DNA from: Zygnema circumcarinatum SAG 698-1b
Taxonomy: Eukaryota; Plantae; Zygnematophyceae
DNA length: 64,000 nt
Assembly (NCBI GenBank): GCA_037447605.1
Contig: CM074816.1
Coordinates: forward strand, 759,873-823,872
Direction: 5' to 3'
Every line of letters starts with the position of its first letter. The first letter of the stretch is position 1. The notes under the pieces are model-generated. The model did no database searches, had not been told where the DNA came from, and saw nothing but the letters and a program-made list of their open reading frames with translations. This document shows, piece after piece, positions 1-64,000 of the stretch. Position numbers and translations under genes: made by a program.

Positions 1-2270
1 GGTCATGTTAGGGTTTTGAAATGCCGAGATGCAGAGGCGATTTATTAATTTTAGGCTTGTTTGACCTTGTTAGGAGGGGTAGCTTTGTGATTAGTTTGGC
101 CGGTACAGTGCAGGGAGGGATTCTTTTTAGGAGCATCTAGAGCTTTACTTTCTTCAAGATTTTGCGTTCAGTAGGAAGAGAGTGAAGCAGGTTCAGGCCA
201 TTCCAATCATTTGTTAATTTCCTCATGTGCTTTATATTACCGCGTCGCTGGAGCAATCACAATGAAAGGAATAGTGGAGGGGATAGATCCCACATGTCAT
301 ATTGGCCATCGAGAAACCCTAAAATCCTTAGGGTGCGTTTTCATGGTCCAACTTCGTTTATTCAGTTGAACGAATGAGATGTGGTTCAACATTGCTCACG
401 AAAAACGGTACAAGCACACAAACAAAAATACTAAGCTTCAGTATTAAACCACAAACTGCACCACCTAGCTAGCTGTCAATTCTAACTAATAAACTCGCCA
501 CTAAATTGAGTCTTAATGTGCAGAGCAATGTGATTGGAGCATGAAAGCATGTGTATAATGGGCGGCTAAGGTTGCCAAGTCGACGTGGCGCTCCGTCATT
601 GGCTCCGTTCCTTGGTAGTTTGTTTTACGGAAACAATGTTCCGTTGGCGGCCGTTCGCTGCGCTGCCGGTCGTGACCACCTGACGACTCCGCCGACTCGT
701 TGTACGGACATAGGGCACCTCTCCAGTTCCCGCATACAAATCCACCTGCACGGAAATCTGAAGAACGGAAATCCGCGTGTGCGGATACTGTACAGTACCT
801 GGACCTGTACGCACAAGCGAAATCGCCGAAGGCGCCATGTCTACGACCGACCAGTACGGCCAAAATTATGGATCGTGTGCTGACATGGCCTTGTCGGCCC
901 TCGTTTGTCCCATTGCGGAAAGCCCCGGACGGCGCGGAACCAATGAGAGGCCGTCACGTGGTGGGCTGTCGGGAGGATCAGCGACTCGGTCAACGGGATT
1001 TGGGTTGCACACGTGCTGGTGAGCTAACGAGGCGGTCAGCGGACAGGCGACCACGGGGTCGTGCACGTGATTGGTCGAAACTGGATTTCGTTTGTCGGCG
1101 CTGTCGGTGGGCCGCCCGCCCCCTGCGAGGCGGGCCAGGGCAGAGCGGACGGCACGGCCAGCTATCCTACGGAGAGGATGCAAGTTCAACAAGGAGCGCG
1201 TAGGGACAAGAAAGCGAGAGGGGGAGAGTGAGGAGAGAGAGGAGAGAGAGGAGGGAAAGCAGGAGATGGAAGAAGAAAAAAGAGAGAGGGACATTGGGAG
1301 AGGTAAATTTTTAGTTTTCAATTGCAAATATTTTATTCGAGTTTTTCTTAACAACGATATTGTCTGAATTCTGTCTATAAAAGTCGTCCATATTTCAACC
1401 ATTTTTTGAATCATGAATCTGGATCTGGATCTGAATATGAATCATGTTATGATTCATGCAATGAAAACATTCCATGCTTTAACTCCTTTCGAAACCACAA
1501 GCATTGTAATTGATTGGTAAAATATCAATGTACAAAGTTGAGAGTAGGAGTTGGCGAGTTTGCAGCAATTCCTCGAGCCGTGTTGTTGTTGGGCCTAAAA
1601 GCGGACTTCATATGCATGGGATGCCATCGCCCTCGTAAGGTCAATCCCAGTCCACCCTCCCCCCAAGCAGGACCATGGCCGCCTGGCGACGGGCCCGCGG
1701 GGCCTAGCGCACATGTTGAACGCGCTCCCTCCAAGGTGAAGTCTCAGGCCGCACATTGTTCGCGCGGGCCACCGACACTACCGACAAACGCAATCTTATT
1801 GACCAATCATAGACTGCCAAGTCATCCCTCCACGCGGTCCAAAATATCGTTGACCGAGTCGCGGGCTTTCAGCCGCGCTCCGCCGCGCTGGCCGCCTCTC
1901 ATTGGCTCCGCCCCCGCCGCAAGTGGCCGCCACGGGCTGCCAGCGCGGCGATGGCGACAAACGCCACGTCATTGCTCTAATCTGCATATATGGCCGTACA
2001 GTTCGTACCGCTTTGTCCCCGTGCGCCGCCAATGATTGGGCGGGCAATAAAGTCGGCGGCACGCGGGGGCGGGCGCACTCGGGGGGGTTGCCCACTGGCG
2101 AACGCAGTACAGTACAAGACGGACGCGCGCGGGCGGGCGGGGCGCGTGGCGGGCACGTGGAGGGGCGGCGCTGGAGGGGGAGGGGGAGGGGGAGAGGGAG
2201 AGGGAGGGGAGGAGAGGGAGTGAGGGGAGGGGAGGAGAGAAGTGCAGCTCACAGCTCCGACGTGGACGCC

Positions 2271-5200
2271 ATGGCGGCCTTCGTGCGAGGCCTCCTCGCC
2301 ATAGCGATGCTCGTGGCGGGGGCTGTGCCTGCATTGGGTACAGGTGCGAGGGGGAGAGGGAGGGAGAGGGAGAAAGGGAGCGGGGAGGGAGGGTCGAGAG
2401 GAGGGAAGAAGGGGAGTGGGAGGGGAAGAAAGGAGGGAGTGCAAGTGTGTGAGAGAGAGATAGTTCCAGAGAGAATCGAGAGAAAGGTCAGGGGGGGAGG
2501 AAGAGATGAAAAGAGAGAGAGGGGGAGAAAGTAAGGGTGGTGGGAGGGGCGAGAGGAGGGGGTGCAAGAGAGAGAGGGAAAGAGGGATTTGGAGAGGAGC
2601 GGGGGAGGGAGAGAGAAGCGGGAAAAGGGAGAGGGAGAAGAATAGGAGAGGGAGCGGCGGGGAGAGAGAGAGCGCGCGAGAGTGAGCGGGGGGCCGCGGT
2701 GTGCGCGTGCAGGCGCGGACCTCAGTGCGTGGAGCGTGGGCGCGTTCGTGCTGGCGCCGCTGTACGGATCGGTGGCCGTACGGAACCGCGGCGGCGGTAA
2801 CGGGTCCGAGTGCGAGCTCGTGGGAGGCGGCGGCGGTGGGGCCGCGCTGCAGCCTTGCAAGAGGGAGAGAGAGTGAGAGAGAGAAGCAGAACTGAACTGA
2901 GAGAGAGAGAGAGAGCAGAGCTGAGGGAGTTGGAGAGAGAGTCAGATTAGAACGAAGTCGATGATTGTTCATAATATGAATGACAAACAAAAGCGGGGCG
3001 CAAAAGTTAGAGAAAGCCGTCCCTGTGCACTTTGCAGAGCCTTCCCGGATTGACTTTGTTGTGATGTTTTTTTCTCTCTGTGCGCAGCTTCCCTGAGTGG
3101 CACACAGGGCCTGTGGGTGCTCGCGCAAGGGCCCTCCTCCTCCTCCTCCTCCGCCTTTGCGTTCCGGCAGGCGCAGGGAAGCAAGTGCTTCGGCGTGCCT
3201 GATGGGACCACTGAATCGGGCATCGCCATAGAGATTTTTGGTGCGTCTCCTGCAACACCTTGCACTGTAGAAAGTTGAAACAGGGTCCAGATCTCCTCCT
3301 TGAAGCAAACCTCATGCCCATTTCTTTGCACGTTTGTATGTTCTGGAAGTTAAGGTTGTACATTGAAAGACGTAGCTCTGTAAACCATCGAGTTTTTATC
3401 AGCCACGGCCTTGCGGAAAAGCCAGCAGTATGACTAGAATTATATGATGGGGCTTGGTGCTAAATTTCGACGTATAGTTCAAACACTGCTCTTCTCTGCA
3501 GACTCCTCCTTTTCGCGATTAATGATTTTTTTTTTTTTTTTTTTTTTTGGGCAAACTGTCTCTGTGGTGTGCAGAGTGCGATTACAGCTCATCCCAAATG
3601 TTTTCTCCCCTATACCAGCAGTCCCCAGACCTGTCCGTGCAGTGGCAGAATGTGGCGTCGGGAAGATGCCTCGACTCGAGCACTGGGAAGGAAGGAGACT
3701 CGCTCATTCAAATGACCTGTTCTCAGAATAAGATGGCAAGTCAGCTGTGGAGAGCTCTCTCTCTCGCTGCTTTTCAAATGCTGTGTGAGTACCTTCTCTG
3801 TCTTTCTCTGATTTCTCTCATCCCTCTCTTTTTTTCTCCCCCTCTCTCTCTCCTTTCCTGTCTCTATCTGCTTTCGTTTTTTCCCTCTCTCTCACTCTCT
3901 CTCTTATCCTCTCTCCCATCCCCTTCCCTTTACATCTCTTCTCTCTACCTTCTCTCCCGACCTGTGCTTCATTGTTGGACCACTGGCAGTAGTGGTTTTT
4001 GCGGTTGACTGTGGTTGTGGTTTATATATATTACGCCAAATCGCTGAATCTTCTGAAGCTCGTGCCCATCCAGATGTGGCTTTCATCATTGACATCTCCA
4101 TTCAACAATGCATAAATGCTAATTCAGAACGGTTACGGTTTCATTCCGTGTCCAGGCGTCTGCAACTGCTCTCTTCGTCTATTAGACTCCTCCTTAGTTT
4201 CCCCTTCTTATTTTTTTTTGGTTTCTTTTTGCTTGTGCAGTTGCTACATCTCCCCCTCCCCCAAAGCCTCCCCTCCCCCCTCTGCGCCCCCCATCTCCGC
4301 CTCCTCCTCGACCTCCCCCTCGCTCTCCCCCTCTCTCTCCCACTCTCTCTCCCCCTCTCTCTTCTCTTCTCTCTCCCCCTCTCTCTCCCGCTCGCTCTTC
4401 CCCTGGCTCTTCCCCTCTCTCTCCCACTCTCTCTCCCCCTCTCTCCCCCCCTCGCTCTCCTCTTGGCTCTCCCCCTCTCTCTCCCCCTCGCTCTCCCCCT
4501 CTCTCCCCCCCTCGCTCTGCTCCCCCCCTCGAACGGCCGCCCCCTCTGAGGAGACCTCCCCCGCCCAGAAAGGCTTCACCCCCTCCGCCCGCTCCCAAAA
4601 TAGTCCAACAGCCGCCACCCTCCCTCTCTGCAGAAGGTAACCAACACCTCGACTTCGCCTTCTACCTAACCTTCCCAATAGGGGTTAGTATTTTCAGATG
4701 AATGGGGATGAATGGGGAATGTTGCATCTGGGCATGCATCGCCAGTAAGTAGGGTACATCAAAGTTTTTTTCCTTGGCCTCAAGCCCGTTTCTTCATTGC
4801 TGGTTGCATTATGGGATCTGGCAGGGGCGCATATAGATTGACAAGAAGTAAAAGGCTGCTTGTTTTCCTCAATATCTGAGAGAGCTGTGCAATAAAAATG
4901 CGCAGCGGCGGCCCTTCTCGCGTTCAAGCAGGCGGTCACAAGCGACTCTCGGAACCGGNNNNNNNNNNGAGACTCAGACTAGCAGACTCACGGCACTTGT
5001 CTCAACTGGGATACATGGGAAAGGGACGAAGCTTTTGGCTCTTCTTTTTGGGTTTTTTCGACACTGCATTGGTCTCTCAGGGGGAGCAATTAAATGTTCT
5101 GACAACCTAAGTTTCCTGTTTTTTGGAACAGTACTTTGAGTGGGAGTCAGCTGAGTGGCAGCATTTCACCTTCCATTGGCAGCCTGACTTTCCTGTCGGA

Positions 5201-8200
5201 ATTGTGAGCATCCTCACCCTCCTTGGAAATATCAGAAGTTTGCGGAGAAAAAGCCATGCTGATTTATTCTGTTATCTTCGGAAATCTCGCTTCTCTTCAT
5301 AACAATTTGTAACACCCGAGGAGGAAGCTGCCTTGCCTTCTGTCGCATGTAGGAATTCTGAGTCATTGGAATTTCTTATCAAGCGCATGTGAGGCTATTG
5401 CAAATCATGTATTGCAAAGAAGTCCTTAACTTTTCGTGTGTTTCATTCCACATGCAGGGATTTGTCAAACAATAACTTCACAGGCAGTATACCGGATTCC
5501 ATTGGAGGTCTGCAAAGCCTGAAAATACTGTATGTTGCTCCGTTTCACCCAATACTTCCAAGTCAATCTGTGCCACAATGATCTGCTGGAGTGCCCACTT
5601 TTCTTGTTGAAGCGTCGCCTATAGCCTGCCTTTTTCTCCTATGTTTAGCTGAGTCTGTGATAGAATATGCAGGAAAAGCTAGTTCAGTAGGAAGGTGTTT
5701 GGAGACATGAAGGATTTGGCTTCCTTCTAATGCCAACCTGTTGGATACTGAACAGTTGTGGAAAGGCAAGCAGCGGCTAGTCATATTGAATGGTTGCTCC
5801 TCGAATATAGCTGACGAGAGCTTTTTGGTTGCTGCCGCCTGGGAAGAGCCATAAAATGTTGACGCAGCATGGAACTTTTTTTGTGTTATTACCCCTTCTG
5901 AAAGAATAGAATATTCTGAAATCGAGAATAAAATGACAGGAGGACGGTACGGTAACCTTTTTTCCACTTGTTACAGGGACTTGTCAAACAATCAATTGAC
6001 TGGGAGCATTCCCTCCTCCCTTGGAAATGCCACTGCTCTAAGGACCCTGTGAGTGGCAAACCGGTCTCTAACCATCTCTCTGCTAACATTGATGCAGCAG
6101 AAGCTTAGGTATTGAAGAGGAATCAAATCGGAAATCTGAAATATTAGTCCTCGGGTTTTGTAAATCTTTGAAGGGCATTTAAGGATTTAAGGAACTGCTT
6201 CCACATGAAAATTGTGTCTATGGTTTGCATAAGTCTATCAGAATTCGAAAAAGAGTGTCCTTTCTGGGACAAGCTGAAGGCGTTCTCATGAGCATCATAG
6301 CATAGAGATGGGTTGGATGGTCTTCATCGTTCGAAGTTTTGCTTTATGAAAAAAAATAACTTGCCGCATATTTACAGAAACGTTGGCAACAATTTACTGA
6401 GCGGCGCCATTCCTCCAATAATTGGGACCCTGAACAGCCTCAAGTACTTGTAAGTGTGTGTGGCCTGTTTACATGGCAATAATCTCTCTCGTGCTTTCTT
6501 TATCCGTGTCTCAGAAAAAAGACTGCAGAAGAGTGAGAAGCAGAAAAATAATAAAATAAACGAAATGCAGGGCATTCTGCACCTCCGTCGAGCACACAAA
6601 GGTCAGTTTCAAGTGACTTTCTGGAATATTCAAAAACGCTTTCATCCATTGGCTCTCTCTTTTGCATTCGCTCTCACAGGACCTTATCCTCCAATCAACT
6701 GACGGGTGCTATTCCCGCAAGCCTCAGTGGGCTTTCGGCTATAAGGACGATGTAAGCAGCGCCTCAACTCATTTGAAAAGCTGAAGCTTACTCTCACGAA
6801 GCAAATGGTTTATCGTTTTTGAAGGCCTTGATCTTTATAGCTTGACCGATACAGCCCATATGCTAAGCTCAGTGCAACAAATCTGAAATTCAAAGTTCAA
6901 GTCAAATTCTCAACAGATCGCGATTCTGTGTGCTGTGCAGGTCTCTTGCAAATAATCTGCTCATTGGACCCCTAGTTTTCGACTTTGGTTTGCTCGAAGA
7001 TGCAACTTTTGATTTCAGCAACAACTACTTGTCCGGAGAATACGCCGTCAAAGTGAATGAAGACGATGTGAAGTGTACTGGCATTGATAGGAACTGCTTT
7101 TCCGGTTCAGCTGTGAGTTCATGCAGTACTCAGAGAGACGCAGCTTCCTGCGCTCTGTTCTGCAATGCAACTCAGCCTCAAGGCGCATGCGGTGGAAACG
7201 GCTTTTGTTATCTTAACGGAAGCCAACCCACATGTGCATGCGCCGCCGGCTTTGTAACCTCCGCCAATAAAGACTCCTGCGTGTTTGGTGAGTGCTACAT
7301 ATCTCTTTCCCCTTCTGAGTCCCCTTCTGAGTCCCCCTCTAGACATTGATTTGTCAAGATGGAAACTTTAACCTGCTCACATTCTGCAGACTGTTAGGTT
7401 GCACCTGTGGTGCTATAACATTTTGAGAGCTTTCAGGTTCAAGACCTGTTTTTTTTTTTCACACATTTAGAAATTCTGTGCAGAGGGCCGTGGGTCTGGT
7501 CTCAGTCTTACGACTGCCCTTATTACAAAGGTGAATCCCTATTTTCGGTATGCAAGCTCGGGATATTTGAGGAGACGGAGCGGCAAAGCTTCGTGGCAGG
7601 TCGCTATTGCGTGGAATTGGACGGAGGAGGGAGCTGTTCAGAACATCAAAGATCAAAAAAATTGCAGTAAGAGCACTTTCTTTGACCAGATCCTTGTTCA
7701 ACTCGACTGCTGCGTGATGTTACTTTTTTAGCTCGTTAGAAAGACTGCTCCTATGATCCCACCTAGAAGCTGTGCCATCTTCTTCATTAATGAGCTCAAC
7801 TCTAATCCTCATCTCATTTTCCTGCATACAATACCGTCCGTCCATTCCATCACAAGTACTTATCCTGTTCTGATGAGTGTTCGTCATGCTGAACACAATC
7901 TTTATGTTTTGCATAATTGTAGGTACATGTTGGATATTCGCTCCGATATCTGCGATAGAAAGCGCCCTGTACATCGCAAGCGGTGGGCAGTCTCCGGTGC
8001 CGCAATTGGCGGAGGATCAGGTCCTGACCTGCTCGGGGAGCAACAAAACGTGCGGGGCCGGAGGGTGGCCCACAGAGACGCTCGAATATGCCTTGAGCAA
8101 CACCTTACTGCTGCAATCCAACTTCGTGGACTCTTCCAGCTGCGGACAGGTAAGAACATTCTAGTAGTGATACGATCATTTTTGTCACTGCATCTACTCA

Positions 8201-11200
8201 TGGCGTTCGCCATTCACAAGACTCTCTAAAAGCTCTGTCAACTGTACTAGGCAGCTTTTCCCCGAGCTTACAGTTTGTGTGCGGAGTCTGCAGGGCGACA
8301 ATGCGCTGAGAGTGTCCTCCTACGAGCAGGTGCAGTTCAACGGTTGGCTCGGCCTCCTGCTCATCCTGCAGCAGCAAGTGGCCGTTGTCACTATTGAGGC
8401 GTCCGGCGATAGCTTCATCAATTACAACGGAGTAAGTCAGTGTGAATACTTCTGTTACCTTTCGTCCACATACTTTTTCTATACTTAATCAGTTAATCTT
8501 GACCATCCGAAGATCGAGACCTAGACCAAGGAACTGACTCGGAGGTCCGACATGGCAGCATTGATGCCTCAGCGACCTTTCATGGAACCCACAAAAACCC
8601 TTCGCATCCCCTTCGCATTTGAGTGAAAGTCCACAAAACAGTCCCCGCTAAAGCTACTCAAGAGGTCTACTTTAGCACCCCTACTCAGAGTATGTAGATC
8701 TGCTTCAAGTTCACACCCTCGCTTTCTAGAACCATCATAACTTTGCATTTTTACCATTCTGCTTGCTGCAGGGGGTGTTTGACGATGAAGACTGCTTTTC
8801 GAACGGAGTGGATCACAGCGTGGCGGTGGTCGGATACGACCTGAGCGCGGATCCACCCTTTTGGATCCTCCGCAACTCGTGGGGGCGCAACTGGGGCGAG
8901 CAGGGTTACATGCGCCTCAAAATAACCGCCGGGGCGGGGATATGCGGCATCACCAGCCTGCCCGCGCTCATGCCCGTCCTCCGGCCCCAAGGTGGGACTT
9001 GAGATGGATGTGGATTGGATATGCGTTGTACTTTTCGAGCATCCACAACGGTAGACTGGAGGGTCGTATGGGAGCATGCAATTAGCAGTTGGAAAGGCCT
9101 TCTGCTTTTTGTTGAGAGTCGATACGCCCATCCTTATCTGAGTTGATCACTGAGCCTCAAAGAAGCGCTTCGCTACCCATTTCTGCACCTTACGGCAAAT
9201 CTCGGAATTGGAAGCGTCTTCTCATGTTGCCCTCCCTTCGACATTCGTTGAGTGCAGTTGGCGATCCATGCTTCAGGAATAACTATGCGAGTGTGGTCCT
9301 CAAGAATGTGAATGGCCCCGGCGGAGTGAACCCCTGTGGAAACGGCATCTGCATTCCTGCGGGGTCGACCAACCTCTGCCACTGCTCGGAAGGCTTTGTG
9401 GCGGTCACTAACAACGACTACTCGCAAACCTGCGCACCCCGTGAGTGCTTTTGCTTCAACAAAGGGCTCTTCCGTGAGAAATGTCAAACAGTGAATGTGG
9501 TCACAGCAGATATCCCCTATGCCTGTGTGTGAATATTCTCACCATCTTCACAGAGCCTCCTTCTCAAGTTCTGTTGGCGGTCGTGCAGTGTCTCCATGCA
9601 AGTTTGCTTCACGGAATCCGTGCGGCGTTGGAGAGTGTTTGGATGCCGCGGCGCCTCTGGGAACGTACCAATGCTTGTGCCCCATCGGCTATGCGCCCGA
9701 CTCCCCGGAGGGCACGCTCACGTGCTTGCCAGGTAGATATCTCCTCATCACTCGTAAAAAAATGCCAAAGCACTTCATTACAGTATCCGATACCATTAGC
9801 CTAAAATAGCCATTTGTCATTCTCAAGCCTAATTTAACCGTTGCTGTGACCCGTCGGTTATCATCCTTCCTGAGAACTGTTCTTGAAATATCGAACGAAA
9901 GTTTTCTATATGGAGTACTCCTTTGCAGGCGGATCGCTATGTCCTATGAATATGGTACTCGTTTTGGTTTCAGTTTAACGGACGGTTTTCCTTCAGTATT
10001 ACTGACGATGTTTTAAGTCTGACATGCCCTAACCACCTTAACTGAGAAACTTATCAAACAAGAGGATGGGAGGGAGGGCAGTTTGAGAGACTTCTCTGAC
10101 TGACGGGTAGCGTTGTTCGTGCAGCGGCGATGGTGGAAGGACAGCAGAATTTCACAGTGCCCATTGGCACAAACATAAGTTGCCCTGCCGTTTACAACAT
10201 GTATGGCATCAACAAAACCACGTTTTTGGAGCAGAACAAAGTAAGTATTGGTGAACGCTTCTTGCCCTCTCTAGCTCAGTCTTGCAGAAACTCCGAATAG
10301 GTCTGTGTGGGCGCATCAACTCTCCGAAACACTAAAAGGTTATCTCCACGGTTTTTTTTTACCGCTGAGCCAAACCATCATTGCCTCACAAAATGACTTC
10401 CAATGGGAATATGAAGCTGACGCAGACCTTCACATCGTGCAGAACTTGAGTTGCCAATCGCCACTTCCAGAAGGCACGGTTGTGAATGTCACCAATTTCC
10501 AGAACTGCTCCGTGGTGTACGCCGTCAATGAGGTGAGCTCCGTTTGCATGCTCAGCTCTCTGTTAATTCTTGTCTCCGTTCTGTGTGCCTACAGCTCGCT
10601 TTTACTCCATTGGTCTGCACTCATCTTAAAGCACTATGAGGCGGGCGAGGGCTGCTTTTAAGCTCACCTTCTGTCCTATCCATGCTGCAGGGTGACACGT
10701 GCGACTCCATCGCAACAGTGTTCAACGTGACTTCAATATCCGGCCCCGATTCACCCAATCCTGATTTGGACTGCTCACAGCTCATGCCCTTCCAACAGGT
10801 ATGCCTGCTTAGATACGAATGTCGCTCTGGCTTTTCCAATAAGAGCAGCTCGTTAGTCACGATTCATCTTTGCTTCATTTGATGGTGATACTTGGTGGAC
10901 TTGTTATGCAGGTCTGCATTCAAAGAGGGCCCCTCGAATACACAGGGCCTTGCGTTCTGCCATATGATGTTCAGCCTGACGAATCGTGCTTTTCGATAAC
11001 AGCAAAGTATCTCGCTGGTGATATTTGGAAGTTTTATAAGCTCAACCCTGGCGTCTTTTGCGGCAAACTGCTGCTTCCTACCAGCGGCGGTGTGGCACTT
11101 GGCCAACAGGTGAGACGCTCCTCAAAGCAGATGAACGTTCAACGCCTTTCAGTTTCATAAATCTGTAATTTCCATGTTGGAGCATGTGCTTCGAGTCGTC

Positions 11201-11527
11201 TGCCTCCTAAAGTCCTGCTCGAGGTGAGTTTTCAGTCGAAGGATATTGAGTGTTTGGCTTGAGTGATGTGCTCAGTACATGCTCGTCTAATTTTTTTTAT
11301 GTCACGATGCGAGCGAGCAGGTCTGCCTGGAAGCAGGGGATGTGGGAGTGAGTCAAACCTGCACGGGCAAGTCCGTTTCTCTGAGGAATGGAAACAGCTG
11401 TGCTAGTCTGAAGAACTGCTTCACAAAAAAGGACACCTTCAAGAAATTGAATAAGTTCGCGTGTACCGCAAAAGCATTGAAGGCAAAGACGCATTTGTGC
11501 GTTCCTCCTCTCAGCAGATGTAACTGA
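2271..11527 (+). CDS. Secreted multidomain protein: signal peptide, ricin-B lectin, Pro-rich (SPP) stalk, LRR, EGF-like, papain-family (C1A) cysteine protease, 2x EGF, about 4x LysM (about 22 exons)
   Basis: ATG 2271 MAAFVRGLLAIAMLVAGAVPALG (signal peptide). Ricin-type repeats: KCFGVPDGTTESGIAIEIF|ECDYSSSQMF and WQNVASGRCLDSSTG...CSQNKMASQLW (3088-3784). Pro-rich exon 4241-4636. LRR N-cap AALLAFKQAV (4906). Five 72-nt LRR exons at 5132-5203, 5458-5529, 5977-6048, 6378-6449 and 6680-6751 (e.g. DLSNNQLTGSIPSSLGNATALRTL). Exon 6941-7287 ends in a Cys-rich EGF-like module and splices in phase 1 into exon 7484-7666. C1A motifs: WNWTEEGAVQNIKDQKNC|STCWIFA, DHSVAVVGY, WILRNSWGRNWGEQGY (7484-8991). 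EGF exons 9258-9440 and 9589-9732. LysM-like exons 10125-11527 (e.g. GDTCDSIATVFNV...NPDLDC). Stop TGA at 11525-11527. An N gap at 4959-4968 hides part of the LRR N-cap, and junctions around 2860-3088 and 3785-4240 are uncertain. Confidence 0.85.
4959..4968. other. Assembly gap (10 N) inside the LRR N-cap exon
   Basis: Run of 10 N; the reading frame after AVTSDSRNR cannot be followed across it. Confidence 0.99.
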
Positions 11528-12344
11528 AATAGGTATATGCGGGTACGTACTCGAGAATATGCCGTCAAGGGTATGTTGCTGGAGGGCCATCCATTATCCA
11601 ATTGACAGTATGTAATTAGAAGGATATCTTGTTGAGGTTATGTCGGGATCGATAAGTCGACTCGCATTGCAGAGAAATTTTCTTCAGGTTTTATCATCTT
11701 GCCTCACTTTATGTAAAAACTCTCGACGGTGAGGAAGCCATCTGTAAGTGAGAAAAGGTGGCAAAGAGTGGCAGCTCCGCGGTTAGTTTGTCCAACAGGG
11801 CGGGCGGGCATTGCACTGCGAGGGTGGGACAGGGCCAGCCCGCCGCTGGTGCCCTGCAGAAGCAGCACTTCCATGTTGTCTCGTTCCGTTAAACAGCGAC
11901 AAGAGCGTGCCTTCCATGCACTTTGAGCCCATGGATCGATCGGTGATGCGGCGAGCCATGCGAACCTCGATGAGGGCAGGCTCGGAATTTGGTTCTACTC
12001 TGATTCGCTCTCATAATCGATTGGCTCGATGGTGTTAGAAAAAATGCTTTCTTGCTTGCGTATGCATATGTAACACATGTATGGTACGAAATGGAGGCCA
12101 CGCATGGACTCTTGCTTCGTAGCACATGTGCTTCCACAAAGGGACATCTGCTTCAAATTAATGATTTGACACTGTCAAATTACGCATGCCCATGCAGATA
12201 TTGATATGGTTTATGATGAAAATAGAGTTCACAACCAACATTGTACAGTGGCTAGGCACACATTGTCGTTGGCCATGTTGCCAGCATTTTCATGTTGGTA
12301 GCGTGCACATGCCATGGGACCTACCGCGTAGGTTGTACGGCTAT

Positions 12345-12673
12345 ACGCCGCGTGGCGACGCATTCAAATTTCGGCAGCCTTGCCCGGGAGGCGACCTGCC
12401 GCGTCCTGCCACGTGGCGGCATGCGGCCGCGTTTTCCCTTGCTGAGTTGGCCGCCACGCAAACAGTCGTGTGCCGCGGGGCTACGTGGCGGCCTGTCGGC
12501 GCGTTTGAACGTCGAAATTCCAGACCCAACAAGAACCTGCGCACGTGGCGGCTGCACAGCAGCTGTGCGTGCGTGGCGCCCATGCAAAGGCCATACGTGG
12601 CGAGTGCAAACGCCAGCAGGTGCCACGTTGCATACCGCTCTTGCAGGTTCCTGCGCCAGCAGGCGGCTATAAA
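12345..12673 (+). promoter_or_regulatory. LEA promoter: ABRE/G-box cluster and TATA box
   Basis: Four ACGTGGC motifs at 12411, 12483, 12543 and 12595, GCGTGGC variants near 12351 and 12571, a CATGCA (RY-like) motif near 12581, and TATAAA at 12668, 130 bp before the ATG. Confidence 0.75.
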
Positions 12674-12799
12674 GAGGGGCTGCAGGGCCTTTTGACGGCA
12701 GGCTGCTTTCTTCGCTTAGCTCTTGGAACTCTCTGCTCTTACTCTCTCTCTCGCGCTCTCCTTTTTTTTCCTTTGATCAAGAACTCGCTCTCTGCCACC

Positions 12800-13556
12800 A
12801 TGTCTGGACAGAGCCAAGAGGTGAGTACCGCAATTGCGTCGTGCTCTTAATAGGGAGGATCGCTGATTCTTTTTAGTCTGGATTAGTTTGGTGTATTGAT
12901 GAGTTCCCAAGGGAGGGGTCTATCCATTCAATCTGGCTCAAATTGTTGACACAAAGGAGCGTAAATGGGAAGTGTGTTTCTATTTGAATCCGCTTGCTTC
13001 TAGCTTTGGAATTTAGAAGCAACAGATGCAGTTACCAGATTTGTGATTCACCTAGTTTGACATCGTTCGCTATTTTTTTTTGCAGTCACTTGTGGACAAG
13101 GCCAAGGGCTACGCCCAGGCAGGTAATTTTGCACTCGGATGTTTCCTACTTACCTGCTTTCGTTGCATTTTTTCCAATTTTGTATTGTGCTTCCATGTTT
13201 TACTTCACCTTCAATGCTTATTTTCTTTGCCCTTTCTCTCTTTTGCAGCAAGTGACAATATTTCTCAGGCAGCACAAAACACGAAGGACACTGTCGGAGG
13301 TGCCTTCCAGGGTGCTGGAGACAAGAGCAAGGAAACGTACGGCCAGGCCAAGGATCAGGTGTCTCATGCTACCGGACAGGCGCAGGACTCTGCAAAAGAG
13401 ACCGCTGGTCAGGCTCAGGAAGGAGCGCAGCGCGCCACGGAGCAGACCAAGGGTGCGGCGCATGATGCTGCCTCCAAGACTCAGGACGCCGCATCCAACG
13501 CCAGCAACCAGACACGGGGTGCTGCTGAAGATGCCAAGAGCAAGTTGAACCAGTAA
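12800..13556 (+). CDS. Late embryogenesis abundant (group 3 / LEA_4-like) hydrophilin
   Basis: Exons 12800-12820 (MSGQSQE), 13086-13122 and 13249-13556 join in frame through GT-AG introns. The product is A/Q/K/T/D-rich and repetitive, with no Cys or Trp (QAKDQVSHATGQAQDSAKETAGQAQEGAQRATEQTKGAAHDAASKTQDAA). Confidence 0.85.
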
Positions 13557-13877
13557 TTGTGAGTGAAACAAGTCTTGAACGACTGTATTCGCATTCGTTT
13601 GCTACTTTTGTAATGCTAGATCGCTCCTGAAGACCAGGATGTTGTCATCGAGTTGTTGTTTTTCTTGGCTGTTTTCATACTTATGGCTGGCTGACCTGCT
13701 GTATTCTGTGTGCAGGATTTTACGCTTGGCAGCCGGTCCTGGAGATGCTGCACGTTTTTGCATCATTGCTGTCACTATAAACGGCGTAGCAGTTGGAGCT
13801 GTTTAAGCCTGTACTAGATTTTCCTATTAATCAAATTTGTACAGTTGTGCGTAACTTCTTCAATCCAGTTTTTTCAA

Positions 13878-14490
13878 ATGCGAATGTTTCTGATCCGATG
13901 TATGTCTTTGACGATGATGATGATCTTTGGATGATGTGAAAAGTATTTGTAACTCTGCTGATGCTTGCATATCGTCCATCTCGTCCATCAATGCCTCTTG
14001 TTTCCGAAGGCTTCCATGCGGTTTCTGTGCTCAGTCTTCAGCAATCGGATATACTTCCATGAATTCTTGTTTTAAACCAGGAATGCACAAATATTACACG
14101 CTTCTTCGGTTTTCTGTCAATATTGCTTCAGTCTTCAGTCTTTTCGCTGATTTTTTCTATTGATACGAGATTTTTTTCATTTTTTGGAAAAGAAGCATCT
14201 GGCATTACAGTGTTACAAATCACAACCAAACGCTTAACCGAACACTGAATAGGAACTCGAAAATTGCGCTTTGCTTAACTTTGAATGTGAGTGAAACTGG
14301 CAAGTCGTTTTTTTTTTCGTGCTGTCTTTAATGCACAGCACCAGATGCGAATGTCTGATTCGACGTATGTCTTTTGCTACGGATGATTATGGAAATTATT
14401 TTCGCGAGCCATGGTTTTTGCATGTCTGTCCATTATTGCCTCTGCTTTCGAAGGCTTTCGGAAGTTTCTGCTGTAGAAGCATTTACAATT
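13878..14490. repeat. Two diverged direct repeats about 470 bp apart (about 13878-14030 and 14346-14490)
   Basis: ATGCGAATGTTTCTGATCCGATGTATGTCTTT vs ATGCGAATGTCTGATTCGACGTATGTCTTTT, followed by TGCCTCTTGTTTCCGAAGGCTT vs TGCCTCTGCTTTCGAAGGCTT. Confidence 0.7.
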
Positions 14491-15559
14491 GGATGTATTT
14501 TGATGAATGCTTGTATGACTGGTGTGAATGTTTTTCCAAGATTTTCTGGTGTTATTGCTGTCAGCGGTGCCTGATTTGCTGCTTGCTAACCTACTTGCTT
14601 GCTCTTGCTTGCTGAGTCTGATTACGACTAATCGACAGTTTCTGAAAAGCAAAAACCGTTTCCTCTTTTCCCAAAATGCGAAGAGATATTGTGATAAAAA
14701 TCCAGAAATGAGCTTGCAAAACTATATGCTGAACAAATCGCCATTCGTTGGCGATTATAGCTGCTTTTAAACCGCTCCTTCACACTTTCTTAACTTCAAC
14801 CCTAACCCTAAAAAAACGAAGCAGCAACAGAAGCGTTTGATTGTAAACGCGGACATCAAACAGTTGTACCTATGACGCTTAAGATGCTTCCAAAAATTAG
14901 TTCTCCAACGTTCCAACATAGCAAAGCGATAGCGAGGCGAAGCGTGCGCCCTGCAAAAACGGTAGTAATAGAATCTGCATTTTTGCTGTTGAAAATCGGA
15001 AAATAGAATGTAATTAATGAGAAAACCTTTTCAGCTACTTTGTTTTTTTCTTCTTTTACGAAAGGAGGAAACTAAATTATACATCGATACGTTGAAGCAA
15101 GAGTGTGAATCGCTTGCAAATGTCTCGGCAAATTCAATCAGCATTTTCATTCTAAAACACTGAAAAGGTGGGGAAAATAAACAGTTTATCTCACAGCCTC
15201 AAAATTTCTCGAAGAGTAAGAAATAGACGGAGAAAACCCTTCTTCGATTTTGTCAAATAAAATACGGAAAAACTGCTCTTTTCGTCACCAACAGGTCCAT
15301 TGTATGTACAGATAAAAAATAACAAAAAGGGAAACAGCAGTTGTGAAATACTCAAGCAAAAATCACATACAAACCTGACATGGGACCTTGATTTCTTGTA
15401 CAACCCTCCCATCATGTCCTCCTTCTCTGCCAAACTTTGCAAGTGACAAACGAACCTTCCCAGCAGCTCCAACGACACACCCTCATACCTTTCCTAGGGT
15501 TCAGAACACCCTAACCCTAGAAACCACCCCTCCCCTTCACCCACAGCTAAACCCTAACC

Positions 15560-20348
<4,789 letters not shown>

Positions 20349-20549
20349 GGTCTCCGCTCCCTCCGTCCACAGCCCTGCAGCCTCCCCCTCTGCCTGGTCC
20401 CTCCTAGCCGGACAGGCGGAGCTAGCTCCTGCAGCAGTAACAGCAGGCGACCCTGGCCCTGCAGGAGCGTCTCTCTCGCGCTGGAGGGAGAGGGAGGGAG
20501 GGAGGGGGGTGGCCAGTGACTAGCCGAGTCGACTAACGGCTGGTTTTAG

Positions 20550-20890
20550 TCACAGCGCGCCACGTCACCAGACTTTGTACGTGACACGGCTTGGGAGAGG
20601 ATTCGACCAATCAAAATATACCACGTCATTCACCTTTCATACGTGGCAACTTTTCTTTGGCACACGTGTTTGTCGGATTCTAGACATTTGGCCCTCCATG
20701 GGGAGCGGGCAAAGGGGAGGGGCGTTCTGTAGCACCACGTGGCAGATCGAGGGGACGCAATCTTGACTGCTACGTGGCGGAACACGCGTCTCCTTATCAG
20801 GGACCCCCCCCCCTCCTTGAGCTGTCAAGTGTGACAAGCGGACAAATCTGGCTCGACACGTGTTGCCTCTTTGGATCTCCACGTGGCATA
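20550..20890. promoter_or_regulatory. G-box/ABRE-rich region between the divergent synaptotagmin-like and PLAC8 genes
   Basis: About nine ACGT cores, including ACGTGGC near 20641, 20737, 20772 and 20881, CACGTG near 20664 and 20858, and an ACGCGT near 20784. Confidence 0.6.
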
Positions 20891-21461
20891 CGGTCAAATG
20901 CAAACGGCGGTGTCTCTAGCCAATCGTGGTAGGTCTATCCGGGCACGATTTTACAGCTTAATTTGTGAAACTGGCAGTAGCATGTAACGGTGAAACTGTG
21001 GACGGGCAACGGAGGAACTTACGGTGATTTGGAAAAAACTGTTGAAACGGGATTTCGAACTGCGGGTCGCATGGAACAGGGGAACCATGACCCCCCCCCC
21101 TGACCCCCTGCATGCAGGAGAGGTCTGTCCGGCGGCCTCGGAGACAGCACCTCCGCCCTCGCCTGGAAGCGGCGCTGACAGCACCGGGAGGGAGGTCAGA
21201 AGAAGAGTTCAGCTTTAGAAACATCGTGAACGTAATACACACATCCAAGTTACATTTGCTTTACAGTTTGGGCACTTTTATGGTCTCTCAAGGGCGCTGC
21301 TCCTCTTGCCTTTGTTCTACTCAAATTAGTAGTTTTTCTGTTGCTTGCAACCTTAGGCTTAGGTCTTCACGTGAGCTTCTTGCAGGGTTTTCTTTCGGAA
21401 ACGAAAGAAGACAACGAGAATTTATTGTTTCTCATATAGTAAATGAGGTGATTCATTCAGG

Positions 21462-23002
21462 ATGGGATCTAAATGGCATGGCATCATTCATTCATGGCCG
21501 ACGGGCCTTTTTGGATGCATGGAGGACCGTAACTCGTGCTTGCTGGGATGGCTGTGTCCGTCCTTAATGTTTGGGCAGAACGTATTTAAGTTCACCGGTG
21601 GAGAAATATCCTTCACCAGGTATAGCATTTGAAAAAAGGCCCACAAGCATCGATGTCAACGACAACAAACTCGAAAAAGAAGGGCGAAAAAAAAAGCATA
21701 ATTGTATCTAGCAGTATCAGGTCAGGAAGGATCAAGTTTTTAGTAACCATTTTCTGTAAATGACATATGATGATGATGACTATGACTGTAAGCTCAGGGG
21801 GAATCTTGTTGAAGCATGAAGGGCTCTAGAGGAAAGGACGTGCTGAGTTGGATTTCTGTTTTCTGATGCATCAGCATCGCGGGAGGAACAGCATAAATTT
21901 TGATGTGCGAGTGTATCCCGTCATGGTGTCTGCGACCGTACCCTCTTGACAATTCCAGCACTGCCAAAGACTATAAAGCCGTGCTCCTTTTTCAATTCTT
22001 GAAAATTAAAATCCGTCAAAGGAACTTTAGACTCTTAACCCTACAGGCAGTATCCTTCCTAAATCCTTCACCCCCCCTGCCCTGCAGGGCTTTCATCACG
22101 CACGGCCTGCTGGGAGGCTTCTGCTGCGGCCTAGCGGGTATTGTTGTGGGCCCGCCGGCCTTTTGGCCGAGCTGCGTGCCCTGCCTCGGGGCGTACTACC
22201 GCAAGCGTCTGCGCGACAAGGAGCGGCTGCTTGGAAGCCCCAAGGAGGACTTTTCGGCTCACTGTCTGTGCCATCAGCTGGCGGTCTGCCAGGCATGTCA
22301 TGTTCACTGCAGGGGGTGGGCATGCTCTGGGCATTGAAACTGGTCTCAACATCAGGAAGAATACGCTTTTTAACAGCCTTGTTTCGCGAGAAATAGAAGG
22401 GGCATTCAAAGCTATTGATTGAATGTTTGCAGATGAAGCGAAGATGAGGAAAGACCACCTGTTTGTTTGCCTTATGTTGACCTACGCTTTTTTTCATTCT
22501 CATTGTCACGATTCAAGTGATTCGCAGAAGCTTAAGTGTTGGTATGCTTAAAAAACTCTTCGTTAATGCAACTTGAGATACTTAGGTTTTCGGAGGAATT
22601 CAGTATGCGTTCACAGCTGTCTTGTTGTAACCATGCATCTCTGAGAGCCTTGAGGTGTGTCACTTGCCCTTCATCTGCGAGGGCTTCTTTCCTTGTGTCA
22701 ACGAGATACGCAAAAACAGCGTGAAGTGTGTTCATGGCGTTTGTGCAAGCAATACATGCTTCACATCTCACTATCCATCCCTTCATGGACGGCGCATGCA
22801 GGAATATCGGCAACTTCGGGACTTGCATTCGGACATCGTTCCAGGGCCTACTCATCCTACCATCGACAGGGGACCCGAGGAAACTCTGAAATACTTGGAG
22901 GCTCAAAGAATGCAAAGGGAGATTGAAATCGAAATCGTTCCAGGTGGAGCGAAGGACGACGACAAAGTAAAACAAAGAGGCACGTGGAACTTTTGGCTCT
23001 GA
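21462..23002 (+). CDS. PLAC8 family (PCR/CNR/FW2.2-like) Cys-rich membrane protein
   Basis: WPTGLFGCMEDRNSCLLGWLCPSLMFGQN (from 21462); YYRKRLRDKERLLGSPKEDFSAHCLCHQLAVCQ (22088-22292), spliced via a GC donor to EYRQL (22802); stop at 23000-23002. The start codon and a middle exon are uncertain. Confidence 0.85.
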
Positions 23003-23757
23003 TAAGATACTGGACCGCGAGAAGACCTCTGTCACAAATAGCAATCGAAGATTGCGACTTTTAAAGGAGCCATAATCCACAGATCGCCACGCTGAGTACC
23101 AACAGTACATATACATAGGGAAACCTAGTAGGACTGTGGAAGGTTATTAGTGTGCACTTATGACTGCATGCTTAGGCGAATATAAAAGTCAAGTATTGTC
23201 TAGTCATCAGTGGTCAACAGTTGTTGAACTTTTGAGGTGAGAAAGCCATGACTGTATAGCTATAGGCGGTTATTTTGTCTGGTACACATTTACAAGCTCT
23301 GCTTGCTCATACAGAAGCATGGTCCCTGGATGATGACATTATATTGCAATAAAGCTACACAGATAAACTTGATGCAGCCGTCCTGTTGATAAGCCGGACA
23401 GGGCTCAATCATCTTGGGAGTAGCCAGAGAATGGGTCGGACAGGATGCCTAGTAGCAATTGGAGAAGAGCCCTTCATCTGTTTGAGAGCATATCCCCCTT
23501 TAGCTATTCCGTGATGATATTGTGAGGGTAAGCATTCAAACAGAACCAATCTTCTGAGATAATGTTTTGTCTTGCAAAATACAATTAATTTGCCAATTCG
23601 CATTAACTAAGTTTCAGTACAAACCTTGAATGATGATTAACGATGGGGATCAACATCCAATGTTGGGTACAACAACTGGCGCCAATCAGGAAAGGAAGGA
23701 AAAGGATCCACAAGAATTAGCGTGACAACTGCCCATGCTATGCACTCCTGCCTTCAT

Positions 23758-24827
23758 TTAAAGGGGCACGATTGTGTCGTACACGCTGTCAGGCTGAAGG
23801 GGCTTCAATGGCGGAACTGCACTGTCCGGGGGCGGCGTTCTTGCAACATTCATAACCATAGCGAGAGTCGTGTAGTATCCATTGACTCCCAACATGTCCA
23901 TCACGCCTTCTTCCCCAAACACCTCCATAGCCCTCCTATACGTCTCATCCTTCACTTCCCTCTCCCGCTGTACCTCTGTGGAAAACTTCCACGCCGTCTC
24001 CACATCCTCAGGCATACCTTCGGGTCGTCTTCCTTCGGCTATGGCTGCAACGACTTCCTCCGAAAGCCCCATTCTTAAGCCGATTGGCTGATGTATAGCC
24101 CACTCTACTTGCTGGCTCCATTCACGGGCCGTGATTAGTATTATAAGTTCAGAAATGTATGAAGGGAGGCTTGATTTGTAGCGCACGAATTGGCCGAGTG
24201 AGTTTGCTGCTCGAAAGAGATTAGGGCTGCGGAGGAGAGGGACGAAGGGGCCAAAAACTGGAACTCCTCTGCTCTGTTCAAACTCCCATGCTGCAGCTCT
24301 CTGCTTCTCCGTCATCAAGGCCTCAGGAATGGGAGGCATTCGGTCAGGGCCAGTCTGCAGGGAGGCAGAGCAGTCAGAGGAACCCTAATTGTTCAGTCAC
24401 CACATATAGCTCCAGTGTGGGGCAATGGCCCTACCTTCGTGCATTGGTCCTATTCGGTGTATTCTGATCGAGTAAGAAATGGAGAGAACGTGTTACCACG
24501 CATTAATTTCTACAAAGAAGCAGCTTTTCTGCTTTCGACAGCAAGAAAATGCAACCGTTCCATTTTTTTTTTCTTTTTTTTTTTCCGCATTTCTCCCCTT
24601 TTTAAGTGAACTTTGATGAGTAAAGGCCGAGCTTTTCATCCACTATTGATTTCTAATTTTTTCTTTAAATTTATCCACAGAGCTCCGATCCAGCGCACAG
24701 TATTCCCTGATCAGGGAATTGCATCAACACAGTTCCATGAAGAGAGTTCAGCTGCGGTCAACATGCGCATCACATGGAACATCCGTGAGGGGGTCCCTGA
24801 GGGGGCACTCACAGCGGCAAGAGCCAT
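23758..24827 (-). CDS. Carboxymuconolactone decarboxylase / AhpD-like family protein, bacterial type
   Basis: Exon 1 24827-24813 (MALAA, followed by GTGAGT) joins in phase 0 to exon 2 24354-23758 (preceded by CTGCAG). Motifs GPFVPLLRSP, ELIILITAREWSQQVEWAIH, IAEGRRPEGM, FGEEGVMDMLGVNGYYTTLAMVMNVAR are typical of the bacterial CMD-like group. Confidence 0.85.
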
Positions 24828-25154
24828 GGCGGCCCAGAAAAGGCAGCAGAGGGAGACGCAGAGGTGCCACGTGGCGCCCTCACCCGGCATGTCCGGTGGT
24901 AGCGCCACGTGGCGCATTCACGACACGCCTCCAGGTTCCAAAGCCCCGTCACTTTGCTCTTTGCCGTTCCATGTCCATGCGTTCCCCCTTCTTGTTATGG
25001 TTTAGTTTCACTAGAAATATGCACCAGGGAACATCCCATGACATCAGCATGACATCAGCAAACTTGCCCATTGAAACCCTAAATCTACCCTAACCCTAAT
25101 CTGAGGATGCAGTGGGAGTGGCCACAGGCGGAGGGAGGGGGCCACCGTGGCGCC
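24828..25154. promoter_or_regulatory. About 330-bp bidirectional promoter shared by the CMD-like and F-box/WD40 genes
   Basis: Head-to-head ATGs at 24827(-) and 25155(+); palindromic G-boxes GCCACGTGGC at 24866 and GCGCCACGTGGCGC at 24902; telo-box-like AAACCCTAA/ACCCTAACCCTAA at 25074-25099. Confidence 0.6.
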
Positions 25155-28100
25155 ATGGCGGAGGGGGAGCCGCCGCTGGAGCGTCTGGACGCTGACACGC
25201 TACCGCTCTGCCTGCGTGGCCTCTCCCTGCGCGACGTGGCCAGCGCAGCCGCCACGTGTCGCCGCCTGAGACACGCAGCGAACGCGGACTTTTTGTGGGA
25301 AGATCTCTGCAGGTGACGACGCGTGGAGGGGAGGGAGAGGCCGCGAGGGCTCGGGCTGGAGGGGTTAGGGTTGAGGGCGGAGGGTTTGGATTGAAGGGTT
25401 GGGAGGGATAGAGGCATGCAGGGCTTTCAGGGAGAGTTACTTGTGATTGCCTTGCTCTCCCCCCTTTCTCCCCCAAAATGAAGTATAGAGCTTCTCTTAG
25501 TAAAATTAATTCAAGGAAATTTGGGGATTGTCAAAGAGCAATGTCCAGAGATTGTGCTATTTGATTTGCAAATGAACATAATGAACTGGATTTATATGTA
25601 TATAGGTGCGGAGGAAGATCTAAAGTTTGGAGCTTTCACTATTTGGTTAGACCCTTGGCAGCTCTTGCTTCCGGTTTGCGAACAAACTTTTGACCTATTG
25701 CATGTTCCATGCATAGTTATTCGCTTAATCTTCAAAGAATGAAAAGCGTATGTTCGCATACTACTAGCCTGTCAAATGTGCACACTTTATAAAAGTCTAT
25801 TGCTTTTCAGGCTCATTGTTCACGTGGCAATTAGGGTTTGTTGAATTATCAGATATTTGAGGTTTCTTAGAAATTTAGAGTCGAAAGTTGTGGCAGTCTG
25901 ATTGAATCCCTCAAAGTTGCTTTAATTTAGGCCATTTGCTCATACATACATGGACGAACGCTTAAAGTACGCACACGTTGTCACGTGTGGTTCAGACATG
26001 AAGTTGTGGATGTGTGTTCAGCTCCTCACGGTTAGTGCTTTCAAGATTATCATAAGATCGAGAAAATTGGAAGACTGCTCTACACGAAATCTTGTTTTTC
26101 GAACCCCAAAATCACAGAATCCTGAGCTTCTGAATCCTGTTTTCCCCATCTTATTGGTCTGTGAATTGTTTTCCAGGCAGAGATGGACCCCTCGATTATC
26201 TGCTGCCGGGGAGGTGGTCGAATTTGCTGGAGACCGAGAAGCTTATTCAAGGCGCCACGTGGCAACTCAGCAGCTGCAGTTTACCGATCCGGCTACCTGC
26301 CAGTGGAATATTGACACGTCAGCAGCCATCAGTCACCTAGGCCTGGAAGCTGACAACGATTTTTTGACCGTTGTGCAGGTGACTCCGTCGATATAGTGTG
26401 AACACAACGGAATGTTTGTGGTGAATTTTGATTCAAGATCTTCGTTCATGCATGATGGAATGAATCTGTCTCAATGCTATTTGTTGCCTGGTGGAGTCTG
26501 TTCAGTTCGGTGCCCTTGAACACCGAGTTTATTGAAGGCCTCAACAACCCTAAAAGTTTTTTATGTGATCATGGTTTTTTGGGTGCAGGCGAATAAGTTA
26601 TCGGTCTGGTCTCTCGACCATCTGTCGGGGACCCCCTCCCGATGTCAACTTTATGAAGACCATAAGGCGCGAATAACGGCCGTCAGGTAGCATTAGACAT
26701 CGATCTGCATCAAGCTCTCTCTACTTTCTGTCTCTCCTACCCCCTCACTCTCTCTTGTGTGGAGCCGTCAGCACATCAGTTATCGAACAACTCTGATGTC
26801 TAGGGTTATTAGGCATTCGCAAAACCAGTACATGATTGGAGGGTTTTAACGCACAGATGAACAGAGAACAGCCGAATCCTACAACACAGTGTGAATCTCG
26901 TTTGCAGCGACATTCATCGTTTTAACTCTCTCTGTGGGCGATTTCTGAAAGCAGGTCGATCCCTGCATCTGCGGTGTTTGGTGAGAAGGCGGACTTTGGA
27001 GCTGATAGAGGGAGTGTGCATGTGAGCTGCAGTGCAGATCACACCATTCGAATATGGGCGAAGGTATGGTGCGCAGGAGAATCCCAACTGTGTGTGCTCT
27101 TGTACATATACGACAGTGGCAGAGACAGGGAGAGAGGGAGTGGTGAGGGGTAAGGAAAGGCGCAAGGGCGATGGATGTGTATTGAGGGTTAGGGAGAGGA
27201 AGAGATACTACACGGTGAGGACAAGTCCAATGCTTTGCAGGCTTCTATCTTTTAGGTAGCGAGATTGACCTTAGTCGTCCCAACTGATACGGCTGAAAGA
27301 GGAGAAGGGGCAGGAGTGAACAGTGCTTTGCTCTCTATTTTTTTAAAGTCGAATGTAGGAAACCCCAGGCCCCCACAAAGCCCTGAAACTCGAAAAGCTC
27401 CAAAACTGTAAAGCCCAGAAACGCAACCCTATCCCTGACCCTTAACCTTCACCCTCACCCTATAACCCTTACCCTAACCCTAACCTTAACTCTCATCCTA
27501 ATCCTTACCCTAACCCTAATCCTAACCTAACCCTAACTCTCACCCTAACCCTAACCTTAACTCTCATCCTAATCCTTACCCTAACCCTAATCCTAACCTA
27601 ACCCTAACTCTCACCCTAACCCTAACCCCAACCCTAGCCCCAACCCTAATCCTAACCTAACCCTACCCCTACCCCTACCCCTACCCCTACCCCTACCCCT
27701 ACCCCTACCCCTACCCCTACCCCTACCCCTACCCCTACCCCTACCCCTACCCCTACCCCTACCCCTACCCCTACCCCTACCCCTACCCCTACCCCTACCC
27801 CTACCCCTACCCCTACCCCTACCCCTACCCCTACCCCTACCCCTACCCCTACCCCTACCCCTACCCCTAACCCTAACCCTACCCCTAACCCTAACCCTAG
27901 CCCTAACCCCAACCCTAACCCTAACTCTGACCCTAACCCCAGCCCTAACCCTAACCCTAACCCTAACCCTAACCCTAACCCTAACCCTTACCCTACCCCT
28001 ACCCCTACCCCTACCCCTACCCCTACCCCTACCCCTACCCCTACCCCTACCCCCCCTACCCCTAACCCTAGCCCTAACCCTAATTCCCGTCCTGCAAGTG

Positions 28101-29914
28101 CCCATGCACAGGGCCGCTCTCTGCGCACATTTTCCGGCCACAGCGGGCCGGTGACTGCTCTCGCCAACCGTCCCGTGGGCAGTTTAACGGACGGCCGTTC
28201 CGTGCTGGGCAGCGGAGGGTCGGACTGTACGGTACGGATTTGGGCCCTCCGCGGGGGCGCAAAAAGCCGCGGAAAGTCGCCGCTGCTCGCGACTCTGCAC
28301 GGCCACGTGGCGCCCATCACAGCGCTGGCGGCAGCAGGGTGAGGCCGCGGGTGAGTGAGTGAGTGAGTGAGTGAGTGAGGGAGTGAGTGAGTGAGTGAGG
28401 GAGTGAGTGAATGAGTGAGTGAGTGAGTGAGTGAGTGAGTGAGTGAGTGAGTGAGTGAGTGAGAGAGTGGGGATTAGGGTTGGAGGGAGGGAGGAGGAAT
28501 AGGGCACACTTGGCCTGTGAGGATTGGGGTTTCTTGCTGAAGGTTCTGAGTGTTGTGGGTTTCGCATTGTCTGCGGACAAGGTGGAGAGGATTGGCACGA
28601 AGGGGCCTAAAATGAGTTTCAGGGTTTCAGGAGCGAATGGGCGATGAGTTGTTTTAGCTTTTTTTGGGGTCTCGTTTTGATTTATTTGGGAATTACCTGC
28701 TGAGAGTTACCGGGCATTCGGGGCTGGGTTCAGGCACAACGATGCACTTCTGGTCAGCGCTGCACGAGACCGCAAGGTGAGGGCCTGCGTGTGGAGGAGA
28801 GCAGAGCTCAGAAACTCTAAAATGTCTACAGGACATCTCTCAACGAGCTTTCAACCCAAAATACTGCGATTGCCCTTAATGAAGTTTGGTGCCCGTGGAA
28901 GCTGCTCTGACACTCTAGGCAGACAGCTGGCAGTCATTCCACTTTTCTGCACTACACCCCTCCCTCCGTCCCTCCCTCCCTCTCTCCCTCCAATCAACCC
29001 TAAATCCCTTCTCCCGCAGGTGCGCGTGTGGGACGTTGCCTGCGGGCCCTACCACAGCGCGTGTGTGGGTTCGGTCAAGATGGCGCAGCAGCCGCTGTGG
29101 CTGCATTGCCAGGGGGCCACCTGCCACGTGGCGGGCGAGGACAGGCTGGTGACCCTGGACCTGCGGAGCATGCGACAGGTGGCAACGGTGGCGCTGCATG
29201 GAACCCCCGAGGAGGGCGGCGGCTCCGTCATTCTCTCTGTGGCCTTTGCTCCGTCGGGGACGACGGTCTGCACAGGCGGCAGTGACAGGTGGGCCTCCGC
29301 CGACTGACTGTTTAGGGTGCAAGTTCATCCTAAAGGTTACCTTCCTTGTAAGGCACAATCTAGTCAGAGCGCTCCACGGAAGACGAAATGGCCCATATGC
29401 TGAAGGTACTCTCAATGGAAATGAAGTATCAACCGAGCGAATTTCTTTTTTTGATATGTTTTAAAGTTTAGTGTTAAGTGTTAAGTGTTTTTTTTTCCTT
29501 GCTTCTTTTGTTGGTTGCAGAAGTGCGCGGCTGTGGGATATGAGAGGAGGCAGCGGAGGAGCAGAGGCGCCTGAGCCTACAGCTACTCTCGGGGGGCACA
29601 ACGGGCCAGTCACGTTGTGCCACGTGGACAGCTACAAGGCTGTCACAGGCGGACAGATGGACTCCTGTCTCCATGTGTGGGACGCTGCGTCGGGAACGGA
29701 ACTGTCTTCCATCGAACTGTGGCCCAGAACTGAGGAAGGACGGCCCAATGTCGTAAGCGCTTTAGCTGTGAGAGGGTCCCGTCTGGCAGCGGGCAGCCTA
29801 CAGGGGGCGGTGCGAACGCTCGACTTTTCTGACTGCGGGGAGGTGGTCGAGAGGGAGGAGGGGGCGTGGGAAGCGGGAGGGATGCACACGGGCAAATTTT
29901 GGCAAAGGGATTGA
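25155..29914 (+). CDS. F-box/WD40-repeat protein
   Basis: F-box: LERLDADTLPLCLRGLSLRDVASAAATCRRLRHAANADFLWEDLC (25155-25312). WD40 motifs: EDHKARITAV, SCSADHTIRIW, FSGHSGPVTAL...SGGSDCTVRIW, LHGHVAPITAL, VSAARDRKVRVWD, TGGSDRSARLWD, GGHNGPV...DSCLHVWD. Stop at 29912-29914. Confidence 0.9.
27425..28082. repeat. Interstitial telomere-like array: degenerate (CCCTAA)n flanking pure (CCCCTA)n tracts, in an F-box/WD40 intron
   Basis: Degenerate CCCTAA with an exact 71-bp duplication (27471-27541, 27542-27612); about 34 CCCCTA units at about 27662-27868; CCCTAA again to about 27990; then about 11 more CCCCTA. Confidence 0.95.
28349..28463. repeat. (GAGT)n tetranucleotide microsatellite in an intron
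   Basis: About 28 GAGT/GAGG units directly after the GT donor. Confidence 0.95.
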
Positions 29915-30074
29915 GAATGATGTAAATTTGTATTTTTTTCACGTAACATGCTATACACGAGTCAGGGAAAGGAAAGGGAAATATACTCTTAATGTACATG
30001 CGCGTTTTTCTTTACATCCATACGTCAAAGATATAATACTGTACACGGTGGCCTGCCTGTGCTTACCACGCGTG

Positions 30075-33000
30075 TCAGTCCCTTATGGCCTCGCCATGGG
30101 ATGGGTCGGTAGGTGGGTCGCATGGCTCCAAGCCGCCCCGGGTGATGCAGAAGTGGGCCGTACATCCTGCAGGCTGCATGCGCATCCCACTCATCTCTCT
30201 CAGTGCATGTTCGGCCATGACCCATCCATCCATCCGACAAAATGATGAAGAAGATCATGATGTGAATGGCAGCTCCAACATCTCCAAGCCCATAGAGAAT
30301 ACTCCCCAACGGCCCCGCCACTCTGAGCCCATCCCTCTAAAAACCCCTTAACTACTGCTCTAAATTTTTCTGAAACTGGTTGCTACTGTAATCGACAGAA
30401 AATAAACCCGAGCAAGCTCTCAAAGGCTATCTCGCACAGCCCTAACATCCCTCCCTTTTAACGTCAGAGCCGATTCAGGGTTTCGGGTTTTGTAGGGGCC
30501 TCACTGCGGACGAGTGCTTGAGCAGCGACGCCGTGCACACTGCCGATGTGACGTCACGCTGCAGCAGCACTCGCACGTGCGGCGCGGCCTTCCAGCTCTC
30601 CCCGAGGGCGGGCTTGGGCTTCCCTCCCTCGCCGGCCACTGTGTGGTTGGTGATCTGAACAGGCCGTAATTTCTAAAAGCGATTTCAAAAGACTAACAAA
30701 TCAACAAATAGACAAATAATCAATAATATAGTAAAGAAAGGGGGGAGGGGAGCAAGGCCAAGACAAGGCAATGAATGTCTCCTTCCGAGTATTGAAAACG
30801 TCATCAACGTCAGAGGAAGAAGATATTCAGCACCTCCCAACGGGGGGGTACGCCACATAACAAGGAGACGAGTTTGGGGTTTGCGGGTTTTTAGGGTTTC
30901 GAAGAATGACCAGCACTGCCAGCTTGTGCTCTGTCGCCATCCGCTTGAGGGTGCGGCTCAGACACATCATCAGCGCGTGCCCTGGCCATGCCACGTCATC
31001 ACACACCCTCCCCATTGGCAAAGATTTCCCACGACAACGGGTTCAAAGACATTGTATGATTCATGATACAAACATTGTTAGCTTTTGCAGCAACTCGCGG
31101 AAAGACTGGTGGTGCCATGGCATGAAAGGAGCTGTGCACGAAGGATCTTAACGTTTTCAAGGCGATCAGGTTACTAGTAATTGAAGTTTTAAGCTCATTA
31201 CGGATTTAGGGTTGTCAGGTTAGCAGGGTTCAGAGATTTGTTGAGTGCCTTGCGTATGGGAGCCTCCAAGGAGAGCGCCGACCAAAGCAGACGGAGAGTC
31301 CACAACGAGCAGTCGCACTTTAGCAAAAAAATCTGACTTCTGCACCGTCCTCGGCCAGGCAACGAGCTTGTCCCTGCTGGGATTAGGGTTCCAAAGAAGT
31401 TTCAGGAATGAACAATCTGCATCTCCTTTCCCTTACATGGGGACACGAGAGATGACTTGAACGATGAGTTTGATCTTAATCGTGAGCTTGCATTATGTGG
31501 TGGATCCCGTGCGTATGAATATGTTCAGACGAATAAGATGGTGTCCGATGAGGAATACCGTGTAATGGCGAGGTCTTTAAATAGAGAACACAAGTTGTTT
31601 TTTTATCACGTGTTACATCATATGAGAAGTAAAGAGGAACCGCTTCGGGTTTTCTTTGACTGGAGGTGCTGGTGTGGGTAAATCTAGATTGGTTCAAACT
31701 GTGTATGAAGCTTTGGTACGTTTTTAAGAAAAAAGGCTCAAACTGATTTTGACGAACCTTTTGTATTACGTTTGGCTCCAACTGGTACAGCGGCATACAA
31801 TATTGATGGACATACTATACATGGAGGACTTTGCATACCGCTCACTCAATCCACCAACATGGGTTTGATTGATGAGAAGAAAAATACCCTCCTGTCTAAA
31901 CTTAGTTATGTTCAATTTGTGATTATTGACGAAGTGTTTATGGTTGGGCAGCGTCTTTTCATGGCTATGGAAGATCGACTAAGAACGCTGTTTTGTAAAG
32001 AGCAACCGTTTGGTGATTGCGCGGAGGCCCACCTGCGCTGCGTGGCAGCAGTGAGCGGAGAGGTCCTCGAGCAGAGCGAGCAGATGGGGCAGAGAGAAGG
32101 CGCGCATGCGCACAATGGCCCGCATGGCCCGGCTCACATCCGCCTTCATGTCCTGCACGGGCCCCCATGCCACGCATGTAATCTGAATACCGCCGGCAAC
32201 ACATCCAAGGTGCAAATGCACATGCACATGCACATGCAGCGCATGCGAAGCCCCCCCCCTCTCCCTCCCTCCTCCCCCCCTCTCCTCTCCTCTCCTCTCT
32301 CCCTCTCCCCACCCGTATGCGAGCGGGCCCGCCCGCGAGAGCCCCGACAATGTGCGCTGTGCGCTGCGCGGAGAAGCCGCCCGTGTCGATGTACGCCACT
32401 GCGCCGCCGCAGAGGGCAGCTGCAGCGCTGCTCTGCAGGCAGACCTGCGGATGCACAGGATGATGAATGTGAGGAACGAGAAGCTGCTGAGGATCACTGC
32501 ATGTGATTCAGCAAACGTAACCCGCAACATATGGGATACGTATGGACACATGAGCTACTACCTGATCATGCCCATGTGGTTTATGGTCCATGCCCATGCC
32601 CATGCCCATGCCCATGCCATGAGAGTTTACCAGTGTTTGCAATATGTTAAGAGCTCGCACGGTCGAGAAGTCAAAGGAGGACCAGTGGTTTTGACGGCTT
32701 TTCAGAGCACTGGATTTTTCCAACTTTTGAAATTTGGTGTTCCATTTTAGAACTAAAAAAGACATTCTCACAGGAAAATGATTTACCAATTCTAGATGCC
32801 CCGTTAATATCAGTTATTTACTGGCTTCTTCTTTTTTTCTCAAGATTGCCTTCTAAAATTGACCGACTGCTGACCTGCGAGAGGTCAACATAACTTTGAT
32901 CCGCCTCCGTGGGATCAATCTTCCCCTTCAACTCCCATGAGTAAAAGAATCAATTTTAGGGTTCAGGGTTTGAAGTGTGGCGACACCTGGGTCTTCCCGG

Positions 33001-34048
33001 AAGCTGCACTTCCCACGAGCTCCGTGACGGTGCCCTCACGCAAGCCGCCCTGCAGGAGCTCATCAAGGCTGCGGAAATGTGACCCCTCCCCCCCATGTTA
33101 CAACAGCAGTACTGAGAACAGAAGAAGCAGCTGGCCAGCTGACTATGTAAGAATCAAACCATTTCTGAAATTCAGCAAAGGCATTGCAGAGTCTTTTCGT
33201 CAAAGGACAGCGAGGGGACAAAAAGCAGGGGGCGCATACAAAATGAGCGAGAGAGAAGTGACGGAGAGAGCAGGCTGGAGGAGAGAGGGAGGAGGAGAAG
33301 GAGGGAGGGAGAGAGCGAGCGAGAGAGAGGAGGAAGAGAAAGAGCTAGAGAAGTCACCTCTGGCAGCCAGTGGAGTGCACCTGCGCCTGTGGCAGCAGCG
33401 AGGCACCTGAAAGCCACTGCCCGGCGTGATGTGCTGCCACGTGGTCGAGCACTGCCACCAACGCCTGCACTTCCCGCAAACAAAAACACCCAAAATTGTC
33501 ATAATTGCAATCGAAGAGACGAGGCTTTACATTGACGCATACTGGCGGAAATCAGAAACGTGTGGAGCTAATTGAGCGGGGGGGGGGAATGTGGAGAGGC
33601 AGTAGGGAGTGACACTTTTCTAACTCTGAAAGCCCCTATTACATGTCTTTAGGAATTTTAAGGTCGAGCAGGCGACCTGGCGGAGCGGCGCAGAGGCAGC
33701 GACGGGCCGGGCCAGGGCTGTGAGCTCCGCCGGCAGGTCCTCCGCCAGGAAGGCCTCCACTGCGCCCCGACCCCTCAGCCCCGCTCTGCATCCTCAGAGA
33801 GAGGGGCTCTGCTCGCGTCTGCTCTGCATGCAGCGGAGGAGGAGAGGGAGAGGGAAAGGGAGGAGGGAGAGTGAGGAGAGGAAGGCCCAGGGGTAGAGAG
33901 GATAGAGGATCGCAGAAATGAAGGAGAGGGGTCGAAAGGGAGGAAGGGGGGGAGGGGAGGGGGTACGCGTGAGGATGCGCCGCGCGATGAGGAGGTCGAG
34001 CAGCTCGGGGGCGATCCCCGCCTCCCGCAGCGCCGCCAGCGGGGCCAT
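30075..34048 (-). CDS. RAD51D: DNA repair protein RAD51 homolog D
   Basis: ATG 34048 MAPLAALRE...; Walker [28 protein letters not shown]; [13 protein letters not shown]; Walker B RLLVVDS; [24 protein letters not shown]|[31 protein letters not shown], which is characteristic of plant RAD51D. Stop at 30075-30077. Confidence 0.92.
31430..32017 (+). mobile_element. Decayed PIF1-family helicase fragment (Helitron-type RepHel remnant) antisense in a RAD51D intron
   Basis: [27 protein letters not shown]...EPLRVF, frameshift, [19 protein letters not shown] (Walker A), stop/frameshift, [20 protein letters not shown] (motif Ia), [11 protein letters not shown] (Walker B), EQPFG. It lies within the intron 31318-32032. 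Confidence 0.85.
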
Positions 34049-34077
34049 CGCTCTCCCTCTCCCTCTCACTCTCGCTT

Positions 34078-34112
<35 letters not shown>

Positions 34113-34213
34113 CCCAGCTGGCGCCGCGAGGGAGGGGGGCGGGCCGCGGGGAGCCGCCACGTGGCAGGCGCACACTTTTCGAGAGGCTTGGCCCGGTGAC
34201 GAGTCAGGCACCG

Positions 34214-34430
34214 CCGTTGGATTCGCGCTAGAATCGCCGTTGGATGCAGGAGCTTCTAGCCGTCCGATGCATTATCTTTTAGAGGAAGTGGAAGCCGACT
34301 TGGCACATCCAACGGTCCAATAATACGATTGTGCATGTGGCAAATCCAACGGCCAAATTCTCGGAATGTAGCAAGTCGCTATCCAACGGTCCACATCTTA
34401 TGCTTGTACACGTGGGAGATCCAACGGCCA
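34214..34430. promoter_or_regulatory. Cluster of six MSA-like TCCAACGG elements upstream of RAD51D
   Basis: CCGTTGGA at 34214 and 34237; TCCAACGG at 34308, 34345, 34382 and 34420 (spacing 37, 37, 38 bp). Confidence 0.6.
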
Positions 34431-34955
34431 TTTTCCCTCAATAAAGCACGTAGTTTCGATTTTACGTGTTCAGAGAATCTTGCCTGCCCGTGACGCTATC
34501 GGAAAGAAATCAAGTTTGATGCCCCCTATTGTCTTTCATCGACCCTTGTGGAAACCAATCTTAATGGAATGGGAAGGAAGGAAAAACCAACACACTCCCA
34601 CATCTCTCCACTTCTCTGCCTCTCAAGACTTCAACGGCGTATAACTCAATCAAAACAATGTGTCCATCTAAAAAGATTTATCCTTTGGCTACACTCTACA
34701 CCCCCAACCTCCCCTCTCTCGCTGTTACAAACAAGAAACCGGATTAAAGACGATTTACAATGGGCTTGAAGCCTCCTTCTAACCAACAAGGAATGAGGCA
34801 AATCTCTCATTTCAGCTCCGCTGCATGAACCCCTCCCTCCGCCCCTTGCCCTAAATATTCGGAGCAATGGCCCCGCCCACCCCCCACCTGAAACTTCCCC
34901 ACACCCTAGTCTCGCTTTGCCTATGATCCATGCATGCATGCATGGCCCGGCGGCT

Positions 34956-37611
34956 TCATCGCCTCCTCGGGGCGCCGCCCCCTGCCGGCCGTTGTGCCCC
35001 CCCCGGCGGCCCTCCCTGGCCCTCCGCTGCAGCTCCGGAGAGCACGATGTTCAAAAGGAGCATACCTCCCGGAACAATATAAAACCACTGCAAACCCCCG
35101 ACCACACAAATAAAGTAAGAATCTCTCTAGTTTCAGGATCGATCTGAACTGAACTGAACTGCTTATTGAGATAAGCAACAGCCAAACTGGTGACTGTTGG
35201 CGGCCTTTTTGACACATCTCATTTGCTCCGCACGAGTCCCAGCAGCTGCAACGAGGAAAGTCGTTGCCAAGGAAGCCCATAGTTTCAAAACAGACGCAGA
35301 CTCACATATTTTTGCCAAAAGGTCTTTGGCTCGGCAGGCTTCTCCGGCTCCTCTCCCGGCTTTCGCCGTTCAGCTGCAGCTTCAGCCGCTAAAAATAGCT
35401 GCTCGCTTGCTGGGATCAACCTGCACACGTTTAGGAGCTCCAACAAACGCAGGGATTGGGAGTTCATCACAAAAGGTTCAATCCAAACTTCCAAACTGCG
35501 CAATGCATGAGGCATGTTGAGGGGTCTCTAAATTTTGAACGCTATTTGCAGCTACTGAAGGAGGGAGAAGCACTCACTTCGGTGCCTGCTGTCCATACTT
35601 CAACGCGGCCGAGCTGTTGAACTTCCAGATGCTTTCGAACCGCTGTGCAAACACAGCACAGATGCGGCCGATTCAGAAACTGAGAAGCTTTCAGGGTTTG
35701 AGATTTTCTAAGATTTTGAATCTGAATCCTTGGGGGGTTTTTTGAAATCTTCACAGTATCAGTGGTTTCTATGCGAACATGTGCATTCATAAATCGCATC
35801 GTAAAAGTGGTACTCACAATGTCCGTTGTGGACGCTCTTGAACAGTCAGCCTGCGGGAGATAGGTGATGGCTACAATATTCCCTGCAGATTCCTGCATTG
35901 CCAAACTCTCTGACTTCAAAGCCACTCTTCCCAGAGTTTCCCACGCTCACTGCCTTTGTAAACTCCATGGTATGCCTTTTTGTAAAGTCTGCAAATTACT
36001 GTGACTGCCGCTGTGGAAAACAGTTCGATTAGACCGCCGGACTTCCATTTGCCTTGAGATAGACGTAAGACCTTCCTGCAACATGGACAAATCATAGCAA
36101 CTTTCCTACCACAAGTTTAAACGGGAGAGGTACGCATCTTCGGTGGTTTCCAGTACGGAATGGTGTTACATGTGACTATGAGAACTGAGTTCGGCCTTAC
36201 CACATGGAGTTCAAAATGGTCCGTTTGCTGTGCCAAGGCCACGCATCGCTGCGAAATCGACCCATCCCATTCCCCTTTCAGATGAGCCTCAACCCTTGAT
36301 GAATGGGGCTTAATGCACTGCACATAGCTGTGATTCACAACCCAAAATTCTGACAACCGTAGACTTCCAGACGACCCGACTAAGTGCACTTGATTGGTCT
36401 GTTTCAGAGCATCGACGTGTCCTGAGAAGCCTCCTCTCAACTCTCTCTCTCTCTCTCGCTCTCTCTCTCGCTCTCTCTCTCTCTCCTTCTTGGCGTAAAC
36501 ACGACTCACAGCTTTTGCAGACGCTACAACGAACTTGCCGGAGCCAAACACGCTTGCAGGAACACGGACGCGGTAATACCCGTCAGCCACCACGAGCTCC
36601 TGCATAGATTCGCCAGCTCAGCGCTGCCCCATCCCTTCTTTGGTTTCGGTCTTTGCTTCTTTTGCAAACACTGCAGAAGGGCAAGAATACAGAAACAGCA
36701 AAGAGTAGAAGCCTCTGCAAGAGCTTCACTTGCAAAATGAGACCTTCCAAAGCAGTAATTCTGCCAGTAAAAACAGGCCAAGAGAAAAATGCAGCTAGTG
36801 ATCCAAACATTCCTTAATTAGAAACTACTCCAGACAGCCATTCACGCATCTGAATCTCGGGCAAAATACCTCGAAAGCAGCCCTTTCACCTGCAGACAAG
36901 GTTGCGCGCTCCAATTGCAGCCTTGAAAGTTTCTGATCACCCTTCCCCAAAACGGCGGCTGCTGTGAATAATAACCATAGAATTTTGAAGCAGCGGGCGG
37001 GGCCCCTTGTCTATGTTTTTTCGATATGGGGGATTCTGTGCACAGTGCTCACCTGCTCCTTCCATTGACCTTCCAGTGATAGTATTTTTTAATCAATGCA
37101 GCTGAGATTGTATGCTAATAACAAAACGAAGCTCGAAACAACTAAATCACAAAAAAATGGCCAAAAGATACGCCTAAGCCTGCGAATAATCCGGTTTCCG
37201 GCTTCCGGTTCTCCTTAAGCCCCTTCTTATATTACATTATAAACAGTCCCATTATTAAAGTAGCAAACTCGCCTGTACTCCCTGCATGGAGGTTCGAACC
37301 CGCACACTGAAGTCGCCTGCAGGGGTGAACTCGCCATGGCGCCCTCCCAGCGAGTGCTCCAATTCGAACCTCTCCACCTTATCTACGGCATCTATGCCCG
37401 TCTGCACCGCTCCTCTCTCTCTCCCTCTCTCCAGCTCAGGCACCTGCGTAGCGAGCGATTCAAACTCATCCCCTCCCAGAGGTTCCCTCGACTCAAACGA
37501 AGCTTCTGCGAGCCTTCCAGAAAGTAAAAGAAGCACTGCTAATGCGGTGGCGAAGGTGGAGAGGCCGCGCAGGGCCTCAGAGCGCGCCATGTGTCCGAGC
37601 TTCGCGGCCAT
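34956..37611 (-). CDS. EMC10: ER membrane protein complex subunit 10
   Basis: N-terminal signal/hydrophobic stretch; FELEHSLGG...FTPAGDF; ELVVADGYYRVRVP; KTFWQKY|WFYIVPGGMLLLNIV; ends GGGAPRRR with stop at 34956-34958. Confidence 0.85.
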
Positions 37612-37811
37612 GTCTGGAGAGCTCTGCAACTCGCAGACAGACAGCGAGTCTAAGAGCGCCACGCGCTGGGTACATTTGCTGCTCTCAGCCTCGCTTTAGG
37701 GTTTCTATGTGTCCGCGTTCCATGGTCGACGGCCGTTCCCGTCCTGTTTCACGACTCTGTGCGTGACGCAGCACGCTGTTCCATGATGCCACATCGTTGT
37801 TGCAAAGTACT

Positions 37812-37982
37812 GCATCGACTCGAACTGGAAACGATATTTTCGAGTCGGACTGAAGACGATATTTTCGAATCGAGTCTGAAGGCGATATTTCCGAATTGGA
37901 CTGAAGACGAAATTTTTTAATGGGATTGAGGGCGATATCATCGAGTCGAAATGCCGCCGATATTGCCTAATCGAGTCGACGA
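37812..37982. repeat. Degenerate 25-bp minisatellite (about 6 units) upstream of EMC10
   Basis: Units begin CGATATT at 37832, 37857, 37883, 37908, 37933 and 37958 (e.g. CGATATTTTCGAGTCGGACTGAAGA). Confidence 0.8.
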
Positions 37983-38984
37983 GGTGAGGCAGATGGAGAG
38001 AAGGGGCAGGGTGCGATGCGGCCCAGTACTTGCCATCACTCGTTCAGGGCAAGTGAGAAGGTACCTTATTCAATCGTATGTTTGCCATGCCAAAAAAAAG
38101 CTTGTGAGCATCTTTCGAAAAAACTTCTTTGATTTGTTTTGAAATGTGACAGCACTGCACTGCAGTTGTGTGAAATTCAAAAAACTACCACCCCCTGGAC
38201 ACATTGACGAAGCGGCGGCAATGACTTCTCCCTTCCCCCCCCCCCCCTCCCCAACAAAAAAAGCCTTCATCAATTCCTTCAATAGTGATTCACACGCTCT
38301 CCCCTTGTTTCAACAAGAGAAGTGACCAAAACGACCAGAACGGTTTCGTTTTCCTTAAGGACCTTGGTGCCTTGCTGACTTAAGCGATCTTTCCTCCCTG
38401 CTGCCGGTTTCCCCTCGACAAAGTCAATCCAGCCATCCTAGTGCATTGCATGCGCCTACGTGCTTGCATATGCTCCAATGCTCTCCACAGCTGGGCCCCA
38501 AACCTTAACCCAGTCCTTCCTAACGGCCGTCCAGCATTACTCACACAACAAAGCCAAGCCACACACCACACGAGGCTCGGCTTTTGAAGCCGGAGCATTG
38601 AACTGCAATAATTGATGATATGATCAACAAGTTTCCCGTGAATGAATAATTACAAGAAAAAACAACCAAGAGAAAAAACAATGATTGATAGATAGTCTAG
38701 CCGGCGTGCTGACTCCCTCCCCCCTTTTCAGAAGCACCCACAAAGGAACACAGCATTGTGTTCCGCTGCGTGCACCTCCCTCCACCTGTGCAGTTTTGGC
38801 AACAATAAATAAAATTGAGACCAACAAAAAAATGATGAGCGTGCGAGGTGATCCGAGACCTCCAAATAAAAAGAATAGTTATCAAAATGCCGAGTTTTAT
38901 CGCAGTGTTGGCGGACGTGTTCTTGGCAGCGCCCCGTTGCCTCTCCTCTCGCGTCCTTATTGCGTGGAAGCACCACCTCCCTTA

Positions 38985-41900
38985 CTACTTCTTCGGAGAG
39001 GGCCCAAAGTTTGGATGAAGGATGGGCTTCAGAAGCTCCATCTTCTTATCCCACACATTCCACCAGTCGTCCTTGAGAATACCTCCCGTGTCTCTTGAGT
39101 CGGGTCCCCAATTGAACCACGTGTGAGAGAGATCGAGCTTCTTGATATAGTCCCGGAACCTGTAGGCCCATATGAGCTCTCGCGGCGTTTTAGAGGTGAC
39201 CAATGTGCAGTCGAGGGCGGACCCCCACTCGCCCACCCACACAGGCGCAATGTTCTTCTTCACAATGTAACCCCACCGGCGATTCCAGTAGCCTTCTAGG
39301 TTGTTGGGGAAGGAATGCCTGTTTCTGTACCACGGCTGATCATAGACGTTTGGGCCGTAGTCATGGGCTGAATAGGCCACCTTGTGGGGAACCTGTCAAC
39401 CAGACCAGTTAACACTGACAAGATCAGATAAAGGTAATGACAGAAGTGCGACGTCATCTCTTATGGGATGTGTAGATCACATACAAAGGCGCCAATGCAT
39501 TGCATCACAAATGGTGGGCTGGGTACAGTCTGAACAAAGTCTAGAAATCAGTGAGGACTACTTGAATTATATTACGGGACTTGGCAAAACCGTGAGAGAA
39601 CTAAGGCTTCTTAAGTTAGAATAATTCCAGAGATGCCTTCCAGAAAGTCATCTCTGCATCTAGTTCAGTGAAGGAAGCAGAGCCAAAAAAATTCATTCAA
39701 TTTATTTCCTTTTCTCTTCATCTTACTGTGTGTTGACAGAAGCCTATTGAAAGCAACTTCAACCATAGCACTCAAAACCAGACAGAACGTCCTGCAACAC
39801 TCTTCCTTCTCCATGTTGTACTTTGCGGCTGAGTAAAATTTAAGAACAGATGGAGCCTCCCAACAACAAGGAGTTGATGCAACAAACAGGTGACAAGGTA
39901 AGAAATTACCTTCATTGGGAGAGGTGGAATTTTCGTGAAAGCCATAAGGTTACCGCCCCACCAAGCATTGTACCACATGCCTCCAATAATAATGATGATC
40001 TTCGGGTTTACCTTCTGAATCCGATCAGAGACCCTGCACGTACGGTGATGTTGAGACACTTCAGCATCGTGACCACTTTTCTTTCCCTTTTGCCCCGTTT
40101 CTCCAATGTAGTTTGGAGTTTTAAGGTTTGACTGTAATTTCTAGCTGTGCACACGGTACAGATGATTTTCCTTAAGAAGAGCGTGTACATTCAAGCTGGG
40201 TTTCTTGGGAAAAACGTCATCGTTCGAACAGCGTCATAAAAGACAGCATTAGACTCGCGCGTCAATATATTGTTGTCCCTCTCCTCACGAGTGTGTGCTG
40301 GCTTGTGCTGTATAAATAATTCATGATAAGCGATAGTCTACGCATCTAAAGAATCTAAGAGGAAATGCCAATATTGTATCAATAGCCATCGGCAAGCTCA
40401 TTCGCACGTGCCAGCCTGAAACTAGATACATAAAACAATCAGACCAATACGACAGCGCTAAAACGATTCTGGTGTATCAAAAAGTGATTTACCTCTTGAC
40501 AGCTGTGCGCCAATTGTACGGCTCTCCGCCCTTCCTGACCCACACCGGGTAATCGGGAAGGTCCGTGTTGTTGTGAATCTCGTTGAAGAGATCAGCCTGA
40601 ACAACAAAAAGACAGTGAGAGGCCAAGATAACTCGATAAATGAACTTCCCGCAAAGGAAAATCGACCCGATCTGCAAAAGTCAGCACGATCCGTGCAAAC
40701 GAAGCAGAATCAAAAGAGCAGAGCTGCATACCGCAATGACTGTCGGATTTCTTCTGTATCTCTTCGCCAGCATCCCCCAATTGTCTATCCATAACTTTTC
40801 TGTGTTATTCTTGTCGAACCAGATTCCCCATTCAGGATGGCTGGTGAGGTAAAGCCGATGGTAATCAAGAATGACTTTCATTTTGTATTTCCCGCAAGCT
40901 TCAATAATTTTATCGAGCACTTGAAGACTATTAAGACCCTGCACTTCAATTCAAACACACGAAATTCATTAGAATCCAAAGTAATAGCTGCCAAAACATT
41001 TCGCAAATGCATCAGTAAAACAGAAATGCACTGACCTTATTCATGAGATACTGCTCATTTTTTTGTTGTTTCAAACTGAGACAGTGATAAAAGAAAGTTC
41101 GTTGAAATTTTGGTGCAGTTACTCAATTGAATGAATTAAATGGAGTTCACGCTACGTTTCGACTGAAAATATCTAAATTTCTGGCAAGAGTCTCGAACCT
41201 GCAAGTCTGGATTGATCCCGTAATTGATATTGTTGGGGTACATTGAAGGCTTCAGCGTCTCTCCGGCAAATGCAAGACGGATCATGTTGAAGCCGAGCGA
41301 GGCCATTTGCCGAACCATGTCGTCGTAGTTCCGAGCCCAAAGTCCGTGAGGAGCTCCCGTGACCTCAGCCCCCGTCCACTGAACACCTGCAAACTTAACC
41401 TGCAAGTTACAACAAATTATGGAGACGGCAGCCCAATGTCAATAAACTGGTCGAGATTCCACCCCGGCTTTAAGCATCCGCGGGAATTAACAACTGAAAT
41501 CTCTAAAACCTATCAAAATCGAGTGGTAATATCCTCTGTCTGAGAATTGGACGAGAATGCGGAGATGATAGTAAGTGACACATCACGAAAATGCAAAAAA
41601 AAGAAACAAGCTAAATCAATTTTCTCCATTTAAGAGCCTGCAGTTGATTAACTACCTTGCTTCCTTTCGCATCGTAGAAGTTAGAGCCATTAACAGTCCA
41701 CCAGCCAGCACCTCTGTTCTTCCTGCCCTTCAGGATTCGTCGGCCAGACCCTTCGACCTGAATGAAGAATGAAGTGTTCCCATAAATCCATAAGTTGGCA
41801 GAAAGTCGTCTCTCCATAGACTCAGAAACGAGAACTGGCTTGCAAGGAATAACTCATACATGACGAACATGTGGCATTGGGCTCGTCACTAAGGGTGTCC

Positions 41901-42455
41901 AACGGGTCTTAACTACTCACCTCATCTGCAGTGAAGTCAAGAGTGTGCTGACCAGGATGCTCTACCTCTGCCATGCATCACCAAATAAAACTTGAAGGTA
42001 GATTTAGTTGATAGGACATCTTGCCATGTAATCATGGACCGAAGGATAATAGTGATAATAGTGAGGTTAGTGATGAATGCACCTCCTGGCCTCTTAATAA
42101 ATAGATAGAATAAAGCTTCTATAAAATGATGGCATTGCTAGTTCAGCTATTTTTCGCAAAAACTAGAAGATGGGCAGCAAAAATTCAATCAAATAATGGC
42201 ATCGCTAGTTCATACGATTTTCAGCACCAGTGCTTGCGCCCCATGGCAGCTTGATACCCCCCTCGTGTGAAAACTACCGACGTTCGAGGATCCCCACCAT
42301 CCATTGCACAAAAGGAGCCGACAATTGAGAGGGAATTCCTTACCACGAACTAGACGAACAGTTTCTGACGAGTCCCTGCTAAAGAGATCCGCAGACGCAA
42401 GGCGAGAGCCGCAGATGGCCGCCACAACAGCCAGTCGCAGCGCCAACGCGGCCAT
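38985..42455 (-). CDS. Secreted glycoside hydrolase family 5 endoglucanase (GH5_1 / Acidothermus E1-like catalytic domain)
   Basis: Signal peptide MAALALRLAVVAAICGSRLASA; APHGLWARNYDDMVRQMASLGFNMIRLAF; VILDYHR; acid/base ADLFNEIH; WWGGNL; YSAHDYGP; nucleophile PVWVGEWG; WGPDSRDTGGILKDDWW. About 7 exons; the exon 1/2 junction is unresolved. Confidence 0.9.
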
Positions 42456-43623
42456 GTCTCTCCCCCCTTAAGCCCAACTCTTCCCCTGCCTCTCCTTTCA
42501 AAACAAGCACTGCACGCATGCGCTCCACCTGCATCAGGAAACCCGGAAAGGCGTTAAGAATGACAGAACAGACTTTTTTAAAATTTTAAAAAAATTCACA
42601 AAAAGAACAGAATGCAGCCAGCCTTCCCGTACTACTCCTGTCCAATCAATACACTCCCTCTTTGACCAGGAAATCCCCCTCATCTAAGCCCCGCGCGGCC
42701 CCTCACCCTCACCCTGCCCCGCGCTTGCCCGCCTCCGCCAGCCACCCCTCCAGCGTGAGTGCGCGCGTTCCTGCAAGGCTCGCCCTCCAAATGTTATTTT
42801 CGGCACCGCCAAGAGCACACCAGCCGGGCAGCCCACCAAACATTTTGCACCCTGCCCGCCCATGCGCGCCGGCTCCCGGGCAGACCAAAACATTTCTCCC
42901 CCAAACAGCGGCCGCCGCTTCCCAGTCTCCGCCCGGATTCCTCCGCCGGCGCCGCCGCCCGCCCGTCCGTACACTCCGTCCGTATACCTCCACCCACTCT
43001 AATCGACGGTCCGCCACGTTTCCCGCCGCAAAATTCGGCCTTTTCAACGGCTGGGATCTGCGACCGGCCCCGAATTCCGGCCGTTGGGGCGCCCAGCGGC
43101 CTCGCTGGTGCGGCCGGGCGGGCCCGCCCGCGCCGTCGACCGTTGACCGGCGCGGAGTCTTTCGAGGCCCCGTACGGACCGTACGGTCGGCCCTCGTGTA
43201 AGAACGCGCCAGGTGGCGGCGCAGCTGGTGGGCGCCCCGGGCAGGAGGGCGTGTCGTCACGCGCCAACGCTCCAGCTGGCACTACCACGAGCGGGGGGAG
43301 CTTGGCCCCTCCGCCCGCCACGTGGCCCCGAGCAGCCGGTGACGGGGCCAATCCGGATCACGGAATAGGGAAGTGGGCGGCGTGTCGGTGGCGCGCCTTA
43401 GGTGCTGACATGTAGTCATAGGTCGGTGGATAGAATAGGGAAACTAGGGGTCTAAGACCTACTGGGCTAGGGCCCTACGGTCCATTGGCACCCTAGGGGA
43501 CACTAGGGCCCTACGGTCCACAGGCACCCACTCACCTTTCTAGGCTCCGACTGAGCTCTCGGCCTTCGCCGTACGGTGGCGGTGGAGCTGGAGGGGGTAG
43601 GGTGTAAGGTGTAGGGTGTGAGG

Positions 43624-43660
43624 TTTAGGGTTTAGGGTTTGGGGTTTAGGGTTTAGGGTT
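43624..43660. repeat. Short plant-type (TTTAGGG)n telomere-like tract
   Basis: Four TTTAGGG units plus one TTTGGGG variant. Confidence 0.85.
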
Positions 43661-44624
43661 GGAGATCTAGAGGTCTGCTGATGGGCAGGCGGGAGGGGAG
43701 GGAGGAGAAGTGAAGGCCCAGATTTGGGCTTCTTATGGCCCTTGAGGCGACGGCCTAGAGGTTGGGTTCTAGAGGTTATGCTCTAGAGGCTAGGTTCTAG
43801 GGTCTAGGGTCTTTCAGCTTCTGAAGAAAATGATGCGCAAGGCTTCAAGGCGCTGAAAACAGTCGGCGAGATTGTCAGGAGTATGAGAAACGATACCTTC
43901 ACGTTCCCTTCTCTATTACTTAATTACTTTACTAATAAAAAGTAATGGGGAATGGCATTAATCTCACGATGGCGAGATGTTAATTAGGGGGACATGCGCT
44001 TACGCGATAAACCTGGCCAGCAGCATGGGGCAAGGTTTGCGCAGAAATGAAGGAAGCGTTGAACGAGCTAGGGTTGCAATTCCTATGAGTTGAAATCCTA
44101 GCAGAAAAGACCACCACAATAAATTCAGGGTATCAAAGTTGTCCATGGAGGAAGCAGCATTCCGTTACCAAACTTGCAGAACTGTAGAACAGTAGCCTTC
44201 CCATTTGTCATGTATAAGGGTCTAGAAATAGGGTAAAAACCTACGGTTTAGTATCCGATAAAACAATGTTGAAATGGGCTGTACTCATCCCTTCTTCACC
44301 CCGCAAGCTTCCATTCAAGAAAAGGTATCGCCTCCTGTACTGCTCCCGCAGCCTGAGAATAAAATTACCATGCCCCCCCAACTAAATGTCTAGAAAAGTG
44401 GTACTCTATTAAATGCCTTATGCCGGTTGGAATTATTGCTCCTTTTGTCGCTGCTTGGCTCGGGACAGCTGAGCATTGTACAGCGTCACAAACCCCCCTG
44501 TTTCCCCCCCTGTCCTCTCTCTTTCTCTCTGTCTCTCTCTCTCTTCACCTCCCTTCCTCCCTTCCTCCTCCCCTCTCTCCCTAACCCCCTCCCTCACTTT
44601 CTCCCTTCCCCCCTCCATGCAAGC

Positions 44625-47600
44625 TCAGGCTCCGCTTGTCTCTCCGCAGCAGCCGCAAGTGAACGCCCGAACTAGGCGAGGCCGCCTAGACCTCCGCTTC
44701 CTCATGACGCCTGCCACAGCGGAGGTGAAGGCAGAGAGAGAGGGGAAGGAGGGGTGCTCTTGGCTGTTGGAAAGGGAGGGCAGGGGAGCGGAAGGGATGC
44801 CCTTGGGGGGAGAGAGCGCCCACTGCATCGCCCATATGGCGAGTGGGCGCATGTAGGAGAGGGAGCGGAAGTGGCCCCGCGTGGTCCAGGCCTCGGGGGT
44901 CTGAAACCAGTACCTGTGAGAGAGCCATGCAAGGAATGAGGAAGGTAATGGATTTTGAACCGCGACTTGCAGAAACCCTAAAATTCCGTTTCAGTTAGAG
45001 TTTGCTGCATGGAACGAGCCTCACCCGTGCTCTTGCCAGCCTGCCTGATATATGCCGGCAGACGTTTTGAAGGCCTCTTCACGAAGGCCCTGCAAGCAGC
45101 GCAGGAAAACAACACATAAGAAAAGGGGGCGGGGGGGAATTTCGTACCGAAGCATGCTTGTCTATATGTGGGCACAATATGGGGTTTCAAACTTGAAAAA
45201 CTCGATAGGGAAATTTGTGTTAAAGGAAGCACTCTGTATCTCGCTGTTACTACCTATTTCAAGGACAAGCGTGTTCTGATTTCAAATTCCGAAAAGTGGA
45301 ACCTTTCAAGGCGTGAAACCCCCTAATGAATGACCAGGCATAGCGCCTCCAAGATGCGGTAAAGAGGACAACGGTTGTCAAAGCAGAATGTGCAAAAGGC
45401 TCGCAACGAGACACAAGAAGAGGGATAGAGAAACCGGGAGGGGAAAGCGGGAGGGAGAAGAGAGTGAGAGACGGAGAGAGAGAGAGAGAGAGAGCCTCCT
45501 GCACCTCATACAGCATAGCTGCGGCTGCGCTGTAAGTGACACCTGTCCAAATCTCCCGCGACTGCATGCAGGTCTTGTCCACCTGCTCCTCACCACCACT
45601 ACACATGAGATCTACATTCGACCAACTTGCCAGAAACTCAAGACTAGGAGCCTACAAAGCATAACCCCTGAACACCCAAAATCTATCTAGCAAGGAATAT
45701 GACTTTAATCTGGTGAAAAACGCCGACAGCTGCTTTTCAGCATTAAGAAAGCAGATAAAGTCGTGACTGTTCTCGAGCGCTACTCACTCGTATGCCATCA
45801 ATCAACCTTGTCAACGCAGTCAACATGTCATCCTCACCATCGTGAGCCCGTAATTCTTTCCAAATGTCCTCCCACACGTGCTAAAACAAAAGAACAAATA
45901 AAAAAAAAACCAACATAAACGACAACAAAAAGAGATTCAGGATTCAGGATTTCAGTACTTACCCTGCCGTCGGGATGCATGCCATTTACAGCTCCCATAC
46001 GCCCGTTTCCCACCTTCATAACATTGAATCTGTGCCACCACTACCTTGTTTAGTGCCTTGTTCCACACCTCAACCGTTGCAGTCCAACTTTCTCCCACTA
46101 TTACTATCTCCTTTCCTTTGACAACCTCTATCAACTTCAAATGTCACAAGCTCCTTCACACAATCTGATGTTTCTCGCCCGTCATCTCTCAGCTTATGCT
46201 TCTAATAGCTCCCCAACCCACATCTCTCTATAAGGTTCCAAAACAAAAGCATTATCATCGAGCTACTCACTCATAAACTGTCTGCAATGCCGAGCGAGCT
46301 TTGTCGCTGGGAAAGAGAGGAGGCAACCCGCAAGACCAACCATACCTGCACAAACCCAAACTCAAAGCTTATGAAAAAGCGGCTTCTGCAGAATGAGGAG
46401 GGAGGGAGAGAGGGAGGGATCGCTAAGCGCATCATGTATTGGCTTCGTTTCACCGGTTCTAGAGATGAATGGAACATCAAAACCTGCTAATGTACGACAT
46501 CCAGCTTGACAACATCCCACAGCTGTTTCTTGTCAAGAACAGCAATTACAAAAAGTACGAATGCATTGACAGAGAAATATGGACCGAATGAATGGCTGTA
46601 CGCTCACTCCGAGAAATTGAAGTCTACGATTTTATTGTAGTGTGCTCTTAATACTGCAAACGGTGATAGGAAGGGAAGCTCCCATATAACACAGAATGGT
46701 GAGTATAAGATAAGTATTCTACTAAGGAGGGCATAAATGGCATACCACTGTCCTGCCATCTGATCCGCCTGAATGGAGTTGCTGTTAGAACTGTCGTACT
46801 TGAAGTACCTGCCAACAATGCACAAAAACCAAAACGAAGAATAAAGACGAAGATATTGCAATAATAAACCTTCATATTCAGCCAGCAATACACAAGACTG
46901 ACTGCCCTATGCTTGCAGGCACTCCAAGGGAAAAAGGGAGATACGAATGATTCAGCTGTTCCATATACAATAAAAAAAACTTAAAGCCCTCTGGGTGTCT
47001 AAGACTTCACTCACTTGCCATTCCATAATTTCTCCTCATAGGCCACTCGACCCTGCGTGAACCCGTGCCCCCATCCACAATGGTCATTTAACCATGCGAG
47101 ACATAAGAAGTCAGCTTTGCTAGGGAGGGAGAGGAAGGAGGGAATGTCGGAAGGGGAGGTTGAAGAGAAACACCTTCTCGAGTAGTGTACGGAAATGTGT
47201 GGCAGCTTGAGGCTCCTTCATGAGGTCAGCATAAGCAGCAGCTGCTTGCAGGGCAGCTAACCACAGACCTCCGCAATACGCACTAACTCCGTGGACTGAC
47301 CTGCCCACATTTCCCCGTAGCTCTTCATTTAAGCTTTCACAAGAGGCACACTTTCATTTTCCTTCTCCAATACATTTACTACGCTTGTCACTGTGAGCCA
47401 CCAAACAGAGAGATGAACTACACGTCGTTAAGCGAGGCAGCAGAGAGTGACAGGCTTTAGTGAAGCATTGTTTTCTGGTGGCAGGGTTTATGCCAAAAAA
47501 TGTATTAATGTCTAGGTCCATTAGTGCTAAAAAGCTCCTATGTTGCTTTTATTCTAAGATGTGTGTGATAACCCTTCAAAAAGAATTGAAAAACCATGAA

Positions 47601-50600
47601 TGGAAAACTTCAGAAATATAAAAAATCCCCTTCTTCTCAACTAATGGTTCAATGTATTGGCATTTGCGTCCATAAGTAGCCACTAGCAGCTGTACAGCAA
47701 TCAACAGCGAGTTTATTACATAACGTCCCGTTCTTGCTGGTGAGATTTACTTTGATTGAGAAGCGAAAAGGACCCTACTTGAAAAAAAGCATGACCAGCA
47801 CCTCAAAGCTATCTCATACATGCCACTAATTCGAGGGATTCGAATTCAGATCAGCACATAAGCGCAGCAATTCAATTTGCCCAAAATGTACTTTGCAAAC
47901 ATGTGGCTGCAACCCAGATTGGTCTAATGCAAGCAGCATTCAAGGCTGTCGATAGGTCATATATACCAAGCATCGTAAGTTTGGTCAGCAAAGCCATCGT
48001 TTTCAATGAGGCCATCACCATCACGGTCGAATTGTTCCACATAAATCATTGCCTTCCACACCTGCAGGAGACCCCAAATTCATCTTATTTGCACAAGAAA
48101 CAGGAAAAGTGTGCATGTGCAAGCTCAAGACATCACAGACCGTCGCATTTCCTTCCAATAGCTTTCAGTCTTTTGTTGCTTCAGTATGTGCCCATCCAGA
48201 ATTTTGGATTGTCAATTCTAAGTATTTGAGTGGTACATGCCGGATTCATACATCCTGTAGATTGCCTTCGGACTGGGTTTAAACTCTCTTACTCGGCCTG
48301 AACTGAGATCATGGCAACAGCAATGCTAACGCCCTAGTGTGAGTGTGGGAGAACAAGCGACTAACGGAAGGGAGAGTGATGAACTGAGGGAAAGTGACTT
48401 GTGGAGAAACGAGTGATTAGTAGGAGAAGTAGAGCTTACTGCAGGCCACACAGCATAAGCGAATTGCATATTTCCCGTAGCCACCACGTCCCTATACACC
48501 TGCAAGAGAACTTTCCCAGCTTATGGAACTTTCCACTGGCAGTTCAACTATGACAATGAAAGAGAAGGCCGAGAAAACAAGGGGGACACAAATAAAGGCA
48601 GATGCGAACAAAGTTAATCCGTTCATGCTGAAGTGGTGAGTAGCACAGTTAAGGGATGTCAATCTGCTGCAAAGCGCACCTGAAGAACAAATTTACAATT
48701 GAGGTCTTTCCACTGACTTGTATCGTGAATATTGTAAGAATTGAGATGCAACCATGGATCACTATTGCCGAGGTCATGCGGCACGCTGCCTGCCACCTTT
48801 CGCACACCGTCCTTTCCATCCATCAAAAACCTCACTTTTTTGCGTTGCTGCTTTCCCATTGCCTCCCCACAAACAGGACGATGAAATAAGCTACACTACC
48901 CAGGCACTTTCCAGCCATACCCCGAAAGTCGCAAGTGAACGTCGGGGGCATATCGGCAAACATCGAAAACAAAACCTTGCCATTGGCCACAGTCCAACAA
49001 GCAGAGTTCAGCCTTAAAAAAAAGCTATGGGGTTAATGATTACTAACTGAAAGCAAGGGAGGATGAGTAGTGATCAGATGAATTTAGATAGCGCTGAGTA
49101 ATAAGCAGGTCATGATTGAAGGATGGCAGTCGGCAAGGATTGAGGAGCTGACCTCCCGAAGCGTTCCCACAGCAAAGTCCCTTTGCACAGAGAGCTCGAG
49201 AAGAGGAAACAGAGAGAGAAGTGCAAATGACGCGTAGAAATGAACATCATACCTGCGTACAGCGCCACATATTACCTTTACATACTTTGACGACTTTATC
49301 CAAGACTGCGGGTTGCCATGTTCAGCATTATCATGCGCAGCACGAAGAGATTTAAGCCTTTCTTTCACGACACGTACGTGCTGCAACAAGCGTAGTAGTG
49401 CTATTAATTTGACCCCTATCTTAAGCAACCCAAATCTCCTTCAATGCCATTCAACTTACGTGTTCCACATCACATACTCCAGGCCTTCCAGGTATAAAAA
49501 CTGTCCCACATTCTCCTCTCCCTCTTGCAGCAGCATTATGCCCGTACATGATTTCCAAAGTGGTACATCCGCGTCATTCTGACTTGCAGCAGACTCTGCT
49601 CCACTAATACTGCCTGAAAACAGCTCCACTCCTTGCCCCTTCCTTTCCCCGCTTCTCTTGTTTCCTGCCTTTACCAAAGGTTCATCCTCGCTCTCAATAG
49701 TCGGTAAGTCCGACTCACTCGCACTTGTAACAAGGATTTCAATTCCATGCTCGGGGGCATAGTTTACATCATCAATCACCACGGTTTCAAAATCGGTCAC
49801 AATATTCTCCAGACCCGGATTGTCCTGGCTATTTGGGTTCAAACCTGCTGTCACTGTGCTGTTTCTGCTTTGCTCAGCGTCAAAACCATTTCCAACTGAA
49901 TTATATCCCACGTGTATGTCACCCTCGGCAGAATTTATCGCAGTAGTCTGCTTCACTACCCTGCCATTTTTTTCAGTTTTCTGCTGTGTATTAGTCGAGT
50001 CTGACTCACGCAGTCTGAAAGTGTTTGAGGTGCGCTCAAATGGTAATGGCTTAGGCCGAGGGCTCAACCCTTCAGCTGCCCCTTCTGCTATTGGCAGACC
50101 TGCCATCAGCTCTGAATCTCTTCTGGTAATAGATGCTCCTAAAGACTGTTCATATGTGAGCTTTCTCCGCCACTCTTCAGGGTTACGTTCTTCCAACCTC
50201 GGTCCTCCGTCTGGAAATCGACAAGAGATCGAGACATTAAATGTATATTTCAATTTGTACTTCCTGCTTAAAATGATCGTTTAAACGCAGCTTGGTTTAC
50301 ACAATTATAGAGAGGTCTCAACACTGTGTCTGATAGATACTCTATCCCAAGTAAGCAATCACATTAAAGTGCATCGAAGTGCACGCAAGCATAAATACAG
50401 GCGGCATGAAAAAGTGTTTTTTGAGCATAAATGTCAGTATGTGTGTCTGTATGTAACTGCATGCAGGGCAAAGAACACACCTGTCCAAATAGTGCCTCCG
50501 GCAACAAGGTAATAGAGCTCGTTGAACAGCGTCACTCGATACCTGACGCAAGTTCCAACAAGCACCAAATGTGTTCACAACTAAAAGAACAAGTTTTCCA

Positions 50601-53600
50601 GCTCGATTTTGAACATTCCTTACATGCATTCCACGGATACCAGAATAACCCTCACTTCAGATTTTTCTAAGAACACGGTGCTGCCAAAGTCAACATAGGA
50701 TGATTTCAAGGACCCCAGGGCCGCTACATTTGTCATGCATTCTTCATCATTTACAGTTTGATAGCACCACCAAGTTGGCATTCGCCCGTTTTCGTCGATT
50801 TACAATCACAACATTTCACTGGACGGAGGGATGGAGAAATGGGCACAGAGAGAACCAAAAAGCAAAATTCCTAACAGGACGGTCAGCAGGACTCCTCCAA
50901 ACCGACTATTTTTTGCCTTTCTTGAGACCAAAGTTGCAAATGATTCATCAGGAGTATGTGGCAAGGGCACATAGTATAATGATTGAGAAATCTTCCCTCA
51001 CGGACGGATTCCCACAGTTCACAGCTTTTCAAACATTCGTTTGCTGAGACCTCCCCTCCCTCGCTCTTCATGACGAAAGATTCCTCCTTCCTCTCCTTAA
51101 CTGACAGCAAACACTGAAGCTCACCATTCGGGAAGGGTCGTATCATTAAGGATCGGAGTTTGCCATTCTTCAATCGCATCTTCCCAATGTCGGAACCCTG
51201 CACGTGGCAGCACCTTGCACTCCAATGATCTTTTCATCCGATGCAATGAGGATGCGTGCGGATGAATGACCCAAACCAGTCACTACTACTCAGCAAATTG
51301 AACGCAAGAGCAGTGAGACTTAAAATTTATTCGTGAACAAGAGTCAAGCTGACCTAGGGTTTTACTGGTCAACAAGGGCTTTTAACTCACCAACCAGGGC
51401 GTCATAAGCTAATTTTGGAGCTGCATTGCCATCTTGTCCATAATACTGCGTGTAGCGCCTGCAAAACACCCAGCAACAATCTTAAACCTGAAGGCCATAC
51501 ATCATGAAACTGAAACCCGCTCCTATAATTTGAAACTCTCTCCATTTTGTGTGAGAGAAGAAGGCTGCATTCCCTGTTGCCATAGCCAGAATGCATTACA
51601 ACTGCCATTCTCCGGCCAACCTACACAGCTACCTGTAGTATGAGCTCCTTCGATTGAACTTAATGATCGGAGAATCCCAAGCAAAGGAAAAAACAACTTC
51701 TCGCTTCCCATTGGCTGGTATTGTCACAGTCGCTGCAACAGCTGCACCAATGGCTGTGCCGCCAAACGATGGAGCTTTTGTGGCTCGAACATCACGCTCC
51801 TTTACAAATTTGCCATGCTGTCACAACCCCCTCCTACCCCTTTTCTGGTTTATACGAGTCCTGCCAAACTAATGGTCAGACCATCAGCAGATGATTGCAA
51901 AGATGGTGCAGCACTTTGACTGCTCTATGCCACGCTTCAGTCCCTTTCCATGGTTTCCTGCCACCACATACTCTTTTTTTTTTTCGTTTTTTTTGCATTC
52001 TCGGGTTTGGGAGTTTGACTCCCCCCAAAAGTTCTCAATGCTGCGCCTCTTTTGGCCTATCAAATGCTGTGCGCTCATAGGTATGGTGGAATGCACTACA
52101 AGATTTTATCCAATAGTCGTGTGGGATAATCCGCAACAAGGCACTTGCGTTCATCCTTGTACATTGCCATACACTCTTGTTACACGGTGATTTTCTCGCG
52201 TGTTTTGGAAAGCTGAAGCATTAAGGAAACAACAAAACAAAGCCTGCAAGAAACAACAACAAATGCCCTCCCTCCAAAGTGGCCTACCTGTTCAATTTCC
52301 ATCCACATGTCCCTAGCGGTACAGTCACCGCCTTGACCAGTTACAGAGAAGCGTGGACAGACTGTAACCTCCACATTTTCGGTCTCCAAGGCTGCAATAG
52401 CGAAGGTAACAGGAGCTCCAATCTTTGCTGTCCTGCACCTCATCGACACCACTGGGTTAGCATATCGTGAGAAATGCAGCTCCCACTTACAACAGTTCAA
52501 CTTAACTTTTAAGAGACTTTTAATGTACACAAAGGGCCCTTAAAGACAGGTTCGCTAGCCTTTACCGACAGGAAAAAAAGGACTTTTGGCTTGTATAGAG
52601 AATCTTGCATGTAGCATCCAAGATCCGTTTGGGCCTCAGAACCTACTGGAAGAGAAACTGCTTAAAATTTATTGAAGTCACAGCTTGAAGAACAAGACCC
52701 AAAGAAAAAAGAACATACCGATGATGCAGCAGCACTCCAGAAGCACACTTCTCTCTGCAAGTTTACATGAACAAACGAACCACCCAAAGCCCAAAATCAG
52801 GGTACCCTCTTATCGAAATGGATCAACGGCAATTTTGTTTTTTCTCAATATTCTAGCCACAACCTTTCAGAATTCTCTAGTAATTAGTATGCAGGACTCC
52901 CAATGATCACTGTTGAGAAAACCTGTGCAGGAAAGTCTCAGTGAAACAAACGGCCGACCTGAAAGGAGAATTATGGTGACCACCCTTCAGCATTGAGTCT
53001 CCCCCAATCGAATTCTGCAGAGACGAAAGGAGAGATAAGTTCAGCAGTAAGCAGCAGACTCTTAACAGTTTATGGTTACAATTATTACGGTTTTACCTTT
53101 TGTTCCAGCAGATGAACTTCATGGCAAGATGGAAAATTTACCGCAAATGTAAAAAGAAGCGTCACTTCCGCATCATCCTTTCCTGTGTTGGCCAGCTGTC
53201 ACCCGAAATGTCAGCAAATTCACTTAGTGGCGGTCAAAGAAGACCAGCAGAGAGGCTAAATGGGGAGGATTAACTTCCATTCTAAAACACCGACAAAACG
53301 ATCACATCACTCTGCAATAGGTCAACCGTTCGAAATAAGAAAAATCAAATTAAGTGACAAGTGGTAGCAATCCTGGAAAGTTAATTCATCGGCATTTTCC
53401 CCACAGGCAAAAGCATGTCTGTACGTACTGATGGCTTGGGAGTGCTCATAAACAACTGCACCCAATGTAACTACAGCTTTTGGCATGAACAATCCCCCTG
53501 TAGCACCTTTTATCTGTGGACTTCAAGCCAACAACGGTGGAACGTGGAATGTGTTGAGTCTCACACAATATGCGAAGACGCAGCTGGGAAGGCTGCTTTC

Positions 53601-56600
53601 TTGATAGTTGTGCGGAATAAAAGGTGATACTTGGCGACACGATATCGTCAACTCTGGGTCAGGTTCACCTAAAGGAACAGAGCTAAAAACCAAAGCGTGA
53701 GCAAATTGAACATGAATTTAAGGGTATCAAAATACAACTTGCTGTATCCCGATTCGTCCTTCACCATTATTGTTGGGATGGCACAGGACATTCACAGACT
53801 TGCTTACCATCGTAGATTGTCCATGAACGTGGAAAGAGAGCATGATACACTGATTTCTGCCCATCAAGGTTCCACTTCCAAGACCCAATTCCCCAGTGGC
53901 CTTCTTTTGACCTGGATAAGATGCAGATACAGGGAGAATTCAGGTGCAGGCCTGAAAATTGAAATTGCACTGGAATTGAAGTGCATATGCTCAATGAAGC
54001 ATAAGCTTGAATAATTGAACGATCTTTACACTAAAGGTGTCATTCAATGTATACAACGTAGACCGCATGAGCATACTGCCATACCATAATATTGAGTGAA
54101 TGCGGAAATGGCAGTGACAGTTACACGGGCAATGTAACTAGTATCATTATTCACCTCCCACTGGTGGCACAGAATACATAAGTTAAAAAACAAAACAATT
54201 GTCACACCTGTGGGTGCTGTCACAGCAGTTTTGACTACGAACGTTGGGTTCCCAGGTCAAACGCTTTACCTTAATTCCTTGGGCCGGCCTGGGTACAAGA
54301 CCGAGGAGATCTTCCTCTCATTTGGCCCTCCTTTATCACGAGTTACAAAAACCTAAGTTCAGAAGCACCGGTTTCATGTAAGGTGACTCAAAAGCCTTAG
54401 ATTCACCTCCATCCCAAACACAAGCAGTTTCTGGTCACTTCGAACGCGTAAAATTCAAGCACGTAACTTATTCCTTCCGCCAGAACATTATGCAGTTTGG
54501 TTTTCTTTAGGTGTGCTTGACGCATTGAGGTCGCTGTAAATCAACTTACAGAAAATTGGTCAGCCAGAACAGGCTCTTCCTCGCAGACACCCGGGACAAA
54601 TTGCCATCTTCGAAAGTCTCCACGAAACCCCCTTCCAATACTCCCACCCCTGCATGAGCCACCTCCATTACCATCTCCGCCTATAAAACCACAAGAACGG
54701 GAGCTTTGCAGATTTCTACCCTCCTACAAAGGCTACCGATCATGAAAATCAGATCTCCTAGGCAACGGCTGATGATGTAAGAAGTACTTGAATCACTACA
54801 CAAAATCTAAAATGTTCTGACTATGAAAGCAAAGCTCACAGTCAACTGCCTCGAGCATGGACAGAATGAGAATACCTGCAGCAACACTTTCTGGAGAAAA
54901 ATTCGTTCACCAAGAACTTTCACATGGATCAGTCTAAAGGCTCGCTGCTGACACTGACATCAAAATAACAAGCAGGAGAAGGCCGTGATGGTTAACTCAC
55001 CCAATGCCGCCGAGTGGCACCCCGTGGCAAGCGAGCGGCTTACTTTCACGATTGAAGGGGTCGATTGGCGGCACCTGCGGACTAGGTAAATCAGCAATCG
55101 TCAGTGTACTTGGGAGAAAGGTCAATCCATGAATGTGTGAACCACAGCATCGGCTAATGACCTCGTAACTTTACTATTTTTCAGAAAAGCATTCGAGTGT
55201 TATACTTTTCACTACTCACCATGTGAACCTTCCCGTGTACACCATTCACGTTTCACTAAGTTCACTTTCTCATACATCTAGTCATTTGTGCATCCTCAAA
55301 GTACCATGCTCTCTGTGTTTCTAGCCATAGATTTAGTCAGACACACTATTCAGTCATCAATACACTCTTTCCCTACAGCAACAAGCCGTCACAATGTTCG
55401 TGATTTTTTTCTTTCTTGCAGAGATGTGGACTTTCCACGTGGTCATGCCCCTGTTCCTCTCCTTATGCAAAAATTCTACGACATGCTCAGAAAACCTCCC
55501 CTGCCGTCAGGACTGGGGTTGCAAAGCGTGAGGGACGAGGCGGGTATGAAGCCTCACCCTACCCTCTCTTTTCTCCTCGTTCACGTAGGACCACATTCGC
55601 AAGCCTAGTCTTGCCTGCATTGCACCAAAAGCAACGCGAAATGTCATGATAACAGTAAGCATCTAACTCTTTTACCAACGAAAAGGCATGCAAGGAGCCA
55701 TGGCCATGGGCAAAGGTGGACGATTCGTCTGCAAATGAGCCGTCAGACAGAAACTGTTAACCATTTCGAAAGCATACAGGCCATCAATATTGCCTCCAAA
55801 GGCTTACCGACAACCCCAACGCTAAAGCAGAGTTTTGGGGATCGAAAGACCGCCAGCTGGAGCATGCTCACCATTTGCATGGCCTCATAGAAAGTGACTG
55901 AAAACTCTCTGACTTGGTTGGCGTGAGAGTTGAGGGTTCGTCGCCATGCAAGCTCTGGAGGGGCACCAGAGGACTTGTCCAACTGTTCAAGGAACAACAA
56001 TCCTGACCTCCCTTTCAGGAACAGCTTTAAAATGTTCTGATGCAGTGCTGCAAGGAATTCCACATGATCAAAGAAGAAACGGCTGAACCTCACAAATTCG
56101 GCAGCGCAGAACTGTACTGTGCATACAAGTAATCATAAATCTCCTAAAACGAACAGTGGAGGTAGTGCAAAAACTCCCAGTAGAGCATGTAACAGAAAAA
56201 AGGTGACAAGCATAGAATGTCGATAAAGAAGAACACTCTAGCAGGAGAGCATTCTCATGAAGGTTTCCTGAAAACTTCCCAAAGATGAAGTTCCCATCTC
56301 CTTATGATGTCTCATGCCAACTTGGTTCAATAAAATTCCTTAACTACTACTGGCTGTATGCATTCCCTACTTGGTACACGACCCCGGAGAGCTGCTGCAA
56401 TGCTGAACTGAACTGCGATTACCCAAAACGTCCAGACTCTGCACTTGCAATCTGATCATATGGAACGAAAGGTACTCTGACATTCTCCGTCCAAAGAATG
56501 TGCATTACATCCAATGAAACTGCTTATTTTTTGACGATGATATGAATTGTGTCAGCCTAATTATATTAAATCTCGGTGTAGGAGACTACGAGAAATTAAT

Positions 56601-57066
56601 CAAAGAGAATTTCCTGTAAAAAAGTGAGTTGGTTAAGAAAACTAAAGGCCTTCCTCAAAAACAAATTAGGAAACATTCTGGCATAATCTGAAAAGACGTA
56701 CGCATATACTTCGTCGTTTCCTTTAATCACAACTGAGTGGATTTGCATTTTGGAATGTTTACTTTACTTCATTTAACCTTTAGTCCATAGTTGCCTGCTC
56801 GAATGAATACTGAGCACGTCGGTTCATGAAACAGACAGTATGCCATTGCAACAGAAGTCCCGGCGGAAAACCTGAAAAGGAATTTGAGATGCCGGATCAA
56901 GGTTTAGAAAACCCTGCCATAGGAAACCTGCACTCGCCTGAACAGTTGGCCCTTTCGTGAAGAAGCTCAGCGGATTGGACCGTGAGTTCCGGCGTGAGTG
57001 CCGCGGCGAGAGGAGAATGGGTGAGAGCTCCTCTGAAGTGCGGCGAGGCGGCAGCTCTGACGCCAT
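44625..57066 (-). CDS. GBA2: Non-lysosomal glucosylceramidase (GH116)
   Basis: [31 protein letters not shown] (about 55830-55980); [28 protein letters not shown]; [19 protein letters not shown]; RYTQYYG; [19 protein letters not shown]|[11 protein letters not shown]; [11 protein letters not shown]; [10 protein letters not shown]; YWFQTPEAW...[14 protein letters not shown]. Stop at 44625. The 5' start at 57066 is tentative. Confidence 0.92.
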
Positions 57067-57467
57067 GGTTCAGCGTCTGCAGGCTTCCGCGAAACGAAAA
57101 ACAGTGCGGGCGCCTCAGACGGCGTCCCTGCATTCCGACGCTGACCCCCGCGCCCTCCTCGCTCCGGCGACGCACAGCGCTGCCGCCGTCTCCCTCACCG
57201 CCATTGCTGTCCTGCAACTCCGTGGCCACAGCGGTTGTCCGGGACTGAAGCAGGCAGGCAAGCAAGCAAGCAAGAAAGCAGACATGTAGGCAGGCAGGGA
57301 AGCAAGCACCGGCAGGCACTGGCAGGTGGCAGGACGGACGGGCGGACGGGCGGTCGGGCAGACGGACGGATGGACGGACGGACGGACGCAGGGCAGCTTT
57401 TCGGTACGGTACCGTACAGTACGGTACCGTACAGTACGGTACCGCAGCAAACGTCATAAGCCGGATA

Positions 57468-58427
57468 ATTCTATTGCACCCCTGCGTTTTGGCTTTCGCA
57501 CCCCCCCTGTGAAAAATTTTCCTGCCCGTTTTGGTTACCCCCCCTGTTTTGAATATTTCGGGAGGGAATCTTTTTCCCTCACCTCAACTCCCGTCCCTTT
57601 CCCTCCGCTCCCCCTTGGTCCTTGCATCTCAGTTAGATAGAACTATTGGTTGCCGAACAATTGCAGTTGCAAAATCGGTTATGAAGAAACGAGGTCGACC
57701 TACTAACGTGCGCAGTTTGGCAATCAGTCGGGACAAGAGCCATTTCGACAAAAAAAAAAAAAAAAAAAAAAAAATGTTCCAATTGCAAGCAACCAGGCCA
57801 CAACTTAAGATCTTGCCTTAATTAGGGGGTCTACAATCCTAACTTGAAAACAGAGAGTAACAATTGCCCAACATCGATGACCTTCGCAGCTGCGTTTAGG
57901 GCTGCGTTTTTGCGCTTAAGCTTAGTTTAGTTTAGTTTTTTGCTCCTAGTTTTTTATGCTGTGTGTACATTTGCTACGAATTTCTTGTGGTTCCTATGTT
58001 GACTTTGTCCATGTTTATTTGATGGCCTCACCATCTTGAGATCAATGCAAATCCCTATTTCTTTTGTCGCACATTGTTGGAAGTCAATAGTGAAAAGGAG
58101 AAAACGAGGGGGATGGAATGTTCAGAAAAAGAGGAGGGGAGGGCAAGGGAGGGCAGGGGAGGGGAGGGGAGGGGTGTATCGCTCTGATGCAGCAGATTTC
58201 GCAGCTGTAGAAAGACTTGTCCAGGAAGGGGAGGGGAGGGGAAGGGAAGGGAGGGGAGGGGAGGGGAGGGGAGGACAAGGCAAGGGAGGGGGGGAGGGGA
58301 AGGGACGGGAGAGGCGGGAAATAGATTTCTTCCCGAAATATTCAAAACAGGGGGGGTAACCAAAACGGGCAGGCAAAATTTTTAAAAGGGGGCTGCGAAA
58401 AGCCAAAACGCGGGGGTGCAGTAGAAT
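57468..58427. mobile_element. MITE/foldback-like non-autonomous element with about 110-bp terminal inverted repeats
   Basis: 57468-57575 (ATTCTATTGCACCCCTGCGTTTTGGC...GGTTACCCCCCCTGTTTTGAATATTTCGGGA) is the near-perfect reverse complement of 58318-58427. The interior is non-coding, with poly(A) and (GGGGA)n tracts. Confidence 0.7.
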
Positions 58428-58532
58428 GATCCCGAATCTTCCCGAACAACGCTAAGAGCGGAAAACTACGTCTATGCGATACGATATGAAACTGAACGAT
58501 ACGGTACGGTACGGTACGGTACGATACGTACG

Positions 58533-61032
58533 GACATACGTGAAGTCTAACATAATACCGCCCGCCTATTGGTAACACGAACCTCGTATTTGCAAAATCA
58601 AGATTTTCGCCCCATATTTGCCAAAACCATGGCGAAAATATGAGGACCCCCTACTGTACAGACGACGCGTACGGACACGCAAACACAAGCGGTGGAGGGA
58701 AGTCCATGTCACAACAACTCTCCCTCCCTCCCATTCATTCTCTCAAGAAAGTGCTCTCCACCATGTGCCATGCAGCATCAATCAAATCTATAAATAAACC
58801 ATTAAATCGCTGAAAATACATGCCATAATGCTGCGGATGCTGGTAAGAAAGCAATAGTAGCAACATTAGCTGAGAGCTATCCCCTCCATAGCCATGGCTT
58901 GGGCATGTTTTGCTCTTTTTCTTGCCAGCTCTTCTATGAGACCCTCGCTCTCATCTTCCGCTGCGGGAACATACTCTCTATATTGAACCCATGATAACAT
59001 GGCCAAAACTTCTCCAATCATGGCTTGCCAGCTGTCACGCTGGCGATGGCCCGATTATTCCAAAAAGTCCAACGCCCATGACTCAAACCTGAACAAAACC
59101 AGAATTCCAAGCAGGCGAAAGTTCAGAAATGTTGAACAAAACAATGTCGAAAGAGACTCAAACATACAATTCTTGAAACTGACGTTTGATGGCCTTGCCA
59201 TCGTGAGTTCAATATACCATCCTTTTCTCTTTTCTTCTTGAAACTTGATAGCTTCTATGATCTTGATGCGCTACATGCGGGCGACAGAAATGGGGAGATT
59301 TATCACAGTTTAACAGGAGGCTATTTACTCAGAATCAGAAGTTGATTGTGAGAGCCCGGTCAAATGTCCGAGTTGAGTCCCGAGGGGGCCGACCCGCTCT
59401 GACTGGACCGACTGCGAGCCGGCTTTGGCAGGACACGTGGGCACGTGCCATTCGCTGAGGACCGAGTCTGGCTGCAGATCTAACGGTTGTCGTGGTGCAA
59501 TTTTGCAAGGAAATGGACGGCTGCGATTTAATGCACGTGTAGCGAAACGCTACAGTCACCCCAAGGGGGAAGGGTTACTTAGAGCCCGGCGTGGCTTTAT
59601 GTTTCCATCCAATGCAGTACCTAACGGTTAGAGCATCGGATACCCTATAGGACGACGGAGGTCCTAGGTTCGAACCTTAAGCACTGGTTCACCAGTGGGG
59701 CCGCCACATAATCTCTATGGGCCCCACGTCAGCGGCCAAGGTCCCCTCCTCTCAGCGTAGAGGAGGATCACGGGCTAACGGNNNNNNNNNNGACATACGT
59801 GAAGTCTAACATAATACCGCCCGCCTATTGGTAACACGAACCTCGTATTTGCAAAATCAAGATTTTCGCCCCATATTTGCCAAAACCATGGCGAAAATAT
59901 GAGGACCCCCTACTGTACAGACGACGCGTACGGACACGCAAACACAAGCGGTGGAGGGAAGTCCATGTCACAACAACTCTCCCTCCCTCCCATTCATTCT
60001 CTCAAGAAAGTGCTCTCCACCATGTGCCATGCAGCATCAATCAAATCTATAAATAAACCATTAAATCGCTGAAAATACATGCCATAATGCTGCGGATGCT
60101 GGTAAGAAAGCAATAGTAGCAACATTAGCTGAGAGCTATCCCCTCCATAGCCATGGCTTGGGCATGTTTTGCTCTTTTTCTTGCCAGCTCTTCTATGAGA
60201 CCCTCGCTCTCATCTTCCGCTGCGGGAACATACTCTCTATATTGAACCCATGATAACATGGCCAAAACTTCTCCAATCATGGCTTGCCAGCTGTCACGCT
60301 GGCGATGGCCCGATTATTCCAAAAAGTCCAACGCCCATGACTCAAACCTGAACAAAACCAGAATTCCAAGCAGGCGAAAGTTCAGAAATGTTGAACAAAA
60401 CAATGTCGAAAGAGACTCAAACATACAATTCTTGAAACTGACGTTTGATGGCCTTGCCATCGTGAGTTCAATATACCATCCTTTTCTCTTTTCTTCTTGA
60501 AACTTGATAGCTTCTATGATCTTGATGCGCTACATGCGGGCGACAGAAATGGGGAGATTTATCACAGTTTAACAGGAGGCTATTTACTCAGAATCAGAAG
60601 TTGATTGTGAGAGCCCGGTCAAATGTCCGAGTTGAGTCCCGAGGGGGCCGACCCGCTCTGACTGGACCGACTGCGAGCCGGCTTTGGCAGGACACGTGGG
60701 CACGTGCCATTCGCTGAGGACCGAGTCTGGCTGCAGATCTAACGGTTGTCGTGGTGCAATTTTGCAAGGAAATGGACGGCTGCGATTTAATGCACGTGTA
60801 GCGAAACGCTACAGTCACCCCAAGGGGGAAGGGTTACTTAGAGCCCGGCGTGGCTTTATGTTTCCATCCAATGCAGTACCTAACGGTTAGAGCATCGGAT
60901 ACCCTATAGGACGACGGAGGTCCTAGGTTCGAACCTTAAGCACTGGTTCACCAGTGGGGCCGCCACATAATCTCTATGGGCCCCACGTCAGCGGCCAAGG
61001 TCCCCTCCTCTCAGCGTAGAGGAGGATCACGG
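58533..61032 (+). repeat. 1,241-bp direct duplication (58533-59773 and 59792-61032) straddling a 10-N gap
   Basis: The copies look identical at offset 1259 (the ORF track repeats exactly); N run at 59782-59791. Confidence 0.95.
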
Positions 61033-64000
61033 AAGCTACTTGGCACCGCAGGGACCAATCGGTCCAGCGGTGGATCCGGGCCGGATCCCCAGGTGCGCCG
61101 TCCGTCCGTGCGTTGCGGTTATGCGGGGCCAGCCACGGTCGGAGCCCAGCGCCCTTCGCTGTAGGCTCCGACTTACGTGCACCAGCATCTGGCGGCCTTC
61201 AGCGTCGCGCCCGGCGCGAAATGCGGCGAGCATTAAATGCGTTAGCACACCTCGACCCATGCAGGTGAGAAATGGCGGTTGCGTGGGCGGCCTACTTCCA
61301 ATCCTCATCTTTGGTAGGAGGTTCAGCGGGGAAGCGTATAGGGGCGTGGGTGACTGTCGTCACCCAACCAACATACCGGCATACGGTTGCACGCCCATCC
61401 CGGGCTGCTCCCCACTCTGAAGCGCTCTCTCTCTCTCTCTCCCTCTCTTTGCTGAACTCTGAAGTGTAATTCCGCGCACGGCTGAAGGGGCTAGATTTCA
61501 GTCGTGACATTTGGTATCAGAGCAGGTTTTCGTTTCTTTTTTGGAAGGAGCCTGTTGGTCATAGTGACCACTCGCGGGCGAGGAGGACCCGGGGCCCTGG
61601 GGCCGCCACACTCCCACCTCCCGTTCCCGGGGCGAGGAGATGGAGAGAGAACTAGGAGACTACGCCCGATACTATGGAGGGCGAGTCGAAACCCCGCGGA
61701 GTGATCAAGGTCACCGGAGACCACGCCCCTCTCACCCAGCGGGCGTGGCTCCGGTAGAAGCCCTAACTGGGCCCCTACCCCTTGTCCGGGGCCCACATCA
61801 CACGTGGTGGCCCGGAAGATGAGGAGCAATTGAGGATCACGGGGAAGAGTGTAAGGGGAGCAGAAACGTGAATCACACGTTGAGAACGCTCAAGGAAGGT
61901 GGGCGACATGGAGCTCCGCGTCCGCCGTCACGGTGGACGCGGCAAAGCGGAGTTCGAACCTTCCGGACGGAAGCTCAGTCGAAAGGTATGCCCGAACCCC
62001 GGTGGCCAGAAGTGGATGCATCAGGTCTGGGGAAGGGTTAAGAGCAAACCACTCAATGGCGTCGTCTTGTCCCGGCGCCCCAACCGGCTACCCGGAAGCA
62101 GCGGCCGGGGAATCCCGGACCCCTGGTTTTCCGCGGGGAGTCATAGCGGGGGGTGTGAACCACCGGCGATGGGGAGACCCCGTCGAAGTGCCTTTCTTGC
62201 TTTGAGGCGGAGGGCTCGATCCTCCGGACTGCTCCTCCCGCAACCTCACGGGAATGCCAGCCCAGGCCGGGTAAAGGTGGCCCCCTCTTTCCTTTGAGGC
62301 GAACATCCTACCGCGAATTTGCTCGATTGGCGGTGGTTGGAATCAAGCAGTTACCTTCTTGCGATAACTGTCCCCTCCAGTGGAAGTAGCTTTGCCGCAG
62401 CACTTTCGAAAGGCCGCGCCGTGTGTATGAGGGGCCTCTCGATGAAGATTGGGGGCGATTGGGATAAGTTCAGAGATTAACTTATCAAACACTTTGGGGC
62501 CTTGGATCCCGGCTTGGAGGCCCGGGATAAATTTCAGAACATGGTCCAAACCAGCAGTGTCAAGCAGTTCCTGCGAGACCTGCGTCAAGTGGTCCCTCAA
62601 ATCACCACTCAAGCACAGTGGGGCTGAGTTCTTTCCGCCGGGAATGGCTTGAAGCCACGAGGAAGCGGTGAGAGCTAGCCACGGACTCTGAAACGTGGGA
62701 CCCGCTGACTCTAAAATTTTGTGTACTTTGATCGGCATTGATTGGACACAGCCCTGCTTGAGGCGATGCAGGCCTTCACGGCCAGTGAGGAGGTGGGCGA
62801 CATGTGGGGGCGTGGAAGGCGGGAAGGACCTGACTCTGCCAAAGCTGGCGAGGAAAAGAACAAAGCGGAAGCAGCGAATGGCGCCCGCCCCTGCTACTGC
62901 GGCGCGGAAGTTGACTCCGGAGGAGGAAATGGAAGATGCGGCGGGAGAACAAGTCATTTCGTTGCCCTTGAGGGCATAAGGCCGGTGCCCTGAACTCCAA
63001 GGGCGGAAGGGGCAAGGGGCGAGCTAACCCTGATGGATTTAGAATTCATTGTTGGTGGAATGTGATTAGGGGATGGGAGGACAGTTGCCGTCAATGTTAA
63101 GGGACTTTTGTGGCTTAGGTCCACGGACATGCTTAACTTGTTGGGCAGGCCTTTGGGGGTGCACGATCTCGTTGTGTGTCATGCGCTTCCTGATTCCATG
63201 TCCTTTTCCCCTGCCACCGTGGTGACTCCCTCTAGGTTTATGGATGTATTGATGCGTGGCCAGTGGCATGTTTCAATTCTCAATGTTATGGGGGATGATG
63301 TCTTGATGAGATGTGCCATGGATGCCTTGCTTGTCTTGCGGGATACTTCCCACATACTTGGGCTGCATGTGCTGGTTCCTCAGCACTTGGCAGTTCGCAC
63401 TTTTCCCAACGCCAACTGGCGGTTGGTGAAACAGCTGAGAAAAGGGCACAAGTTAGTGCAAACGATGGAAGGATCCACCAGTTCACTGGTTGGATCCCCC
63501 TACACCTTGGTGTGGAGGACGGCTCGTCCTCACCCCTCGCATATAGTGCGATCTATGTTCCATCTTGCCCATCGTGCCATGACCTTCATCGGGTCGGCCA
63601 ATGGCCACCCAGCAGTTCTACTGCTAGATACTGGGGCAGATTCTAACTTTGTTAGTTCTGCATTCACCCAGAGATTTGGATTGACCACAGATCCCCATTC
63701 AGAAAGTGTTACTTTCGGGGATGGACGCAAGGGCCAGATCTCTGGTAGCGTCACACTCAAGATCAAGCTCCAATCCTACTCCGGGGCAGTCAAGTGTCTT
63801 CTAACACAACTGGCCCCTGGTACTGATGTTATTTTGGGGAGTGCTTGGTTAACCATGGTCAAAGCACAAATGGACTTTTCTGTCCCACATTGCATTCTGC
63901 ACAGTGGTGACAGGCGGCTTACCCTGCACCCTGGCAGAGCCACATCCTCTGCTATCAAGCAGCCTGCTACTCCTTATCTGTGCTCAGCTATGCAATTGGC
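60747..64000 (+). mobile_element. Ty3/gypsy LTR retrotransposon, 5' part (LTR, PBS, decayed gag, open pol N-terminus with aspartic protease)
   Basis: LTR ends ...GTCGTGACA at 61509, then the tRNA-iMet PBS TGGTATCAGAGC at 61512-61523. Gag remnant GDWDKFRD*LIKHFGALDPGLEARDKFQNMVQTSSVKQF (62454-62570) with stops and frameshifts. An uninterrupted frame runs 63066 to the window end and contains LLDTGADSNFVS and DVILGSAWL (retropepsin). The LTR 5' boundary is uncertain (TGT candidates near 59966, 60292, 60606, 60747). Confidence 0.88.
60873..60953 (+). ncRNA. tRNA-like / Pol III promoter module (second copy at 59614-59694)
   Basis: A-box-like TAACGGTTAGAGC, B-box GGTTCGAACC, near-complementary ends CAGTAC/GCACTG. 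The anticodon arm is not canonical, so it is tRNA-derived rather than a functional tRNA. Confidence 0.55.

Follow-up and report, generated by a model that had tools for sequence, protein, structure and literature searches.

A probable modular gene for a secreted papain-like protease in the zygnematophycean alga Zygnema circumcarinatum

In the genome of Zygnema circumcarinatum SAG 698-1b, a region on the forward strand is probably a gene whose product, a modular protease of the papain-like C1A type, is secreted and soluble and belongs to a family of the Zygnematophyceae. The region (4906-11527, +) lies in a window of 64,000 nt (GCA_037447605.1, CM074816.1:759,873-823,872, forward strand), and the coordinates of all exons and joints are positions in this window. 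The gene was examined at 2271-11527 (+). Splice-site and phase reading gave an uninterrupted frame of 839 residues on 17 GT-AG exons (5132-11527, +), which encodes, in this order, six plant-type LRRs, an EGF module, a C1A domain, two further EGF modules, and four LysM repeats. Upstream of this frame lie an interrupted LRR cap exon and a putative ricin-B lectin with a Pro-rich stalk.

Exon chain and splice junctions

The features of the region are listed in Table 1. The exons named in the initial annotation, which had proposed that a lectin, LRRs, a papain-like protease, and LysM repeats are fused in a single gene, do exist as canonical GT-AG units with compatible phases. The frame stops just after the fourth LysM repeat, with no hydrophobic tail, and direct reading identified no transmembrane helix, GPI signal, or kinase exon in or after the frame ending at 11527, in agreement with the earlier view that the protein carries no membrane or kinase segment.

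Table 1. Exons and other features of the gene region, in window positions
Feature	Position	Strand	Remarks
Exon 1	2271-2343	+	ATG and signal peptide; hydrophobic core, Pro-Ala-Leu-Gly end; exits in phase 1; direct reading
Exon 2	2713-2872	+	Ricin-B-like subdomain 1; Cys...Gln-Gly-Leu-Trp; donor uncertain (2872, or 2796 with acceptor 3088)
Exon 3	3098-3240	+	Ricin-B-like subdomain 2; acceptor 3098 or 3088; direct reading
Exon 4	3575-3784	+	Ricin-B-like subdomain 3; Gln-Leu-Trp; Pfam Ricin_B_lectin below cut-off
Exon 5	4241-4636	+	Pro-rich stalk; Ser-Pro4 motifs; phase 1 at both ends
Exon 6	4906-4958	+	Start of LRR N-terminal cap (Ala-Leu-Leu-Ala-Phe-Lys...), interrupted by gap; direct reading
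Gap and doubtful bases	4959-5167	.	Assembly gap 4959-4968 plus 199 bases without public-run support as assembled
LRR 1 exon	5132-5203	+	72 nt, phase 2; candidate exon, resembles first LRR of relatives
LRR 2-5	5458-5529, 5977-6048, 6378-6449, 6680-6751	+	One 72-nt repeat per exon, phase 2; Pfam LRR_1
LRR 6, Cys-rich LRR C-cap, and EGF1	6941-7287	+	Exits in phase 1; joints 6751>6941, 7287>7484
Linker and start of mature C1A domain	7484-7666	+	Phe-Arg-Tyr-Ala-Ser at 7543-7557; oxyanion Gln at 7654-7656
C1A exons	7923-8149, 8294-8431, 8772-8991	+	Pfam Peptidase_C1; joints 7666>7923, 8149>8294, 8431>8772
EGF2, EGF3	9258-9440, 9589-9732	+	Phase 1 at both ends; joints 8991>9258, 9440>9589, 9732>10125
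Four Cys-rich LysM repeats (five exons)	10125-10240, 10443-10532, 10691-10798, 10912-11109, 11321-11527	+	Stop at 11525-11527

Contigs from four public runs (X1-X4), none of which is on record as RNA, were aligned over 4540-10539. In these contigs, GT..AG joints were present at twelve of the predicted junctions (5529>5977 through 10240>10443), and 10532>10691 was indicated by a loose contig end in X1. Among the LRR exons, the joints 5529>5977, 6048>6378, and 6449>6680 were seen. The twelve joints include the one between the LRR/EGF exon and the protease (7287>7484), which the initial annotation had singled out as critical and which is carried by a single X4 contig at depth 6. X1 contained exon words almost exclusively: 10 of its 30 bins had depth, all of them exon-bearing, its intron cover consisted of a single depth-2 contig, and a 770-base contig spanned four junctions. 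X2-X4 contained 73-80% of the sampled words, introns among them. Exon depth in the run contigs was 2-5 times intron depth. Minus-strand GT-AG joints occurred at 7633>8272 in X2 and X3 and also at 9427>9541 in X2, and these joints point to RNA.

Relatives, modules, and protease core

Over 833 residues, the frame aligned in one piece with P0042, a complete transcriptome ORF, at 39% identity (E = 0); one-piece alignments were also obtained with P0036, P0035, and P0014 of Mesotaenium. The relatives that aligned end to end, at 36-39% identity, were single proteins of Mesotaenium and Closterium, together with transcriptome ORFs. Twelve of the 16 introns share both aligned column and phase with the Closterium gene CLOP_g11113, and the intron positions of LRR 2-5 are the same as in Closterium. 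A phmmer search with the LRR6/EGF1 module showed that relatives carry this module ahead of Peptidase_C1. The run joints, the collinear relatives, and the conserved introns all bear out the earlier proposal that LRRs, EGF modules (one before and two after the protease), an apparently active C1A domain, and LysM repeats are encoded on one secreted, non-membrane chain. When ten relatives were compared with the whole window by tblastn, no family exons were found outside 5100-11600, nor was the missing exon end that run contigs join to 5458. The best identity in the protein libraries was 42-43%, and the gene's own annotated protein is apparently absent from them.

The family numbers over 100 entries in the databases, each labelled "unnamed" or "hypothetical", with dozens of copies per Closterium genome, and was found only in Zygnematophyceae (Mesotaenium, Closterium, and three transcriptome sets). 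Its layout consists of a signal peptide, an LRR cap, plant-type LRRs, an EGF module, a short, conserved pre-segment with a FRYAS motif, a cathepsin-L-like domain, two EGF modules, and three or four LysM repeats. Pro-rich spacers are present in Mesotaenium members of the family. The proteins ME000166S01720 (P0014, Mesotaenium endlicherianum), CLOP_g11113 (P0040, Closterium), and P0042 resemble the Zygnema protein in LRR-to-LysM collinearity, in the FRYAS motif, and in the absence of an I29 propeptide, but relatives of this type have neither a ricin-B domain nor an N-terminal Pro-rich stalk. In many zygnematophycean relatives, a legume-lectin domain instead follows the LRR/EGF part, ahead of the protease. 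Because the modules are bounded by phase-1 introns, the family would most likely have diversified by exon shuffling; relatives have a legume lectin in the equivalent position. The initial annotation had left room for the architecture being already widespread and characterised; the LRR-C1-LysM combination is indeed widespread in the Zygnematophyceae but uncharacterised, and our literature search found no paper describing the zygnematophycean LRR-C1A-LysM family.

The six LRRs are 24-residue LxxLxLxxNxLxGxIP repeats of the plant-specific type, five of them on 72-nt exons, and Pfam LRR_1 matched the exon at 5458-5529 just above the cut-off (E 2.6e-4; 20.9 bits versus 20.6). The Pfam EGF model also matched single exons (19 and 26.9 bits; E 5.8e-6). 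The LysM exons of the window remained below the PF01476 cut-off of 20.9 bits, with scores of 13.4 and 12.4, because an intron splits each repeat, whereas the collinear LysM regions of relatives scored above the cut-off (P0014, 69.6 bits; P0035, 92 bits; P0042, 36-44 bits).

Single exons of the protease core matched Pfam Peptidase_C1 (PF00112) with E values of 9.5e-18 and 7.7e-8. The residues tested, in C1A numbering, were Gln19, Cys25, His159, Asn175, and Trp177, and all were present: direct reading and alignment showed an intact catalytic set (Gln 7654-7656, Cys 7928-7930, His 8814-8816, and Asn 8874-8876) with the Asn-Ser-Trp motif, and Cys was likewise retained at the positions that form the three disulfides of papain. 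In 14 of 52 family members, Ser replaces the catalytic Cys. The I29 propeptide (PF08246; ERFNIN/GNFD) was found neither in the exons of the gene nor in the scanned or listed relatives (108 checked). In the alignment, EGF1 is separated from the N-terminus of the mature enzyme by approximately 42 residues, which contain the FRYAS motif, and this motif is kept in 36-48 of the 52 family members. Cathepsin-L-like C1A enzymes, in contrast, have an I29 propeptide of approximately 100 residues with ERFNIN/GNFD motifs; the nearest analogy to the FRYAS segment is the short propeptide of cathepsin X, which has 38 residues.

The structure was considered in an AF2 model of the homologue P0042:324-780 (39% identical and collinear) rather than of the Zygnema protein itself. 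Its pLDDT was 84.9, with about 91 in the FRYAS segment. The mature domain of the model aligned with chymopapain over 216 residues (Z 30.9, rmsd 1.6), corresponding to the two-lobed papain fold, and the values for chymopapain and actinidin were alike (Z about 31, rmsd 1.6). In fold and catalytic residues, actinidin, chymopapain, bromelain, and cathepsins S and K are the same as the P0042 model, with 32-36% identity to it. The alignments of procathepsin K and procaricain extended approximately 58 residues further, into the EGF1/linker part of the model. Judging from the aligned ranges of this homologue model, rather than from coordinates, the FRYAS segment appears to sit roughly where a zymogen propeptide lies; if it does, activation cleavage there would split the LRR/lectin half from the protease-LysM half.

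The 5' part and alternative readings of the gene

The cap exon that begins at 4906 ends at the assembly gap after 53 bases, whereas its Closterium counterpart is 130 nt long (phase 1 to 2). Only the first 17 residues of the cap, for which relatives carry PF08263 (LRRNT_2), stand ahead of the gap. Contigs of X2, X3, and X4 connect 4958 to 5168 via 48 different letters, and the assembled bases 4969-5167 had zero depth in X2 and X4 and a depth of only about 4 in X3, where one low-depth contig enters at 4969 from AAC-rich sequence. In the read form of 4958-5168, the frames of the cap and the LRRs are shifted by one base relative to each other; the 48 replacement letters may hold the true end of the cap exon, in phase. 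The joint 5203>5458, between LRR 1 and LRR 2, was in none of the run contigs, and 4969-5460 and 4640-4958 showed no self-similarity. A frameshift reading of 5069-5131, in which a Cys-x9-Cys segment is fused to LRR 1 on the assumption that the T run at 5120-5125 is wrong by one base, was rejected, as no contig has an indel there.

The ricin-B module ahead of the protease is the least secure part of the finding. Exon 4 alone matched Pfam Ricin_B_lectin (PF00652; E 1.3e-4) with 22.6 bits versus a cut-off of 29, and exons 2 and 3 individually had no Pfam match. Two Gln-x-Trp motifs and one Gln-x-Phe motif can be read directly in the lectin exons, and a PDB search with the lectin gave weak matches (E 0.07-0.7), five of the six being R-type beta-trefoils. 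The open frame of exon 5 is no evidence for coding, because all three frames are open there. The spliced lectin and stalk had no blastp match in any of the 150 collected relatives, and a homologue search with the ricin exon (3526-4005, residues 17-86) was blank, which says little because it was limited to proteins of 88-280 residues. What ties the lectin and stalk to the LRR part is therefore phase compatibility and the absence of an alternative start exon. Of the single-gene fusion initially proposed, the LRR-EGF-C1A-EGF-LysM part stands, but the inclusion of the ricin-B domain and the Pro-rich stalk does not follow from the present data, given the gap, the unseen joint 4636>4906, and the relatives that start with a signal peptide and LRR cap. 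On balance we lean slightly towards the ricin-B beta-trefoil and the stalk (2713-4636) being phase 1-1 cassettes that are included in at least some transcripts, a view favoured by the lack of another start exon between 3785 and 4905 and by the Pro-rich spacers of Mesotaenium members.

It is less probable, but a serious possibility, that there are two transcription units, with a lectin-stalk gene from 2271 to approximately 4700 apart from the LRR-protease-LysM gene, or that the cassette is optional and exon 1 is spliced straight to 4906. The relatives open with a signal peptide and LRR cap, and in the Closterium gene the signal peptide adjoins the cap at a phase-1 intron. Because exon 1 and the cap exon share phase 1, skipping would preserve the frame. 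No run contig contains the joint 4636>4906 (Pro-rich stalk to cap), yet unspliced contigs traverse 4540-4958, and without the donor at 4636 the stalk frame runs into a stop at 4699-4701. A ricin-B domain, moreover, occurs in none of the approximately 150 public relatives collected. However, the cap exon itself supplies neither a start codon nor a signal peptide, and a search between 3785 and 4905 gave no convincing alternative first exon with a signal peptide; the lectin exons, all in phase 1, lie between the gene's sole signal-peptide exon and the LRR cap and share their strand, and a joint that is missing from contigs does not prove its absence from transcripts.

The run contigs also bear on whether the window copy itself is expressed. 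Spliced contigs differ from the window at 6016, 10153, and 10187, where unspliced contigs of the same run match it, and the window letter at 9391 was found only in X2. The spliced contig that reaches 5458 has 21 upstream letters that are absent throughout the window, and exact searches of the window with the loose-end strings gave no match. The mismatches and the foreign exon end mean that the spliced contigs may derive from a near-identical second copy or allele, and the window copy could then be a silent or 5'-damaged duplicate, as the out-of-register cap and LRR 1 might also indicate. We regard such a duplicate as rather unlikely: the 839-residue frame is undamaged across its 17 exons, the 21 foreign letters may fit in phase within the 48 replacement letters, and a variant contig (X3 record 16) shares 266 intron bases (8992-9257) with the window without mismatch, so that the two forms would have the same structure and represent alleles, strains, or a very young duplicate. 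It is very improbable that the "spliced" contigs stem from DNA in X2-X4, namely from a processed retrocopy without introns. These runs include introns and their library kind is not on record, and the spliced contigs have single-letter differences of their own, but the almost exon-only content of X1 with its long multi-junction contig, the minus-strand joints, and the excess of exon depth all argue against a retrocopy. Even a retrocopy would record an mRNA that was once spliced with the same exon chain.

Possible function and known systems

"Peptidase_C1 + LysM" proteins of Chlamydomonas have been reported among the chlorophytes (PMC2728734), and a lectin survey reported the C1A + LysM combination as lost in vascular plants (PMC6362431). 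The chlorophyte proteins are similar to the Zygnema protein in that a papain-type protease is joined to LysM in a secreted, green-algal protein, but, compared by description, they differ in that LRR, EGF, and ricin-B modules are not reported there. They were not retrieved by searches seeded from zygnematophycean proteins. In Volvox, a cysteine protease that bears chitin-binding repeats is reportedly induced by wounding and by pheromone. The 24-residue LRRs, the putative LRRNT-type cap, and the Cys-rich LysM repeats resemble those of the land-plant LRR-RLPs/RLKs and LysM-RLKs/CEBiP; unlike these receptors, the Zygnema protein has no transmembrane helix, kinase, or signal for a GPI anchor, and its LRRs and LysM repeats are on the same chain as an enzyme.

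The module order suggests glycan-anchored extracellular proteolysis, in defence or in wall remodelling, as the function. Anchoring would be provided by the LysM repeats together with the N-terminal binding modules, attaching the enzyme to a surface of GlcNAc-containing or other glycans, possibly that of a microbial wall or of the wall or mucilage of the alga itself, and the anchored protease would cut proteins at that surface. The FRYAS segment is probably a mini-propeptide that keeps the enzyme latent or aids its folding. The "bind, then proteolyse" sensor-effector idea of the initial annotation may hold, but the propeptide-like position of the FRYAS segment would complicate it, as activating cleavage there would part the LRR/lectin half from the protease-LysM half. 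It is improbable that the protein is mainly a lectin or an adhesive or wall-structural protein (e.g., in conjugation), with proteolysis secondary or absent. The binding modules make up most of its length, the Ser-Pro4 motifs read in the stalk are typical of algal wall glycoproteins, and over a quarter of the members examined have Ser where the catalytic Cys would stand; the Zygnema copy, however, keeps every catalytic residue and the disulfide cysteines of active papain-like enzymes. A bolder reading of glycan-anchored proteolysis, to which we give little credence, is a kinase-free recognition-and-attack system, in which LRR, ricin-B, legume-lectin, and LysM cassettes, exchangeable via phase-1 introns, target a latent protease, and ligand binding at the N-terminus controls release of the FRYAS mini-propeptide. 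If this were true, recognition would directly switch on proteolysis.

Three of the pillars of surface immunity in land plants, namely LRR and LysM ectodomains and papain-like proteases that are secreted, occur there on separate proteins. In the lineage of algae most closely related to land plants, LRRs, LysM repeats, and a papain-like protease are probably united on one secreted chain. The family thus offers a testable case of protease targeting through glycan- and protein-binding modules, a papain group in which the I29 propeptide appears to have been replaced, and a likely plant-lineage case of module exchange at phase-1 introns.

Exon chain and evidence for one LRR-to-LysM gene

The gene region has a eukaryotic layout (short exons, GT-AG introns 150–450 bases long), and its exon chain was reconstructed manually and then checked with a script. 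The core frame encodes, in order, six plant-type 24-residue LRRs (five of them on 72-base exons), a Cys-rich cap with EGF1, a 42-residue linker, a papain domain spread over four exons, EGF2, EGF3, and four Cys-rich LysM repeats spread over five exons.

Features of the gene, in window coordinates
Feature	Position	Strand	Basis
Start codon and signal peptide exon	2271–2343	+	reading of sequence
Ricin-B-like subdomains, three exons	2713–2872, 3098–3240, 3575–3784	+	reading of sequence
Pro-rich stalk exon, Ser-Pro4 motifs	4241–4636	+	reading of sequence
LRR N-terminal cap, beginning only	4906–4958	+	reading of sequence
Core frame, 17 exons, 839 residues uninterrupted	5132 to stop 11525–11527	+	script-checked splicing

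When single exons were compared with Pfam, matches were obtained to Peptidase_C1 (E = 9.5e-18 and 7.7e-8), EGF (E = 5.8e-6), LRR_1 (E = 2.6e-4), and Ricin_B_lectin (E = 1.3e-4, 22.6 bits vs a cut-off of 29). The LysM exons scored low (12–13 bits) because every repeat is split by an intron. The papain domain, which the initial annotation took to be active, has all of its catalytic residues, with Gln at 7654–7656, Cys at 7928–7930, His at 8814–8816, and Asn at 8874–8876; the cysteines for the three papain disulfides are also present, by direct reading and in the alignment. Neither a hydrophobic tail nor a kinase occurs in the 839-residue frame, in agreement with the earlier view that the product lacks transmembrane and kinase segments. 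The G+C content falls from ~0.65 at the 5′ end to ~0.43 in the LRR part. Low-complexity DNA with strong strand asymmetry occupies 2140–2700 and 3790–4520, and is GA-rich in intron 1 and on the promoter side and CT-rich in intron 4 and the stalk exon.

That the LRR-EGF-papain-EGF-LysM core is one product of a real gene is well supported on three independent grounds: splice joints in contigs of public sequencing runs (X1–X4), one-piece alignments, and shared intron positions. GT..AG joints were found in the run contigs at twelve predicted junctions, from 5529/5977 through 10240/10443, including 7287/7484, which had been singled out as the critical junction and is joined in one X4 contig at depth 6; X1 has a loose end indicating 10532/10691. 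A complete transcriptome ORF of 1041 residues (P0042) aligned in one piece with frame residues 1–833 (39% identity, E = 0), as did P0036 (38%) and two Mesotaenium endlicherianum proteins, P0035 and P0014 (36%), with the 839-residue frame. The Pfam order in these relatives is LRRNT_2, LRRs, EGF, Peptidase_C1, EGF, and LysM. Moreover, 12 of the 16 introns agree in both aligned column and phase with those of CLOP_g11113 of Closterium sp. NIES-67, including the phase 2 set with one LRR per exon and the four phase-0 LysM introns.

None of the four runs is recorded as RNA. X1 is RNA-like, with contigs almost exclusively on exons and one 770-base contig spanning four junctions; X2–X4 also contain introns, at about one-third to one-half of exon depth. 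The spliced contigs differ from the window at 6016, 10153, and 10187, positions where unspliced contigs of the same run agree with it, so the spliced molecules may come from another, nearly identical source: an allele, a strain, or a very young duplicate. The window and variant forms have the same structure, because 266 intron bases of one variant contig match the window without mismatch. The exon chain is validated for this pair taken together rather than for the window copy alone. At 8103, X2, X3, and X4 have A where the window has C (Thr to Asn in a protease exon), which reflects a strain difference or else an error in the assembly. On the minus strand, X2 and X3 contigs omit 7634–8271 and one X2 contig omits 9428–9540, with ends CT..AC (GT..AG on that strand), suggesting spliced antisense transcription through the protease and EGF exons (7633–8272, 9427–9541). 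Depth at 8790–8932 is 270–480, vs 20–100 elsewhere, and loose ends there resemble other papain genes (e.g., ...Asn-Tyr-Asn-Gly-Gly-Val-Phe-Asp-Asp-Pro); this conserved His/Asn exon gathers contigs from highly represented paralogues.

The assembly gap and the ricin-B cassette

The assembly gap at 4959–4968 interrupts the LRR-cap exon 53 bases in. Approximately 75 further coding bases are expected beyond 4958, because the corresponding exon of CLOP_g11113 has 130 bases (phase 1 to phase 2). Contigs of X2, X3, and X4 bridge 4958 to the right flank, which shows the scaffold join to be physically correct; they do so via 48 other letters and resume at 5168 instead of 4969. The assembled stretch 4969–5167 has no depth in X2 and X4, and in X3 a single contig (depth ~4), which enters 4969 out of AAC-rich sequence. 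In the read-supported form, the cap and LRR frames are one base out of register, with 49 letters between the two codon borders. The joints 4636/4906 and 5203/5458 were not found in contigs of the public runs, and in the spliced contig extending to LRR2 (5458), the 21 letters upstream of that point are absent from the entire 64-kb window. Given the replacement, the register shift, the missing joints, and the foreign letters, neither continuity nor reading frame can be taken as established across the gap, and the assembly is doubtful for the first half of the LRR1 exon. Another assembly gap lies at 59782–59791.

Inclusion of the ricin-B and stalk cassette with the core is unproven, and we lean only slightly towards it. 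Its exons lie on the same strand as the core, between the sole signal-peptide exon and a cap exon without a start; no alternative first exon was found between 3785 and 4905, and the exon borders of the lectin half are all phase 1. Splicing of exon 1 directly to 4906, bypassing the cassette, would work equally well, because the ricin block (exons 2–4) and the stalk (exon 5) are both phase 1 in and out. The public relatives all begin with a signal peptide and the cap, and a ricin-B domain was found in none of the ~150 collected. Of the single-gene fusion originally proposed, the LRR-to-LysM part stands, whereas the link to ricin-B and stalk lacks a joint in the run contigs over 4540–10539.

A lineage-restricted protease family

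Relatives were gathered by phmmer with the LRR6 and EGF1 exon, followed by two homologue searches. More than 100 proteins combine Peptidase_C1 with LysM and/or LRR and/or legume lectin domains; nearly all are from Closterium species (~20 per genome), Mesotaenium (5), and three transcriptome sets, and they are annotated solely as "unnamed protein product" or "hypothetical protein". The family to which the gene belongs is large, lineage-restricted, and uncharacterised. The novelty first attributed to the architecture is thus reduced, as the core layout already exists in these database proteins, but it is uncharacterised and ricin-B accompanies it in none; what is new is a variation on lectin-tethered C1A proteases. 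The catalytic position holds Cys in 38 of 52 members, as in the window gene, and Ser in 14, which may form a non-cysteine or inactive subfamily. Six of these 14 also lack the following Trp.

In both the window gene and CLOP_g11113, the module borders are all phase-1 introns (signal peptide/cap, EGF1/protease, protease/EGF2, and EGF2/EGF3, with ricin/stalk/cap and EGF3/LysM in addition in the window gene), and introns within modules are in phase 2 for LRRs and in phase 0 for LysM and part of C1. As read from the two gene structures, this is a classical exon-shuffling signature, and it fits a swapping between members of LRR and legume-lectin modules and, in the window gene, of ricin-B. CLOP_g11113 (L001, 3001–11471) also has one LRR per 72-nt exon; it joins EGF3 and the first LysM half in one exon, whereas these are separate exons in the window gene.

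No I29 propeptide was found in the family members collected. A motif, Asn-x-Phe/Tyr-Phe-Arg-Tyr/His-Ala-Ser-x-Gly, lies ~35 residues ahead of the catalytic Gln; 36–48 of the 52 members retain it (Asn-Pro-Tyr-Phe-Arg-Tyr-Ala-Ser at 7534–7557 in the window). An AlphaFold model of residues 324–780 of P0042, built from a 52-sequence alignment, had a pLDDT of 84.9 (~91 over the motif) and a pTM of 0.83. Mature papain-like enzymes match model residues 120–343 (chymopapain: Z = 30.9, rmsd 1.6, 216 residues), whereas for two zymogens, procathepsin K and procaricain, the alignment covers residues 21–340 (274 aligned residues; Z = 31.6 and 30.6, rmsd 3.9 and 3.4), so EGF1 and the linker lie roughly at the propeptide position. 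From these aligned ranges on a homologue, we infer that this part may act as a mini-propeptide.

Possible mode of action

A Volvox cysteine protease with chitin-binding repeats, reportedly described by Amon et al. in 1998 as wound- and pheromone-induced, is the nearest functional precedent. A literature search found no paper uniting LysM, papain, and Zygnematophyceae, and none on LRR-C1A fusions. C1A joined to LysM is on record for Chlamydomonas (PMC2728734) and, in a survey noting that vascular plants did not retain the combination, for non-vascular Archaeplastida (PMC6362431).

The gene product is secreted and soluble, a mosaic whose papain active site is intact. Its LysM repeats, with the lectin or LRR modules, would anchor the enzyme to glycans, GlcNAc-containing or otherwise, or to a protein ligand, and the anchored protease would cleave surface proteins, either microbial ones, in defence, or those of the alga's own wall or mucilage, in remodelling or conjugation. 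If the Phe-Arg-Tyr-Ala-Ser segment is a removable propeptide, activation would split the LRR/lectin half from the protease-LysM half, which would weaken the idea of binding and cutting on one chain where the N-terminal modules are concerned; for LysM the idea would be unaffected.
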